DNA of 64,000 nucleotides from NCBI GenBank assembly GCA_022447825.1, contig JAKUTY010000001.1, forward strand, positions 127,777 to 191,776, given 5' to 3'. Below the pieces are notes generated by a model. It was not told the DNA's origin. It worked only from the letters and a program-made list of their open reading frames with translations, and made no database searches. Below, piece after piece: positions 1 through 64,000 of this stretch. The translations under genes were made by a program, and so were the position numbers. Position 1 is the stretch's first letter, and each line of letters begins with the position of its first letter. The stretch is from SAR202 cluster bacterium (lineage in GTDB: Bacteria; Chloroflexota; Dehalococcoidia; Lucifugimonadales; UBA826).

Positions 1-990
1 CCCATACCAAAAAATCATAAAACTACAGAACCAGAACCAGAACCAAAGTAGTGATAACGCTAACAATAATTTACCTAGCCCATGAAATTGATCAAGAGTT
101 ATGTAATGTCTATATGGTCCAATTCTACTAACTATAAACATAGTTAACACAACAGTCGCTACACCGCCTTGTAAAGCATTGTGTGCATGCGTAATGGGAT
201 ACAAGGAATCAATCCAACCCGGAACATGAACCATCAAAAATTCAGTACTAATGAAAAAATGTGTGAGAATTAGCATCATAAAATACAAAGCTCCAAGAGC
301 TCCCATTCTGTGTCTTTGCCAATTCCACTGCCAAGACGAACCTTTCCATCCACGGGCTAATCTAGTTGCCCATTTTTTCCTCCAGCCATCTGGTGCATGA
401 TCTCGAACTAATGCCAAATCAGGCATTACAGAAACCCACAAAATAGCTAATCCCAAAACTATCAAAGTTAAAATTGATACTGTTGTCCAAATATGCCCTG
501 AAAATTTAATTAAAAACGGAAACCACCAATCACCTTTAGCTTCCCAATAAAACCACAAAGACCTTCTACCATTATCTAAACTCGGCATTACCCATAAAAG
601 AGGTAAAAACACTATTAAATTCATAGTTCCAATCAATGTCCAAATCTCTGCAACACGTGAAATAGACCTTCGCCAATGAGCATTGGCAACCCTAGGCCCA
701 ATTGCGACCATAGGTGCTCCAGCAGATGTAGTCATCAAAAAAGAAAATAAGGCTGCGTAATAACCAAAATCACCGGGATCTTTGGTCATAAAAATTTTCC
801 AAAAATACCCTAGCAATCCTATTCCAAATAATACGCCCAAAATTCCAGCAATTTGCCAAAATCTTTGACTAACTTTGTCATTATAAATCCCTAAAAACTT
901 CCCGGACATTTCTTTACGACTTTCTAAAGAATTATCTGTCTGAACAAATGGTTGTCCAGGATATTTTTCATCAAATATTCTAGTGGCCAT
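1..990 (-). CDS. NrfD/PsrC-type polytopic membrane (quinone-site) subunit, ActC-like; 3' end runs off the window start
   Basis: Absent from ORF track because no stop lies in the window. Manual check: + strand triplets 1-990 contain no TTA/CTA/TCA. ATG at 990 overlaps the upstream gene by 11 nt. Translation MATRIFDEKYPGQPF...LLWFWFWFCSFMIFWYG is W/F/L-rich with many hydrophobic spans. It follows the cytochrome, Mo-like and FeS genes. Confidence 0.7.
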   Translation of the reverse strand, partial: MATRIFDEKYPGQPFVQTDNSLESRKEMSGKFLGIYNDKVSQRFWQIAGILGVLFGIGLLGYFWKIFMTKDPGDFGYYAALFSFLMTTSAGAPMVAIGPRVANAHWRRSISRVAEIWTLIGTMNLIVFLPLLWVMPSLDNGRRSLWFYWEAKGDWWFPFLIKFSGHIWTTVSILTLIVLGLAILWVSVMPDLALVRDHAPDGWRKKWATRLARGWKGSSWQWNWQRHRMGALGALYFMMLILTHFFISTEFLMVHVPGWIDSLYPITHAHNALQGGVATVVLTMFIVSRIGPYRHYITLDQFHGLGKLLLALSLLWFWFWFCSFMIFWYG

Positions 991-1723
991 GATGCCCCTC
1001 AGCTGACTCATCAACTTTCTTTAAATAAATCACATTTGGACTGGTACCTAAATTCTCTAACAATCCAAATGCCCGTCCACCTTCCTGCATTTCTTTATTT
1101 TTGATTTGATTAATTTGACTATCTTCATCATTCCAATCACCAAAAATCAAACCATTGGTAGCACACGAATTAACACATGCAGGGTTTAGGCCCCTATCAC
1201 CATCTTCAAGTTCAACTGAGTCCCTATCAGCCAATCTAGTAGCTCGCCGAATACGCTGAACACAAAATGTGCACTTTTCCATAATCCCACGACTTCTAAC
1301 TGTTACATCAGGATTTAATTGATTTTTTAAACTCTCTGGCCATTCAGGCTCCCAAAAGTTAAAAAATCTAACGTGATAAGGGCATCCATTAGCACAAAAT
1401 CTAGTACCAACACATCTGTTGTAAACCTGAACATTTAAACCTTCATTATTATGATAAGTTGCATAAACTGGACAAACTGGTTCACACGGAGCATTTCCAC
1501 AATGTTGACAAATTATTGGAATAAACCTTGCTTTAACATCTGGAAATTCCCCTTCCCAATATCTCTCAATTCGAATCCACTGAATTGCTCGCCTTTGATT
1601 AAAATGAGCCTCCAAATTAGTAGGAATATTATTTTCTGACTGACAAGCAATAACACAGGCATTACACCCAGTACACCTATCGATATCTATTACCATTCCC
1701 CATTTGTGAGATTCTTGTGCCAT
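980..1723 (-). CDS. 4Fe-4S ferredoxin-type subunit of a CISM-family complex (ActB2/QrcC/PsrB-like)
   Basis: 247 aa with several Cys clusters (CTGCNACVIAC, CQHCGNAPCEPVCP, CVGTRFCANGCP, CTFC). No signal peptide. Sits 9 nt after the Mo-fold subunit. Confidence 0.85.
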   Translation of the reverse strand: MAQESHKWGMVIDIDRCTGCNACVIACQSENNIPTNLEAHFNQRRAIQWIRIERYWEGEFPDVKARFIPIICQHCGNAPCEPVCPVYATYHNNEGLNVQVYNRCVGTRFCANGCPYHVRFFNFWEPEWPESLKNQLNPDVTVRSRGIMEKCTFCVQRIRRATRLADRDSVELEDGDRGLNPACVNSCATNGLIFGDWNDEDSQINQIKNKEMQEGGRAFGLLENLGTSPNVIYLKKVDESAEGHHGH

Positions 1724-1732
1724 TTTTTTCTC

Positions 1733-3988
1733 CTAATGACTTTTGTCCGACTTACCATTTGTGATTTCAACAACATGATTATGTTCATCACGAGGAAAGT
1801 CAGGAACAGAATTTTCTAATTTTGGTAATCTAATATTTTCACCAGAAACAGTAATGTTTACTTTAGTAGCTCCCCATGCCAAGGCACCAGTTTGAGAATC
1901 AAAATTTAATCCCAAAATAGACAAAACATTAGAACCTCTTCCAGCTGAATATCTTCCACCATCCCTATGCCCTTGCCCAATTGGAACTCCCAGAATTCCA
2001 GGAGGAGTAGCAGGATTTGGCCATGCCAAAGCTTTAATCATAAGTCCGTTAGATGCACGAATTTCAATAACATCTCCTTCAGAAATATTCATTGCTTCAG
2101 CTTCTCTATAGTTCATTTCTACCCAAGTCTGCCAAGCAGCAGTAGATAGAGGGTCAGGCAATGCTTGCATCCAAGGAATAAAAGCATATCTGCCATCATG
2201 AAATGCAGAGGATACAAAAGGAATTAAATTAAATCTTCCATTTCCATTAAATGTAGGTTCATCAATATCAACTAATTGACCAAATTTAAAAGAATTATCG
2301 GATTTATAGTTGTGATCCCACCAGCCACCCCGAGCAAGTAAAGCATTCCAAAAAGAAGTAAATGAAGAGTATTTGGATCCATTAATATCGCCACGATTTA
2401 AGTCATACAACTCTTTAGCAGTATTCTTTAATACATCGACATAAGTTTCGCCACCTAATTGCAGGTCAACACCCATCACTTGAGATGTCGTCATCAGAAC
2501 TTCCGCAAACCCTTTAGTTCCAAGATTTTGTCCTCTTGATTCAAAAAATGGCCTAACAACTGGTTGTTGAAAACCTACAGTTTGATATCCTGGGCCTGCT
2601 AACGGAACGTCAGTACCCCAATCTTCTAAAAGTGAATTTTGAGGCAAAACCAAGTCCGCAATAGAAGTAGAATCGTCCATCATATTCCCAAAACTGACTA
2701 TCATAGGAACATTAGCAAAATCATTTTTAAATCCAGCTGAATCAGGCAATCCATAATATAAATCAGCGTCCTTCAAGAGCAAAAGCTCTATATCACCAGA
2801 CTTAATCTCATCAACAATTTCCATAAACTCTTGAGAAGAATTTGGTTTAGAAGAGGATAAACCAGTAATTGGGGGGTCAGGATTAAATATAATCCCACCT
2901 GATTTACCAACATTATTTACAGCTAAATTTAAGGAATATATGGCAATTAAGTTCTGCAATCCATTCGTGTTAGCGGAAGCAGAATCACCACCAAGTGCTA
3001 TAGGATGATCTGAATGAGAAAATTCTTCCGCAATATGCTTAATATCATCTACTGAAACACCTGAAACAGACGACACAAATTCAGGGGTGTATTTATCTAA
3101 TTTAGAAATATCTCCCGCAGAAAACTTTGAAGTATCAATCTCCCCGTGTAATGTCATTTCATGCATAATAGACATTGCCACCATCCCCTCAGTTCCAGGG
3201 TTAACATAAATCCATTCATCTGCATTTGCCGCAGTTGTGGAAAATCTAGATTCAATATGAATCAGCTTACCTCTGTGATCGTTTCCTTGCCTAAATTGTC
3301 CGTAGCCGCGCGAATATCTTGTAGGCGACACCCATGTATCCAAAAAATCACATCCAAAAGACAAGATTAAACTTGCATTATCAACATCAAAATCCGGGAT
3401 GCTTTTTTGGGCAAAAACATGATTCATTGCATTTAATAAATTAGTATGCTCTACAGGCTCAAAAGTCATTTGCCTGATTTGATTTGCAGAAACAAATTTA
3501 TCAAGGATTAATTTTTCATTACCATTAATCATATCCGTAACAATTAATGCTTTGCTAGAATCGGATAAGTTCTCAAAACTTTGGACCAGTCTCGCTATAG
3601 CATCTTCCCAACTGATCTCTCTAAACTCCCCAGAACCTCTAGCACCAGTTCTTACCAAAGGAGAACTGATTCTATCTGGATGATACAAGGCCTGAAGCAT
3701 CGCTTCAGCTTGAGCACTGTGAGCACCCCTATTAAGTGGATGGTCAGTATTACCTTCAACTTTCTTAGCTCTACCTTCCATTACCCTAACAACTATTCCC
3801 TGCGAGCTAACACCATCCTTAAAAGTAGTTGCATACCAATTATCTAATCCGGTTACCAAATCCTCAGGCATTTCGACAGAAGAATCTATCAAAAGCTCTC
3901 TTTCAGGAATACCACAAGCCTGAAACAGAACAGCAGCTCCAGCTGAACCTCCCATAAGTGTTAAAAATTGTCGTCGTGTAAGTGGCAT
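1733..3988 (-). CDS. Molybdopterin-oxidoreductase-fold subunit with Tat signal, probably cofactor-poor (ActB1/QrcB-like)
   Basis: 751 aa. N-terminal twin-arginine motif TRRQFL. The region aligned to the usual N-terminal CxxCxxxC...C FeS motif has no Cys (WYATTFKDGVSSQGIVVRVMEGRAKKVEGNTDHPLNRGAHSAQAEA). Confidence 0.8.
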   Translation of the reverse strand: MPLTRRQFLTLMGGSAGAAVLFQACGIPERELLIDSSVEMPEDLVTGLDNWYATTFKDGVSSQGIVVRVMEGRAKKVEGNTDHPLNRGAHSAQAEAMLQALYHPDRISSPLVRTGARGSGEFREISWEDAIARLVQSFENLSDSSKALIVTDMINGNEKLILDKFVSANQIRQMTFEPVEHTNLLNAMNHVFAQKSIPDFDVDNASLILSFGCDFLDTWVSPTRYSRGYGQFRQGNDHRGKLIHIESRFSTTAANADEWIYVNPGTEGMVAMSIMHEMTLHGEIDTSKFSAGDISKLDKYTPEFVSSVSGVSVDDIKHIAEEFSHSDHPIALGGDSASANTNGLQNLIAIYSLNLAVNNVGKSGGIIFNPDPPITGLSSSKPNSSQEFMEIVDEIKSGDIELLLLKDADLYYGLPDSAGFKNDFANVPMIVSFGNMMDDSTSIADLVLPQNSLLEDWGTDVPLAGPGYQTVGFQQPVVRPFFESRGQNLGTKGFAEVLMTTSQVMGVDLQLGGETYVDVLKNTAKELYDLNRGDINGSKYSSFTSFWNALLARGGWWDHNYKSDNSFKFGQLVDIDEPTFNGNGRFNLIPFVSSAFHDGRYAFIPWMQALPDPLSTAAWQTWVEMNYREAEAMNISEGDVIEIRASNGLMIKALAWPNPATPPGILGVPIGQGHRDGGRYSAGRGSNVLSILGLNFDSQTGALAWGATKVNITVSGENIRLPKLENSVPDFPRDEHNHVVEITNGKSDKSH

Positions 3989-4000
3989 TTTAATCCTTGT

Positions 4001-4636
4001 TTAATAATGACATGTAGCACAGTCAGTAGGGGCGTTGTGTTGTTTATGACAATCTACACAATGTCCCATTTTTAATGGCTCAACTTGTTTTACTCTTCCA
4101 TCCTCGGTACCGTGAACTTCTTCCATATTAGCGACATCACCATGGCACTTTGAACAAACTGCACTAGCCTCTATACCTTCTTTCTCACTGAAATATCTAA
4201 TGTGAGCCTCATGAACGAAATGAACATGATCTGGCACTCTATGAACTCTAATCCAATGGATAGACCTATCGTCTTCATATAAAGAACGCATTTTTGTAAT
4301 ACCGTCTAAACCATCCCCAACCGCGCTATGACATGTCATACACAATCCAGTTGTAGGAACATGAGCCGCAGCTTCTTTGTCTACACCGCGGTGACAAAAT
4401 GTACAATCCATTCCCAATTCTTCAACGTGTTTCTTATGAGGGAAAACAATAGGTTGTTCAGGACCCTCATTCGCAAAAATAACAGGTTGTCCATTCATCC
4501 ATGCAGTTAAAACAAAAGTTAAAGCAATAACAACACCACTAAAAATTATCAGACCAAAGAAGCCTGCAATACTTAGCAAAATCATTTGCTTTTTCGAAGG
4601 TTTTAATCTTTTAAATTCAAAATCACCAGGTAACAA
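4001..4636 (-). CDS. Membrane-anchored pentaheme c-type cytochrome (ActA-like)
   Basis: Five CxxCH motifs (CTFCH, CMTCH, CSKCH, CVDCH, CATCH). N-terminal hydrophobic anchor. TTG start with AAGGA SD about 8 nt upstream. Confidence 0.85.
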   Translation of the reverse strand: MLPGDFEFKRLKPSKKQMILLSIAGFFGLIIFSGVVIALTFVLTAWMNGQPVIFANEGPEQPIVFPHKKHVEELGMDCTFCHRGVDKEAAAHVPTTGLCMTCHSAVGDGLDGITKMRSLYEDDRSIHWIRVHRVPDHVHFVHEAHIRYFSEKEGIEASAVCSKCHGDVANMEEVHGTEDGRVKQVEPLKMGHCVDCHKQHNAPTDCATCHY

Positions 4637-4646
4637 TTATTTTTCC

Positions 4647-4946
4647 TTAAATCCACCAATCAGGGTAGATAATATTTAACACATCAATAGCAACAGTTAA
4701 TGAACGTATAAAAAAGTAGGCAGCGGCCCCTAAGAGAACAAACCCAAATCCATATATAGGTATTCTTAATTTAGTAAATACAGGGGGTAATTCATGAGCC
4801 TTCACGTGCGACGGAATTACATTATGAGTTAAAACCATATTGAGGGCAAAAAGCACCATAAACAACACGAAAAAACAAAAGTTGTCTACAACAATATTTA
4901 ATTGAACCCAATACTCTCGGGTAATGTATAGAGGATCGATTTCCAA
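4647..4946 (-). CDS. Small hypothetical membrane protein (2 predicted hydrophobic helices), first ORF of the respiratory operon
   Basis: 99-codon ORF in a stop-rich AT-rich intergenic context. Lies 10 nt upstream of the cytochrome gene and downstream of a near-consensus promoter. TTG start, weak SD, no recognisable family. Confidence 0.5.
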   Translation of the reverse strand: MEIDPLYITREYWVQLNIVVDNFCFFVLFMVLFALNMVLTHNVIPSHVKAHELPPVFTKLRIPIYGFGFVLLGAAAYFFIRSLTVAIDVLNIIYPDWWI

Positions 4947-5024
4947 TCTGTACCTTAACCTTTAGATAATTTGTTAGAAAGATATACTTAATTCTACTAC
5001 AATTACCTCTCTCAACGAGTGAAA

Positions 5025-5053
5025 ATTATCACATTCGACTTTTTGGGTGTCAA
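5025..5053 (-). promoter_or_regulatory. Sigma70-type promoter for the ACIII-like operon
   Basis: Minus strand reads TTGACA (5053-5048), a 17-nt spacer, then GATAAT (5030-5025). About 72 nt upstream of the ORF start at 4946. Confidence 0.5.
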
Positions 5054-5156
5054 GCACAAAAAATTGATTGGTAATAATATAAATTGAATTAAAGATAATA
5101 GATGATTAAACTAATTAAATATTCGCATTTATAGGCACAAAACAGGCATAATAGTT

Positions 5157-6083
5157 ATGGGACACCTAACTGATCTCAAAAATCACAGAATCAAAAAACC
5201 ATCTTTATTAGCTATTGGTGTATTCGATGGTGTCCATCTAGGGCACCAACATTTATTTAGTAATCTGATCAAAACATCAAAAGATAACAATCTATTATCA
5301 GCAGTTTTAACATTTAAAAATCATCCCGGTACAATTTTAAACCCAGATTTTCATGCACAACTCGTAACCACTACCCAAGATAAAATCAAATTAATAGAAT
5401 CAACTGGGGTAGACTTTGTTGTTCCTATTTCCTTCGATAAAGAATTATCACAATTAAGTGCAAAATCTTTCATAGAATTACTGCAAAAACACTTGAACAT
5501 GAAAGGACTTTCTGTAGGCCCTGATTTCCATATGGGAGCAAACCGTGAAGCAGATGTTTCTAAATTAAGCATACTTGGCAAAGATATGGGTTTTTTTGTA
5601 AATACCCCATCTTTATTTGAAAAAACCAAAATCCCCGTAAGAAGCTCTTCAGTAAGAAGTTCATTATTATCAGGAGATATCGAGTTAGCAAATTCTATTT
5701 TAGGAAGAAAATTCTCATTATCAGGAGAGGTTATAAAAGGATTTCAAAGAGGCAAAGATTTAGGGTTCCCAACTGCAAACCTGTCGTTTGATGGGAATCA
5801 AATAATTCCTAAAAACGGAATTTACGCTACGCAAGTCAAACTAAATAACTATTTATTCCATGGAGCTACAAGTATTGGTACAAACCCGACATTTAACAAT
5901 GAAAAAAAATCTATAGAAACATTTATTTTAGATTTTAATCGTAATATCTATGGGGAGAACATTACAGTAGAGTTTATCTCTAAGATTAGAGACGAAGAGA
6001 CCTTTAATTCTACAGAAGATTTAATCATCCAAATGGAAAACGATGTTAAAAAAATCCAACAAATTTTAAAAATAAATAATTAG
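5157..6083 (+). CDS. ribF: Bifunctional riboflavin kinase / FMN adenylyltransferase
   Basis: 308 aa. N-terminal GVFDGVHLGHQ nucleotidyltransferase motif and C-terminal riboflavin kinase segment (GFPTANL). Confidence 0.9.
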   Translation: MGHLTDLKNHRIKKPSLLAIGVFDGVHLGHQHLFSNLIKTSKDNNLLSAVLTFKNHPGTILNPDFHAQLVTTTQDKIKLIESTGVDFVVPISFDKELSQLSAKSFIELLQKHLNMKGLSVGPDFHMGANREADVSKLSILGKDMGFFVNTPSLFEKTKIPVRSSSVRSSLLSGDIELANSILGRKFSLSGEVIKGFQRGKDLGFPTANLSFDGNQIIPKNGIYATQVKLNNYLFHGATSIGTNPTFNNEKKSIETFILDFNRNIYGENITVEFISKIRDEETFNSTEDLIIQMENDVKKIQQILKINN

Positions 6084-6091
6084 GAAAAATC

Positions 6092-7279
6092 ATGCCACTA
6101 TACGAAACTAATGACATACTACAACGAGGTGTTGAAGAAATTATTGTAAAAGATGAATTCTTAAAAAGTTTCAATCAAAATTCACCACTAAGACTTAAAA
6201 TGGGATTTGATCCTAGTGCACCAGATATTCATTTAGGGCATGCAGTTGGATTAAGAAAACTTCGACAACTTCAAGAACTTGGGCACAAAGTTGTTTTAAT
6301 TGTTGGAGATTGGACAGCTCAAATAGGAGACCCCAGCGGAAGATCTCAGACTAGAAAAATGTTAACTTCTGAAGAAGTTAATTCAAATGCTCAAACATAC
6401 CTAAACCAATTCTTTAAAATCGTTGATAAAGATAGAACAGAAATAAGATGGCAAAGTGAATGGTTCGGAGATTTTAATTTAACAAACGTTATTGAATTAA
6501 CTAGTAATTTCACAGTTGCTCAAATTTTAGCTCGAGACGACTTTTCTAAAAGATTTAAAAGTAATCAACCCATCTCTGTTACAGAGTTGTTATACCCATT
6601 ACTCCAAGCATACGATTCCTTAGCGATTGACTCACAAGTTGAATTTGGAGGTACTGACCAAAGATTCAACTTACTTTTAGGAAGAGAACTACAACAAATC
6701 CACAATAAAAATCCTCAACATTGCTTTATAATGCCACTATTACCAGGCACCGACGGAATCCAAAAAATGAGTAAAAGCCTAGGTAACTATGTTGGAATTA
6801 ACGAAACTCCAAATGACATTTTCGGCAAAATAATGTCAATTCCTGACTCTCTAATAACATCTTATTATTATTGGTTGACTGATATTCCAACAAATCAAAT
6901 TAAAGAAATTGAAAAAGATTTAGAGAACAATTCAACTAACCCCATAAATACCAAAAAAAATGTGGCATTTGAAATAGTTTCAAATTTCCACTCACACAAT
7001 GAGGCAGTGGAAGCTCAATCATATTTTGAAAAAACTGTACAAGAAGGAGAAATCCCTACAGATATTCCTGAATATAATTTAAATCCTAATTCTCAAAATA
7101 ACTTAAGCAATATTTTGGTTGAAGCCGGTATTTGCCAATCATCAGGAGAAGCAAAGAGATTAATCTCTCAAGGTGCAATTAAGTTAGAAAATTCCACTAT
7201 CTCTAGCAATTTAAAAGAACAAGAACTTCAGTCAGGAATTTTAAAGGCCGGAAGAAGGAAGTATCTCCGATTTATATAA
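6092..7279 (+). CDS. tyrS: Tyrosyl-tRNA synthetase
   Basis: 395 aa. HLGH (HIGH-type) and KMSKS motifs. C-terminal S4-like domain (SSGEAKRLISQGAIKL). Confidence 0.9.
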   Translation: MPLYETNDILQRGVEEIIVKDEFLKSFNQNSPLRLKMGFDPSAPDIHLGHAVGLRKLRQLQELGHKVVLIVGDWTAQIGDPSGRSQTRKMLTSEEVNSNAQTYLNQFFKIVDKDRTEIRWQSEWFGDFNLTNVIELTSNFTVAQILARDDFSKRFKSNQPISVTELLYPLLQAYDSLAIDSQVEFGGTDQRFNLLLGRELQQIHNKNPQHCFIMPLLPGTDGIQKMSKSLGNYVGINETPNDIFGKIMSIPDSLITSYYYWLTDIPTNQIKEIEKDLENNSTNPINTKKNVAFEIVSNFHSHNEAVEAQSYFEKTVQEGEIPTDIPEYNLNPNSQNNLSNILVEAGICQSSGEAKRLISQGAIKLENSTISSNLKEQELQSGILKAGRRKYLRFI

Positions 7280-7362
7280 AGAATTACTTTCTTTATCATT
7301 ATGTACAGGAATGATAAAATTTAATATCCAAAGTTATTTTTAATGAGAAACTATGGTGATAA

Positions 7363-8448
7363 ATGAAAGATACTAACTTAAGAATTCCAGGACCTGTTCC
7401 ATTACCACAAGAGACTTTAGATTTGATGTCAAGTCAAATGATCAATCATAGAGGCCAAGAATACGCCGACATGTTAGATCAAATGACTAATAATCTTAAA
7501 ACTGTTTTAATGACAAAATCGGATGTATATTTCATCACTGCATCTGGTACAGGTGGTATGGAATCGGCAATAGTAAACACTACTTCACCTGGAGACAAAG
7601 TTTTATCGATCTCTATAGGATGGTTTGGTGAAAGATTTGCAGAAATCTCTGATGCTTATGGATGCGAAACTATCAAAATTTCTTTTGAATATGGGGATTA
7701 TGCTGACCCAGAAAAAATAAAACCTATATTAAGTGAAAATCCTGATATTAAAGCTGTTTTAATTACCCATAATGAAAGTTCTACAGGAGTAAGAAATCCT
7801 CTCAAAGAAATTTGTGAAATCATAAAAAACAATTCTGAAGCGTTAATATTAGTAGATGCAGTTTCCTCAGCTGCAGGATCAATAATTTCTACAGATGCCT
7901 GGGGAATAGATGTAGTGGCAACTGCTTCACAAAAATCTTGGATCGCACCTCCAGGGATATCCATGGTTTCATTCTCTGACAAAGCTTGGAAAGCCTACGA
8001 CAAATCAAAATGTCCTAAATACTATTATGATATGAATCAATACAGAGAATACTTGGAAATTGGGCAACCTCCATTTACTCCTTCTCTTACTACCATGTAC
8101 ACACTTCACGATTCTTTACATAAGATGGTGAGTGAAGGAATGGAGACTATATTTGATAGACATTCTAGAATTGCACAATTTACTCGTGACCTTGCAAAAA
8201 ATATAGGACTAGATATTTTGCCTATAGAAGCATATGCATCAGACACAGTGACAGCTATCAAGCTACCTGAAAATGTTGACGGCAAAATAGTAGTTAAAGA
8301 AGTAGAAAAAAATTACAATATTGTTCTTGGTGGAGGGCAACAAAAACTGGCTGGTAAAATTATTCGAATAGGGCATATGGGCTGGATTAACCAAGAAGAT
8401 ATAGAAGCATCAATCATAGCTTTGAAAGAAACCCTAGACAGATTATAA
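7363..8448 (+). CDS. Class V pyridoxal-phosphate aminotransferase (serine-pyruvate / alanine-glyoxylate type)
   Basis: 361 aa. Class V layout with putative PLP-lysine segment ATASQKSWIAPPG. Substrate not assignable. Confidence 0.7.
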   Translation: MKDTNLRIPGPVPLPQETLDLMSSQMINHRGQEYADMLDQMTNNLKTVLMTKSDVYFITASGTGGMESAIVNTTSPGDKVLSISIGWFGERFAEISDAYGCETIKISFEYGDYADPEKIKPILSENPDIKAVLITHNESSTGVRNPLKEICEIIKNNSEALILVDAVSSAAGSIISTDAWGIDVVATASQKSWIAPPGISMVSFSDKAWKAYDKSKCPKYYYDMNQYREYLEIGQPPFTPSLTTMYTLHDSLHKMVSEGMETIFDRHSRIAQFTRDLAKNIGLDILPIEAYASDTVTAIKLPENVDGKIVVKEVEKNYNIVLGGGQQKLAGKIIRIGHMGWINQEDIEASIIALKETLDRL

Positions 8449-8449
8449 A

Positions 8450-10264
8450 CTAGCTAGGGATAGAAGCAGGGGCAGAATTCAACAAATTCTTTAGTTCATC
8501 TCCCTCTACTGATTCGTGTTCTACCAAATGTTTTGCCAATGCAGATAACTTACCTAAATTATCATTCAATAAACTTTTCGCAACTTCATATGCATTCTGA
8601 ACCAAACCATGAACTTCATCATCAATAGTTTCAGCAATAGTGTCACTGTAATCTCTTTGTTCAGAAATTTCTCTGCCCAAGAAAACTAATTCCTCTCTTT
8701 TACCAAAAGTTCTAGGACCAAGTTTTTTACTCATACCAAGTCTAGTAATCATAGCCCTAGCAATATTTGTTGCTTGTTCTAAATCATTTCCAGCACCAGT
8801 AGTCACTTCATAAAACATGATTTCTTCTGCTACTCTGCCGCCTAATGCAGCGGCCAATCTAGCTTCAAGTTGATTTTGTGTAACTAAACTTGTCTCTTCT
8901 TCAGGTAAAAATCTTGTATGTCCACCTGTTTGACCTCTTGCAACAATTGTCACTTTAAATGGCGGATCAGCATAAGGTAAAAGATGGGCCACTAATGCAT
9001 GCCCAGCTTCATGGTATGCAACCATTTGCTTTTCTTTTTCAGATATATTCTTATTCTTTTTTTCAGGGCCAGCAATCACTCTATCAATAGATTCTGCTAT
9101 TTCTTCGTATAAAATCGTTTTCCTGTTTCTTCTGGCAGATAATATAGCTGCTTCATTAAGCAAATTCATCAAATCAGCACCACTGAAACCAGAAGTTTGT
9201 TTAGCTACTGCTTCCATATCAATTTTTTCATCAATAGGTTTTCCTTTAGCATGTACACTCAAAATCTGCTCTCTACCCTTAACATCAGGATTATCTAAAG
9301 TAACTCTTCTATCAAATCTTCCTGGCCTCAATAGAGCAGGATCTAAAATGTCTGGGCGGTTAGTGGAAGCAAGGACTATGACATTTGAGCCTGTATCAAA
9401 CCCGTCCATTTCTACAAGAATTTGATTTAATGTCTGCTCACGTTCATCATGACCACCTCCCAATCCAGCACCTCTCTGCCTACCGACAGCATCAATTTCA
9501 TCAATAAATACAATACAAGGAGAATTTTTCTGAGCCTGTTCAAATAAATCTCTAACCCTAGAAGCACCCACACCTACAAACATTTCTACAAACTCTGATC
9601 CACTAATAGAAAAGAAAGGAACACCAGCTTCTCCAGCAACAGCTCTAGCCATCAATGTTTTACCTACCCCCGGTGGCCCCATCAATAGAACTCCACGAGG
9701 GATTTTCGCGCCTAATTCAAGGAATTTTTGGGGAGATTTCAGAAATTCGACTACTTCCTTTAACTCTTCCTTAGCTTCATCAACTCCTGCAACATCGTTA
9801 AAACTGACTTCTGGATTGTCTGTCTCATATTTTTTTGCTTTAGATTTTCCGAAACTAAAGGTTTGACTTGTGCTTCCTTGAGCTTGTCTCATCATAAATA
9901 TAAGCAATCCACCAAAAAACAGTATAGGTAACAGGTTGAAGAAAATACCTATAACACTTCCTAATCCACTACTTCCTTTGACTGATATATCAACAGAACT
10001 TTGGTCATTTAATTGTTCAACAATACTAGACCCAGGTTCTTTTCTAGAGGTGTAGTTTTGGCCATCAAACCCTTCAGCAGATAAATTATCTCCACTAACA
10101 TCAATTGATTTTAATTTCCCGGCATTTGCCAAAGAAATCATTTGACTTACAGGAATTTCAGACGACGCTGAAAATGAAGGACTAAATACAGTAACAAACA
10201 CAGCTAACATAGCTGCAGCTATTAACATGTAAACAAAGATTCCCTTGAAAGAGCCTAATTTCAT
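8450..10264 (-). CDS. ftsH: ATP-dependent zinc metalloprotease FtsH
   Basis: 604 aa. Two N-terminal TM segments, Walker A GPPGVGKT, Walker B IDEID and the HEAGH zinc motif. Confidence 0.95.
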
Positions 10265-10393
10265 ATTTTCTCCATGAGATTTTTTTGTATGAGTCTTTTA
10301 TTTTACAGTAGTTGATCTTTACGGGTAAAGGAGACATTTAAATCAGTGTTAGTTTGCTATACTTGTATCAAATTTTTTTTAGCAGATCATAAT

Positions 10394-11068
10394 ATGACCT
10401 CATTACAATATAGTTTAGACGATAGCACCGCTAACAAGGTAACTGCGATACTATCTCAAGAAAATATAAATAGTTTGATAATTCAAACAAACGATGATGC
10501 TACTCAATATTTAGCAGATAATAATTCAACAGAGGTTGATGTCATTATTATTGACTCGTCTTCAATTTCATATGATTCATTTCAAAAAATGATTGTTGAC
10601 TCCAATAATCGCGAAATTCCTTCTTTAGCAATTATTTCTCCTGAATCGTTATTAATGTTAAAAGATTCTGAAATTTCTGACTTTATTACCACTCCAATAA
10701 AATTTTCTGAATTAATTACTCGTTGTCAAAGACTCACAAAAAATGAGAGTTTTAAGTCAGATGAAAAAACTATCAAGTTTGGAGATTTATTTATAAATCC
10801 CTCTAATTATGAAGTTAAAATCAAAGGCAACAGAGTTAATTTAAGGTTCAAAGAATATGAATTACTATTATTGCTATCATCTAATCCCGGAAGAGTTTTC
10901 GACAGGGCATCCTTGTTAAATCAAATTTGGGGATACGATTATTTTGGAGGAACTAGGACTGTAGATGTTCACATTAGAAGATTACGAAGCAAAATAGAAA
11001 TTTTGCCAGAAACGGAATATATCGAAACAATTTGGAATGTTGGGTACAGATTTGTAGAGAAAAAATAA
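10394..11068 (+). CDS. OmpR/PhoB-family winged-helix regulator with atypical receiver domain (orphan)
   Basis: C-terminal wHTH (TVDVHIRRLRSKIE...GYRF). The receiver keeps LDD and IIID but has T where the conserved Lys sits (DFITTPIKF versus D-Y-I-T-K-P-F). No kinase is adjacent. The ORF track starts at GTG 10346; ATG 10394 fits the receiver N-terminus better. Confidence 0.7.
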   Translation: MTSLQYSLDDSTANKVTAILSQENINSLIIQTNDDATQYLADNNSTEVDVIIIDSSSISYDSFQKMIVDSNNREIPSLAIISPESLLMLKDSEISDFITTPIKFSELITRCQRLTKNESFKSDEKTIKFGDLFINPSNYEVKIKGNRVNLRFKEYELLLLLSSNPGRVFDRASLLNQIWGYDYFGGTRTVDVHIRRLRSKIEILPETEYIETIWNVGYRFVEKK

Positions 11069-11071
11069 TTC

Positions 11072-11725
11072 ATGCTCAAAATTATGTCCAAGTTCTACGG
11101 TCAATTAGCATATCAACCAGCAATGGCTATTCAAAACTCTCTAGTGAATTCAGCTAAACAAAAAGGTGAATTTCATTTAATGCTACTAGAACATCCCGAT
11201 ACGATTTCTATGGGAATCCGGAGTGAAATTTCGGAAATATTAACCGATTTAGAAAAAATTTCTGAATTAAAAATTTCAATTCACAATTCTGATAGGGGTG
11301 GTCAAACAACATTTCATAGCCCGGGCCAATTAGTTGCTTATCCCATAATAGATTTAAGGAAAATCAACATCAAACCTAAGGATTATGTATCCAAATTACA
11401 GCTTTCTATAATTGAAACTTTGAGCGATGTAGGTATAAAAGCAGAATCTAAAGAAATGCCAATTGGAGTATGGGTAAATACAAAAAAAATTGCATCTATT
11501 GGAGTAAGAATTAAACAAGGGATTACTTCTCATGGCATTGCTTTAAATATAAATAACAATTTAGAACATTTCCAACATATCATTTCTTGTGGAATAAAAG
11601 ATAATGTGCAAACTTCTATACAAAACGAGATCAACCAAATCCACTCTATAGATAAAGTTGGGGAATTGTTCTCTAAAAATTTTGCAAAAGTTCTTGGACT
11701 ACAACAAGAAAATTTTAAGAATTAA
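11072..11725 (+). CDS. lipB: Octanoyltransferase (lipoyl(octanoyl) transferase)
   Basis: 217 aa with LipB-type motifs LLEHPDTISMG and RGGQTTFHSPGQLVAYPI. Confidence 0.85.
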   Translation: MLKIMSKFYGQLAYQPAMAIQNSLVNSAKQKGEFHLMLLEHPDTISMGIRSEISEILTDLEKISELKISIHNSDRGGQTTFHSPGQLVAYPIIDLRKINIKPKDYVSKLQLSIIETLSDVGIKAESKEMPIGVWVNTKKIASIGVRIKQGITSHGIALNINNNLEHFQHIISCGIKDNVQTSIQNEINQIHSIDKVGELFSKNFAKVLGLQQENFKN

Positions 11726-12389
11726 GACTAGCTCTAAAATCATCTCTACTGGACGATCCTGTTACTAAAAATAAAACTCTTTCTGCAATATTTGTAGCAC
11801 GATCAGCAGACCTTTCTAAATCGTGAGCTACCCACAAAAGATACGTTGCTCTCTGAATAGTAGCTGGGTCAGCCATCATGTAAGTTAGCAGTTCACGGTA
11901 AACTTGATTGTAAGTGTTATCAACCTCATCATCCAAATCACATACATCAAGAGCAGTATGTGGATCTCTTTTCACAAAACTATCTATACTTAAACGTAGC
12001 ATTTTTGTAGCATTTTCTGCCATTCTAGGAATATCAATTAGAGGTTTTAATGGTGGCATGTCTCCCATTAAAACACTGATTTTGCCAATTCCTTCAGCAT
12101 AATCACCAATTCGTTCCAATTCAATAGCAATCATCATCACTGACACAATTATTCTTAAATCTCCTGCAACAGGGGACTCTAAAGCAATTAACTGTATACA
12201 TTTTTCTTCTATTTCAGCTTGTTTAGTATCTATCAAATCATCATCATCAATAACTTGTTGTGAGGAAGTTACATCTCTATTTTTTAGGGCTTGGATTGAT
12301 TTAAGTATTGAATGTTCAACCATACTTGAAAGTTCTAAAATTTCATCTTGAATCAAATTCAAATTGTTTTCAAAATCTGCTCTTAACAT
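11715..12389 (-). CDS. phoU: Phosphate uptake regulator PhoU
   Basis: 224 aa. Two PhoU repeats (ERIGDYA and LERSADRATNIAE). Last gene of the pst operon. Confidence 0.9.
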   Translation of the reverse strand: MLRADFENNLNLIQDEILELSSMVEHSILKSIQALKNRDVTSSQQVIDDDDLIDTKQAEIEEKCIQLIALESPVAGDLRIIVSVMMIAIELERIGDYAEGIGKISVLMGDMPPLKPLIDIPRMAENATKMLRLSIDSFVKRDPHTALDVCDLDDEVDNTYNQVYRELLTYMMADPATIQRATYLLWVAHDLERSADRATNIAERVLFLVTGSSSRDDFRASLNS

Positions 12390-12458
12390 TTTTATACCTC
12401 CGTTTGTTCTTTCTCAAACCTTCAATAAAAATTGATGTTGAACTTTACCATAAATAAA

Positions 12459-13241
12459 TTAGCTAAATCTTCCAGTAATATATTCTTCTGTTCTTGTATT
12501 AGATGGATTACTAAATATTTTCTGAGTATCATCATGTTCTACAAGGTAGCCTGACCTGTTCTCTCCAACCATAAAAAAAGCAGTCTCATCAGAAACACGA
12601 GCTGCTTGTTGCATATTATGGGTAACAATAACAATAGTAACGTGATCTTTGAGCTGTTTAATTAATTCTTCAATAGCTAAGGTTGCTATAGGATCTAAAG
12701 CAGAAGCAGGCTCATCCATCAACAATACTGCAGGCTCAACAGCTAAAGCTCTTGCAATGCATAAACGTTGTTGCTGGCCTCCTGAAAGAGTAAAAGCACT
12801 GTTATTTAACCTGTCTTTAACTTCATCCCAAAGTGCGGCTTGGTTTAAAGCTCTTTCAACCGCCTCATCATAATTTCCTTTAAAACCATTCACTTTCAAA
12901 CCCCAGGCTATATTCTGGTATATAGATTTTGGGAATGGATTTGGTTTTTGAAAAACCATTCCAATCCTTGATCTGATTTCAGTAGCATCAATTTCACCAC
13001 CGTACAAATCTACGCCTTCAAACATTACTTTACCTTGAACAGAAGCGCCGACTATCAAATCATTCATTCTATTGAGACATCTCAAAAATGTACTTTTACC
13101 ACATCCAGAAGGACCAATTAATGCAGTAATAGAATTCTGGTTAATATCTATATCAACATCTTTAACGGCATTAAATTCACCGTAATAAACATTTAGTTTT
13201 CGTGCACTTAAAATAACTTGTTGACCTATTTCTGAAGTCAT
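12459..13241 (-). CDS. pstB: Phosphate ABC transporter ATP-binding protein
   Basis: Walker [10 protein letters not shown], signature LSGGQQQRL, Walker B LLMDEP. Lies within the pst order. Confidence 0.95.
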
Positions 13242-13245
13242 TAAA

Positions 13246-14145
13246 TTACTCCTCTGATCTTTTTTGATACTTATTTCTCAAGAAAACTGCTATAGCATTC
13301 ATACTCAAAAGTAGAACTAACATAACTATTATTCCCGCAGCTGCCAAACCTCGGAATTCATCTTGTGGTCGTGATACCCAGTTATAAATTTGAATAGGTA
13401 AGACTGTAAATCTATCCATAGGATGACTTGGAATAAAAGTCAGATAAACCAAAGCACTAATCGCAATTACTGGAGCAGCTTCACCAATTGCTCTAGACAT
13501 AGCCAATATAGTTCCAGTCAAAATACCTGGAATTGCTGAAGGCAAAACAACACCTTTTATGACTTGCCATTGATCTGCCCCCATAGCATAAGCACCTTCT
13601 CTGTAAGAGTTGGGAACTGCTCTAATTGCTTCTCTAGAAGCCAGTATTACTATCGGAAGTACTAATAGAGACAATGTCATGGCACCCGCCAAAACACTTC
13701 TACCTAAAAATTGGTCAGATGTCCCAATATAATAAACAAACAAAGACAACCCCAATAACCCATATACGATAGAAGGAACTCCAGCCAAATTGGCAACGTT
13801 AATCTCAATAATTCGAGTAAGCAAATTTCTAGGCGCATACTCTTCAAGATAAATTGCCGCACAAACTCCTATTGGAACAGTAATTAACGCAGTCATAAAC
13901 ATTAACCAAACTGTACCCATTAAAGCAGAAAACAAACCAGCTTCTGCTGGTTTTCTTGAAGGATAATCAAATATGAAATGCCAACTCATCCAAGGCAAGC
14001 CACCTGTCAAAACATCAATAATCAACACAATCAATCCCACTATTCCAACTACTCCAGATAACAAAAAAAGTACATAAACAATATTTCCAATTATGACTCT
14101 TGAACGCCTATTGGGATTGATAGAATTATGTGAATTACTGGACAT
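13246..14145 (-). CDS. pstA: Phosphate ABC transporter permease PstA
   Basis: 299-aa polytopic permease between pstC and pstB. Confidence 0.9.
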
Positions 14146-14147
14146 TT

Positions 14148-15062
14148 TTAATATTCCTCTCTAAATCGCGTAACAATCCAAAATCCCAAAAGATTCATCA
14201 ATAATGTCAAAGCAAACAAGACTAAAGCAACAGCAAATATAGTGTTGTATTCAAGTGATCCTACAGGAGCTTCACCTAATGCCAATTGAACAATATAAGC
14301 TGTCATAGTCTGAATGCTTTCTGTAGGATCAAAAGTCATTTTAGGTGTTGCACCAGCTGCAATTGTCACTAGCATGGTTTCACCAATGGCTCTGGATATA
14401 GCAATGATAAACGCTGCAATAATTCCAGATAGTGCAGCTGGAACCACTATACGTAAACTTACTTCATATCTTGTTGCCCCAAGTGCATATGCCCCCTCTC
14501 GCAAACTTCTGGGAACAGATATCATCGCATCCTCACTTAGTGAGGAAACCATAGGAATGATCATAACTCCCATAACTATCCCAGCACTAAGAGCATTGAA
14601 AATTATTAAATCGGGCAAAAATACTTGTAGAAGTGGGGTCACAAAAGTAAGAGCAAAATAACCATAAACAACTGTAGGAATTCCCGCCAACACTTCCAAA
14701 ATAGGCTTAATTATTCTTCTAAGCCAATCCGGAGCGTATTCAGAAAGAAAAATTGCTGTCGACAATCCTATAGGGATAGCAACCATAGCAGCAATAACTG
14801 TAACCAACAAAGTACCTGAAACTAAAGGAAGTACACCATACGACCTAGGTTTTAAAATAGGTGTCCATCTAGTTCCAGTAAGAAATTCAATTATAGAAAT
14901 TTCTTTAAAAAACTCATATGCCTGGTAACTAAGTGTTAACAAAATAGCCAGCGTAGTAAGAATAGATAGGCTAGCGCAAGCTAAGAAAATATATTTTACT
15001 ATTGAGCCCTCTAAACTTGAGCCTCTAGATCTTTTAGTAAATGAAGATTGATCTTCAATCAT
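14148..15062 (-). CDS. pstC: Phosphate ABC transporter permease PstC
   Basis: 304-aa polytopic permease, 2 nt upstream of pstA. Confidence 0.9.
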
Positions 15063-15278
15063 GTTTTCTCTCAGTAGATAAATTAGAAATCACTACAACA
15101 TGAATTTTGATGATTTTCAATAGAAATATATTAATAACAGATTAATGTATTAATCTAAAATATCATTAATTAGTTGATCGACTTTTGTGTGAATTTGATC
15201 CCGGATATTTCTAGTTAATTCTATCGATAATCCCTTGGGATCATCGATACCGCAACCCTCAATGTATGCATAGAACCT

Positions 15279-15316
15279 TTTACTAGTGAAAGGGTTTCTC
15301 CCCTTTCACTAGTAAA
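15279..15316 (-). other. Perfect 16-bp stem / 6-nt loop hairpin 10 nt after the pstS stop (no U-tract)
   Basis: TTTACTAGTGAAAGGG-tttctc-CCCTTTCACTAGTAAA read directly. Neither strand has a following T-run, so it is not a canonical intrinsic terminator. Confidence 0.6.
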
Positions 15317-15325
15317 TAAATTAAC

Positions 15326-16327
15326 CTATTTCATCAAAAGTGACTTGTTATTTTCATAAACAGCTTCACCAGAAGATACATATCCAACTTCGTTAGTTAA
15401 ATCTGGACCTACCTGCATATAGTAATCAACAAAAGTTTTTACTTCTGGCCTAGTTTTATATGCGGACTTATTAACATAAATGAACAAGGGTCTTGATAAT
15501 GGAGTGTATTCACCTGAAGGAATAGTTTCTTTGCTAGGTTTTACGCATCCGTCACCATTATCAACACCAAGTAATTTCAACTTTTCAGAGCTCTCAACAT
15601 AGTAAGCATAACCAAAATAACCTAGCGAACCATTAGAACCTGAAATTCCTGATATTAGTACGTTATCGTCTGCACTAGCGGTGTAATCTGCTCTTGAAGC
15701 TTGAGCTTCACCATTAATTTCTTCAGTAAAGTAGTCAAATGTTCCGGAGTCAGTATCAGGTCCAAAAAGATTCATCTTTTGATCAGGAAAATCAGATCTT
15801 ACTTGATTCCAGTTAGTTACAGTAGATCCTGGTTCCCAAATTTGCTTAAGTTCTCCGACTGTTAAACAATCGATCCAATCCATATTAAGATTAACCATTA
15901 CTGATAAGCCATCAGTTCCGAGTCTCAATTCGTCATATGTAATGCCATTTTCGTCAGCAATACCAGACTCTTTAGGATTTTTCATATGTCTTGAAGCATT
16001 TGAAATGTCTGTTTCACCCACAATAAATCTTTTAAATCCTCCACCAGTTCCAGAAACACCAACATTAACTCTAACTTTTGGATATAGCTTATTGAATTCT
16101 TCGGCTACAGCTTCAGAAATCGGGTAAACAGTTGATGAACCATCAATTTCTACAGTCCCTTCCATTTTTGAGTCATCTTGTTGGGATGTAACAGTAGCAT
16201 CAGGTTCTTCTGTAGAACATGCAATTACAAATGCAGTGAATAAAGCAAATAGTGAAATCAAAAAACACAATTTTAAACTTTTACTATATAAAATCATTAG
16301 TTTATTGGGCTCCCTTTGGATTAGCAT
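15326..16327 (-). CDS. pstS: Phosphate-binding lipoprotein PstS
   Basis: 333 aa. Signal peptide ending FVIAC (lipobox-like). Periplasmic phosphate-binding fold motifs (GSSTVYP, GTGGG). The start may be the internal Met (MILYSK). Confidence 0.9.
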   Translation of the reverse strand: MLIQREPNKLMILYSKSLKLCFLISLFALFTAFVIACSTEEPDATVTSQQDDSKMEGTVEIDGSSTVYPISEAVAEEFNKLYPKVRVNVGVSGTGGGFKRFIVGETDISNASRHMKNPKESGIADENGITYDELRLGTDGLSVMVNLNMDWIDCLTVGELKQIWEPGSTVTNWNQVRSDFPDQKMNLFGPDTDSGTFDYFTEEINGEAQASRADYTASADDNVLISGISGSNGSLGYFGYAYYVESSEKLKLLGVDNGDGCVKPSKETIPSGEYTPLSRPLFIYVNKSAYKTRPEVKTFVDYYMQVGPDLTNEVGYVSSGEAVYENNKSLLMK

Positions 16328-16365
16328 ATATTCAATACAATAAGAATAAACTCAGTACACTAAAG

Positions 16366-16392
16366 CAAAAGTTAACGATAAATTAACAAATA
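16366..16392 (-). promoter_or_regulatory. Candidate Pho box (two TTAAC-type hexamers 11 bp apart) upstream of pstS
   Basis: Minus strand reads tttGTTAATttatcGTTAACttttg. The 11-bp periodicity resembles PhoB/PhoP direct-repeat sites. AT-rich background makes chance matches likely. Confidence 0.3.
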
Positions 16393-16404
16393 ATTAGAGA
16401 AATA

Positions 16405-17781
16405 TTATTGAGCCAATTGGAGTGTAAATGAGAAAACACTACCCTCACCAATTTGACTTGTTACAGATACTGACCCACCCTGAGTTTGAGTTAAATGTTT
16501 GACTATAGCTAACCCAAGACCTGTACCAGAATCAGATCTAGATTTATCCGCCTTGTAAAACCTTTCAAACAAATGGGGAATATGTTCTGCATCAATTCCT
16601 TGTCCAGAATCACTAATATCAATTTTCACAAATTGACCATCAATTGCAGCCGAAATACTAATTACTCCATGTTGATCAGTATATTTGATTGCATTTTCTA
16701 TCAAATTAACAAATATTTGGATAATGTAATCTTTAGTGCCATTAACAACAATCTCAGAATCTGCAAGGTTTCTTATTTCAGGATGATCACCATAAAACCT
16801 ATTCTTAGCCATATTAATAGACTCTTCGATGATTGAAACTAGATTTAAATGATCCATTTCAATTTGATCTACACCGCTCTCTATTCTAGACAGCTCTAAT
16901 AAATCATTAATGAGCAGAGTCATTCGAGTGACTTCTCCCGAAATTCTTTCTAAATATTTATCTCGTACAATTTCATCGTTAATTGCTCCTGATTCCAATG
17001 TTTCAAGCATTACAGAAATTGAAGTAATCGGACTTCTTAATTCATGAGAAACATTACTCACAAATTCTCTTCTAGTATTATCCAACTGGTAAAGGTCTGA
17101 GAGATCGTGAAAATTCAAAAGTATAGCTTTTTCATTCTGAAAATTTAATGGGGTAGAAGAAACAAAAAAAGTTTTACTTAAATCAAATAATTCTATTTCT
17201 AGATTTAAAGTTTCGTTAGATTCCCTAGATGAATTTACTAATTGGAGAATTTGATGATATCTAACCACATCAGACAATCGTCTTCTTTTAAAACTTTGAC
17301 CTGTAAAATTAAAAAGGGAAAGAGCTGCATTATTCATCAAATCGATCTCATTTGAACTATTCACTACCATCACAGAATCATCCATATTGTCCAAAACTAC
17401 TGATAATGTTTCTGCATCCAAATTCATTTGACTAAGATTAATTTCCATTTTTTGTGCCATTTCATTAAAAATGGAAATTAATTCATTTTGTTTTCCTTTT
17501 TTAGTTGCTGGTAACGTGAAATCATATGACTCTGATTTGAGATGTTCCATACCATCTGTCAACAGATCTAAAATATATTTTTGATCATTAATAACTTTTA
17601 TGCTTATTCCAGCAATTACAAAAAATAATATGATTACCAAAAAAGAGAAAAAAACTTGGAATAATTGAGAGTCAACAAAAAACACTAATAAAAAACTTGC
17701 TGCAAATGCAGACAAAATTAAAAAGCTAGGCAAAATAGTCAAAACTAATTTAACTAAATCAAAATTCCTCACTATTTTCAC
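16405..17781 (-). CDS. phoR: Phosphate-sensing histidine kinase (PhoR-like)
   Basis: 458 aa. N-terminal TM segments, H-box SHELRSP and ATPase G-boxes (DSGQGI, GTGLGL). Overlaps phoB by 4 nt. Confidence 0.8.
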   Translation of the reverse strand: MKIVRNFDLVKLVLTILPSFLILSAFAASFLLVFFVDSQLFQVFFSFLVIILFFVIAGISIKVINDQKYILDLLTDGMEHLKSESYDFTLPATKKGKQNELISIFNEMAQKMEINLSQMNLDAETLSVVLDNMDDSVMVVNSSNEIDLMNNAALSLFNFTGQSFKRRRLSDVVRYHQILQLVNSSRESNETLNLEIELFDLSKTFFVSSTPLNFQNEKAILLNFHDLSDLYQLDNTRREFVSNVSHELRSPITSISVMLETLESGAINDEIVRDKYLERISGEVTRMTLLINDLLELSRIESGVDQIEMDHLNLVSIIEESINMAKNRFYGDHPEIRNLADSEIVVNGTKDYIIQIFVNLIENAIKYTDQHGVISISAAIDGQFVKIDISDSGQGIDAEHIPHLFERFYKADKSRSDSGTGLGLAIVKHLTQTQGGSVSVTSQIGEGSVFSFTLQLAQ

Positions 17782-18473
17782 CCATCGAATCTATATCCAA
17801 TTCCTCTAATTGTTACCAACCTGGACGGGGAACTAGGATCGTCCTCAATTTTTTCCCTAATCCAACGAACATGAACGTCAACTGTTCTGATATCTCCAAT
17901 ATACTGATGACCCCAAAGCTTTTCTAAAATTTGATGTCTAGATAAAGCTTTTCCCTGATTTGAAGCTAAAAGATATAGTAATTCAAATTCTCTAGGCTTT
18001 AGATTAATCTCTTGATTATCTATTTTTACTATATGACTTTTCGTATCAATACTTAAATTCCCAATAATAATTAATTCATCATTAGAAAGGGTAGATGATG
18101 ATAATTTTGAAGATCTTTTAAGCATATTTCGAATTCTTACAACCAATTCCCTCATACTAAAAGGTTTAGTAATGTAATCATCAGCTCCTAATTCAAGCCC
18201 AACAACTCTATCAATCTCTTCACCTTTAGCAGACAACATAAATACAGGTAGATCAAGATCTTTCCTAATCATTCGACAGACTTCAAATCCATCTAACTTA
18301 GGTAACATCACATCTAATAAAACTAGATCAGGATTTAAAGATTTTGCTTTATTGAGTCCTTCTTCACCGTCATTAGCTGAATAAACATCAAAACCTTCCT
18401 GAGAAAGACTATAAACCACTGCCTCCCTTATATTTTCTTCATCTTCAACTACTAAAATTTTAGGATTTGGCAT
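17778..18473 (-). CDS. phoB: Phosphate regulon response regulator (PhoB-like, OmpR family)
   Basis: 231 aa. Canonical receiver (VEDEE, LLDVMLP, DDYITKPF) plus wHTH (TVDVHVRWIREKIE...GYRF). Confidence 0.85.
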   Translation of the reverse strand: MPNPKILVVEDEENIREAVVYSLSQEGFDVYSANDGEEGLNKAKSLNPDLVLLDVMLPKLDGFEVCRMIRKDLDLPVFMLSAKGEEIDRVVGLELGADDYITKPFSMRELVVRIRNMLKRSSKLSSSTLSNDELIIIGNLSIDTKSHIVKIDNQEINLKPREFELLYLLASNQGKALSRHQILEKLWGHQYIGDIRTVDVHVRWIREKIEDDPSSPSRLVTIRGIGYRFDG

Positions 18474-18538
18474 AAAAAAGCACCTACTTAAAAATTTTCT
18501 AATACTAAAAATACACCAAGATTTTTATTGATACCACT

Positions 18539-19579
18539 CTAAATAATCAGCATCGCATCACCAAAACTGTAAAATTTATAATTATTTTTAACAGCCACTT
18601 TATAGGCATCAAGAATAATGTCTGTAGATGATAATGCTGAAGTTAACATTAATAACGTAGATTTTGGAAGATGGAAATTGGTAATCAGTCCATCTGCTAT
18701 TTGAAACTCATAACCTGGAGTAATAAATATGTCAGCCCAACCTGTTCCACCTTTAATATTTTCATAACCTCCTGAAATATCAGCTACATTTTCTAATAAA
18801 CGTAAAGCTGTTGTACCAACAGAAATGACTCTTCTACCCTCATTTTTAGCATTTTTAATTTTTATAGCTGCCTCATCGGTTAATTCCCAATACTCCGAGT
18901 GCATTTGATGATTTTCTAAATTTTCATCCTTAACTGGCCTAAAACTATCCCATCCAACATGTAATGTCACAAACAGAGTCTCAATTTTTTTAAGTTTGAT
19001 TTGCTCTAAAAGACTTTGAGTAAAATGCAATCCAGCTGTTGGCGCTGCAACACTACCTTCATGTTTTGCATAAACAGTTTGATAATTATCTGACGTACCC
19101 ACTGATTTTTTTATATAAGGAGGTAACGGCAATTCTCCCAACTTATAAATCAAACTATCGTCATCTATCCGAATAATTCTAGAACCTGAATCATTCACTT
19201 GCTCAACAACTCCATGAATCTGATTCTGTTGATTGCCTATAACAAATTTTGAACCTAACCTCATTCTTTTACCGGGCTTCACTAAAGAAGTCCATAAACC
19301 GTCTTCGATTTTGCTAAGCAATAAAATTTCAATCGGTTTTAATGATTTTTTATCAGTTCCGTAAAGTCTCGCTGGAAACACTTTAGTGTCATTAAACACC
19401 AATAAATCACCTTCTTGAAGAAATTTTAATATTTCAAAAAATTTAACATGATTTAAATTGCCAGATTTTTTATCCAAAACCATCAATTTACAATGATCTC
19501 TAGGTTCAGCAGGAAATTGAGCTATAGATGATTGAGGTAAGTCATAATTAAAATCTGATGTTTTGAATTTGCGCGCCAT
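18539..19579 (-). CDS. queA: S-adenosylmethionine:tRNA ribosyltransferase-isomerase
   Basis: QueA-type N-terminus MARKFKTSDFNYDLPQSSIAQFP. The ORF-track TTG start at 19609 overlaps ubiE; ATG 19579 is the more likely start. Confidence 0.9.
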   Translation of the reverse strand: MARKFKTSDFNYDLPQSSIAQFPAEPRDHCKLMVLDKKSGNLNHVKFFEILKFLQEGDLLVFNDTKVFPARLYGTDKKSLKPIEILLLSKIEDGLWTSLVKPGKRMRLGSKFVIGNQQNQIHGVVEQVNDSGSRIIRIDDDSLIYKLGELPLPPYIKKSVGTSDNYQTVYAKHEGSVAAPTAGLHFTQSLLEQIKLKKIETLFVTLHVGWDSFRPVKDENLENHQMHSEYWELTDEAAIKIKNAKNEGRRVISVGTTALRLLENVADISGGYENIKGGTGWADIFITPGYEFQIADGLITNFHLPKSTLLMLTSALSSTDIILDAYKVAVKNNYKFYSFGDAMLII

Positions 19580-19583
19580 GAAA

Positions 19584-20303
19584 TTACTCGTTTTTTTGAC
19601 CCACAACAATAGCTACCGTACCAAAAGCCAATTTCTTCACTACCGGTTTCTTAAAACCTTTTTTCGTCATCAAAACAGCTAATTGTGTAGAAGTTAAAAA
19701 ATTAGAAACTGATTGAGGTAAATAAGTATACGCTTCACGGTCACCTGCAAAAATCGAACCAATTCTAGGAGTGATTTTTTCAAAATACAGTGGAAATAAT
19801 CTCGACATAATCTTCCCTTCTGGTTTCACTATTTCTAATATAACTAAATTGCCTCCAGGAACTAAAACTCGCAATAATTCTTCTAAAGCTTTAGATAAAT
19901 CTACAAAATTCCTAACTCCAAATCCGATAGTAATAGATTCAAAACTGTTATCTGCAAAAGGTAATTCGTGAGCATCTGCAACTACTGGAACAAATTTTTT
20001 ATCAAAATTTCTTTTTTCAGATTTAATTTGACCTATATTCAACATTTCAACAGAGAAATCTAAACCAACTACTTTATTTGCAATTTTTTGGTTTAAAATT
20101 TCAAAAGCAAAATCTCCTGTTCCTGTAGCAACATCTAAAAACATTCCTGTTTCTGATTTTTTCAGATATTTTGTTGCTTTTTTTCTCCATGAATAATGCA
20201 TTCCCGCAGTCATAATAGTATTCAATAGATCATATCTCCCAGAGATTCTATTAAACATATTCGATACAAATCGTGACTTATCTTTTCCGCGTAAATTAAC
20301 CAC
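19584..20303 (-). CDS. ubiE: Demethylmenaquinone/ubiquinone C-methyltransferase
   Basis: 239-aa UbiE/MenG family protein with SAM motif FLDVATGTGD. Confidence 0.85.
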   Translation of the reverse strand: MVNLRGKDKSRFVSNMFNRISGRYDLLNTIMTAGMHYSWRKKATKYLKKSETGMFLDVATGTGDFAFEILNQKIANKVVGLDFSVEMLNIGQIKSEKRNFDKKFVPVVADAHELPFADNSFESITIGFGVRNFVDLSKALEELLRVLVPGGNLVILEIVKPEGKIMSRLFPLYFEKITPRIGSIFAGDREAYTYLPQSVSNFLTSTQLAVLMTKKGFKKPVVKKLAFGTVAIVVGQKNE

Positions 20304-21858
20304 TAGTACCCCTGTAATTATTGATGACTTCAGGAATTTTATTATATAAATCTGAAGCTACTAAACCTGAGGTACCTTTAAACTCTTTTTCAATTTTGGC
20401 TATTTCAGAATGAAGAAAAACTGCTAATTCTGATGATTTTTCCAATGATAACCCTTGAGAAATAAATCCTGCGATCATACCTGCTAAAACATCCCCAGTT
20501 CCTGCAGTACTTAATAGAGGATTAGACTGAGGGTTTATCAATATTTCACCATTTGGAAATCCAATCAGTGTAAAAGCTCCTTTTAGGACTATGATCTTGT
20601 TCCAATAATTTGCAAAGTGCCTGACAACTTCAACTCTATCGTTTTGAATGTCTTCAATACTCATTCGTGTCAATCTAGACATCTCTTTTAAATGGGGAGT
20701 CAAAACTGCTTTATGTTTAAATCTATCCCACCACTTATAGGATTTAGATAAAATATTTAAAGCATCTGCATCTATCACAAAATTTGCTTTTTCATCAGAT
20801 GAAAACAGCACATTTTGTACAAATTGAACCTTATTTTCAGAAACTCCAAGCCCGCAACCTAGTAAAATCGAAGAATATTTTTTTATCTCTGATGCAATTT
20901 TTACATTATCAAATGGAGAAACTTTTAATTCACCACTTTTATCAACTGGTAATGAAAAAATGATCGACTCAGGTGTCAAACTTACAAATTGTCCCACAAT
21001 GTTTGATGGAATCATTCCTTCAACAAGTCCTGACCCAACTCTAATTGCTGCATTAGCAGCAAGAGCAACAGAACCAGGAAAATTTTTCGAACCTCCCATA
21101 ATCAAAGTTTTTCCAAAAGAACCCTTATTTGAATTTAGTTTTCTGACAGGAAAATCTTTAAAAGACGGAGCAGAAATTGATGTGGTTAAAATATTCACAT
21201 CAAATTCTTGATTTAAGCCAATATCTAGTACATTTAATTCGCCCACATATTCAACTGACAATGGATTGTAATGTCCTAATTTAGGAAATCCTAAAGCAAG
21301 AGTAAAATCAGCAATAATAGTAAATGGGTCACATTGGCCATTATTTGGATTTAACCCCGAAGGAATATCTACAGATATTATTGTATTTGTAGAATGATTT
21401 TCATTAATAATTTGAATAAATTGTCCTAACTCAAAATTAATTGGTCTAGACAATCCTGTACCAAAAATAGCATCAACGATCACATCAGATTTATCAATTA
21501 AGTCTACATAAGTTTGTTGAATTTGATTGTCAGAAAAATCGTATATTGGAGATTGCTGATCATCGTATAATTTCTTGAATTTTATCAATTCTGTATCATT
21601 TGAAGATCTTGGTCGTAAAATTACCAAAGAAACATCATAACCCTGAGATTTCAAATTTGATGCAGCTACAATCCCGTCAGATCCATTAGTTCCAGAACCT
21701 AATAAAAAAGTGATTTTATTAGAATCTCTAGTAAATCTTTCAGATATAAAATTAGCAATTAACAATCCAGAATTATTAATAAGGGTTTCATCGGTAATTG
21801 CATTCTGAAAAGAAAAGCTTTCTATTGCTTGCATTTGAAGCCTAGAAACAATTTTCAA
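20296..21858 (-). CDS. nnr: Bifunctional NAD(P)H-hydrate repair enzyme (epimerase + ADP-dependent dehydratase)
   Basis: 520 aa. N-terminal YjeF_N-type domain plus C-terminal carbohydrate-kinase-like domain (GTGDVLAG). Confidence 0.85.
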   Translation of the reverse strand: MKIVSRLQMQAIESFSFQNAITDETLINNSGLLIANFISERFTRDSNKITFLLGSGTNGSDGIVAASNLKSQGYDVSLVILRPRSSNDTELIKFKKLYDDQQSPIYDFSDNQIQQTYVDLIDKSDVIVDAIFGTGLSRPINFELGQFIQIINENHSTNTIISVDIPSGLNPNNGQCDPFTIIADFTLALGFPKLGHYNPLSVEYVGELNVLDIGLNQEFDVNILTTSISAPSFKDFPVRKLNSNKGSFGKTLIMGGSKNFPGSVALAANAAIRVGSGLVEGMIPSNIVGQFVSLTPESIIFSLPVDKSGELKVSPFDNVKIASEIKKYSSILLGCGLGVSENKVQFVQNVLFSSDEKANFVIDADALNILSKSYKWWDRFKHKAVLTPHLKEMSRLTRMSIEDIQNDRVEVVRHFANYWNKIIVLKGAFTLIGFPNGEILINPQSNPLLSTAGTGDVLAGMIAGFISQGLSLEKSSELAVFLHSEIAKIEKEFKGTSGLVASDLYNKIPEVINNYRGTSG

Positions 21859-22613
21859 AGATTTTCCTCAGAATCAGATATCCAAATCATTTCAGCTACT
21901 TGGAATCCGAAAACTAATTCTGATTCCAAACAAGATACTACAACTACTCCACGAGAGTCGGAGACATTTTTCAATTTAATTTTTTGATCTGGTAAAAAAC
22001 CATTTTCTACAAAATATGAGACCAAATTTTCATCATCCTCAGGAATTCTATTTACAATATAAGATGTATCAGTTTTAGCATTTGATAACGATATTAATTT
22101 CTTCGGTTTTTTATATGCGGAGCCTGGAATAGGATGGCCAAAGGGGCAAGTAGTAGGATGTTGAAGAATTTCAATAATTCTATGCTCCAAATACGGAGAA
22201 ATTGCATGTTCTAATCTATGTGCTTCTCTGTAAGCATATTTCAACTCAACCCCCAAAACATCAACAGCTAATCTTGCTGCTAACCTATGTCTTCTTAAAA
22301 TGCTTTGAGCTGACTGAAGACCCAATTTTGTAAATTGAATTTCTTTATTTGGACCAGTTTCAACTAATTGTTCTCTTGATAATCTTCTAACCATAGCACT
22401 AACTGATGGAAGCGATGTACCCAGTCCTTCAGCTTTTGGTAAATTTTTAAAATGTTCTGACAATCCAACAACAGTAACTTTAATTTCCTGTTCTTCTAGT
22501 CTTAAAATCGATAAAAGATAATTCTCCATGGCCATAGAAAGCCTATTTTCTTCCTGCATAAAAGGAAAATGTAATGGAGGTTGGGATTTTTTAATTTTGC
22601 CTGAAGGAGACAC
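21855..22613 (-). CDS. DtxR/MntR-family metal-dependent transcriptional regulator with C-terminal FeoA/SH3-like domain
   Basis: wHTH (MENYLLSILRLEE...SVSAMVRRL), a metal/dimerisation segment (RRHRLAARL...EAHRLEH) and a C-terminal extension. The start may be an internal Met. Confidence 0.8.
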   Translation of the reverse strand: MSPSGKIKKSQPPLHFPFMQEENRLSMAMENYLLSILRLEEQEIKVTVVGLSEHFKNLPKAEGLGTSLPSVSAMVRRLSREQLVETGPNKEIQFTKLGLQSAQSILRRHRLAARLAVDVLGVELKYAYREAHRLEHAISPYLEHRIIEILQHPTTCPFGHPIPGSAYKKPKKLISLSNAKTDTSYIVNRIPEDDENLVSYFVENGFLPDQKIKLKNVSDSRGVVVVSCLESELVFGFQVAEMIWISDSEENL

Positions 22614-22640
22614 TCTATGACTCCAAAAAAATGATTAAAT

Positions 22641-23039
22641 TTATCGCTTTGTATATTGTTTGGCTTTTCGGGCTCTTTTTAAACCAGGTTTTTTTCTTTC
22701 TTTAATCCTTGCATCACGAGTCAGCAACCCAGCTTTCTTTAATTGGTCTCTAAATTTACCGTCATCAATTTCAGACAATGCACGAGCTATGCCATGTCGA
22801 ATAGCTCCAGCTCGACCATTAACTCCTCCACCTCTAACTTTAGCTACAACTCGATATTTCCCTTGAGTGTTAGTTACAGTAAAAGGCTCATTAATAACTT
22901 GTTGCCAAATACTATAAGGAAAAGCATCTTCTATTAATTTGTCATCAATTACAACAGGACCTTCATCCTGATATAGCCTAACTTGAGCTACAGCAGTTTT
23001 TCTTTTCCCTACAGCATATGTGTATCCTTGATTGACCAA
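22641..23039 (-). CDS. rpsI: 30S ribosomal protein S9
   Basis: 132 aa with GGGVNGRAGAIRHGIARAL and the basic tail KKPGLKRARKAKQYTKR. Follows rplM. Confidence 0.95.
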   Translation of the reverse strand: MVNQGYTYAVGKRKTAVAQVRLYQDEGPVVIDDKLIEDAFPYSIWQQVINEPFTVTNTQGKYRVVAKVRGGGVNGRAGAIRHGIARALSEIDDGKFRDQLKKAGLLTRDARIKERKKPGLKRARKAKQYTKR

Positions 23040-23049
23040 TTAACTTCTC

Positions 23050-23487
23050 CTAACTATTTTTAGCATTAAATTGAGCTTGATGTGGATGGGTTTCATCCGA
23101 ATAAATTTTTAATCTAGACAGCATTCTTGTACCAGGGATATTTTTGGGCAACATTCCCTTTACAGCATTTCGAATCACTCTATCAGGATATGTGTCTAGC
23201 ATGTCTTTTAATGAAGTTTCTTTCAATCCGCCATGATATCCACTATGTCTAAAATAAGACTTATCTTCTAATTTATTTCCTGTAGTTTGAATTTTCTTAG
23301 CGTTAACCACAACTACATAGTCACCAGTATTCATGTATTTAACATATGTGGTTTTATGTTTACCTTGTAATAACAAAGCAATTTTAGAACAAATTCTTCC
23401 TAAAGTTTGACCATCAGCATCAATTAAATGCCAATCCGGATTCAATTCGGATTTTTTAGGTTGTATCATTTTTTGTCTTATAGCCAT
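23050..23487 (-). CDS. rplM: 50S ribosomal protein L13
   Basis: DWHLIDADGQTLGR...GKHK motifs. The ORF-track GTG start at 23505 is probably too long; ATG 23487 has a GAGGA SD 5 nt upstream. Confidence 0.93.
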   Translation of the reverse strand: MAIRQKMIQPKKSELNPDWHLIDADGQTLGRICSKIALLLQGKHKTTYVKYMNTGDYVVVVNAKKIQTTGNKLEDKSYFRHSGYHGGLKETSLKDMLDTYPDRVIRNAVKGMLPKNIPGTRMLSRLKIYSDETHPHQAQFNAKNS

Positions 23488-23501
23488 ATTAATCCTCAAA
23501 T

Positions 23502-24248
23502 TCACTTTTTAGGGAAATATTCATAATTCACTTTTTCTAAACATAATCCATTTGCTGGTAATGAAGGAGATATATTATCTCCCCTTGCACTGATTAATTC
23601 AAATAATTCATCCAAATTCATTTTACCTTTCCCAACATTCAATAAACTACCAATCATTCTCCGCACCTGTCTAGGTAAAAATGCATTACCTTCAACAGTA
23701 TAAAAAATAGAGTCATCTATGGTGTGTACTTTAGAATCAAATATCTCTCTTACAGTAGAAAGTCCCATTTCAATAGGAGAACAGAATTTCTTAAAGTCAT
23801 GAACTCCCAAAAACATTCTAGAAGCTTCTTTCATGATTCCGATATCTAACTCAGAAGACTCAAAATACATGGTTCTTCTCAAGAGCGGTGATGTGAAATC
23901 AGAGTTTAATATTGAATATTTATAAACTCTAGATAGAGCATCTCTTCGAGGATCAAAATTGTGAGGCACCTCAGAAATAAACTTGACAGCAATGTCATCT
24001 GGCAAATAATAATTGATTCCACGAGAATATACCGTTAAATCATCAGAAAAACTGGAATCAAAAGCAACAACTTGATTCTTTGCGTGAACTCCAGAATCTG
24101 TTCTACCAGCCCCTTTAATTCTTACAAAATCACCGGTCAGACAATTTATTGATTTTTCTAATTCCCCCTGTATAGTTCTTGCGTTTTCCTGAAATTGAAA
24201 TCCACTATATTCAGTGCCTTCATATTCTATTATTAGAGCTAACCGCAT
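23502..24248 (-). CDS. truA: tRNA pseudouridine(38-40) synthase
   Basis: 248 aa with catalytic motif GAGRTDSGVHA. Confidence 0.92.
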   Translation of the reverse strand: MRLALIIEYEGTEYSGFQFQENARTIQGELEKSINCLTGDFVRIKGAGRTDSGVHAKNQVVAFDSSFSDDLTVYSRGINYYLPDDIAVKFISEVPHNFDPRRDALSRVYKYSILNSDFTSPLLRRTMYFESSELDIGIMKEASRMFLGVHDFKKFCSPIEMGLSTVREIFDSKVHTIDDSIFYTVEGNAFLPRQVRRMIGSLLNVGKGKMNLDELFELISARGDNISPSLPANGLCLEKVNYEYFPKK

Positions 24249-24264
24249 TCAAAAAATGCATCCA

Positions 24265-24618
24265 CTAATCTACTAATTCTAGTATAGCCATTTCTGAAGC
24301 ATCACCTTTTCTTGGTCCAAGTTTGATGATTCTTGTATAACCACCATTTCTGTTTTCAAATCTTGGGCCAATTTCATCACAAACTTTCTTAACCATGTCT
24401 TGGTCAGTAAGCAATGCTGCTACTTTTCTGCGATGGTGTAGAGAGCCTTTTTTACCCAAAGTAATGACTTTTTCTGCCATCTTTCTAACTTCTTTAGCTT
24501 TGCTATCAGTAGTATTCATTTTTTCATGTCTCAAAAAATCAGTCACCATATTTCTCAACATCAAATTTCTGTGAGCAGTGGGTCTACCTAATTTTCTTCC
24601 TGATAAACGATGTTTCAT
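24265..24618 (-). CDS. rplQ: 50S ribosomal protein L17
   Basis: 117 aa. N-terminus [17 protein letters not shown]. Follows rpoA. Confidence 0.95.
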
Positions 24619-24641
24619 CTTACTTCCTATTTACCCTACAA

Positions 24642-25655
24642 TTATTCTTCTGAAATCTCTTCCGCTCCACCAATAAATTTGGATGAACTGTCGGGCAGAA
24701 TATCCATTTCTCTAAATTTATCGTAAAGCTCATTATAAGATTTTTCACCAAAATTTCTGATATTCAAAAGTTCTTCTTTTGATTTTTCAATTACTTCTCC
24801 AACCTTGTTCAATCCTGCACGTTTCAAGCAATTCAAAGTTCTAGACGATAAATCCAATTCTTCAACTGTTAAATTGTAATGCTCTGCAGGAATATCCATA
24901 GTAACTCCTTCAGATCCTTCTTGAACATCATCAGCTTTTGTAAACAAGAAAAACTGATTCACTAATAGATTGGCAGACTCAATTACAGCTTCTGCAGGGA
25001 ACACAGATCCATCAGTCCATATTTCCAAATGGAGTTGTTCGTAATCTGCTTTGTTCCCAACTCTAGTTTGTGAAACAGAATAATTTACTTTTCTAACCGG
25101 AGTAAAAATAGAATCAATTTGAATAACACCTATAGGAAACCCGTCACCGCTATCCGCTACTTTATATCCTTTTCCTTTTTCTACATTCATTTCAATTTGA
25201 AGATGAACATCATCAGAATTTGAAGTGGCAATATGAATTTCAGGATTCACAATAGACATACCAGATGGAACAGATATATCAGAACCAGTAATTTGTCCTG
25301 ATCCTTTGTAATCAATCGTCATTGTTCCAGGATTTTCAATTTCACATCTAATTCTAATATTTTTGATGTTAAGTAAAATTTGAGAGACTTCTTCTCGAAT
25401 ATTTTCAATATTACTGTACTCGTGCAAAACACCTTCAATTTTCACCCAAGTAACAGCTGTCCCATATAGAGAGTTATACAAAACTCTTCTTAACGGATTT
25501 CCTAATGTCACTCCATAGCCAGGTTCTAGTGGACCTACTATAAATCTCCCGTATTCATCGGAAACTTCTTCTACAGACAGTTTAGGGTTAACAATTACAA
25601 CTTCGTTTTCTTCTTCGAATGATAAAATTGGGGAATTTGGATATTCCAAAGTCAT
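24642..25655 (-). CDS. rpoA: DNA-directed RNA polymerase subunit alpha
   Basis: 337 aa. N-terminal assembly domain plus C-terminal domain (LDLSSRTLNCLKRAGL). Conserved alpha-operon position. Confidence 0.95.
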   Translation of the reverse strand: MTLEYPNSPILSFEEENEVVIVNPKLSVEEVSDEYGRFIVGPLEPGYGVTLGNPLRRVLYNSLYGTAVTWVKIEGVLHEYSNIENIREEVSQILLNIKNIRIRCEIENPGTMTIDYKGSGQITGSDISVPSGMSIVNPEIHIATSNSDDVHLQIEMNVEKGKGYKVADSGDGFPIGVIQIDSIFTPVRKVNYSVSQTRVGNKADYEQLHLEIWTDGSVFPAEAVIESANLLVNQFFLFTKADDVQEGSEGVTMDIPAEHYNLTVEELDLSSRTLNCLKRAGLNKVGEVIEKSKEELLNIRNFGEKSYNELYDKFREMDILPDSSSKFIGGAEEISEE

Positions 25656-25671
25656 CTAATAAACTCCTTGG

Positions 25672-26271
25672 TTATTTAGAATAAAACTCGACAATTTGAA
25701 CAGTATCTACTACTAATTCACCATCTTGAGCAGTTGGTTCACTAACAACAGTAGAAGACATTTCGTCTGGATCAACGCTGACCCAATGAACTGATGCTAT
25801 AGTTTTACTGTTTTCTATAGCAAATTGATAAAGAGAAGTTTTTGTTGCTTTTTCAGTCCACTGAATCTTATCGCCCATTTTGACTTGATAAGATGGAATG
25901 TCTACTTTTCGACCGTTTACTAAAAAATGTCCATGATTCACAGCTTGTCTAGATTGTTTTCTAGTTAAAAACATCCCAGATCTGTACAAAACATTGTCCA
26001 ATCTACGCTCTAACAAGATCATAAGATTGTCACCTGTGATCCCATCCATATCTAAAGCTTTTTTATAATAATTTCTAAATTGTTTTTCTAAAACACCATA
26101 AAGAAAACGCGCTTTTTGCTTTTCTCTAAGCTGTAATCCATAGTTAGTAATCCTTCTACGTCTAGCTAAGGCAGGATTGCCTCTTTTATCTTTTCTAGTG
26201 GAATATACACCATAAGATTCTAAGCCTAAATGTCGTAATTTTTTCTGAAGAGGTCCAATGTATCTAGCCAT
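25672..26271 (-). CDS. rpsD: 30S ribosomal protein S4
   Basis: 199 aa, starts MARYIGP, with an S4 RNA-binding domain. Confidence 0.95.
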   Translation of the reverse strand: MARYIGPLQKKLRHLGLESYGVYSTRKDKRGNPALARRRRITNYGLQLREKQKARFLYGVLEKQFRNYYKKALDMDGITGDNLMILLERRLDNVLYRSGMFLTRKQSRQAVNHGHFLVNGRKVDIPSYQVKMGDKIQWTEKATKTSLYQFAIENSKTIASVHWVSVDPDEMSSTVVSEPTAQDGELVVDTVQIVEFYSK

Positions 26272-26654
26272 TAAACTCTCCTTCTTTTAGGGGGACGGCA
26301 ACCATTATGAGGAATAGGTGTGACATCCTTAATACTAGTAACTGCAATTCCAGCACCTTGAATAGCTCTAATAGCAGCTTCTCGTCCGGCACCTGGACCT
26401 CGAACAAATACATCAACAAACTTCATACCTTGATCCATTGCTTTTTTAGCAGCATCTTCACCTGCTCTTTGAGCAGCAAAAGCTGTAGATTTCCTTGAAC
26501 CTTTAAAGCCCGCAGTCCCAGCACTCCCCCATGAAACTGTGTTACCAGAGGGGTCAGTCAGAGTAATAATAGTATTATTGAATGTTGATTGAATGAATGC
26601 TTTACCATTAGGTACCTGCAATCTATCTTTTTTTCGCGTTCTCTGTCTTGCCAT
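26271..26654 (-). CDS. rpsK: 30S ribosomal protein S11
   Basis: 127 aa with [14 protein letters not shown] and tail [13 protein letters not shown]. Confidence 0.95.
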
Positions 26655-26664
26655 TTAGTATCCT

Positions 26665-27033
26665 TTAAGCGCTCTTTCTAGACACAGCAACTCTGCGTCC
26701 TCTTTTTGTTCTGGCATTAGTCTTAGTTCTTTGTCCCCGTAAAGGTAAAGCCCTTCTGTGTCTAGTGCCTCGATAACATCCAATATCAATTAAACGACGG
26801 ATATTTGAATTAACTTCTCGTCTCAAATCTCCTTCAACTATTTTTTCTCTATCAATAACATCGCGGATTCGATTTAAAGCATCATCTGATAAATCCTTAA
26901 CTCTTGGATTATCTAACACTCCTGCCTTTTCAACTACATCCAAGGCTTGTGTTGGACCAATCCCATAAACATAAGTTAAAGCTGTTTCAACTCTTTTATT
27001 GTCAGGTATATTGACACCTGAAACTATTGCCAT
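26665..27033 (-). CDS. rpsM: 30S ribosomal protein S13
   Basis: 122 aa. N-terminus [15 protein letters not shown] and a basic C-terminal tail. Confidence 0.95.
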
Positions 27034-27035
27034 AA

Positions 27036-27149
27036 CTATCCCTGCCTTTGTTTACAACGCTTATTTTCACATATAACCATTACTCGACGATTACGTCGAA
27101 TAATGCGACATTTCGGACATATTTTTTTTACCGAAGATCTAACTTTCAT
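27036..27149 (-). CDS. rpmJ: 50S ribosomal protein L36 (Cys-containing form)
   Basis: Below the ORF-track size cutoff. Manual translation: [37 protein letters not shown]. Lies between infA and rpsM as expected. Confidence 0.93.
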
Positions 27150-27169
27150 TAATTTTTATCTCCAAAATC

Positions 27170-27394
27170 CTATCTAAACCTGTAGGTGATTCTGCCCCTA
27201 GTCAAATCATAGGGAGACAAATCAACCAAAACCCTGTCACCAGGAAGAACTCTAATATAATTGACTCTCAATTTTCCTGAGATGTAGGCCAATACCTCAT
27301 GACCATTTGCCAGTTCCACTCTAAACGATGCATTAGGCAACGCTTCAATAACTGTGCCCTCAACTTCTATTGATTCTTTTTCTTTTTTTGTCAT
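27170..27394 (-). CDS. infA: Translation initiation factor IF-1
   Basis: 74-aa S1-like OB-fold sequence ([33 protein letters not shown]). Confidence 0.95.
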
Positions 27395-27472
27395 AAATCC
27401 TATTTTGTTTTTTATTCAGCATAAAACGCGCCGAAGATACAGTATACAACGATATTCAATATCTTCCTATAT

Positions 27473-28249
27473 TTAAGTTAACACTTCGGGCCCATTTTCA
27501 GTTATAGCTACCGTATGCTCAAAATGTGCAGATAATTCTCCATCTTCTGTGACTATAGTCCAACCATCTGCAGCAATCTTAGTTTTCCATGTACCTACAT
27601 TCAACATAGGTTCAATAGCAAAAACCATTCCATGTCGCAACAGAGGTCCTTTACCAGGTTGTCCGTAATTTGGGACTTGAGGTTCTTCATGTAGTGAACT
27701 TCCAATACCATGTCCTACATATTCTCTTACTATAGAAAAACCTGATTTTTCTGAAGAAACCTGTATTGCGTGTGATATATCAGATAATCTAGCACCAACA
27801 ATAGCATTCTTGATTCCTTCATCTAATGCTGTTTTTGTAGCTACCATTAAATTTTCAGCTACAGACGACACCTTTCCTACTCCAACAGTAAAAGCTGTAT
27901 CTCCATGAAACCCTTCTACAATAGCGCCAAAATCAAGACTAACAATATCTCCATCTTTTATTTTTCGTTTACTTGGAATTCCATGAACAATTTCTTCATT
28001 AAAAGAAAAACATATAGTTGCAGGAAATGGCGACATTGAGGGAGATGGTTGATACCCCTTAAAAGAAGGAATAGCCCCCTCTTTTCTTATATTCTCTTCA
28101 GCTAGTGAATCTAATTCTAAACTAGTCACTCCTGGCCCAATAGCTTCTTTAACAAGTTTTTTAGTATCTGCTAGAATTTTTCCTGCCTGTCTCATCAAAT
28201 CCAATTCTCTAGAAGATTTTATAGTTATTCCCGAGGGTTGATTAATCAT
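27473..28249 (-). CDS. map: Methionine aminopeptidase type I
   Basis: 258-aa pita-bread fold with metal-ligand segments (DIVSLDFGA, GHGIG, FAIEPM, HFEHT). Confidence 0.93.
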   Translation of the reverse strand: MINQPSGITIKSSRELDLMRQAGKILADTKKLVKEAIGPGVTSLELDSLAEENIRKEGAIPSFKGYQPSPSMSPFPATICFSFNEEIVHGIPSKRKIKDGDIVSLDFGAIVEGFHGDTAFTVGVGKVSSVAENLMVATKTALDEGIKNAIVGARLSDISHAIQVSSEKSGFSIVREYVGHGIGSSLHEEPQVPNYGQPGKGPLLRHGMVFAIEPMLNVGTWKTKIAADGWTIVTEDGELSAHFEHTVAITENGPEVLT

Positions 28250-28874
28250 TTAGCGCCATCTCCAATTCACTCTCTACTTCATCAACACTTTTAGAACCAT
28301 CAACAGTAATTAATTTATTCTGTTTGGCATAATATTGGATCACAGGTTGAGTTTCTTGCATGTATACCTTAAGTCTATTAGTTACAACATCAGCTTTATC
28401 ATCATCTCGCTGATAAAGCTCATCCGGACATTTATCACAAATCATGCCGTTCTTTGATGGATAAAATATTTTATGAAAAGAAGCTTGACAAGTTCTACAA
28501 ATCAATCTTCCAGACAAACGTTCAATCAAATCATTATTAGGAACATCAAAAAATATAACCTTGTCTACTGAACCTAATTCCTCATCCAAAGCTATAGCTT
28601 GTGGCAGTGTCCTCGGGAAACCATCTAATACAAAACCAGACGTATTAGAAGGATCGTTGATCCAATCCAAGACCATTCGAATAGTCACATCATCAGGAAC
28701 GTACTCTCCACGGTCCATAAAGGTCTTTGCTAATATTCCTAGTTCGGATTTCTCTGACAAATTTTTTCGAAAAAGATCACCAGAAGATACACTTGAAACC
28801 TTAGCTTTTTGAGCTATAAAACCGGCTTGCGTTCCCTTACCAGAACCAGGTGCTCCCATTAAGAGAATTCTCAT
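28242..28874 (-). CDS. adk: Adenylate kinase (Cys4 zinc-lid type)
   Basis: P-loop GAPGSGKGT. The lid carries CRTC...CDKC. Confidence 0.93.
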   Translation of the reverse strand: MRILLMGAPGSGKGTQAGFIAQKAKVSSVSSGDLFRKNLSEKSELGILAKTFMDRGEYVPDDVTIRMVLDWINDPSNTSGFVLDGFPRTLPQAIALDEELGSVDKVIFFDVPNNDLIERLSGRLICRTCQASFHKIFYPSKNGMICDKCPDELYQRDDDKADVVTNRLKVYMQETQPVIQYYAKQNKLITVDGSKSVDEVESELEMALND

Positions 28875-30208
28875 TAAATGAATCCTTCATAATTTCTCAT
28901 TAATAACTGAGACTCAAGTTGACGCATAGTATCAAGAGCAACCCCGACCATTATCAGCAGGCTTGTACTGCTTAACGTCAAGGATCTAATATCGGTAGCC
29001 AATGTAATAAAAAACGGAACAACTGCTATAAATCCTAAGAATATAGCTCCTCCCCAAGTAACTCTCACAATTACTTTGTTTAGGTACTCTTGAGTGGGAG
29101 TTCCGGGACGAATCCCAGGAACAAAACCTCCATTTTTCTGAAGCGTCTCTGCGAGATTCTGTTGCTGATAAATTACAATCGTATAAAAAAAAGTGAACAT
29201 AACAACAAGAAAAAACACTGCTATCCAATAGGGTAAATTAGTGGGACTTAAAGTGTTAACAAAAAATGTTGCGATTGAATTGCCAAATCCATCACCTACA
29301 GGGTCTCTAAAATAACTAGCAATAGTAGCAGGCAAAATAATAATTGAAAAAGCAAAAATTAAAGGAATCATACCAGCTGTATTGACTCGAATTGGAAGAA
29401 AGGATGATCCTGATTGACGTTGCATTCGACCACCTCTAAATACACTTCTACCATATTGAACTGGAATTCTGCGAACAGCTTCATTAAAGAATACAATCAA
29501 AAATATAATCGCAAACCCAATCACACCCAATACCATCAAACTAGAAACAAAATCATTCTCCAAAAATCCTTGTCCAACTAATTGAGGAAAACTAGCAACT
29601 ATTCCACCAAATATAATCAAAGAAATTCCATTACCTAAACCTTTTTCAGTAATCAATTCCCCAAGCCAAACTAAAAACATAGTGCCTGCAACTAATGAAA
29701 GCATCATAGCTAAAGTATGAACATTAAGTCCAAAATCAATGCCTGGCAAAACACCTGATGATCTGAGCAGAGTTAATTGCCCTAATCCTTGCAAAAAAGC
29801 TATGGGAACGGTCAAATAATGAGTGTATTGATTAATTTTTTGTCGACCATAGTCACCTTCTTGAGACAAATCTTTCAACATAGGGACTACAGGTGTCAGA
29901 ATCTGCATAATAATAGAAGACGTAATATAGGGATACACACCCAAAGCAGCCACACTAAGATTTGCTAATGCACCTCCACTAAACAAGTCCAAAAACCCTA
30001 ATAGTGCCTGTTGACGAAATGCTTGAGACAAAGCTTGAGTATCAACTCCAGGAACAGGTACATGAGCAACAAAGCGAAATATCAATAACATCGCAAAAGT
30101 AAATAAAATTTTATTTCGTAAATCAGGAACTTTCATAGAGTCTATCAAAGCCTGAATCAATTGAGGCCTAGATAACTCTTCTCCTCTAGATGATGATTGT
30201 CTTAACAT
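28874..30208 (-). CDS. secY: Preprotein translocase subunit SecY
   Basis: 444-aa polytopic membrane protein between rplO and adk. Confidence 0.95.
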   Translation of the reverse strand: MLRQSSSRGEELSRPQLIQALIDSMKVPDLRNKILFTFAMLLIFRFVAHVPVPGVDTQALSQAFRQQALLGFLDLFSGGALANLSVAALGVYPYITSSIIMQILTPVVPMLKDLSQEGDYGRQKINQYTHYLTVPIAFLQGLGQLTLLRSSGVLPGIDFGLNVHTLAMMLSLVAGTMFLVWLGELITEKGLGNGISLIIFGGIVASFPQLVGQGFLENDFVSSLMVLGVIGFAIIFLIVFFNEAVRRIPVQYGRSVFRGGRMQRQSGSSFLPIRVNTAGMIPLIFAFSIIILPATIASYFRDPVGDGFGNSIATFFVNTLSPTNLPYWIAVFFLVVMFTFFYTIVIYQQQNLAETLQKNGGFVPGIRPGTPTQEYLNKVIVRVTWGGAIFLGFIAVVPFFITLATDIRSLTLSSTSLLIMVGVALDTMRQLESQLLMRNYEGFI

Positions 30209-30658
30209 CTATTCTATTTCCTGAACTGTTCCCCCAGCAGCAATGATCTTGTCTTTTGCTGAACGAGAAAACTTATGAGCAGTAACATTGACTGAGAAAT
30301 TAATTTCTCCTTCACCTAAAATTTTAATTGGAGAATTTGTATTTTTTAACACATTTTTATCAACTAAAGTTTCGGGAGAAATTTGACTGTCTTTTTCGTA
30401 CAATTTCGAAATTGTACTCAAATTAATTGGGATAAATTCACGACGAAATATATTATTAAATCCTCTTAACGCAGATAATTTTTTGATTAAAGGTAATTGA
30501 CCACCTTCAAATCCAGGGCGTACACCACCACCTGATCGAGATTTTTGGCCTTTCATTCCTTTTCCAGAATAACTACCCGAGCCGCTCGAGTCACCTCTTC
30601 CTACTCGTTTTCTATTTTTTTTCGATCCTTCAGGAGATTTCAATGAATGTTGTTGCAT
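30209..30658 (-). CDS. rplO: 50S ribosomal protein L15
   Basis: 149 aa with the Gly-rich N-terminal region GRGDSSGSGSYSGKGMKGQKSRSGGG. Confidence 0.95.
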   Translation of the reverse strand: MQQHSLKSPEGSKKNRKRVGRGDSSGSGSYSGKGMKGQKSRSGGGVRPGFEGGQLPLIKKLSALRGFNNIFRREFIPINLSTISKLYEKDSQISPETLVDKNVLKNTNSPIKILGEGEINFSVNVTAHKFSRSAKDKIIAAGGTVQEIE

Positions 30659-30675
30659 GTTTCACTTCACTTAAT

Positions 30676-30852
30676 TTATTCAATTACATCCACTAGATGC
30701 TTCACTTTATTAACCATTCCCATAATTGAATCAGTTTTTTCATGTTCAACTGTATGATTCAATCTCTTCAATCCAAGACTTTCAATAACTTTTCTCTGTC
30801 TATGAGAATAACCTATAGTGCTTTTCTTCCATGTAATTTTAATTTTAGACAT
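30676..30852 (-). CDS. rpmD: 50S ribosomal protein L30
   Basis: Below the ORF-track cutoff. Manual translation: MSKIKITWKKSTIGYSHRQRKVIESLGLKRLNHTVEHEKTDSIMGMVNKVKHLVDVIE (58 aa). Lies between rpsE and rplO. Confidence 0.9.
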   Translation of the reverse strand: MSKIKITWKKSTIGYSHRQRKVIESLGLKRLNHTVEHEKTDSIMGMVNKVKHLVDVIE

Positions 30853-30855
30853 TGC

Positions 30856-31407
30856 TTACTCGCTAGATTCTTCTAGAGTACGAGACTCATATTTCTTTTT
30901 TTCAACGAAAGCTTTTCTTCTTGCTACCTCTTCATCAGGATCTTTTAACATTTGAAGACCTTTCAAAGTAGCTTTTACAACGTTAGTAGGGTTTGTACTT
31001 CTTCTAACTTTGGTAACGACGTCCTTAACTCCAGCTAATTCTACAACTGCACGAACTGCCTCACCTGCAATTACTCCCGTGCCAGGAGGAGCGGGTTTTA
31101 ACATAACAATCGTTCCACCAAACTTGGCCTCAACATCATGCGCAATTGTGTCACCTTTAACTGGAACCTCAACCATGTTTTTCTGAGCATAAGTTGAACC
31201 TTTTTTAATAGCATCAGGAACAGCTGCAGCTTTACCCATACCAATCCCAACTTTTCCTTCACCGTCACCAACCACAACTGTGGCGCTAAATGTTAAATGT
31301 CGGCCACCTTTCACAACTTTTGAAACCCTATTAATTCTGACAGTTCGTTCAGAAATTCCTGAACTTTCTTCTGAATTAGGTCTACGATTATCTTCTTGTA
31401 CCATCAA
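30856..31407 (-). CDS. rpsE: 30S ribosomal protein S5
   Basis: 183 aa with INRVSKVVKGGRHLTFSATVVVGDGEGKVGIGMGKA. Confidence 0.95.
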   Translation of the reverse strand: MMVQEDNRRPNSEESSGISERTVRINRVSKVVKGGRHLTFSATVVVGDGEGKVGIGMGKAAAVPDAIKKGSTYAQKNMVEVPVKGDTIAHDVEAKFGGTIVMLKPAPPGTGVIAGEAVRAVVELAGVKDVVTKVRRSTNPTNVVKATLKGLQMLKDPDEEVARRKAFVEKKKYESRTLEESSE

Positions 31408-31430
31408 AATTCCTGTTAACTAATTTTATA

Positions 31431-31796
31431 TTAAAACTTTAATCCTTCTTCACGTACAGCCTCTGCAACTGCCTTAACTCTGCCATGATATTTATATCCC
31501 CCGCGGTCAAAAACAACCTGAGTGATTCCTTCATTCTTAGCTCTTTGTGCAATCATTTGACCAACACGCTTTGAAACTTCCAATTTTCCACTAACACTAC
31601 TTTCAGCTTGAATATCTTTTTCTAATGTAGAAGCTGAAGCTACAGTATGGCCTTTAGAATCATCAATTAATTGAGCATATATGTTATTAAGACTTCTATA
31701 TATGGCTAACCTTGGACGATCAGTAGTGCCTACCACTTTTTTTCTTATCCGCCCGTGACGAATTACTCTACGTACCTTTGAATTTAAAGTTGACAT
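31431..31796 (-). CDS. rplR: 50S ribosomal protein L18
   Basis: 121 aa with [20 protein letters not shown]. Confidence 0.95.
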
Positions 31797-31798
31797 AA

Positions 31799-32341
31799 TT
31801 AAGCTCTCCTTGCACTCTTACCAGGTTTGAGTCTTACAACTTCATCTGAGTATCTAATACCTTTCCCAGTGTAAACATTAGGGGGCCTAACTTTTCGGAT
31901 CTGGGCAGCAATTTGCCCAACAGCCTGCTTATCCACTCCAGAAATTTTAATTTTGTTATTTCCATCAACCTCCAAAGAAATTCCTTCTTCAGGATCAATA
32001 TCAACAGAATGACTCAACATAACATTGAGTGTAATTCCTTTACCTTTCTGCTGTACCCTATACCCAACACCTACTAAATCTAATTCTTTCTCAAAACCAT
32101 TGCTGACACCCTCAACCATATTTGCTAATAAGCTTCTAGTTAGCCCATGAAAAGCTTTATGATGATTCTCATCAGACGGTCGAGAAACTTTTAATAAATT
32201 TTCATCTTGTTCAATAATCATGTCCTCATTAAAAGTCCTACTCAAAGACCCTTTTGGCCCTTTTACAGTGACGGACTGCTGACTAATTGAAACTTCAACT
32301 CCAGATGGAACTGGAATAACTTGATTACCAATTCTAGACAT
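31799..32341 (-). CDS. rplF: 50S ribosomal protein L6
   Basis: [17 protein letters not shown]. The ORF-track TTG start at 32359 overlaps rpsH; ATG 32341 has an AGGAG SD 8 nt upstream. Confidence 0.94.
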
Positions 32342-32352
32342 TATTATTACTC

Positions 32353-32754
32353 CTACCAAACATAAAAAAGTACCTCTCCACCAACTCCTTTACCTCTCGC
32401 ATTTGATCCTGTCATCACTCCCTGGTTAGTGGATAATACTGCCAAACCCCTCTGTCCATAAACATAAGGAATTTCATCTTTTGAAACATAAACCCGTAAG
32501 CCGGGCTTACTTACTCTTTTTAATCCATTAATAACAGGGTCATTTTTACCCCAATAATGTAAATTAATATCTATCGAGGCTTCGGGAGTTCCGTCATTTT
32601 TTAACTCAAATCCATCAACAAAACCTTCTTCATCTAAGATTTTGGCGATATCAATTTTAATTTTAGAAACAGGAACATTAACAGAATTCTTTCCGACCAT
32701 TAAGGCATTTCTAATTCTGGTTAACATATCTGCAATAGGGTCTGAAACTGACAT
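32353..32754 (-). CDS. rpsH: 30S ribosomal protein S8
   Basis: 133 aa, N-terminus MSVSDPIADMLTRIRNA. Confidence 0.95.
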   Translation of the reverse strand: MSVSDPIADMLTRIRNALMVGKNSVNVPVSKIKIDIAKILDEEGFVDGFELKNDGTPEASIDINLHYWGKNDPVINGLKRVSKPGLRVYVSKDEIPYVYGQRGLAVLSTNQGVMTGSNARGKGVGGEVLFYVW

Positions 32755-32763
32755 ATTACTTCC

Positions 32764-33069
32764 TTACCAACTAGCTTTTTTAACACCAGGTAATTGTCCC
32801 CTGTGTGCCATTTCTCTAAATGCAATTCTAGATAATCCAAAATGTCTAATATAACCATGAGGCCTTCCTGTTATCTGACATCTATTACGAATCCTAACAG
32901 GGTTAGCATTCCTAGGAATTTCTGAAAGAGCTCTACGTGCCTTTAATTTTTCATCAAAAGGTGCTTTAGAGTCGTTTATAATAGAAAAAAGTTCCTCTCT
33001 TTTAGCTGAGTATTTTTCTACTAATTTTCTTCTTTTTTCGTTCCTCTCGACTGATGATTTTTTTGCCAT
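32764..33069 (-). CDS. rpsN: 30S ribosomal protein S14 (long, Cys-free form)
   Basis: 101 aa, ends [12 protein letters not shown], with no CxxC pairs. Confidence 0.95.
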
Positions 33070-33078
33070 TTTTTATCC

Positions 33079-33654
33079 TTAACTAGTTTTCACAAAAGGC
33101 ATACCTGCCAATTCTAATAATCGCATACCCTCTTGATCACTATTAGCAGTTGTTACAATTACAACTTGTAACCCTCTAATTTTGTCTATATTGTTATAAT
33201 CAATTTCAGGAAAAATAGTATGTTCACGTATTCCTATAGAACAATTTCCTCTTCCGTCAAAACACTCTCTTTCAATTCCCTGAAAGTCTCTAATCCTAGG
33301 CAAAGCAGCGTTTAATAACCTGTCTAAGAACTCATACATTCTTTTACCTCTTAGAGTCACTTTGGCTCCTATAGGCATACCCTCTCTCAACTTAAAACCA
33401 GCAATAGATTTTCTAGCTTTTGTAGTAACAGGTTTTTGACCTGTAATCAAACCAAGGTCTCCTGTAGCATTTTCTATAGCTTTTGAATTTTGTAAAGATT
33501 CGCCAAGACCCATATTTACAATTACTTTTGTAATCCGAGGGATTTCCATTGTCCCCTTATACCCAAATTCTTTTTTTAATTCAGGTGCAACTTCGTTGCG
33601 TAACTTCAAAAGAAGTCGAGGAACATTTAAATTTTCATTAATTTCAGTTGTCAT
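33079..33654 (-). CDS. rplE: 50S ribosomal protein L5
   Basis: 191 aa in the conserved spc-operon position, with MGLGE and FDGRGN segments. Confidence 0.95.
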
Positions 33655-33965
33655 TCAATTACTTCCAAACAATCAGATTTTTTGCACATCCTAGCTCTAG
33701 TACCATCGGGTAATAAATGAGATTTGACTTTTACTGGCTCAGAACAATGAGCACATAGCAATTTCAAATTCGAAACATGAATAGGTAATTCTGTTTCAAT
33801 AATTCCACCAGCACGCATCCCTTGAGGTTTTGTATGTTTTTTAACTAAATTCACACCCTCTACAATAACGCGTGACTTATCAGGTAAGCATTCTTGGACA
33901 ACTCCTTGTTTACCTCTATCTCGCCCTCTCATTACCAATACAGTGTCATTTTTCTTAAGCTTCAT
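33651..33965 (-). CDS. rplX: 50S ribosomal protein L24 (with C-terminal Cys-pair ribbon)
   Basis: 104 aa. KOW motif ([10 protein letters not shown]) and CAHC...CKKSDC at the C-terminus. Confidence 0.95.
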
Positions 33966-33966
33966 A

Positions 33967-34335
33967 CTAAATCACCTCAGGAGCAAGAGAAACAATTCTC
34001 ATAAAATCTTTGTCTCTTAATTCTCTAGCTACAGGACCAAAAATTCTTGTGCCTCTAGGCATTCTGTCATCATTAATTACAACAGCAGCATTTTCATCAA
34101 ATTTAATATGAGATCCATCCTTTCTTCGATGAGCCTTAGAAGTTCGTACTACTACTGCTTTTACAACATCACCCTTTTTAACTGCAGCAGATGGAGCAGC
34201 TTCTTTTACTGAAGCAACAATCACATCGCCTAGCCAAGCATATTTTCTACCTGAACCCCCAGGGACTCCGATACAACTCAAAACTCTGGCTCCAGAATTA
34301 TCTGCAACTTTCAAACGTGTGTACTGCTGAATCAT
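33967..34335 (-). CDS. rplN: 50S ribosomal protein L14
   Basis: 122 aa, N-terminus [16 protein letters not shown]. Confidence 0.96.
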
Positions 34336-34664
34336 GAAACACCTTCCAATTGGTTAGGATCATTTTCGTTAACGGAATCATCGTTAATCTCGTTTGGTTG
34401 AATATCAGCCAAATCGCCTTTTTGAATAATTTCTTGGACCTTCCAATTTTTGGTTTTAGATAATGGCCTTGTTTCAATAATTCTTACAACATCACCCAAT
34501 GAACATTGATTTGTTTCATCATGTGCCTTAAATCGACTCCATTTTCGAACATTCTTCTTATATATTCTGTGGGGTTGTCTCCATTCGACAGAAACTACAA
34601 TGGTTTTATCCATTGAATTACTTACTACTTTCCCAACTCTAATTTTTCGTCTATCGTGACTCAT
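34332..34664 (-). CDS. rpsQ: 30S ribosomal protein S17 (acidic C-terminal extension)
   Basis: 110 aa. S17 core ([17 protein letters not shown]) plus tail [25 protein letters not shown]. Confidence 0.94.
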
Positions 34665-34867
34665 TAATAACTCTCTGCTATTTCTCTTTCTCTAATAACT
34701 GTTTTTATTTTTGCTATACGTTTTTTTGCTGATTTAATTTCATTGATATTGGTCATTTGCATAGTGGCTACTCTAAACCTCATATTCATCAATTCTTCCT
34801 GAATAGAATCTAGGTTTGACTGCAAATCGCTGTCACTCAATGCTCTTATTTCATCTATTTCTGCCAT
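34664..34867 (-). CDS. rpmC: 50S ribosomal protein L29
   Basis: 67 aa, lying between rplP and rpsQ. Confidence 0.93.
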
Positions 34868-34879
34868 AAAATTTCCTTT

Positions 34880-35299
34880 TTAAGATCCTATACCAGGTTT
34901 ACTTACAATCTTAGTTGCCATAGGCATCTTTGAAGCAGCTAAAGTAAGTGCATGCTTGGCCGTTTCCTCTGGAACACCGGCCATTTCAAATAAAATTTTC
35001 CCTGGCTTTACTACTGCTACCCAATGATCAGGAGCACCTTTACCTTTACCCATTCGAGTTTCTGCAGCTCGAGCAGTTACACTTTTGTCTGGGAAGACTC
35101 GAATCCACATTCTTCCACCTCTTCTAGCGTATCTAGTCATAGCACGACGAGCCGCTTCTATTTGACGAGAGGTCAACCAAGCTGCTTCAGTAGTTTTTAA
35201 ACCGTATTCACCGAAGTTTAAGGTGCTTCCTGCAACTGCTACACCCTTACGACGGCCACGATGATGACTTCGATATTTAGTTCTCTTAGGCTGTAACAT
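34880..35299 (-). CDS. rplP: 50S ribosomal protein L16
   Basis: 139 aa, N-terminus [16 protein letters not shown]. Confidence 0.96.
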
Positions 35300-35301
35300 G
35301 G

Positions 35302-36099
35302 TTATTCAGTGTCCTTATCTTGATTTGCTTCAACACTAATATTTTGATTTTGCTTATCATCTTGGGCAGTAACTACAACCTGAATAGTTGGAACCTCTGA
35401 ATCGTCTTCCTGATCAGCGTCAGAAATAATATCAGCTTCAACAGAAGTATCCCCAACCAATGTAGGGTTTAATATTTCGCCTCGGCAAATCCAAACTTTT
35501 ACACCAATCACTCCAAATTCAGTCTGAGCTTCAGCTAATCCATAATCAATGTCAGCTCGTAAAGTATGAAGGGGAACTCTCCCTTCCATAGCTTTTTCAG
35601 CTCTAGCAATATCTGCACCTGCTAAACGGCCAGAACAAAGAATTTTGATCCCTTCAGCTCCTGACTGCATAGTTCTAGTAATCGCTTGCCTCATGGCTCT
35701 TCTAAAAGCAATCCTTCTTTCGAGCTGATCTGCAACATTTCGTGCTACTAAATAAGCATCCAATTCAGAATCTCTGATCTCTTTAACATTCAATTTTGCA
35801 CGTCGAGTGCCAGTTAGTGTTTCTAATGTTTTTCTTAATTCATCAACTCTTTGACCGCCCCTACCTATCACGATTCCAGGTCGAGCAGTGTGAATTGTTA
35901 CAGAAACTTCTTCAGAATCTCGTTGAATATCAACTTTGGAAATTGCTGCATCTTGATAAAGAGAACTAATAACGTTACGAATATTAATGTCTTCATGAAC
36001 TAAAGAAGCATATTCTTCTTTTTTATGAGCAAACCAAGTAGCATGCCAGTCTCGAGTGATGCCTACCCTAAATCCGTTTGGATGAATTTTTTGTCCCAC
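35302..36099 (-). CDS. rpsC: 30S ribosomal protein S3 (long acidic C-terminal tail)
   Basis: 265 aa. N-terminus [18 protein letters not shown], with the final ~50 residues D/E/Q-rich. Confidence 0.95.
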
Positions 36100-36437
36100 T
36101 AAATACTCTCCTCTGCAACTACTACAGTTATATGACTACTTCTCTTTTGAATACGTCCTGCCCTTCCTCTTGCTTCAGCCCTAAATCTTTTTAACCTAGG
36201 ACCTTCATTTGCAAAAATCTCAGAAACAATTAAATCTTCTGAACGTACCATCAATTCATTTTCAGCATTAGAAACTGCAGACTTAACAGTTTTGGCAACT
36301 TTTTCTGCAGCAGGAGATTGCATGAATTGCAATTGTACTAATGCTTCATTTACGTTCATACCACGTACCAAATTAACAATAGGTTTTAATTTTTTGACTG
36401 AAATGCCTGTATTTTTACTTTGGGCTCTAATACTCAT
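36099..36437 (-). CDS. rplV: 50S ribosomal protein L22
   Basis: 112 aa in the conserved position between rpsS and rpsC. Confidence 0.95.
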
Positions 36438-36448
36438 TTTTATTCCCT

Positions 36449-36733
36449 TTAACCAACTCGAGAAATTCTTTCAGATTTAGAGGAATGACCTCGAAATGTT
36501 CTAGTAGGCGCAAATTCACCTAATTTATGACCAACCATATTTTCAGCAACAAATACCGGAACATGTCGTCGACCGTCATGCACCGCAATAGTTAACCCAA
36601 TCATATCGGGCATAATCATTGAAGATCGTGACCATGTCTTTATAACTTCACGACTATTTGAATTGACTACTCTTTCAACTTTTTTAGCCAATTTAGGATG
36701 AACGTATGGACCTTTTTTAATTGATCTCGACAT
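36449..36733 (-). CDS. rpsS: 30S ribosomal protein S19
   Basis: 94 aa, N-terminus [15 protein letters not shown]. Confidence 0.96.
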
Positions 36734-36742
36734 TTTTTTCCC

Positions 36743-37576
36743 CTACTTGTTGTATCTTCTTCTAACAATAAATTTGTTAGAAGGTTTATTCTTCTTTCTA
36801 GTCCTCAATCCCAAAGCAGGCTTACCCCAAGGAGTTTTAGGACCTGGCATACCAATCGGAGATCGACCTTCACCACCACCATGCGGGTGGGCATTAGGAG
36901 CCATTGCAACTCCTCTAACTTCAGGCCTTCTACCCAAATGTCTCTTTCTACCAGCTTTTCCTAGTTTCACATTTTTCGTATCAACTGCACTCAACTGGCC
37001 AATAGTAGCCATACATGTACTTAAAATATTTCTCATTTCTCCAGATGGTAATCTCAATAAAGTATATTTACCTTCTTTAGCTAAAACCTGTGCAGAAGCT
37101 CCGGCACTTCTAACAATTTGGCCCCCACGCCCAACCTGTAATTCAATGTTATGAACTATAGTTCCAGATGGAATTTTTTCTAATGGCAGAGCATTACCAG
37201 GCCTAAAGTCAGCTCCATCTCCGGACATAACAGAGTCGTCAACTCTTAGTTGATTTGGGGCTAAAATATACCTCCAGTCACCATCAGCAAATTTTATTAA
37301 AGCAATTCTTGACGATCTATTGGGATCGTATTCAATGCTATGCACAGTTCCCGGAACGCCAAAATTATCTCTTTTGAAATCAATTACCCTAAACCTTCTC
37401 TTGTGACCACCACCTCTGTGTCGTACTGTAACTTTACCTTGTGAGTTACGGCCACCAGTTTTTTTAATTGGTTTCAGGAGAGATTTTTTTGGTTTACTAG
37501 AAGTAATATCATCTGTAGTTTGTAAAATTAACCCTCGTTGCCCTGGGGTTAAAGGCTTTCTACTTTTTAATGGCAT
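36743..37576 (-). CDS. rplB: 50S ribosomal protein L2
   Basis: [11 protein letters not shown] motif. The start is reassigned to ATG 37576 ([15 protein letters not shown]), 1 nt after the rplW stop. The ORF-track start at 37609 overlaps rplW. Confidence 0.95.
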
Positions 37577-37577
37577 A

Positions 37578-37871
37578 CTAAACTCCCTCAAAAATAGTAA
37601 TTGAGTCACCTTGTGAAACAGTTACTATAGCTTTTTTCCAAGTTTTCTTTTGAGAAAATTTGGGTCCAAATCTTTTTCTTTTTCCTTGAACCGTCATAGT
37701 ATTCACTTTTGTTACTTTTACATTAAATGCATCTTGAACAGCTTCTTTAATTTCCAACTTCGTAGCTTGTGGGGAAACTTCAAAAGAATAGCGATTTTGT
37801 TCTTGCAACAAAGTAGATTTCTCCGTAACAAGAGGCCTTCTCAAAATAGTGAATTTATGCCCTTTACTCAT
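37578..37871 (-). CDS. rplW: 50S ribosomal protein L23
   Basis: 97 aa in the conserved position between rplD and rplB. Confidence 0.94.
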
Positions 37872-38625
37872 TAGAAATAATCTCCTCTACTGCAGATCGA
37901 ATTTCATCCATTTCAGAAACTGGATCATTAATTACTGCATCTACAGAATCAGAAACTAAATCATTATCTTCAATATCAGAAAATGAATTTTCTCCCTTAT
38001 AAACGCCACCCCAAATCTCTTCAACTTTACGTACTGCATCAATACTCATCACCACCCATTTTTTGTTCATAAGATCTAAAGCATTTAAAAGTTGTACAGG
38101 TAATGTTTTAACAGAATCTATATTCTGAGCTGATCTAACCAAATCAGAATTCACTCCATCAGTTACTAACAAAGAAGACTCATTAACTGAAAGAGACTCA
38201 AGCAAGTTAACCACAGATTTAGTTTTTGAATCTTGAATATCAAAATTATCTACCAACAAAAGATTTCCTTGACGGGCCTTATCAGATAAGACAGATAACA
38301 TAGCTAAACGTCGCATTTTTTTAGGAGTGTTTTTCCTAAAGCTTCTTGGTGATGGGCCAAAAGCTCTTCCTCCACCTACCCAAACAGGTGAACGAGTTGA
38401 ACCTTGCCTAGACCTTCCAGAACCTTTTTGCGGACGAGGCTTAGCACCACCTCCAGACACCTCAGATCGAGTTTTTGTTTTTACTGTTCCCTGTCTTTTA
38501 TTAGCTAAATAGCCAACAACTACTTGGTGAACCAAAGCAGTTTTAGCAGGAACACTAAAAACATCCTCACGAACGTCAATATCTCCAGCGCCTACACCTT
38601 TTATGTCTGTAACTTGTAATTTCAT
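37864..38625 (-). CDS. rplD: 50S ribosomal protein L4 (acidic C-terminal extension)
   Basis: 253 aa. L4 core (GGGAKPRPQKGSGRSRQGS) plus a ~45-aa D/E/S-rich tail. Confidence 0.94.
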   Translation of the reverse strand: MKLQVTDIKGVGAGDIDVREDVFSVPAKTALVHQVVVGYLANKRQGTVKTKTRSEVSGGGAKPRPQKGSGRSRQGSTRSPVWVGGGRAFGPSPRSFRKNTPKKMRRLAMLSVLSDKARQGNLLLVDNFDIQDSKTKSVVNLLESLSVNESSLLVTDGVNSDLVRSAQNIDSVKTLPVQLLNALDLMNKKWVVMSIDAVRKVEEIWGGVYKGENSFSDIEDNDLVSDSVDAVINDPVSEMDEIRSAVEEIISNE

Positions 38626-38631
38626 TTCTAC

Positions 38632-39255
38632 CTACGAACTCTTTTTAATCAATATTAAAGATTCATACCTACCGGGAACTGAACCTTTAACTAACAATCT
38701 GTTATTTTCAACATCTACATTTACAACTTTTAGATTCTTCACAGTGACTTTATCTCCACCCATTCGACCTGCCATCCTCATTCCTTTAATAACTCTTCCA
38801 GGTGTAGAACCTGCACCAATAGAACCAGGAGCCCTGTGCCTGTCTGACTGTCCATGAGTCTTAGGACCGCCCCTGAAGTTATACCTTTTCACTCCACCTT
38901 GAAAACCCTTACCTTTAGAAGTCCCTGTAACATGGACTTTTTCACCTTCCTCAAAAATGCTGACATCAAATTGATCTCCTAAAGAAATGTCAGAATAGTC
39001 ATCAGCCTTAAATTCTCTTAAGTATCTAAAAAATAAATCCCCAGATTTACTTAAATGACCTAGAGATGGTTTATTTACTTTTTTAATAGTTTCATAACCT
39101 AATTGAACACTTTGGTACCCATCAGTCTCATCATTTTTAATTTGAGTGACAACACATGGACCAACCTGAATAACTGTAACTGCTTCTGCAGTTCCATCTT
39201 CGTAGAAGTACTGAGTACCTCCCATAACTTTTCCTATTAATCCCTTAACTGACAC
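38632..39255 (-). CDS. rplC: 50S ribosomal protein L3
   Basis: 207 aa with GTSKGKGFQGGVKRYNF. Confidence 0.95.
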   Translation of the reverse strand: MSVKGLIGKVMGGTQYFYEDGTAEAVTVIQVGPCVVTQIKNDETDGYQSVQLGYETIKKVNKPSLGHLSKSGDLFFRYLREFKADDYSDISLGDQFDVSIFEEGEKVHVTGTSKGKGFQGGVKRYNFRGGPKTHGQSDRHRAPGSIGAGSTPGRVIKGMRMAGRMGGDKVTVKNLKVVNVDVENNRLLVKGSVPGRYESLILIKKSS

Positions 39256-39265
39256 AGTAAAACCT

Positions 39266-39580
39266 TTATAACTTGATTGAAATATCTACGCCCGCAGGCA
39301 TATCTAAATTTGTAAGAGAATCGATAGTTTTTGAGGTAGGACTATGTATGTCAATCAACCTATTATGAGTCCTAATCTCAAAATGCTCTCTAGAATCTTT
39401 ATCAATGTGAGGAGCTCGCAAAACACAAAATCTTTTAATAGCAGTAGGCAGCGGGACAGGGCCGGCAACTCTAGCTCCAGTTCGTTCAGCTGTCTGAACA
39501 ATTTGGCCGGCCGATTGATCAAGAATTCTATGATCGAATGCTTTTAATATTACTCTAATTTTTTGTGCGTTTTGAACCAT
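39266..39580 (-). CDS. rpsJ: 30S ribosomal protein S10
   Basis: 104 aa with [16 protein letters not shown]. Confidence 0.96.
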
Positions 39581-39595
39581 TTTTTTTCTCTTTAT

Positions 39596-41650
39596 TTATA
39601 CTGATTGAGACTCGACTACAGAATCAGGAGCTTCTAAATATTCTCCAAATTCCATAGAATATCCTGCTCTTCCTTGAGTTAAAGATCTAAGATCATCCGC
39701 ATACCCAAAGCTTTCAGCCAAAGGCAATGTAGCTTTTACTACTTGGGTGTCTCCCTGAGCCTCCCCCCCACTCATAATTGCTCTACGCCGTCCAAGATCT
39801 CCAATAATATCTCCCAAATAATCTTCAGGAGTAATCACTTCTAAATTCATTACGGGCTCTAAAACATAAGGCCCTGCCTTGTTTACACCATTCTTAGCAG
39901 CCATAGATCCTGCAATTTCAAATGAAACTTTAGAAGAATCCACATCGTGATAACTACCATCAACGAGTCTTACCAAAAGGTCAATTACAGGAAATCCAGA
40001 TTTAGGTCCAGTAGTTAATGACTTTCTTACGCCATCTTCAACAGAAGAAATAAACTCGGTAGGAATAGCTCCACCTTTTATTTGATTATCAAACATAACA
40101 CCCGAACCTTTTTCCAAAGGCTCCATTTCAATGATTACATGACCATATTGACCATGACCACCTGACTGACGTACAAATTTTCCTTCAGCCTCAGTATTTT
40201 TCCTAATTGTTTCCCTAAATGCCACTCTAGGTTTACCAACATTAGCTTCAACCGAAAATTCTCTCTTCATACGGTCTACCAAAATCTCTAAATGCAATTC
40301 ACCCATGCCTGACATTACAGTTTGACCAGTTTCTTCATCATACTTGATGGTAAAAGTAGGGTCTTCGTCAGACAGTTTCGAAAGAGCTTCACCTAATTTA
40401 TCTTGATCAACTCGAGATTTAGGCTCAACAGAAACAGAGACTACAGGATCAGGAAATTCTATTTTTTCCAATAAAATAGGATCATCTATTGAGCAAATTG
40501 TTTCGCCTGTAGAAGTATCTTTTAATCCTATTGCAGCAGCAATTTCACCAGCAAATACTTCCTCAACATCTTCACGTTGATCAGCGTGCATTTTTACAAT
40601 TCTTCCTAATCTTTCTCTATCTCCAGTTACAGTATTCAATACACTAGAGCCTGATTTAGCAGACCCTGAGTAAACTCTAAAATAAACCAATCTTCCTATA
40701 TAAGGATCTGTAACAGTTTTAAATGCAAGAGCCGAAAACGGTTCTTCATTGCTGGCAGACCTCAATAATGAATCATCAGACCCTGGTTTAGTTCCCTCAA
40801 CAGCAGGAACATCAAGTGGTGAGGGTAAATATGCACCAATAGCATCAAGCAAAGGTTGAACACATTTATTTTTTAGAGCTGTACCACACAAAACAGGAAC
40901 GACTTTATTATTAATTGTAGAAGTTCTAATAGATTTTTGTAGTTCTTCTATAGAAATTTCTTCCTCATTCAAAAACTTTTCTAAAATTTCATCATCTTGT
41001 TCTGCAAACTTTTCAATCATTTCACTTCGGCGCAATTCGAATTCTTCAGAAAACTCATCAGGAACTCCACCTTCAGTCATGTTGCCTTCTGCATCGAATG
41101 TAAATGATTTACCTTCTACTAAATCAATCACACCGTAAAATTGATCTTCGCTACCCATTGGAATTTGAATTGGAATAGGGTTGGCCTTCAAACGATCAAT
41201 AATTGTACCTATTGCCTTGTAATAATCACCACCAACTTTGTCCATTTTATTAATGAAACAAATTCTGGGTACACCGTATTTATTTGCTTGTCTCCATACA
41301 GTCTCAGATTGAGGCTGAACACCAGCTACTGAGTCAAAGACAACGACACCCCCATCAAGTACACGCAAACTTCTCTCAACTTCTGCAGTAAAATCAACGT
41401 GCCCAGGCGTATCTATAATATTCAAATCCCATTCTTTCCATGAAGTAGCAGTAGCAGCAGAAACTATAGTAATTCCTCTTTCTTTTTCTTGTTCCATCCA
41501 ATCTGTAGCAGTATTTCCATCGTCAACACTACCTAATTTATGAATTCTTCCAGAAAAATATAAAACCCTCTCAGAGACAGTAGTTTTTCCTGCATCAATA
41601 TGAGCAATAAAACCAATATTTCTTGTTTGTTTTAATGATGTCTTAGGCAT
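39596..41650 (-). CDS. fusA: Elongation factor G
   Basis: 684 aa with GTPase motifs AHIDAGKTT, DTPGHVDF and NKMD. Confidence 0.96.
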   Translation of the reverse strand: MPKTSLKQTRNIGFIAHIDAGKTTVSERVLYFSGRIHKLGSVDDGNTATDWMEQEKERGITIVSAATATSWKEWDLNIIDTPGHVDFTAEVERSLRVLDGGVVVFDSVAGVQPQSETVWRQANKYGVPRICFINKMDKVGGDYYKAIGTIIDRLKANPIPIQIPMGSEDQFYGVIDLVEGKSFTFDAEGNMTEGGVPDEFSEEFELRRSEMIEKFAEQDDEILEKFLNEEEISIEELQKSIRTSTINNKVVPVLCGTALKNKCVQPLLDAIGAYLPSPLDVPAVEGTKPGSDDSLLRSASNEEPFSALAFKTVTDPYIGRLVYFRVYSGSAKSGSSVLNTVTGDRERLGRIVKMHADQREDVEEVFAGEIAAAIGLKDTSTGETICSIDDPILLEKIEFPDPVVSVSVEPKSRVDQDKLGEALSKLSDEDPTFTIKYDEETGQTVMSGMGELHLEILVDRMKREFSVEANVGKPRVAFRETIRKNTEAEGKFVRQSGGHGQYGHVIIEMEPLEKGSGVMFDNQIKGGAIPTEFISSVEDGVRKSLTTGPKSGFPVIDLLVRLVDGSYHDVDSSKVSFEIAGSMAAKNGVNKAGPYVLEPVMNLEVITPEDYLGDIIGDLGRRRAIMSGGEAQGDTQVVKATLPLAESFGYADDLRSLTQGRAGYSMEFGEYLEAPDSVVESQSV

Positions 41651-41678
41651 TAATTACTTTTTCCTATTTTCTACTAAT

Positions 41679-42149
41679 CTACCAACGATAGTGCGCAAAA
41701 GCCCTATTGGCTTCTGCCATTCTAAATACTTCTTCTTTTCGCCTAACCGCAGCTCCTTGGTTTCTAGAAGCATCAAGAAGTTCTGCAGATAATTTTTCAG
41801 GCATACCTCTTCCAGTTCTAGCTCTTGCACCAGTTACTATCCATCTCATAGCTAAAGCTAAACGTCGTTCAGGTCTAACCTCAGAAGGAACTTGATAATT
41901 GGCTCCACCTACTCTTCGAGATCTAACTTCAATCATCGGAGTTGCATTCTTAATAGCTTGCTCAAAAACTTCAAAACCAGATCTACCACTTTCTTTTTCA
42001 GCCCTTTCTAAGGCTTCATAAACTATTCTTTGAGCAGTAGTTTTCTTTCCGTCCAACATTACATTATTGATAAACTTAGCTAAATCCACACTGTTATGTT
42101 GTGGATCTGGAAGGATTTTTCTTACTTCAGCTCTTCTTCGTCTAGCCAT
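41679..42149 (-). CDS. rpsG: 30S ribosomal protein S7
   Basis: 156 aa, starts [16 protein letters not shown] and ends AFAHYRW. Confidence 0.96.
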   Translation of the reverse strand: MARRRRAEVRKILPDPQHNSVDLAKFINNVMLDGKKTTAQRIVYEALERAEKESGRSGFEVFEQAIKNATPMIEVRSRRVGGANYQVPSEVRPERRLALAMRWIVTGARARTGRGMPEKLSAELLDASRNQGAAVRRKEEVFRMAEANRAFAHYRW

Positions 42150-42559
42150 TATTCGTTCCTAGTTCCATATTTACTTCTACTACGCTTTCTGTCTTGCACA
42201 CCTGCAGTGTCTAATACTCCTCTAACAACGTGATATCTAACACCAGGCAAATCTCTTACTCTTCCACCTCTTATCAAAACAGAAGAGTGCTCTTGCAAGT
42301 TATGTCCTTCACCAGGAATATAAGCAGTTACTTCCATACCGTTAGTCAGCCTTACTCTTGCAACTTTCCGTAAAGCAGAATTAGGCTTCTTTGGAGTTTG
42401 CGTACGAACTTGTACACATACACCTCTTTTATGGGGTGAACCTGCGCCTCTAGTACCTTTATTTTTCAAGGTATTCCAAGAAAGATCTAAAGCAGGAGCT
42501 GTATTCTTCCTAAATTTCTTTTTTCTTTTCTTTCTTATCAACTGATTTACTGTAGGCAT
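42149..42559 (-). CDS. rpsL: 30S ribosomal protein S12
   Basis: 136 aa with [14 protein letters not shown] and [11 protein letters not shown]. Confidence 0.96.
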
Positions 42560-42587
42560 ATTGTTCCTTAAATAAATTTTTACACAG

Positions 42588-42613
42588 AAAAAATAAGCCC
42601 CATTTTTAGGGGC
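42588..42613 (-). terminator. Intrinsic-terminator-like hairpin (GCCCC-7 nt-GGGGC followed by TTATTTTTT) between rimM and rpsL
   Basis: Minus strand reads GCCCCtaaaaatGGGGCttatttttt. The stem is short at 5 bp, so strength is uncertain. Confidence 0.5.
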
Positions 42614-42624
42614 GACAAGGAAAA

Positions 42625-42653
42625 ATTATAGTCTTGACCACATTGACTGTCAA
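42625..42653 (-). promoter_or_regulatory. Perfect-consensus sigma70 promoter upstream of rpsL
   Basis: Minus strand reads TTGACA (42653-42648), a 17-nt spacer gtcaatgtggtcaagac, then TATAAT (42630-42625). Confidence 0.6.
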
Positions 42654-42685
42654 CGATTACTGATAATTAAAATCTAAGTAAATTA

Positions 42686-43204
42686 TTAAAGACGAGTATT
42701 TAGACTCTCATTTAAATTAATTATCATTTTAGAATTTAGCAAATCTATGTTTTTTATATATTCAGAAAGGGCAGGAATTAATATATCTGGTTGGCCTTCT
42801 AACTTAATCACATAGACGTCATTAGATCCTGTTTCAATAATTTCCACTATTTCACCCAAAAAATTATCTTTGAGATCGTAAACTATAATTCCTATCAGTT
42901 GATGATGAAAATACATCCCGGCATCTAAAGTAAGTTCTGAACTCTCAATTGTTAAATCTTGACCAATCAAATTTTCTGCCTGTTCTCGATTATTAATGCC
43001 TACAAGCTTAATAATGATTCCTCTAGCAGAATTTGAATGAGAAGCTATCTGATGATTTTGACCATTAACAAATAATGTTTTCCCAACGTTAAACCGAGTA
43101 TCCACATCAGAGAAAGAACGGATTTTTAATTCCCCTTTTAATCCTCTGACCCCACTGATAACACCTACTAGAATATGATCAGCGGGAATATTACCTAGTG
43201 TCAC
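42686..43204 (-). CDS. rimM: 16S rRNA processing protein RimM
   Basis: 172 aa. RimM N-terminal motif (GVISGVRGLKGELKIRSF) plus a PRC-barrel C-terminus. Follows rpsP and the KH gene. Confidence 0.88.
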   Translation of the reverse strand: MTLGNIPADHILVGVISGVRGLKGELKIRSFSDVDTRFNVGKTLFVNGQNHQIASHSNSARGIIIKLVGINNREQAENLIGQDLTIESSELTLDAGMYFHHQLIGIIVYDLKDNFLGEIVEIIETGSNDVYVIKLEGQPDILIPALSEYIKNIDLLNSKMIINLNESLNTRL

Positions 43205-43216
43205 TTTAATCTCAAA

Positions 43217-43453
43217 CTATTCGATTTCTAAAACTGCGTGGACCCCTTCTTTGACTGCAGCCACTCGTAATAGAGAACGAATTGATTGGGCAACTACACC
43301 TTTTCTGCCAATGATTCGGCCTTTATCTTCAGGGTTCACCTGTAAGGTAAATAATAATTTCTCTGATGAATCATCACATTCAACTATTACATCATCAGGA
43401 TGGGACACAATAGACCGGGCTATGTACTCAATCAAAGCTTTCATATCAGTCAT
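43217..43453 (-). CDS. KH-domain RNA-binding protein (YlqC/KhpA family)
   Basis: 78 aa with GRIIGRKG (GxxG) KH motif. Classic position between rpsP and rimM. Confidence 0.85.
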   Translation of the reverse strand: MTDMKALIEYIARSIVSHPDDVIVECDDSSEKLLFTLQVNPEDKGRIIGRKGVVAQSIRSLLRVAAVKEGVHAVLEIE

Positions 43454-43467
43454 AATTACCTTCGATA

Positions 43468-43734
43468 TTATTCTGATTCTGTTTCAGATTCAGAACTAGC
43501 AACTTCAGCTTTCTCGATCATTCTACGTACTGCATCAGTAGGTTGAGCTCCCAATCGCATCCATTCTCTCGCCTTATCAGAATCAATTACCACTTCTGGA
43601 GGATCCATTCGGGGGTTATAGTGGCCTAAATGATCAACAAAGGCACCATCTCGTGGTTTACGTTGGTCAGCTACAACTATTCTATAACTAGGTTGATTTT
43701 TTGAACCTGTTCTTTTTAATCGAATTCTTAACAA
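43468..43734 (-). CDS. rpsP: 30S ribosomal protein S16
   Basis: 88 aa, N-terminus MLRIRLKRTGSKNQPSYRIVVAD. Confidence 0.95.
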   Translation of the reverse strand: MLRIRLKRTGSKNQPSYRIVVADQRKPRDGAFVDHLGHYNPRMDPPEVVIDSDKAREWMRLGAQPTDAVRRMIEKAEVASSESETESE

Positions 43735-43737
43735 AGC

Positions 43738-44004
43738 TTACTCCTCCGAAGATGAATCTACATCTTGAATTGCTTTCATAATCCTAGATTTTCTTCGAGC
43801 AGCATTTTTAGGGTGAATTGCCCCTCTTTGAGCAGCCCTATCCAATGAAGAATAAACTTGAGTTGCTGTTTCACGGGCTTGATCAATATCACCATCACTT
43901 AATAGTTTTCTAACTTTAGTGATCTGGTTTCTAGCCTTTGATTTCAAAGGCAATTTATTTTCTCTTTTTCTCAAACTAACCCTGTGGGCTTTTGCACTTG
44001 GCAC
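43738..44004 (-). CDS. rpsT: 30S ribosomal protein S20
   Basis: 88-aa basic helical protein with IHPKNAARRKSR near the C-terminus. Confidence 0.9.
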   Translation of the reverse strand: MPSAKAHRVSLRKRENKLPLKSKARNQITKVRKLLSDGDIDQARETATQVYSSLDRAAQRGAIHPKNAARRKSRIMKAIQDVDSSSEE

Positions 44005-44018
44005 AGTATATAAATCTC

Positions 44019-46235
44019 CTATACTCGCTTACTTTCAATACCTCTCAGACGTATTACACCCAAAACTCCACTCACCGCTTCTAGCTTTGTATAAAGCCTA
44101 TCAAGTTGCTCGATACCACTGGTATAAACAGTCAAAGAAATAAAAACCATATCATCGTACTCTTCTGTATTGATATTGGCAATATTTATTTTCTCACTAG
44201 ATATAATTGTAGTTACATCTCCCAACAAGCCTACGCGATCTTCACATTTTAATTGAATACGTACAGGATTAAGCGTTTTTGTTTCTCCCCAAGTGACAGT
44301 AACTAATCTTTCAGATTCATCTTCTGAAAGAATATTAGGGCAATTTTGACGGTGAACAGAAACACCTCTTCCCCTAGTAATAAAACCTACAATCAAGTCA
44401 CCCATTATGGGATTACAACACCTAGCAATACTAGTATATAAATCTCCAACACCCAAAACTTGGATTCCAGATGCAGGACCAGTTTTTGGAGTCTCAACAT
44501 AATTTAATTTGTTAGGTTCATCTTCATTAGTAGTTAATCTGTTTAAAATTTTCTCAGTAGTTAAGGATCCATCTCCTAAAGCTACAAACAAGTCATCAAT
44601 GCTGTTATAGCGCAATAATTTTGCAACTTTTACTTCTCCAACATCTAGATCTAATCGACCTAATTTTTGAAATAATTCCTTCCCTCTAGAAATATTAGTC
44701 TGTCTTTCTTGTTTATTAAACCAATGCCTAATTTTTGTTCTAGCAGAAGCAGTTTTTACATACCCAAAACTTGGATTAATCCAATCATGACTTGGGCCTT
44801 TCATTGTCTTACTTGTCATGATTTGTACAGTATCTCCATTATTCAATTCATGATTTAAAGATACCAGTTTGCCATTCACCTTTGCCCCAACACACCCATG
44901 CCCAACATCAGTATGAATCCTATATGCAAAATCTAAAGATGTTGCTCCAATTGGTAACTCAACAACATCTTCATTCGGTGTATAAACAAATACTTGATTC
45001 TGGAAAATATCAGTTTTAAACGACTCTACAAATTCTATCGCCCCGCTAGCATCTCGTTGCCAATCAAGTAATTGACGCAACCAAGTCATTTTCTCTTCAA
45101 ATACTTTATCTGACTCTACCCCTTCTTTATACAACCAATGAGCTGCAACTCCATATTCAGCAACTTCATGCATTTCTTTCGTACGGATTTGTACTTCAAC
45201 AGGTAAAGAATTTTCTCCCAAAACTGCTGTATGTAAAGATTGGTACAAATTATCTTTTGGGTTTGCTATGTAATCGTCAAATTGGTTTGGCAAAGGGTGG
45301 TATTTAGTATGTATAACGCCGAGAGCTGCATAACAATCTTTGATCTCATTAACAATGATTCTGACCGCAAACAGGTCATGTATTTCACTTACTTCTCTAT
45401 TCACTTCAGAGTATTTCTGAATTTTTTTATGAATACTGTAAATATGTTTAGGTCTTCCATAAACTTCAGATGAAATATCCTGATCAGATAGTTCATTTTC
45501 AATTTGAGTAACAATCTTTTCAACATAAGCTTCTCTGACTTGTCGTTTTGAATTCAATCGTTTAGAAATATTTTTATATTCGTGAGGATTTATTTGCTGA
45601 AAAGACAAATCTTCTAATAACCATTTAATTTCCCAAATCCCTAATCTGTGTGCTAAAGGCGCATAAATTTCTATAGTTTCTCGAGACATGGCTAATCTAC
45701 GATTTGGGGGTAAATAAGAAATGGTTCTCATGTTATGTAAGCGATCTGCCAATTTAATTAGCACTACTCTCACATCATCTGCCATAGCCATTAACATTTT
45801 TCTTAGAGTTTCTGCTTGAGCAATATCTTCAGGTTGATCATCATGTAAGAAATTTGCACTTGGAGAAAATTCGCTATCACCAATCACATCGTTTCTAGAT
45901 AATTTTGTAACCCCATCAACCAATCTACTCACATCGAGCCCAAAAAGCCTTTCAATATCCTCAGCATCACAATCACAATCTTCTACAACATCATGAAGCA
46001 AAGCTGCAGCTATAGTACTAGAATCTAGCTTTAGATCAGCTAAAAATATTGCTGTCTGCTTGGGGTGCTCAAAAAAATCCTCCCCAGAAAGGCGCAATTG
46101 ACCTTCATGAGCTTCTTGAGCAAAGTTATAAGCTTTTTCGATAAACTTAATATCTTTATTGTTCAGATAAACTTCAATTTTTGAATATAAACCTGAATCT
46201 ATCGTGCAATCTTTTTGTTTTACCATAAATCCCAC
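44019..46235 (-). CDS. rel: Bifunctional (p)ppGpp synthetase/hydrolase (RelA/SpoT homologue)
   Basis: 738 aa. HD hydrolase motif (LLHDVVED), synthetase domain, and TGS and ACT-like C-terminal domains. Confidence 0.93.
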   Translation of the reverse strand: MGFMVKQKDCTIDSGLYSKIEVYLNNKDIKFIEKAYNFAQEAHEGQLRLSGEDFFEHPKQTAIFLADLKLDSSTIAAALLHDVVEDCDCDAEDIERLFGLDVSRLVDGVTKLSRNDVIGDSEFSPSANFLHDDQPEDIAQAETLRKMLMAMADDVRVVLIKLADRLHNMRTISYLPPNRRLAMSRETIEIYAPLAHRLGIWEIKWLLEDLSFQQINPHEYKNISKRLNSKRQVREAYVEKIVTQIENELSDQDISSEVYGRPKHIYSIHKKIQKYSEVNREVSEIHDLFAVRIIVNEIKDCYAALGVIHTKYHPLPNQFDDYIANPKDNLYQSLHTAVLGENSLPVEVQIRTKEMHEVAEYGVAAHWLYKEGVESDKVFEEKMTWLRQLLDWQRDASGAIEFVESFKTDIFQNQVFVYTPNEDVVELPIGATSLDFAYRIHTDVGHGCVGAKVNGKLVSLNHELNNGDTVQIMTSKTMKGPSHDWINPSFGYVKTASARTKIRHWFNKQERQTNISRGKELFQKLGRLDLDVGEVKVAKLLRYNSIDDLFVALGDGSLTTEKILNRLTTNEDEPNKLNYVETPKTGPASGIQVLGVGDLYTSIARCCNPIMGDLIVGFITRGRGVSVHRQNCPNILSEDESERLVTVTWGETKTLNPVRIQLKCEDRVGLLGDVTTIISSEKINIANINTEEYDDMVFISLTVYTSGIEQLDRLYTKLEAVSGVLGVIRLRGIESKRV

Positions 46236-46335
46236 ACATATTTATCGTATTGACTTATGATTATAGCTCAAGAGAGAAATTCCAACATTTTTGTATACAA
46301 TATTTGTAGCAAGCCTCATTAATTTGGAGAAACTA

Positions 46336-47607
46336 ATGCGATTTCAAGCACCACGAGGAACATTCGATATTCTTCCTAACGAAGAAGACACCTGGAATCA
46401 AGTTCAACATGCTTGTTTTGAGACAGCAAGGTTGTTTGGTTATAGATATATAGAAACACCTATATTCGAAGAATCTGGTTTATTTGAGAGAACAGTTGGG
46501 GAAGATACGGATATAGTTGAAAAGGAAATGTATTCATTTGAAGATAAAGGTGGAGAAAATATTAGTCTAAGGCCTGAAAATACTGCAGGTGTTTGCAGAG
46601 CCTTTATAGAAAATGGATTACACAATACAACTTTACCATCAAGACTTTTCTATTATGGACCAATGTTTAGATATGAAAGGCCTCAGTCTGGACGATATAG
46701 GCAATTTCATCAATTTGGAATCGAATGTATTGGAGACGAATCACCGGATGTTGATTATGAAGTTATAAAAATCGCTTGGGATATATTAAACACTCTCAAC
46801 TTTAGTAATGTGATTTTAAACATTAATTCACTAGGAGATAGTCAAGATAGGTTTTTATATACTGAAGAATTAAAAAAATATTTTAGTAAATACTTAAATG
46901 ACTTACCCAAAGTAGATCAACTTAGGTTTGAAAGATCTCCACTTAGAATTCTTGACTCCAAAGAAGAGGTAACAATTAAAATTTCCGAAGAAGCACCTAA
47001 AACTCTAGATTTTATATCTTCTGAAAGCTTAATTCATCATGAAAATTTAATACAAAATTTGGAACAATTGAGTTCAATTGATGAAAAATTTCAATATAAA
47101 ATCAATAATCGATTAGTCAGGGGGCTAGATTATTACAACAAGACAGTATTTGAGTATACAAGTGACTCTTCTGGTCCTCAAGGGGTTCTGCTTGGAGGTG
47201 GAAGATATGACCCATTAATTAAAATTTTAGGAGGACAAGATACACCTGCCGTGGGTTTTGCTATGGGAATTGAAAGAGCTGTAAATGAGCTGAAGAAAAA
47301 TATTGATATAGAAAAAAACTATGTTGATGCTGTACTAATTGTTACAGATGAAGATCTAAGAATACAATCAACCCAAATAGCGAATAGTCTAAGAAGTCAT
47401 CAGATTAAAACAATTATTGCTCCTAGAAAATCAATAAAAGCTCAAATGAGATTTGCAAACAATATAAATTCAAAATCAGCTGTTTTTATCGGTAAAAGTG
47501 AGTTAGAAGATAATAAACTATCTATTAAATTATTACAGAAAAAATCTGAACAAATCGATATAGCTATGGATGATTTAAATCAATTAAATAAAATTTTAAA
47601 TTCTTAG
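46336..47607 (+). CDS. hisS: Histidyl-tRNA synthetase
   Basis: HisRS N-terminus MRFQAPRGTFD and class II motifs (FRYERPQSGRYRQFHQ). ATG 46336 has a GGAGA SD. The ORF-track TTG start at 46291 is likely too long. Confidence 0.92.
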   Translation: MRFQAPRGTFDILPNEEDTWNQVQHACFETARLFGYRYIETPIFEESGLFERTVGEDTDIVEKEMYSFEDKGGENISLRPENTAGVCRAFIENGLHNTTLPSRLFYYGPMFRYERPQSGRYRQFHQFGIECIGDESPDVDYEVIKIAWDILNTLNFSNVILNINSLGDSQDRFLYTEELKKYFSKYLNDLPKVDQLRFERSPLRILDSKEEVTIKISEEAPKTLDFISSESLIHHENLIQNLEQLSSIDEKFQYKINNRLVRGLDYYNKTVFEYTSDSSGPQGVLLGGGRYDPLIKILGGQDTPAVGFAMGIERAVNELKKNIDIEKNYVDAVLIVTDEDLRIQSTQIANSLRSHQIKTIIAPRKSIKAQMRFANNINSKSAVFIGKSELEDNKLSIKLLQKKSEQIDIAMDDLNQLNKILNS

Positions 47608-47634
47608 TAGAAAGCTTTTTGAGGAAAAATTACA

Positions 47635-48819
47635 TTGATAAATACTAATCTGACCAAAACTATTCAAGAATCTCAATCTATGATGATAGACCAAGGAATC
47701 AACGGATGGCTTCTTTACGATTATCGAGGAATGAATCCTATTCTTTGGGACACAATTGGACATATCTCACATGTCACTAGACCATGTTGGTTTTGGATAC
47801 CTCAAACAGGCTCTCCTGAAATAATCTGTAGCTATGTAGATCAAAACAGATTCGAGCAATTAGATTTTAAAACTAATTTTTGGGTAAGTAGAAATGACAT
47901 GATAGAAATACTCAAAAACATACTAAAAACTTCCAAAAAAATTGCTATGGAATACTCTCCATTAGTTTCTCTTCCTCGGATTTCAAAAGTTGATGCTGGG
48001 ACTATAGAGTTAATCAAAAGCTTAGGCGTGGAGGTAATTTCTTCAGCAGATTTGGTTCAATTTTCCACCCAAAGGTGGGATCAAAAAGATCTAAACTCTC
48101 ATCTAAAAGCTGCTGACATATTAACCTCTACGGTTAAATCAGCATTTGATTTTATAGGGTCAAATATTAATTCAAATCCATATGAATTTGAAATAGCTGA
48201 ATACATAAGAGACATGTTCAAAAACAACAATTTATATTCACCTGACGGACCAGTTGTAGCAGCAAACTACCATTCTGCTGACCCACATTTTGAACCTACT
48301 AAAGAATCTTCAAATAAAATTTTTGAAGGCGACTGGATTTTAATAGATCTTTGGGGTTGCCTAGAAGAATCGCAAGGCATGTATGCTGATATTACTTGGA
48401 CGGCATATGTTGGAGACAAAATCCCAGAAAAAAACCAATCCGTTTTTAATGCAGTAATTGGAGGTAGGGATAAGGCGGTAGAAATGATGAAAAAATCACA
48501 CTCTAATGGCGAAATTTTACAAGGATGGGAATTAGATAAAATTGCTAGAGATTACATCACCTCATGTGGATATGGTGAGTATTTCAGTCACAGATTAGGG
48601 CATAGCTTAGGTAGAGAAGTTCATAGCAATGCGGTTAATTTAGATGGGTGGGAAACTCATGATACACGGTCTTTCGTCCCACAAATTGCCGTAACAGTTG
48701 AACCAGGGGTGTATATCCCTGAAGAATTTGGAGTTAGATCTGAAATAGATGTCTTTTACTACGAAGAAGGCCCAAAAGTAACTACCGAAATTCAAACTGA
48801 ACCATACATTATCAGATAA
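47635..48819 (+). CDS. M24-family metallopeptidase (Xaa-Pro aminopeptidase/prolidase-like)
   Basis: 394 aa. Creatinase-like N-domain plus pita-bread fold with ligand segments (DLWG, DITWT, HRLGHSLG, VEPG, RSEID). Confidence 0.75.
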   Translation: MINTNLTKTIQESQSMMIDQGINGWLLYDYRGMNPILWDTIGHISHVTRPCWFWIPQTGSPEIICSYVDQNRFEQLDFKTNFWVSRNDMIEILKNILKTSKKIAMEYSPLVSLPRISKVDAGTIELIKSLGVEVISSADLVQFSTQRWDQKDLNSHLKAADILTSTVKSAFDFIGSNINSNPYEFEIAEYIRDMFKNNNLYSPDGPVVAANYHSADPHFEPTKESSNKIFEGDWILIDLWGCLEESQGMYADITWTAYVGDKIPEKNQSVFNAVIGGRDKAVEMMKKSHSNGEILQGWELDKIARDYITSCGYGEYFSHRLGHSLGREVHSNAVNLDGWETHDTRSFVPQIAVTVEPGVYIPEEFGVRSEIDVFYYEEGPKVTTEIQTEPYIIR

Positions 48820-48821
48820 AT

Positions 48822-50102
48822 TTATTGATAACGATTTCTAGGTAATTTCACAAAAACTAAGGTTATTGTCGATATTAAAGCTACGATACCACTATATATA
48901 AATGGCATTTTCAACCCGTTTGGCTGGCCAACAAAATCAGACAACGCTCCTGCTATAAAGGGAGAAATAAATCCAATAATTGTCGCAGCATAAATCAACG
49001 AAACAACAGTCGATTGAGATTTGCCGTCTACAGTATCCATAGCTGCAGCAATAAAAATTGTGTGCAAAGAATAAACGAAACAACCCATTACTAAAACGTT
49101 AATTATCAAAGGAATCCCATCAACTGAAAAATATAATAAAAAATATAATAAGGACAACAATGTCATAGCAGGAATTAATACAATTTTTCTCCCATACTTA
49201 TCGGATATCCAACCCATTAATGGTTGGGCAACAATTCCTGCAACTTGAGAACCAGCTAAATATAATCCAACAGTTAACTCATCTTTTCCTAGACCACCTT
49301 CTTCTAATCCAGATAATAAATAAACAGGCAGAAAAACAGCTATAGCCTCTTGACCCATAGCTCTAAATCCAGTGACAAAAATCAAACCTAACATAGATTT
49401 GTTTTTTAATAATAAACCCAAATCATAAAAATATTTTTTCAAAGAATCAGTATTAGTTTGATTGCTAGGAATATCTCTCATCATTAAATAAACAATTATT
49501 GCAGAAACAAAGGCTGGGATAATTCCTATTCTGAAAATTTCTCTCCATGTAAATGCAAATAAGTATGTAACAGTAATTATGCTTCCCACTTTGAAAGTTT
49601 CTGTTGTTAAAAGCCCCACTATTAAAGGGCCCAACATCTGCCCTACCGAACCTCCAGTGCCATGTAAAGAAATCGCAAACCCTCTTTTGTCAGGAAATTT
49701 TCTAGATAAAGAAGCTATAGCTGGAGGATGATATAAAGAAGGTCCAATACCTACCAGTAGCATGGCTCCTAAAATCCACCAAAAACTTGGAGCAATGCCT
49801 AATAAAAAATACGAAATACCCATTAGAGACAGAGAAACAAAAAGCATCAACCCTGATTTGTTTGCAAATCTCTCACCCAAATATCCAGCAATCATAGTAG
49901 TCGCACCATTTGTTGCGCGATTTGCACCTGTAATCACACCATATAACTTCCCACTTAATCCAACTTCTAATTTCAATTTAGCTAAAAGAATTGGTGTGGC
50001 AGACAAATAAATGTGTTTAATTGCATGTCCGAAAATTACAGCTGCTGCTAATTGGTTTCGGCCTTTACGGTAATCTTGGGAACTTATATCATCAGGATCC
50101 AT
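48822..50102 (-). CDS. MFS transporter, substrate unknown
   Basis: 426-aa polytopic hydrophobic protein, 35 nt downstream of thiD on the same strand. Confidence 0.75.
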   Translation of the reverse strand: MDPDDISSQDYRKGRNQLAAAVIFGHAIKHIYLSATPILLAKLKLEVGLSGKLYGVITGANRATNGATTMIAGYLGERFANKSGLMLFVSLSLMGISYFLLGIAPSFWWILGAMLLVGIGPSLYHPPAIASLSRKFPDKRGFAISLHGTGGSVGQMLGPLIVGLLTTETFKVGSIITVTYLFAFTWREIFRIGIIPAFVSAIIVYLMMRDIPSNQTNTDSLKKYFYDLGLLLKNKSMLGLIFVTGFRAMGQEAIAVFLPVYLLSGLEEGGLGKDELTVGLYLAGSQVAGIVAQPLMGWISDKYGRKIVLIPAMTLLSLLYFLLYFSVDGIPLIINVLVMGCFVYSLHTIFIAAAMDTVDGKSQSTVVSLIYAATIIGFISPFIAGALSDFVGQPNGLKMPFIYSGIVALISTITLVFVKLPRNRYQ

Positions 50103-50136
50103 ATATTAATTACCTTTAGATTTATGATGTTGCATC

Positions 50137-50949
50137 TTAGTCAAAATTCCAAAATTTGTAAAAATGGTTTAATGGACCATGTCCGTTTCCTATTTGAAAA
50201 TTATTTAATATAGAATTTAATACATAATCTTTTGCATCTGACACTGATTCATACAATGGCTTTTGTTTTGCAATTCCCGAAGCTATTGCAGATGCAAAAG
50301 TGCATCCCGTGCCATGAGTATTTGAAGTTTCTACACGTCTAGCATCAAAAACATAAAATTCATTCCCGTCAAAGAAAATATCTGTAGCATTTTCTTGATT
50401 AAAATGACCCCCTTTTACAACAACGTTTGATGCACCCATTTCATACAACTTCAAAGCGGCCTTTTTAGCTGAATCAATATCTATTACTTCTATATTAGTT
50501 AATTCACTAGCCTCTGGAGCATTAGGAGTAACAATAAAGCTTCTAGGTATCAATACACTACTTAGAGAATGGATAGCATCATTTTTTAAAAGTGAATCTC
50601 CACCTTTTGCAACCATAACAGGATCTAAAACAATTTTTTTATCAGGAAAATTTGATAAACAATTACTTACACATTCAATTATTTCCACAGAAGACAACAT
50701 GCCAATCTTGATTACATCAGTGTCAATATCATTCATTACAGAATTAAATTGACTTTCAATAATGGATACTGGTAGCTCTAAAATTTCATCAACACCTAAA
50801 GTATTTTGAGCGGTAATTGCTGTTAAAATTGAGGTACCGTACACTCCATGTGCGGCAAAAGTTTTTAAATCAGCTTGTATACCAGCCCCTCCTCCTGAAT
50901 CAGAGCCTGCAATAGTCATAGCCTTAAAAACATTAAACTTGTTTTCCAT
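50137..50949 (-). CDS. thiD: Hydroxymethylpyrimidine/phosphomethylpyrimidine kinase
   Basis: 270 aa with ThiD signature [20 protein letters not shown]...TAQNT. Confidence 0.9.
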
Positions 50950-50952
50950 ATC

Positions 50953-51927
50953 TCACTTTGTATATTGATCAGTAAAAGATTTAGAAGGATTTACCAAATT
51001 ATCAGTAATCTGATTATCATGCATCCAATTCGAAAAACTTTCCCATTTTTCTAGTTTTTGTGTTCCAAAATTTCCATCCTCATCCTGCCACAAATTCTTC
51101 AACAAATTAGCTCCTGGTCTATCTATGTCTGCATCAATTTCAGGAACATACTTAATAAGAGTGTCTACTCCAGCCTGAGGATCATTTATAGCTTTTGTGT
51201 ATCCTTTTATTACTGCTCTAGTAAATCGTTCAACAATTTGGGGATTTTCAGATAAATAATCCTCACTTGTCACCAAAACAAGTTCATAATAATCAGGAAC
51301 TCCCCAATCTTCCATCCTTATAACATTCACTGGATAACCTTCATTTTCTAAAGCAATACTCTCATGGGTATAATATGCTCCTACTATTGCATCAACAGTA
51401 TTTGAAATTAAAGAAGAACCTAATTCCCATCCGACATTTACAACCTCTACATCAGATATTGAAATATCAGAACTCTGTAACATTGTAGCTAAAGCGTCTT
51501 CATTCCAAGGTATTCCTGGATAACCGACCTTTTTACCTTTTAAATCATCAGGAGTATCAATTCCTGATGATTTTAAAACCATCATTGAATTTAACGGATG
51601 TTGGACCATACCTAACACTGACACAACGGGAACACCTTGATCTCTAGCTATCAATACATCAGGTTGATAATTCATGCCAAAATCATCAGAGCCAGCAGCA
51701 ACAGTCTGCAAAACAGTTGAAGGATCCGATGGAGTATAAATTTCTACATCTAAATTCTCTTCATCAAAGTATCCTTCATCCAAAGCAATGTACAAACCTA
51801 TATGATTAGCATTCGGATACCAATCCAAAGCTAATGTAACTTTTTCCGTTTGAGTTTGTGCACTACATGACAAAAACACAAATGTCAGCGCACAAATCAT
51901 TAAAATTTTAATTAATTGGGTATACAT
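50953..51927 (-). CDS. NMT1/THI5-like ABC substrate-binding lipoprotein (ThiY-like pyrimidine-precursor binding)
   Basis: 324 aa. Signal peptide ending [21 protein letters not shown] motif typical of NMT1/THI5-like binders. Lies in the TPP-riboswitch operon with thiD. Confidence 0.75.
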
Positions 51928-51942
51928 AAAATCTCCTAAAAT

Positions 51943-52716
51943 TTAATCCTTAGAATTTTCAAACCTCGACCAAGGAATTATTAATCTTTCTAAAATACCT
52001 ACTAATAAAAAAAGTCCAATTCCTATAGTAGATAAAATAAATATTGAAGCAAAAACCAACTCAGTAAGAAACTGAGGTTTTGATCGTATCATCAGATATC
52101 CCAAACCTTCGCTAGACCCAACCCATTCTCCAATTACAGCACCAATTACACTTAAAGAAACAGCGATTCTAACTCCCGAAAAAAGATATGGAAGAGAGCT
52201 AGGAATCATGATTTTTCTAAAAATTTGCCAATTACTTGCACCCATAGTCAAAAGTAATTTTTTCATATCAGTATCAAGAGATTTCATTCCATCAGCAGTA
52301 TTAACCACTATCGGGAAAAAGCTAATTAATGCAACAACAATAATTTTTGGTAACAACCCATATCCTACCCAAACTAACAACATAGGAGCTATAACGATGA
52401 TAGGAATAGTTTGTAAAGAAATCAAAAACGGATACAAAGATTTTTCAACTGTATTAGATAACCCAATAGCTGAAGCTATAACAAATCCAAAAATTAAAGC
52501 AACAATAAACCCAATTAATATTTCTTGTAGGGTCACCAAAGTATGATCAAACAATTTTGAAAAATCTAAATAAAGTGATTTAAAAATTTCTGATGGCGGA
52601 GGTAAAAGCCAATTGGGAATATTTTGAATATTTACTAAGATTTCCCAGAGTACAAATACGGTTACAACTATTAGTATCGAAGGAATTAAATCAATTAATT
52701 TATTTTTATTCATCAC
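51943..52716 (-). CDS. ABC transporter permease (ThiX-like)
   Basis: 257-aa polytopic BPD-type permease that overlaps the ATPase gene by 11 nt. Confidence 0.8.
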   Translation of the reverse strand: MMNKNKLIDLIPSILIVVTVFVLWEILVNIQNIPNWLLPPPSEIFKSLYLDFSKLFDHTLVTLQEILIGFIVALIFGFVIASAIGLSNTVEKSLYPFLISLQTIPIIVIAPMLLVWVGYGLLPKIIVVALISFFPIVVNTADGMKSLDTDMKKLLLTMGASNWQIFRKIMIPSSLPYLFSGVRIAVSLSVIGAVIGEWVGSSEGLGYLMIRSKPQFLTELVFASIFILSTIGIGLFLLVGILERLIIPWSRFENSKD

Positions 52717-53479
52717 GACTCTCGCTTAATTGATTTAAAAGTCTAGATTTCAAATTTACAAAATTTGGATCAGAAATAATTTCATAAGTTCTAGGTCTTT
52801 TAAAACTGACTTCTTCTATAAGCTGGATCTGACCGGGCCTAGGAGACAACAGAAAAATGCGATCTGATAAAAAAATTGCCTCTTCAACATCATGAGTAAC
52901 TAAAATTACTGTTCGAGGATTATTTTCTAATAAATTCATAAACCAAACGTAAAGATTTCTTCTCGTCAAAGCATCTAAAGCTCCAAATGGTTCATCAAGT
53001 AATAGAATTTCTGAATCAGTTAATAAAGTTCTCAAAAAAGCAACTCGTTGTCGCATTCCACCAGAAAGAGTATGAGGCAAATTTTTCTCGAATTTTTCTA
53101 ATTGAAATTCTGACAAATATTTTCTACAAATCTCTGTAGAATCTTTTTTGGAAATTCCTTTAATCTCTAAACTTAACGAGATATTTTCTAATACTGTACG
53201 CCATGGAAACAACAAATCCTTTTGCTGCATATAAGATACAGAACCTAATCGATCCTCTTGACTAAAACCTTGGAAATGAATTGAACCAAAATCAGGGTTA
53301 TCTAAACCAGCGATGAGATTCAATAAAGTACTTTTACCGCACCCACTGGGACCAATAATAGAAACAATTTCTTGTTTTTCAATACTTAAATCAATATCTC
53401 GAAGAACTTCTAAGGTTTCTCCTTGATAAATCATATTTTTATTTACTTTTTCAATTTCAATTTCAGCTGTAATAGACAT
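52706..53479 (-). CDS. ABC transporter ATP-binding protein (ThiZ-like)
   Basis: Walker [10 protein letters not shown], signature LSGGMRQRV, Walker B LLLDEP. First gene after the TPP riboswitch. Confidence 0.85.
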   Translation of the reverse strand: MSITAEIEIEKVNKNMIYQGETLEVLRDIDLSIEKQEIVSIIGPSGCGKSTLLNLIAGLDNPDFGSIHFQGFSQEDRLGSVSYMQQKDLLFPWRTVLENISLSLEIKGISKKDSTEICRKYLSEFQLEKFEKNLPHTLSGGMRQRVAFLRTLLTDSEILLLDEPFGALDALTRRNLYVWFMNLLENNPRTVILVTHDVEEAIFLSDRIFLLSPRPGQIQLIEEVSFKRPRTYEIISDPNFVNLKSRLLNQLSESRDE

Positions 53480-53502
53480 AACACCTTTAATTAAAAAATG
53501 AT

Positions 53503-53531
53503 AAAAAAAACCACTCCATTAGGGAGTGGTT
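53503..53531 (-). terminator. Riboswitch expression-platform terminator
   Basis: Minus strand reads AACCACTCCctaatGGAGTGGTT followed by eight T. Lies between the TPP aptamer and the SD (AAAGGTG) of the ABC ATPase gene. Confidence 0.75.
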
Positions 53532-53536
53532 TAAAA

Positions 53537-53610
53537 TTCCCTACGCTAGAATTACCCAGATCAGGTTCTTATGGGTCGGCACGTGCCCTCTCAGCCATTA
53601 AAGCTCCCCA
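53537..53610 (-). promoter_or_regulatory. TPP (THI-box) riboswitch aptamer
   Basis: Minus strand reads GGGGAGCtttaatgGCTGAGAgggcacgtgccgACCCataagAACCTGATCTGGGTAATTCTAGCGTAGGGAA. This matches the conserved GGGG.GC / CUGAGA / ACCC / AACCUGAUCUGG.UAAU..CAGCGUAGGGA blocks. Confidence 0.9.
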
Positions 53611-53652
53611 TGCTATTCGATTTTTAATTCAATGAGTATAGCATAATTGCAA

Positions 53653-54909
53653 TTATGTTCGTTTTAAGGGTGGTTTAGCCAATAAGATCAAAATAAATGA
53701 AATAATTCCACACACTGTTAAACCAATAAATGCCCACTTATAATCTCCAGTTCGATCAAATACATACCCTGAAATGATAGGCCCAAAAATTACTCCTATC
53801 ATCTGAATAGCACTCCTCAACCCTGCAATAGTAGCAAAAGCTTTTCTTCCAAAATAATCAGCAATTAATGCTTGAGGAATCACTGCTATACCACCTTGGG
53901 AAATTGCATATAAAACTATTGCTGGTATCGACTCAATAATAGAATCTGCAACAGCCAACATATAAATTGAAGCTGTCATACCAAGGAGAGCTACGGCCAT
54001 AACGTATCTTCTGTTTACATAATCGCCTAAATAACTTAGTCCGAATCTTCCGGGAATACTCATGAGTCCAACAGATCCTGCCCAACCTGCAGCCTGAACA
54101 GCAGTTGCTCCTAATCCCACATAATATGGAACTAAGTGCAATCCAACTCCTCCCGTTACAAATGTTCTAGCCATAATAGAAATATTCAAGAACCAAAAAC
54201 TTGAAGTACTTAATGCTTCTTTCACAGTAAAGTCATTTGAAGAATCCTCTTTAAAAATCTCGTTAGAATTAGATTTTTTTTCATGTTGCGGAATTTCACC
54301 ATCAGGCAACATTCCATAAGGTTCGGGTTTATGTCGCATCAAAGTTGCAATTGGCATTCCAATAATTGTGACTAAAATCCCAACGATTATTGATGCATTA
54401 CGCCAACCGTATTCATCTATAGACCACCCAAATGCAGGAACAATTAGACCTCCAAAGCCCACTCCAGACCACATGATTCCAAAAGCAAAACCTCGTTTTC
54501 TTTTAAACCAATTGGCTACTGCTGCAGAAGTTGGAACAACCATTCCCATACTTTGACCTAATGAAACAATTCCCACAAAAACTACCAAAAAAGAAAATAG
54601 TCCATTAACTCTACTCAGTAACACATACCCCAATCCCATTAATGGAATACCGATCAACATTAGCTTTCTTGGACCAATTCGATCGATTAATAACCCCTCT
54701 AATGGACCTAAAAAGCCAGCTTCCAATCTTGCAAAAGAAAAAATTGAGGATACTGTAGTGCGACTCCAGCCAAATTCTTTTCCCAATGGAATAATGTAAT
54801 TCCCAAAACCATGGAAATTGATGCCAGAGGACATCGCCATGATAATTGCACCGCCTATAGTAATCCACCAACCATAAAAAAAGGGCTTTTTTTGAGATTT
54901 ATTTTCCAT
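53653..54909 (-). CDS. MFS transporter (oxalate/formate-antiporter-like layout), substrate unknown
   Basis: 418-aa polytopic protein. Its ATG at 54909 overlaps the znuB-like stop by 11 nt. Confidence 0.75.
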   Translation of the reverse strand: MENKSQKKPFFYGWWITIGGAIIMAMSSGINFHGFGNYIIPLGKEFGWSRTTVSSIFSFARLEAGFLGPLEGLLIDRIGPRKLMLIGIPLMGLGYVLLSRVNGLFSFLVVFVGIVSLGQSMGMVVPTSAAVANWFKRKRGFAFGIMWSGVGFGGLIVPAFGWSIDEYGWRNASIIVGILVTIIGMPIATLMRHKPEPYGMLPDGEIPQHEKKSNSNEIFKEDSSNDFTVKEALSTSSFWFLNISIMARTFVTGGVGLHLVPYYVGLGATAVQAAGWAGSVGLMSIPGRFGLSYLGDYVNRRYVMAVALLGMTASIYMLAVADSIIESIPAIVLYAISQGGIAVIPQALIADYFGRKAFATIAGLRSAIQMIGVIFGPIISGYVFDRTGDYKWAFIGLTVCGIISFILILLAKPPLKRT

Positions 54910-55726
54910 ACATCAGGCTTTTCCTTAAACTCCAAACAACTACAAAAACACATGTAGCAGATAAAGCCATGGATGGCCCTGAAGGTAAATCCAAATAATA
55001 AGAAAGATATAATCCGCTCACTGAGGACAAAACCCCAAATAAACTTCCTACAATCATTAGAGCATAAAAATTTTTCATCACAATCTTTGCTGCAGCTGCT
55101 GGAGTAATCAACATACTTAACAACAGGATTATACCAACAGATTGTAAAGAACCCATAATTGATAAAGCCAAAAGAATTAAAAAAATATTGTTCAATAATT
55201 GTGTATTCAAACCAGATACTTTAGCTCCCACAGGATCAAAAGCTAAAAACAAAAATTGTTTATGTAAAAAGAGTAAAGTAACGATAACAATTAGAGTCAA
55301 AATCAAAGTAATATACACATCAAAATCGGATACCCCTAAAATTTGACCCAACAAAACATCCTCAACACTTAAAGCAATATCATCAAATATTGACAATAAA
55401 ATAAAACCCAAGGCAAACATCGATGAAAAAATTATTCCAATTGATGTACCCTCACCGAGACGTGATTTGTTGATCAAATAACCAATAAGTAATGCTATTA
55501 AAATGGAAGAAGGAATCGAAGCAACAAAAACACTAACACCCAAAATTAAACCAATTATCAATCCTGGTAAACTAGCATGAGCAATTGCATCACCCATAAA
55601 CTCCATATTTCTATTAATTACATATGCGCCAAGTAGAGGCAACATTACTCCAACCATTACTGCTACTAATAATGATCGAACCATAAAATCATAAGAAAAG
55701 GGTTCTAAAAAATATTCAAATCCCAT
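54899..55726 (-). CDS. znuB: Metal (Zn/Mn) ABC transporter permease, ABC-3 family
   Basis: 275-aa polytopic ZnuB/MntB-like sequence (GDAIAHASLPG). Overlaps the ATPase gene by 11 nt. Confidence 0.8.
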   Translation of the reverse strand: MGFEYFLEPFSYDFMVRSLLVAVMVGVMLPLLGAYVINRNMEFMGDAIAHASLPGLIIGLILGVSVFVASIPSSILIALLIGYLINKSRLGEGTSIGIIFSSMFALGFILLSIFDDIALSVEDVLLGQILGVSDFDVYITLILTLIVIVTLLFLHKQFLFLAFDPVGAKVSGLNTQLLNNIFLILLALSIMGSLQSVGIILLLSMLITPAAAAKIVMKNFYALMIVGSLFGVLSSVSGLYLSYYLDLPSGPSMALSATCVFVVVWSLRKSLMYGK

Positions 55727-56501
55727 TTTGATGACCGTGATTACCTAAAGCATGGTTTTGAAACATTAATTTATGAGAACCATACAATTCTTGTAATACT
55801 TCTGGAGTAAAAACTTGAAGCGGATCTCCATAAGCACAGCAATGCCTGTTTAAACATAAAACTTCATCAAATCGATCTGAAAGAGTATTCAAGTCATGAG
55901 TGGCCATCAAAATTGTCTTGCCATCGTCTCTAAGTTTTTTCAAAACATTGATAAGCTCTTCTTGAGATCCTACATCTACACCACTAAAAGCTTCATCAAG
56001 TAATAATATTTCAGCACCTTGTGCCAATGTTTTAGCTATGAAAACTCTTTGACGTTGCCCGCCAGACATTTCTTCAACTCGATCATCTATCCGATCTAAT
56101 AAACCAACTTTATCTAAAGAATTTTCAATTAAGACTTTGTTTTTTTTAGATGTAATGGGTAAAAAAGAATTCTTTTTTGTTAAACCCATTGTCACAATTT
56201 GCCTTGCCGTTAGAGAAAAATTCCAATTCACATTTTCATTTTGAGGTACATAGCCAATTACACCCTCAGATTCTTGAGGTGATAACCCTTTGATTTTAAT
56301 TGATCCATGAGTAACAGGAATCAATCCTGAAATCACATTAAATAAGGTAGTCTTGCCACCCCCATTAGGACCAACAACAGCAACTAAAGACCCTTCGGTA
56401 ACAGAAAAGGTCAAATCATCCAAAACTAATTCATTGCCAAACTCAACACAACAACCCTCAGATGTTATGGGACATTCGTTATTTAATGTGTTTTCGATCA
56501 T
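55716..56501 (-). CDS. znuC: Metal (Zn/Mn) ABC transporter ATP-binding protein
   Basis: Walker A GPNGGGKTT, signature MSGGQRQRV, Walker B LLLDEA. Confidence 0.85.
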   Translation of the reverse strand: MIENTLNNECPITSEGCCVEFGNELVLDDLTFSVTEGSLVAVVGPNGGGKTTLFNVISGLIPVTHGSIKIKGLSPQESEGVIGYVPQNENVNWNFSLTARQIVTMGLTKKNSFLPITSKKNKVLIENSLDKVGLLDRIDDRVEEMSGGQRQRVFIAKTLAQGAEILLLDEAFSGVDVGSQEELINVLKKLRDDGKTILMATHDLNTLSDRFDEVLCLNRHCCAYGDPLQVFTPEVLQELYGSHKLMFQNHALGNHGHQNGI

Positions 56502-56516
56502 TACTTATAATTATCA

Positions 56517-56879
56517 TTACAAAGAAATAACTTGATCGGGTGGATTAGGAGCTAGTGCTGCGTATAGGTCAGGAAAACAACCTACTGCAACGCCATCTAC
56601 AACACCACTAGGTGTGGCATTGCCTGCCTCACCAGTTGCTAAACCTCTTTGTAAGGCACATTGATCACACATCATAATCAACATTCCTTTTTCTTTAGCA
56701 ATTTTAGATAACCTTTCTCCCTTGGGGTCGCCTTTACGCAACATAAAAGCATTATCGTCAAAGAAAAAAATTCCCAGTACATCTACACCATGATTGCCTG
56801 CTTCCAACTGAGGCAAAATCATGTCGCCTACTTTATAGTTAGCTGCATTGGGAGTATTTAAAACATAAGCTACTTTCAT
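56517..56879 (-). CDS. DsrE/DsrF/TusD-like small protein
   Basis: 120 aa with a DsrE-like layout (MKVAYVLN..., FFFDDNAF, MMCDQCALQRGL). Good SD (AAAGAGGTG). Lies 15 nt upstream of znuC. Confidence 0.6.
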   Translation of the reverse strand: MKVAYVLNTPNAANYKVGDMILPQLEAGNHGVDVLGIFFFDDNAFMLRKGDPKGERLSKIAKEKGMLIMMCDQCALQRGLATGEAGNATPSGVVDGVAVGCFPDLYAALAPNPPDQVISL

Positions 56880-56906
56880 ATCTATTCACCTCTTTAAATT
56901 TGATCC

Positions 56907-56935
56907 AATATACCTGTATAAAATCTCTGTAGCAA
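56907..56935 (-). promoter_or_regulatory. Candidate sigma70 promoter for the dsrE-like/znuCB/MFS operon
   Basis: Minus strand reads TTGCTA (56935-56930), a 17-nt spacer, then TATATT (56912-56907). About 28 nt upstream of the start codon. Confidence 0.4.
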
Positions 56936-57045
56936 ATCAAAATACAATAAATAATCTAATTACACGTTAACTTCTAATGAAGTTATGCTATATCGCACAA
57001 TAAAGATATTTAGTAAAAGATATTAATTTAGTCTTTTAGCAAAAG

Positions 57046-57228
57046 TTAACCTATTTGCTTTTCTACTTCCGCAACTTCTTTGTCACCAAGTATTCTAAAT
57101 ACTTTTGATGTGGGATCTTCAGCTGCAAAACCCTGAACAGCTTTTCTACCATTTTTCATGGTCACTATTTTAGGTTCGACGATATCTACTACCTTTCTTA
57201 ATTTAACGCTGTATGCTGTTAATTTCAT
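57046..57228 (-). CDS. Small (60 aa) basic protein; resembles a Cys-less member of the DUF5679-type zinc-ribbon family (from memory)
   Basis: Strong SD (GAGGTG, 5-nt spacing). Sequence AYSVKLRK...VTMKNGRKAVQGFAAEDPTSKVFRI parallels the pattern AYCVKCR...VTLKNGRPA.KG.CP.CGT..FRI, with all four Cys replaced. Confidence 0.6.
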   Translation of the reverse strand: MKLTAYSVKLRKVVDIVEPKIVTMKNGRKAVQGFAAEDPTSKVFRILGDKEVAEVEKQIG

Positions 57229-57339
57229 CTTTACACCTCTTTATTTTAATAACGAAAATATCGTTAATTTATTTAATAAGCCACCCCACATAATGTTGTT
57301 CCAATGTCGCAAGGAATGAAGTTTATGTGAGATGGCCCC

Positions 57340-57358
57340 CCAAACATCATATGTTTGG
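57340..57358 (-). other. 8-bp stem / 3-nt loop hairpin 20 nt after the Hc1-like gene stop
   Basis: CCAAACAT-cat-ATGTTTGG read directly. No U-tract on the minus strand; function unknown. Confidence 0.4.
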
Positions 57359-57377
57359 ATTTCTGTAGGAAAATTTA

Positions 57378-57560
57378 TTACAAGCTATTTTTCTTATCTT
57401 GGATTTCTGCTCTTCTTGCTTTAGAGAGTTTGCCTATTTCAGTAAGAGCCTTACGGGCTCGAGCAGCAGAAGCTTTTACTCCCTTTGTCTCAAAGCTACC
57501 AGATTCTGCAATATATGTTTCAAATGCATCTATTATTTCCTGGTGAATACTCATAGCCAT
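57378..57560 (-). CDS. Small histone H1-like / Hc1-family nucleoid-type protein
   Basis: 58-60 aa. The segment GVKASAARARKALTEIGKLSKARRAEI matches the Hc1-type K-A-A-x-R-x-R-K-x-L-x-E-L-x-K-L-A-K pattern. GGAGG abuts the first ATG, so the real start is probably the second Met (57554). Confidence 0.65.
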   Translation of the reverse strand: MAMSIHQEIIDAFETYIAESGSFETKGVKASAARARKALTEIGKLSKARRAEIQDKKNSL

Positions 57561-57588
57561 ACCTCCTAGCTACTTTGTTTTAATATAC

Positions 57589-58575
57589 TTATTGTTTTAG
57601 ATTTTCCACAATAATATTTACATTTGATCTTAAGAAATCTGAGTAAGATTCGTCAGCAGATCTCAATGTTTCCACCCATAAACCTGAAACCAATCTAACT
57701 CCTGTCTCTTGAGCAACTACTTCGGCTCCTTTTGATGGAGATTCAGACTCTAAAAACATGATCTTCATATCGTGTTCTTTTATTTTTTCAATCACTCCCG
57801 TCAAATCCTTTGGAGCAACACCTTCTTCAGTAGAGAAAGATGGAATCACAGTACCCACTATTTCTATCCCATATCGAGCTTCCAGATAACCCAAAGCCTC
57901 ATGAGTAGTTATCATTTTTCGATTATCTGCTGGAACTGACTGAATTAAATCATTGATCTCCTGGTCTAAAGATCTTAGTTCAGCAATATAGGAATCAGAC
58001 GAAGATTGATATGAGTCTTTGTTATCAGGATCTAAAGCAATTAACTGAGATGCAATCTCTTGAACTGCTAACTCAACTTTAGTTGGGTCAAACCAAAAAT
58101 GTGGATCGTATAAACCATGACCATGACCTTCATGGCCTTCATGACCACCATGATCATCATGATCATCCTCTTCTTTAAACTCAATTGGTTCAACCTTTGA
58201 TCCAATTTCTACTAATGCAGCTTCAGATTTAGATGCATTTTCTAACAGTTTTAATAAACCGGCCGATTCATATTTTATTCCTACAAAAAATACTAAATCA
58301 GCATTGTTAAGTTTTATTACATCTTTTGCAGTTGCTTCAAAATTGTGTGGATTAACTTGATAAGGCATCAATACGTCCACATTAACAGAATCATTAGCTA
58401 CCTGTTTTACAAATTCACCAATCATAGGTGTAGAAGCTATTACAGAATACTTACTAGGCTCCACAGAAGAAGTTTCTGTTGCAGCACTAGTTGAAGTATC
58501 TTCAACAGTAGTACACGCAACAATAAACATTGATATACAAAGAATGGTAAAGTTTAAGAAGTATTTTAATTTCAT
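57589..58575 (-). CDS. znuA: Zinc ABC transporter substrate-binding lipoprotein (ZnuA/TroA cluster)
   Basis: 328 aa. Signal peptide ending FIVAC. His/Asp-rich loop EEDDHDDHGGHEGHEGHGHG typical of Zn-specific ZnuA. Confidence 0.85.
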   Translation of the reverse strand: MKLKYFLNFTILCISMFIVACTTVEDTSTSAATETSSVEPSKYSVIASTPMIGEFVKQVANDSVNVDVLMPYQVNPHNFEATAKDVIKLNNADLVFFVGIKYESAGLLKLLENASKSEAALVEIGSKVEPIEFKEEDDHDDHGGHEGHEGHGHGLYDPHFWFDPTKVELAVQEIASQLIALDPDNKDSYQSSSDSYIAELRSLDQEINDLIQSVPADNRKMITTHEALGYLEARYGIEIVGTVIPSFSTEEGVAPKDLTGVIEKIKEHDMKIMFLESESPSKGAEVVAQETGVRLVSGLWVETLRSADESYSDFLRSNVNIIVENLKQ

Positions 58576-58597
58576 ATTTTAGTTTCCTTACAGTTGA

Positions 58598-58612
58598 GAA
58601 TGAGAATCATTC
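58598..58612. promoter_or_regulatory. Fur-family (Zur) box in the divergent znuA/zur promoter region
   Basis: GAATGAgaaTCATTC has 6-bp inverted arms. Its core AATGAGAATCATT differs at one position from the classical AATGATAATCATT. It sits between TTGAGA (58594) and TATAAT (58619) on the + strand. Confidence 0.6.
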
Positions 58613-58638
58613 CCAAAATATAATAGGTTTTATAACTG

Positions 58639-59223
58639 ATGTCAACAGATTTAGACACAACAGAATCGAATCAAAACATCACATTTGAAAACGATCGTGA
58701 AAAAAAAATATACGAACAATGTCTAAAAATATGTGGGCAAACAAACTTAAATGTAAAAAACACACCAGAATTTCAAAAAGAATTGTATGAAAAATGCCGA
58801 GATATACTAAAGGCTTCTAATATACCTCTCACTCAACCAAGAGTTAATCTGCTGATAATTTTGATGATGTATCAAAAGCCATTAACGGTCGAGGATATTA
58901 TCCGACTTTCAAATGGACAAATAGCAATCTCTTCAATTTATAGAAATATTAATGACCTAAAAGATAAAAATATCCTAGATGAATTCCAAACCCCCGAAAA
59001 CACTAAAGTAATTTGTTTATCTGGTATTGACGAGGATCACCACCATCATATTTTTTGTAAGTCATGTGGATCAATTAATGATATTGAACTTGATAGCTCA
59101 TTTGAAAAAGCTATTGCAAAAGAAATTAAAAAAATCGAATCCATTTACAATGTAACAGTGGATTCTCATTCATTAGAACTTTCAAGCGTTTGTAATCAAT
59201 GTCAATTGACTAACTCACATTAG
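58639..59223 (+). CDS. zur: Fur-family metalloregulator, probably Zur, with ~55-aa N-terminal extension
   Basis: 194 aa. Fur core with HHHH-IFCKSC and CNQC (two CxxC pairs). Divergent from znuA. The extra N-terminal segment contains C28, C32 and C53. Confidence 0.7.
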   Translation: MSTDLDTTESNQNITFENDREKKIYEQCLKICGQTNLNVKNTPEFQKELYEKCRDILKASNIPLTQPRVNLLIILMMYQKPLTVEDIIRLSNGQIAISSIYRNINDLKDKNILDEFQTPENTKVICLSGIDEDHHHHIFCKSCGSINDIELDSSFEKAIAKEIKKIESIYNVTVDSHSLELSSVCNQCQLTNSH

Positions 59224-59978
59224 TCACAATATTTATTAATCCAATCCCAAAGCATACGAAATCTACATTTTTGATTATGATCACTTTGATCAATTACAGG
59301 TCTTATTGTACGGGTATAAGAACCAATTACCTGTAAATCAGATCTTTTCTCATCCCAGTTCCAGTTTAGACCCTCTGATGTTAAAAAAACTTGTTCACAA
59401 ATTTCTCTTGTCACTGGGACTGCTTTATTAAATCTTTTAGACCAAGAAGAACCGCCAAACAACCAGAATTTATCCCATAAATTTTGGTCTGACATTGCAC
59501 GTCTAACATGTGCATTGATTGCAAACCTATCCATCAATAAAGAATCTAAAGAAGAATCAACTGATTTGATAATCTGATCAATATGCAAATACCCTATAAA
59601 ATAAAACCCAAATTCGTTTTGAAACTTGTTATTTCTCCAAGACTGTAATCTTGATAAAAACAACAAAAAATCACCTCTTTGAACAGTTTTTAAAGAGCTA
59701 GCCCGAGGATTCACTTCACAATTATCTCCGTAAGTAAAAGTATCGAATTCAGGATCACTGTGCATTGTTTTACCCCAAAATCTTTCAGGAATAAATTCCA
59801 TTAGATCATTTTCAGGAAAATTAAAAGATTTTAACTGTTTATACTGAATTCCAAATAATGGATCTAATTCCCTGTCTTCAGGGATAGGGATAAATTCAAA
59901 TGTTCTATCATCAAAAATAGGGCTACAAAAACTATGGCTAGCATTTGATCCGACATTAACTACAAATACTCTACTCAT
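59220..59978 (-). CDS. Conserved-looking hypothetical protein (252 aa), translationally coupled to queG
   Basis: Its ATG overlaps the queG TGA (ATGA at 59975-59978). Motifs: VFVVNVGSNASH, SPIFDDRTFEFIPIPE, HSDPEF, TYGDN, RGDFLLFLSRL. No family can be confidently named without a search. Confidence 0.7.
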   Translation of the reverse strand: MSRVFVVNVGSNASHSFCSPIFDDRTFEFIPIPEDRELDPLFGIQYKQLKSFNFPENDLMEFIPERFWGKTMHSDPEFDTFTYGDNCEVNPRASSLKTVQRGDFLLFLSRLQSWRNNKFQNEFGFYFIGYLHIDQIIKSVDSSLDSLLMDRFAINAHVRRAMSDQNLWDKFWLFGGSSWSKRFNKAVPVTREICEQVFLTSEGLNWNWDEKRSDLQVIGSYTRTIRPVIDQSDHNQKCRFRMLWDWINKYCD

Positions 59979-61120
59979 ACACTCACATTTTGGTTGTCAT
60001 CACAAAAACCAATAGCCAAATTTACTTCTTGTAAAACATCTTCATCATTTTCATTTTCTAAAGCTTGCTTTAAACAATTAATAGCTTCAACTCCTCCAAT
60101 TTGTCCAAGAGCCCAAGCTGCATGTGATTTAAGCAAATTATTTTCATTAAGTAATATTTCTTTCAAAGGCTGAACAGCATCAGGATTTTTATTATTACCC
60201 AGAGCAACACAAGCATTTCTTTTCAATCCAATTAATTTTGTACGCTTAACAGGACTGTTTTTATACCTTTTACTAAATTCAGCTTGATCCATTTCTAATA
60301 TTTGAATTAAATCTGGTGTTGAAAATCCTGGCCTCTGTCTAAATTCAATAGAACTTCCTTTTTGAGCTTTTCTATTTACTGGACAAACATCCTGACAAAT
60401 ATCACACCCAAAAACCCAATCACCCATTAATGGCCTTAGATCAACAGGAATATTTCCTCTTAATTCTATAGTTAAATAGCTAATACATTTTTTATTATCA
60501 ATTTCATATGAATCATTTATAGCACCAGTAGGACAGGCATCGATACAACGAACACAACTTCCACAAGTTTTATTTAAAGGAGAATCATTAACTAAATCAA
60601 CATCCAAAATCACCTGAGACAAAAAAAACCAAGACCCGTATTTCGCATTCAAAATATTGGTATTTTTACCTACCCAACCAAGCCCAGACCTTCTAGCTGC
60701 TGCACGGTCATTCATAGGACCATCGTCAACAAAAGTTCTAGTATTAACTTCTGTATTTAATATATCGGGTAGTTTTTCACATAAAATTTTCAATCTTTTT
60801 TTGATGACATTATGGTAATCATCACCCCAGCTATATCTAGCCATTTTACCTTTCAATGAATTTGTGGGATCAGGCTCATCACCAAGATAACTAGTCAGAA
60901 GTGAAATAATCGATTTGGCACCTGGTAAAAGAATTTCGGGATGATTCATTTTTTTTACTCTTTCTTCTGTATACCAAGATAATCCATCCATTTTTCCAGA
61001 ACGAATTCGTTCAAGAGCAGCTTTCTCGTCATCTAAAAATGGCTTGGCATCAGTGATAGCCACTTCATCAAAACCAATTGATTTAGCAAATTCTTTTATT
61101 TGATTTTCAATATCAGCCAT
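59975..61120 (-). CDS. queG: Epoxyqueuosine reductase (cobalamin/4Fe-4S)
   Basis: 381 aa. Two ferredoxin-type motifs (CGSCVRCIDACP, CDICQDVCP) and a C-terminal HEAT-like repeat region. Confidence 0.9.
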   Translation of the reverse strand: MADIENQIKEFAKSIGFDEVAITDAKPFLDDEKAALERIRSGKMDGLSWYTEERVKKMNHPEILLPGAKSIISLLTSYLGDEPDPTNSLKGKMARYSWGDDYHNVIKKRLKILCEKLPDILNTEVNTRTFVDDGPMNDRAAARRSGLGWVGKNTNILNAKYGSWFFLSQVILDVDLVNDSPLNKTCGSCVRCIDACPTGAINDSYEIDNKKCISYLTIELRGNIPVDLRPLMGDWVFGCDICQDVCPVNRKAQKGSSIEFRQRPGFSTPDLIQILEMDQAEFSKRYKNSPVKRTKLIGLKRNACVALGNNKNPDAVQPLKEILLNENNLLKSHAAWALGQIGGVEAINCLKQALENENDEDVLQEVNLAIGFCDDNQNVSV

Positions 61121-61164
61121 TATTTTTTAACCTTTAATCAATTTATATCTTGATTAAGTCAATG

Positions 61165-61193
61165 TTGACAGCACACTGAGGTAACAATAAGAT
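61165..61193 (+). promoter_or_regulatory. Candidate sigma70 promoter for the IMPDH-family gene
   Basis: TTGACA (61165-61170), a 17-nt spacer, then TAAGAT (61188-61193). Confidence 0.45.
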
Positions 61194-61238
61194 CAATTTT
61201 TGAATATCATTTTATTGTTCTTAATGGAGAAAAAACAA

Positions 61239-62372
61239 ATGGTCAAATTTCGAGAATTAAGAAGAACGTACGGATTTGATGAAGTAGCAATTTCTCCTGG
61301 TGTAATTACAGTCAACCCAGAAATGACCGACACAAGTTTTACGGTTGGTGAAATTTCAATAAACATTCCTATCATGGGCTCTGCTATGGATGCAGTTGCT
61401 AGTCCAAGTTTCGCTGGGGCAATGCATCAGCAAGGGGCACTAAGTGTAATGAATTTGGAAGGCGTCCACTCAAGATACGATAACCCTCAAGAAGCAATTG
61501 ACGAAATTGCTCAGACGCCTAAGGCTGAAGTTACTTCTGTAATGCAAAAAATTTACTCCTCTCCACTAAGAGAAGATTTAATTGAAAAAAGAATTAAAGA
61601 AATTAAAGCTACCGGTTCTGTTTGTGCAGTCTCTGTTACACCTGCAGCGACTAAAAAATTGTCTCCACTAGCAGTTGAAGCTGGTGCAGATATCTTAGTT
61701 GTTCAATCTACCGTGACTACTGCAAGGCACTCATCTAACAGTGTCCAAGGTCTTCAATTTCCAGAATTACTAAAAATGGTTGATGTACCAATATTGGTTG
61801 GTAACTGTGTAGGGTATGAAGTGGCCATGGAAATCATGGAAACAGGGGTACACGGTGTACTCGTAGGCGTAGGACCTGGAGCTGCATGCACAACTCGTGA
61901 GGTAACAGGAGTTGGAATCCCTCAAGTTACAGCTACTATGGACTGTGCCCAAGCAAGGGATGATTATCAAAATAAAACAGGTCGTTATGTTCCAATTATT
62001 ACCGATGGTGGAATTAGAACGGGTGGCGAATTATGCAAAGCTATCGCATCCGGAGCTGATGCTGTAATGATTGGTACACGATTAGCTCAATCTACTGAAG
62101 CACCCGGAAAAGGAGTCAACTGGGGAATGGCTAGTCCTCATCCTGCATTACCGAGAGTAACTAGAGTTGATGTCGGAACAAAAGGGTCTCTAGAACAATT
62201 ATTTTATGGGCCTTCATCAGTATCAGATGGGACTCAAAACCTTATTGGAGCTTTAAAAGCATGTATGGGAATGGTTGGAGCTTTAAACATTCAGGAAATG
62301 CATGAAGCTGAAGTAATTGTAGCCCCATCAATTAAAACTGAAGGAAAACATTATCAATTGGGGTTATCTTAA
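61239..62372 (+). CDS. IMP dehydrogenase-family protein lacking the CBS/Bateman insert (GuaB3-like)
   Basis: 377 aa from ATG 61239 (GGAGA SD 8 nt upstream; the ORF-track TTG at 61200 is likely too long). TIM-barrel IMPDH-like motifs GVGPGAACTTREVTGVGIPQ and DGGIRTGGELCKAIASGADAVM. Confidence 0.8.
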   Translation: MVKFRELRRTYGFDEVAISPGVITVNPEMTDTSFTVGEISINIPIMGSAMDAVASPSFAGAMHQQGALSVMNLEGVHSRYDNPQEAIDEIAQTPKAEVTSVMQKIYSSPLREDLIEKRIKEIKATGSVCAVSVTPAATKKLSPLAVEAGADILVVQSTVTTARHSSNSVQGLQFPELLKMVDVPILVGNCVGYEVAMEIMETGVHGVLVGVGPGAACTTREVTGVGIPQVTATMDCAQARDDYQNKTGRYVPIITDGGIRTGGELCKAIASGADAVMIGTRLAQSTEAPGKGVNWGMASPHPALPRVTRVDVGTKGSLEQLFYGPSSVSDGTQNLIGALKACMGMVGALNIQEMHEAEVIVAPSIKTEGKHYQLGLS

Positions 62373-62376
62373 CTTT

Positions 62377-63216
62377 TTAAGTTAAATGTATAGATAAAAC
62401 TCTATTGTTCTGAGATAAGTCTTTAATTATTGCAGTTCTAGCATCCGGGAAATGTGTATCAGCAATTTTCAATACTTCTTCTGATTGAGATGGGTCTATT
62501 TCTATGAATATATGTCCATTATTATTTAACTTCTCTGAACAATTCCCAATTAATTTTCTAATATATTCAAGGCCATCACTACCACCATCTAAAGCTATAT
62601 GAGGTTCTTTTTTTACTTCGGGCTGTAAGTGTTCTATTTGATTACTAGGAATATAAGGTGGATTCGAAACTATTACATCTACCTTCTCATCTAATACATC
62701 TAATAAATTACCCTGTTTCAGATTAATCCTGCTAAACACGTCATTCATTTTTGTATTACTTTCAGCCACATGTAACGCATCAACACTAATATCTGTAGCA
62801 ATAATTTTCGCTAGTGGTAAATTCACCGCTAAAGCGATTGCTATAGCCCCACTGCCTGTTCCTACATCAACTATTTTTAAAGGGTTTTCTTTAGCTATTT
62901 TAATTACTTCATCAACCAATGTTTCTGTTTCCTGCCTAGGAATTAAAACAGCAGAGGTTATTTGAAAATCAAGTGAATAAAATTCTCTAGTTCCAGTGAT
63001 ATAAGAAAGGGGTTCGTTAGCAAGTCTTCTTTGAACTAATTCAGCAATATCATTTTCTTGTTTACTATCTAAAATATTTTCTAAGTTAGAAAACATAGTA
63101 GCTCTATCAATCTTCAACACATGTCTTAATAAAATTTCAGCCTCTAGGCGGGAATCTGGAGAACCACTTTTCATTAACAGTTCACCTGAAATATTTAAAT
63201 TATCCTTTATTTTCAT
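62377..63216 (-). CDS. prmC: Release factor glutamine N5-methyltransferase
   Basis: 279 aa with SAM motif [11 protein letters not shown] and the NPPY motif (SNPPYIP). Overlaps prfA by 4 nt. Confidence 0.9.
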
Positions 63217-64000
63217 AAACCTGAATTTTCTAATTTATAGGCCTGTTCTTCTTGTACTAATGCCTCAATAAACTCCAGTAAATCGCCATCAAGCACTTGT
63301 TCTAGATTGTAGCTAGTCAAATTAATTCTATGATCCGTAATCCTGCCTTGAGGAAAGTTATAAGTTCTAACTCTTTCCGACCTATCTCCAGAACCGACCA
63401 TTGATCTTCTAGAATCTGTAATTTCTTGTTGTTGTTTTTCTATCTCTTGTGCCAATAATCGAGATCTAAGAACTGCCAAAGCTTTCTCTTTATTTTTATG
63501 CTGAGATCTTTCATCCTGACAAGTCGTCACCAAACCTGAAGGAATATGAGTAATTCGAATTGCAGTAGCAACTTTCTGAACATTTTGCCCACCATGACCA
63601 CTTGCATGATAAACATCTATCTGAAGATCCTCGGAAGCAAGCTCTACATCCACTTCCTCCGCTTCAGGCAAAACAGCAACTGTTGCAGCAGATGTATGAA
63701 TTCGGCCACTAGATTCAGTAGCAGGTACACGTTGAACCCGATGAACACCACTTTCATGTTTTAATTTGCTATAAGCTTGGTCACCATTTACTTGAAAAGT
63801 TACTTCTTTAATACCGCCAATCCCTGTTTGTTTAGTATCAATAACGTCTAATTTCCATTCGAGACGTTGGGCTAACCTCGAATACATTCGAAACAAATTA
63901 GACGCAAAAAGACCAGCTTCTTCACCGCCTGTCCCAGCTCGTATTTCAATAATTACATTCTTATCATCATTAGGATCAGAAGGAACGAGAGCTAGTTTCA
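63213..64000 (-). CDS. prfA: Peptide chain release factor 1; 5' end beyond the window
   Basis: GGQ motif ([11 protein letters not shown]) and the RF1-type PAT tripeptide (RVPATES). The frame stays open upstream of the ORF-track TTG to position 63998 (reads ...[23 protein letters not shown]). Confidence 0.92.

Follow-up and report, generated by a model that had tools for sequence, protein, structure and literature searches.

A conserved gene overlaps the end of queG

The stretch of DNA analysed here (the window, 64 kb) comes from a bacterium of the SAR202 group (Dehalococcoidia), one of the bacterial groups that are most abundant in the dark ocean. The features that matter for this analysis are as follows.

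18539–19609, minus strand: queA (Pfam PF02547, Queuosine_synth; E = 1.8e-125)
58639–59223, plus strand: Fur-family regulator (PF01475), probably Zur, convergent with the next gene and adjoining znuA
59220–59978, minus strand: stand-alone Nmad3-family gene, 252 amino acids, ATG start; second gene of the queG operon
59975–59978, minus strand: ATGA junction read from the sequence, in which the Nmad3 start codon lies over the queG stop codon
59975–61120, minus strand: queG, 381 amino acids, first gene of the operon (TIGR00276; QueG_DUF1730, Fer4_16 and HEAT_2 domains)

Queuosine occupies the wobble position of tRNA and tunes translation there; QueA makes epoxyqueuosine, the substrate of QueG. The queG product scores 346 bits against TIGR00276 (cutoff 200) and aligns over residues 4–370 with Bacillus subtilis QueG (PDB 5D08; E = 1.8e-65). 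Judged by sequence, it is a true tRNA epoxyqueuosine(34) reductase that depends on cobalamin and [4Fe-4S] and carries HEAT repeats at its C terminus. queA lies 40 kb from the queG–Nmad3 pair and is not clustered with it, and its presence in the window rules out the idea that Nmad3 replaces QueA.

The open reading frame (ORF) behind queG is a genuine, strongly conserved gene and not a chance ORF, because searches returned 301 full-length homologues (E ≤ 7.8e-80 for all among the 120 matches listed) and 937 matching representatives of 50%-identity clusters (E ≤ 1e-3). An alignment of 31 homologous sequences contains 56 invariant columns at about 50% identity. The motifs picked out in an earlier note on this DNA (NVGSNASH, SPIFDD..FEFIPIPE, HSDPEF, TYGDN and GDFLLF) are all present, and they fall on the most conserved alignment columns. 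That note had also described an ATGA overlap with queG, and both the ORF listing and the minus-strand sequence agree: '...gtg agt gta tga' (the end of queG) overlaps 'atg agt aga' (the start of Nmad3). The overlap had been taken to imply co-translation. It shows co-transcription but little beyond that, because 4-nt overlaps are common in this genome, with five same-strand neighbour pairs in the window, including prfA/prmC. Promoter and terminator scans gave no signal above shuffled controls.

The window protein belongs to the Nmad3 family

A resemblance to Nmad3, proposed in the earlier note, was confirmed by a Pfam profile search, in which PF18754 matched residues 5–192 at 68.9 bits against a cutoff of 27 (E = 6.8e-19); the same domain is carried by all full-length homologues. 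The alignment covers only positions 3–195 of the 247 in the model, and the C-terminal third has therefore diverged. The protein is colinear over its full length with members of the family, including the NCBI 'Nmad3 family putative nucleotide modification protein', and shares with them the H-x-D-P-E-F, G-D and N-A-H motifs and C-terminal Arg residues. In a family-wide alignment (A3) that took in Heimdall and Thorarchaeota members and an Nmad3–Nmad2 fusion, P20, F27, Y46, H73, D75, P76, D103, L111, N155, H157, G176 and S180 are invariant, and N8, N12, E77, F78, T82, G84, D85, R223 and R226 are at least 90% conserved. The family-wide polar set thus comprises His73-x-Asp75-Pro-Glu77, Asp85, Asp103 and Asn155-Ala-His157, accompanied by many invariant Arg and aromatic residues. 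Such residues would fit a pocket that binds nucleotides or nucleic acids and supports hydrolase-like or metal-dependent chemistry.

Other searches with the window protein added little: no NCBIfam model matched, a sequence search of solved structures in the PDB returned nothing below E = 0.5, and the sole match in PHROGs was phrog_34025 (E = 5.6e-8), which has no annotated function. Because neither tblastn against phage records nor a scan of IMG/VR found phage relatives, we rejected the possibility that this is a phage gene. The Nmad domains are said to have been defined originally in a 2013 paper in NAR. We know of no experimentally established function for the Nmad3 family, and a literature search found no relevant paper naming Nmad3 or PF18754.

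queG is the constant neighbour of Nmad3 in SAR202

Across SAR202/Dehalococcoidia, queG is the only constant neighbour of Nmad3. Nmad3 lies immediately downstream of queG in 62 of 76 queG-centred metagenome loci. Of the 76 genome loci centred on Nmad3 that could be evaluated, 58 have queG next to it: directly upstream on the same strand in 56, at 0.7 kb in one and divergent in one (L065). The junction in related genomes nearly always measures between −17 and +40 nt, and often reads ATGA or GTGA. The genes around the pair vary, the one just downstream of Nmad3 falling into 42 different clusters over 71 loci and the one on the far side of queG being conserved in only 31 of 49. The pairing is kept in flanks as different as prmC/IMPDH-like, cpn60-dcd-queG-Nmad3, trmI-DUF2203-queG-x-x-Nmad3 and a divergent queG–Nmad3 arrangement. 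The neighbourhood counts thus show that linkage to a queuosine gene recurs among the orthologues within SAR202/Dehalococcoidia, as expected from the connection to queuosine or 7-deazaguanine chemistry that the earlier note had suggested.

Nmad3 and queG form a two-gene operon that is ancestral and widely retained in SAR202/Dehalococcoidia. Because a conserved Nmad3 gene sits directly behind queG in most marine SAR202, it is a candidate helper for the queuosine pathway. The linkage is confined to this one class, in which it spans the four flank contexts, and was found in none of the more distant Nmad3 members; the counts are therefore inflated by shared ancestry. In a mirror-tree comparison, Nmad3–QueG was the top pair involving Nmad3 (r = 0.83), but its partial r was 0.43 and that of an unrelated control pair 0.74, so that the correlation between their distance matrices is only weakly informative. 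A Dcm methyltransferase gene beside Nmad3 in two loci (L062 and L066) was set aside as evidence, as it looks like part of a restriction–modification cassette inserted between Nmad3 and an epimerase gene.

Other genes occupy the slot behind queG in sister lineages

Around 18% of SAR202-type queG loci, in roughly nine lineages, are without Nmad3. The closest QueG relatives of these loci are Nmad3-linked, indicating about nine separate losses or displacements of Nmad3. The slot behind queG then holds a family-4 uracil-DNA glycosylase (UDG), a DUF1643 gene, a DnaQ/DinG-type helicase or GGT, or is empty. The UDG gene (L157; PDB 1UI0, E = 1e-21) and the DUF1643 gene (L138/L139) each overlap the queG stop by 4 nt, and a DnaQ-exonuclease/DinG helicase fills the slot in L155, L156, L159 and L164. 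Synteny is preserved in sister lineages with a replaced slot, running from prmC through the IMPDH-like gene and queG to GGT or a 2-hydroxyacid dehydrogenase. Neither the family-4 UDG nor DUF1643 is homologous to Nmad3, and each displacement belongs to a single lineage. DUF1643 may have a UDG-like fold; Pfam and PDB sequence searches returned nothing for such a likeness. Because other genes take the same slot, two of them with a 4-nt overlap, coupling to queG need not imply queuosine chemistry.

These occupants are what would be expected if Nmad3 were a housekeeping enzyme of nucleic-acid repair or base sanitation with no role in queuosine (recognizing or excising, for example, deaminated or abnormal DNA bases), and if the end of a constitutively expressed queG operon were a convenient slot for low-abundance maintenance genes. 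We consider this explanation rather unlikely, although it is the most serious competitor to the reading that we favour below. In its favour, the same position in the same synteny carries the UDG, DUF1643 or DnaQ/DinG genes in sister lineages, 4-nt overlaps are generic in this genome, the wider Nmad3 family occurs in nuclease- and helicase-rich islands, and the best structural match in the PDB is a domain that binds m5C DNA (see below). However, each displacement is seen in one lineage only and could therefore be a chance insertion, and elsewhere the slot is empty or holds GGT. Moreover, the queG–Nmad3 pairing has outlived four or more rearrangements of its flanks, one of them an inversion that left both genes adjacent, which makes hitch-hiking alone hard to credit, and Pfam, NCBIfam and PDB searches found no homology to a known glycosylase or repair family. 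If Nmad3 were nonetheless an enzyme of repair that can trade places with uracil-DNA glycosylase, it would bring a new fold to base surveillance.

Distant relatives of Nmad3 are paired with Nmad2

Outside the queG-linked clade, Nmad3 keeps different company. Relatives at 36–45% identity occur beside Nmad2 or fused to it, in several cases amid defence-type or mobile-element genes, and one such pair sits in a Heimdallarchaeota genome. Nmad2 adjoins Nmad3 in L074, L077, L081, L171 and L172 and is fused to it in P0243, and both gene orders as well as fusions occur; L074 and L077 are Dehalococcoidia genomes in which the pair lies away from queG. The surrounding gene sets include HerA-like, BglII, NOV_C and PDDEXK genes, or DEAD/MZB, AAA_15 and SLFN_AlbA genes, and close to a SIR2_2 gene there is a further Nmad3 that has no annotated Nmad2. 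Nmad3 was found fused only to Nmad2, to an Nmad2-like N-terminal domain or to a second Nmad3-like half, and never to an enzymatic domain whose function is known. No queuosine genes were found beside the more distant Nmad3 members in the loci examined. Conversely, the usual partner is missing from the 64-kb window and from the queG-linked loci, in which no Nmad2 homologue was found. Instead, the window gene is tied to queG at a locus of the core genome, in a housekeeping context (prfA, prmC and queG). Homology between Nmad2 and Nmad3 themselves was rejected (hhalign probability of 0.4%).

To our knowledge, the Nmad families are known from computational annotation only. They recur in DNA-hypermodification and anti-phage contexts. 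It is conceivable, although improbable in our view, that the window gene is the domesticated or relict half of an Nmad2–Nmad3 module for defence or nucleic-acid modification, still acting on foreign or modified DNA or nucleotides, and that its position behind queG is a historical accident fixed in SAR202. The pairs and fusions in either order among defence-type genes, the Nmad3 near SIR2_2 and the two Dehalococcoidia pairs not beside queG would all agree with such an origin, as would the fact that an Nmad2 protein belongs to an experimentally validated defence system, as given in the supplement of PMC13092281. By contrast, defence genes are patchy and island-borne, whereas most SAR202 species have Nmad3 at one fixed place in the core genome, next to prfA/prmC, and the queG-linked clade is as highly conserved as its invariant columns indicate. 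The lack of Nmad2 in the window and of viral or phage relatives in our searches also speaks against a relict module, and PADLOC models matched neither the window protein nor the Heimdall Nmad3 and Nmad2, the Nmad3–Nmad2 fusion or L077.

The predicted structure weakly resembles PUA-like domains

The AlphaFold (AF2) model of the window protein is confident (pLDDT of 88.6) and predicts a compact alpha+beta domain whose only relatives, all weak, are PUA-like barrels of the ASCH and EVE/YTH type. The strongest Foldseek matches in the PDB and BFVD are mostly PUA-like but non-significant (best E of 0.025 and 0.014, respectively; TM scores of 0.2–0.4). They include the McrB N-terminal domain bound to m5C DNA, ZmASCH, the ac4C amidohydrolase YqfB and viral ASCH proteins, with the m5C-binding domain as the top match in the PDB. 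Members of the PUA-like superfamily (ASCH, EVE and YTH domains, among them ZmASCH, YqfB, the McrB N-terminal domain and THYN1) recognize modified bases in RNA or DNA, a theme shared with the reading of Nmad3 that we propose, and PUA domains are also found in archaeosine enzymes that act on 7-deazaguanine in tRNA. However, the window protein exceeds these domains by about 100 residues and has no significant match among them, and hhalign against a three-sequence EVE profile was negative (probability of 4%). In the Nmad2–Nmad3 modules, the models of both proteins likewise weakly resemble PUA-like readers.

The likeness to ASCH enzymes such as YqfB bears on a suggestion of the earlier note, namely that the gene might serve salvage. 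Nmad3 would then be a hydrolase of salvage or turnover whose substrates are modified nucleosides or nucleotides set free from tRNA (such as the nucleoside or monophosphate of queuosine (Q) or epoxyqueuosine (oQ)), analogous to YqfB or Qng1. The conserved His/Asp/Glu/Asn constellation and the co-expression with queG that adjacency implies would suit such an enzyme, but the structural likeness is non-significant, and we regard this as the least probable of the explanations considered. The queA and queG of this genome act at the tRNA level, which favours synthesis of Q in situ over dependence on salvaged queuine, and Nmad3 has no linked gene for queuosine transport or salvage. With so many invariant Arg residues, the ligand may well be a polymer or rich in phosphate, although this is equally compatible with the other hypotheses.

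Nmad3 as a candidate accessory to QueG

How far, then, does the proposed link to queuosine or 7-deazaguanine chemistry hold? The recurrent adjacency to queG, within one class, supports it; the pairing of distant relatives with Nmad2, the queG loci without Nmad3 and the distance to queA count against it, as does the absence of homologues among the known queuosine enzymes. Pfam, NCBIfam and PDB sequence searches matched only Nmad3, and with the established enzymes (Tgt, QueA, QueC/D/E/F, QueG/QueH, GluQRS, Qng1/DUF2419 and QueK/QueL) the window protein has no sequence similarity, its membership of an operon with queG being the sole common feature.

On balance, the reading that we favour, albeit tentatively and at somewhat less than an even chance, is that Nmad3 is a protein or enzyme that recognizes modified bases and was recruited as a dispensable accessory to QueG. 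Elsewhere, Nmad3 works beside or fused to Nmad2, often among defence-type genes. In SAR202, it would have lost Nmad2, become co-expressed with QueG and, in this lineage, taken on an accessory part in the final step of queuosine formation. There, it may recognize the bulky 7-deazaguanine at position 34 of tRNA, in the form of epoxyqueuosine or queuosine, and either present it to QueG or process it further, and it would be helpful to QueG yet dispensable. The reality of the gene, its family, its conserved operon and its conserved motifs are shown by the comparisons above, whereas its fold class and substrate, like a role in queuosine metabolism, are what we infer from them. A narrower version, in which Nmad3 physically associates with QueG, binds the oQ or Q of tRNA and either channels oQ-tRNA to the cobalamin enzyme or makes a further Q/oQ derivative not yet described in bacteria, seems to us doubtful.

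As a conserved addition locked to the last biosynthetic enzyme, Nmad3 would suggest a lineage-specific twist in a pathway regarded as complete, and a role in queuosine would provide an experimental handle on the Nmad families. Were Nmad3 a partner of QueG, this orphan family would gain its first biochemical function, and the Nmad2–Nmad3 modules among defence-type genes would be expected to act on 7-deazapurine-type or similarly bulky modified bases.

On its other side, the Nmad3 gene ends in the convergent overlap described in the earlier note, its 3' end sharing four coordinates with that of the Fur-family ORF. The name zur given to that ORF is plausible from its family (PF01475) and its position next to znuA, although it scores below every NCBIfam cutoff. 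Downstream of Nmad3, a Fur-family gene is confined to the closest relatives (L001 and L002), and it is no part of the queG–Nmad3 unit.

The Nmad3 gene is co-transcribed with queG

The open reading frame directly behind queG is a real gene encoding an Nmad3-family protein, and it lies between the following neighbours in the window:

59220–59978 (−), Nmad3 gene, 252 aa, ATG start
59975–61120 (−), queG, upstream of the Nmad3 gene
59975–59978 (−), ATGA junction, queG TGA stop overlapping the Nmad3 ATG
58639–59223 (+), Fur-family gene, 194 aa, convergent with the Nmad3 gene
61200–62372 (+), IMPDH/GMP-reductase-family gene, 390 aa, divergent from queG

The earlier note had described an ATGA coupling to an epoxyqueuosine reductase gene, and both parts of this description were confirmed: the Nmad3 start codon shares bases with the queG stop, and the queG product is a genuine epoxyqueuosine reductase, which scores 346 bits (cutoff 200) with the TIGR00276 equivalog model and has QueG_DUF1730, double [4Fe-4S] and HEAT domains and a full-length match to Bacillus subtilis QueG (PDB 5D08, E = 1.8e-65). 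The overlap shows that the two genes are co-transcribed; in itself it is nothing special, and many genes of this compact genome overlap by 4 nt, among them five same-strand pairs in the window. One of these, prfA/prmC (62377–63896 (−)), is a second ATGA-type coupling; its prfA frame spans 227 aa from a TTG, compared with about 356 aa in relatives, and the window end probably truncates it. The IMPDH/GMP-reductase-family gene lacks a CBS-domain match in Pfam, and its distance to queG varies among relatives.

The 3′ ends of the Nmad3 and Fur-family genes overlap by four coordinates. The name zur, previously given to the latter, is plausible but not proven: the overlap, the Fur family and the neighbouring znuA all hold, but the protein scores under every NCBIfam Fur/Zur/PerR cutoff. 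ABC transporter genes also adjoin it, and its Fur domain (residues 63–181) follows an N-terminal extension of around 50–60 aa.

Nmad3 is a conserved family

The resemblance to Nmad3 suggested in the earlier note proved right: residues 5–192 match Pfam PF18754 at 68.9 bits (threshold 27). No NCBIfam or PADLOC model matched the product, nor did any solved structure in a sequence search, and the sole PHROG match was a family of unknown function. The close homologues that we collected number 301 and measure about 252 aa; every full-length one has PF18754, and their hosts, where the source gives an organism, are Chloroflexi or SAR202. The closest genomic matches, an uncultured Chloroflexi metagenome-assembled genome at 94% identity and a single-cell genome of SAR202 at 83%, place the window in a SAR202 bacterium. 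When 1.84 billion cluster representatives were searched with a profile, 937 matched at E ≤ 1e-3, 130 of them at E ≤ 1e-30.

In an alignment of 31 sequences (about 50% identity), 56 columns are invariant, and the motifs quoted in the earlier note are present on the most conserved columns. A wider alignment reaches 29–45% identity and takes in archaeal members, an Nmad3–Nmad2 fusion and one protein named by NCBI 'Nmad3 family putative nucleotide modification protein'. There, P20, F27, Y46, H73, D75, P76, D103, L111, N155, H157, G176 and S180 remain invariant, and N8, N12, E77, F78, T82, G84, D85, R223 and R226 are at least 90% conserved. This His/Asp/Glu/Asn constellation, with many invariant arginines and aromatics, resembles what would be predicted of a pocket, catalytic or metal-binding, that accepts a nucleotide or nucleic acid.

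queG is the sole constant neighbour

Gene-neighbourhood comparison revealed a recurrent link to queG, inside one bacterial class. Among 80 species-representative genome loci retrieved through Nmad3, 76 had sufficient upstream sequence, and queG was adjacent in 58: directly upstream on the same strand in 56, 0.7 kb away in one and divergent in one (L065). The queG stop and Nmad3 start are separated by −17 to +40 nt in nearly all loci, with frequent ATGA or GTGA overlaps. Over 71 loci, the genes that directly follow Nmad3 belong to 42 clusters, and the IMPDH-like gene past queG is kept in only 31 of 49, leaving queG as the only constant neighbour. In the reverse, unbiased test with 80 metagenome loci retrieved through QueG (54–99% identity; 76 evaluable), Nmad3 lay directly downstream in 62.

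The pairing persists through differing flanks, including prmC/IMPDH-like/queG/Nmad3, cpn60/dcd/queG/Nmad3/EVE, trmI/DUF2203/queG/two inserted genes/Nmad3/EVE and the divergent pair in L065. Mirror-tree analysis gave r = 0.83 and partial r = 0.43 for Nmad3 and QueG, the top correlation involving Nmad3, but an unrelated control pair reached a higher partial r of 0.74, so this result weighs little either way.

In a deep-branching Dehalococcoidia lineage, a gene for an EVE domain (a PUA-like modified-base reader) is convergent to Nmad3 with overlapping 3′ ends (L167:4747–5331 (−), L169:4777–5358 (−), L061:6747–7328 (−)), and dcd (dCTP deaminase) lies directly upstream of queG in L167 and L061. The bins of three Nmad3 loci bear the labels Rhodospirillaceae (L015), Nitrososphaerales (L079) and Nitrospinota (L080); L015 is probably mis-binned, because it is near-identical to Dehalococcoidia locus L017, and the other two lack queG and carry unverified labels.

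Other genes can occupy the Nmad3 position behind queG

In each of the 14 QueG-centred loci (of 76) that lack Nmad3, the closest QueG relatives (61–78% identity) are Nmad3-linked, which indicates about nine independent losses or displacements. Where synteny was kept, we read what lies behind queG and ahead of the GGT or 2-hydroxyacid-dehydrogenase genes further downstream. Some of these slots were empty; the others, all in sister SAR202 lineages, held:

L157:4134–4754, family-4 uracil-DNA glycosylase (PDB 1UI0, E = 1e-21), 4-nt overlap on the queG stop
L139:4122–4643 and L138:1950–2471, DUF1643 protein, 4-nt overlap on the queG stop
L155:4150–6999 (also L156, L159 and L164), DnaQ-exonuclease/DinG-helicase fusion, 949 aa, directly behind queG

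Given that the glycosylase and DUF1643 genes share the 4-nt overlap, coupling to queG arises with unrelated genes too. This also raises the idea that Nmad3 may be interchangeable in position with DNA base-repair enzymes; it would then act in nucleic-acid repair or sanitation and have only the operon in common with queG. We consider this the main rival reading, somewhat less likely than a role beside QueG; each displacement is known from one lineage, which makes the slot evidence anecdotal.

Distant Nmad3 genes pair with Nmad2

More distant Nmad3 proteins (36–45% identity) are never encoded beside queuosine genes, and most adjoin Nmad2, in either gene order:

L081:7001–8648, among HerA-like, BglII, NOV_C and PDDEXK (PDDEXK_4) genes
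L172:5001–6478, among DEAD/MZB helicase, AAA_15/21 and SLFN_AlbA genes
L074:5998–7473, in a Dehalococcoidia genome
L171:4230–5636, flanked by transposase genes

Of the two pairs among defence-type genes, the one near HerA-like genes is from a Heimdallarchaeota genome and the one near the DEAD/MZB helicase from a deltaproteobacterium, and a second Dehalococcoidia genome (L077) also has Nmad3 beside Nmad2. One Nmad3 lies upstream of a SIR2_2 gene without an annotated Nmad2, and another is solitary. The two domains are fused in protein P0243, and some Nmad3 proteins are fused to N-terminal regions resembling Nmad2 or a second Nmad3-like half. Extensions of 195–280 aa without a Pfam match occur in P0189, P0209, P0217 and P0318; one extension type (EPNYETGTYN...YYVVGYY) has the look of a further Nmad3-like half, the other (FFGPCKK.IR) that of Nmad2.

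According to the supplement of PMC13092281, an Nmad2 protein is a component of an experimentally validated defence system. The window gene could be the relict half of an Nmad2–Nmad3 module for defence or nucleic-acid modification, which we regard as improbable. It is a lineage-specific stand-alone Nmad3 that has lost the usual Nmad2 partner and has become an established member, with queG, of an operon in the core genome.

Predicted structure and possible role

The AlphaFold2 model of the product is confident (mean pLDDT 88.6, pTM 0.88) but had no significant Foldseek match in PDB or BFVD. Most of the top-ranking matches in each library, none significant, were PUA-like barrels, a superfamily for binding or processing modified bases: in PDB, the McrB N-terminal domain on m5C DNA (E = 0.025), and in BFVD, viral ASCH and DUF3850 proteins (best E = 0.014). 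Others were ZmASCH, the YqfB ac4C amidohydrolase and the ATP sulfurylase N-terminal domain. An Nmad2 model (pLDDT 85.3) likewise matched YTH, EVE/THYN1 and ASCH folds. Nmad2 and Nmad3 share no detectable homology, and Nmad3 gave a negative result when its profile was compared with EVE proteins, so we take 'PUA-like modified-base reader or enzyme' as a lead, not an assignment. A hydrolase for free modified nucleosides seems a distinctly poor prospect.

Our leading, still tentative proposal is that Nmad3 recognises the 7-deazaguanine at position 34 of tRNA, a bulky base, and that it may be a dispensable accessory to the QueG reaction or its downstream processor. The queuosine link suggested in the earlier note gains from the recurrent adjacency to queG, but is tempered by its restriction to one class, by the queG loci from which Nmad3 is missing, by the neighbourhoods of distant Nmad3 genes and by the position of queA:

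18539–19609 (−), queA, PF02547, E = 1.8e-125

Among the papers searched, none dealt with Nmad3 and none joined queG with SAR202; the domain family is already catalogued, so we count the conserved SAR202 queG–Nmad3 operon as a new arrangement, not a new kind of system.

Lying 40 kb from queG, queA does not cluster with the queG–Nmad3 pair. Its presence in the window shows that the usual substrate is available to QueG and rules out Nmad3 as a QueA replacement. The queA gene stands in a series of minus-strand genes that overlap one another, and it shares 26 nt with a UbiE/COQ5-type methyltransferase gene (19584–20303).
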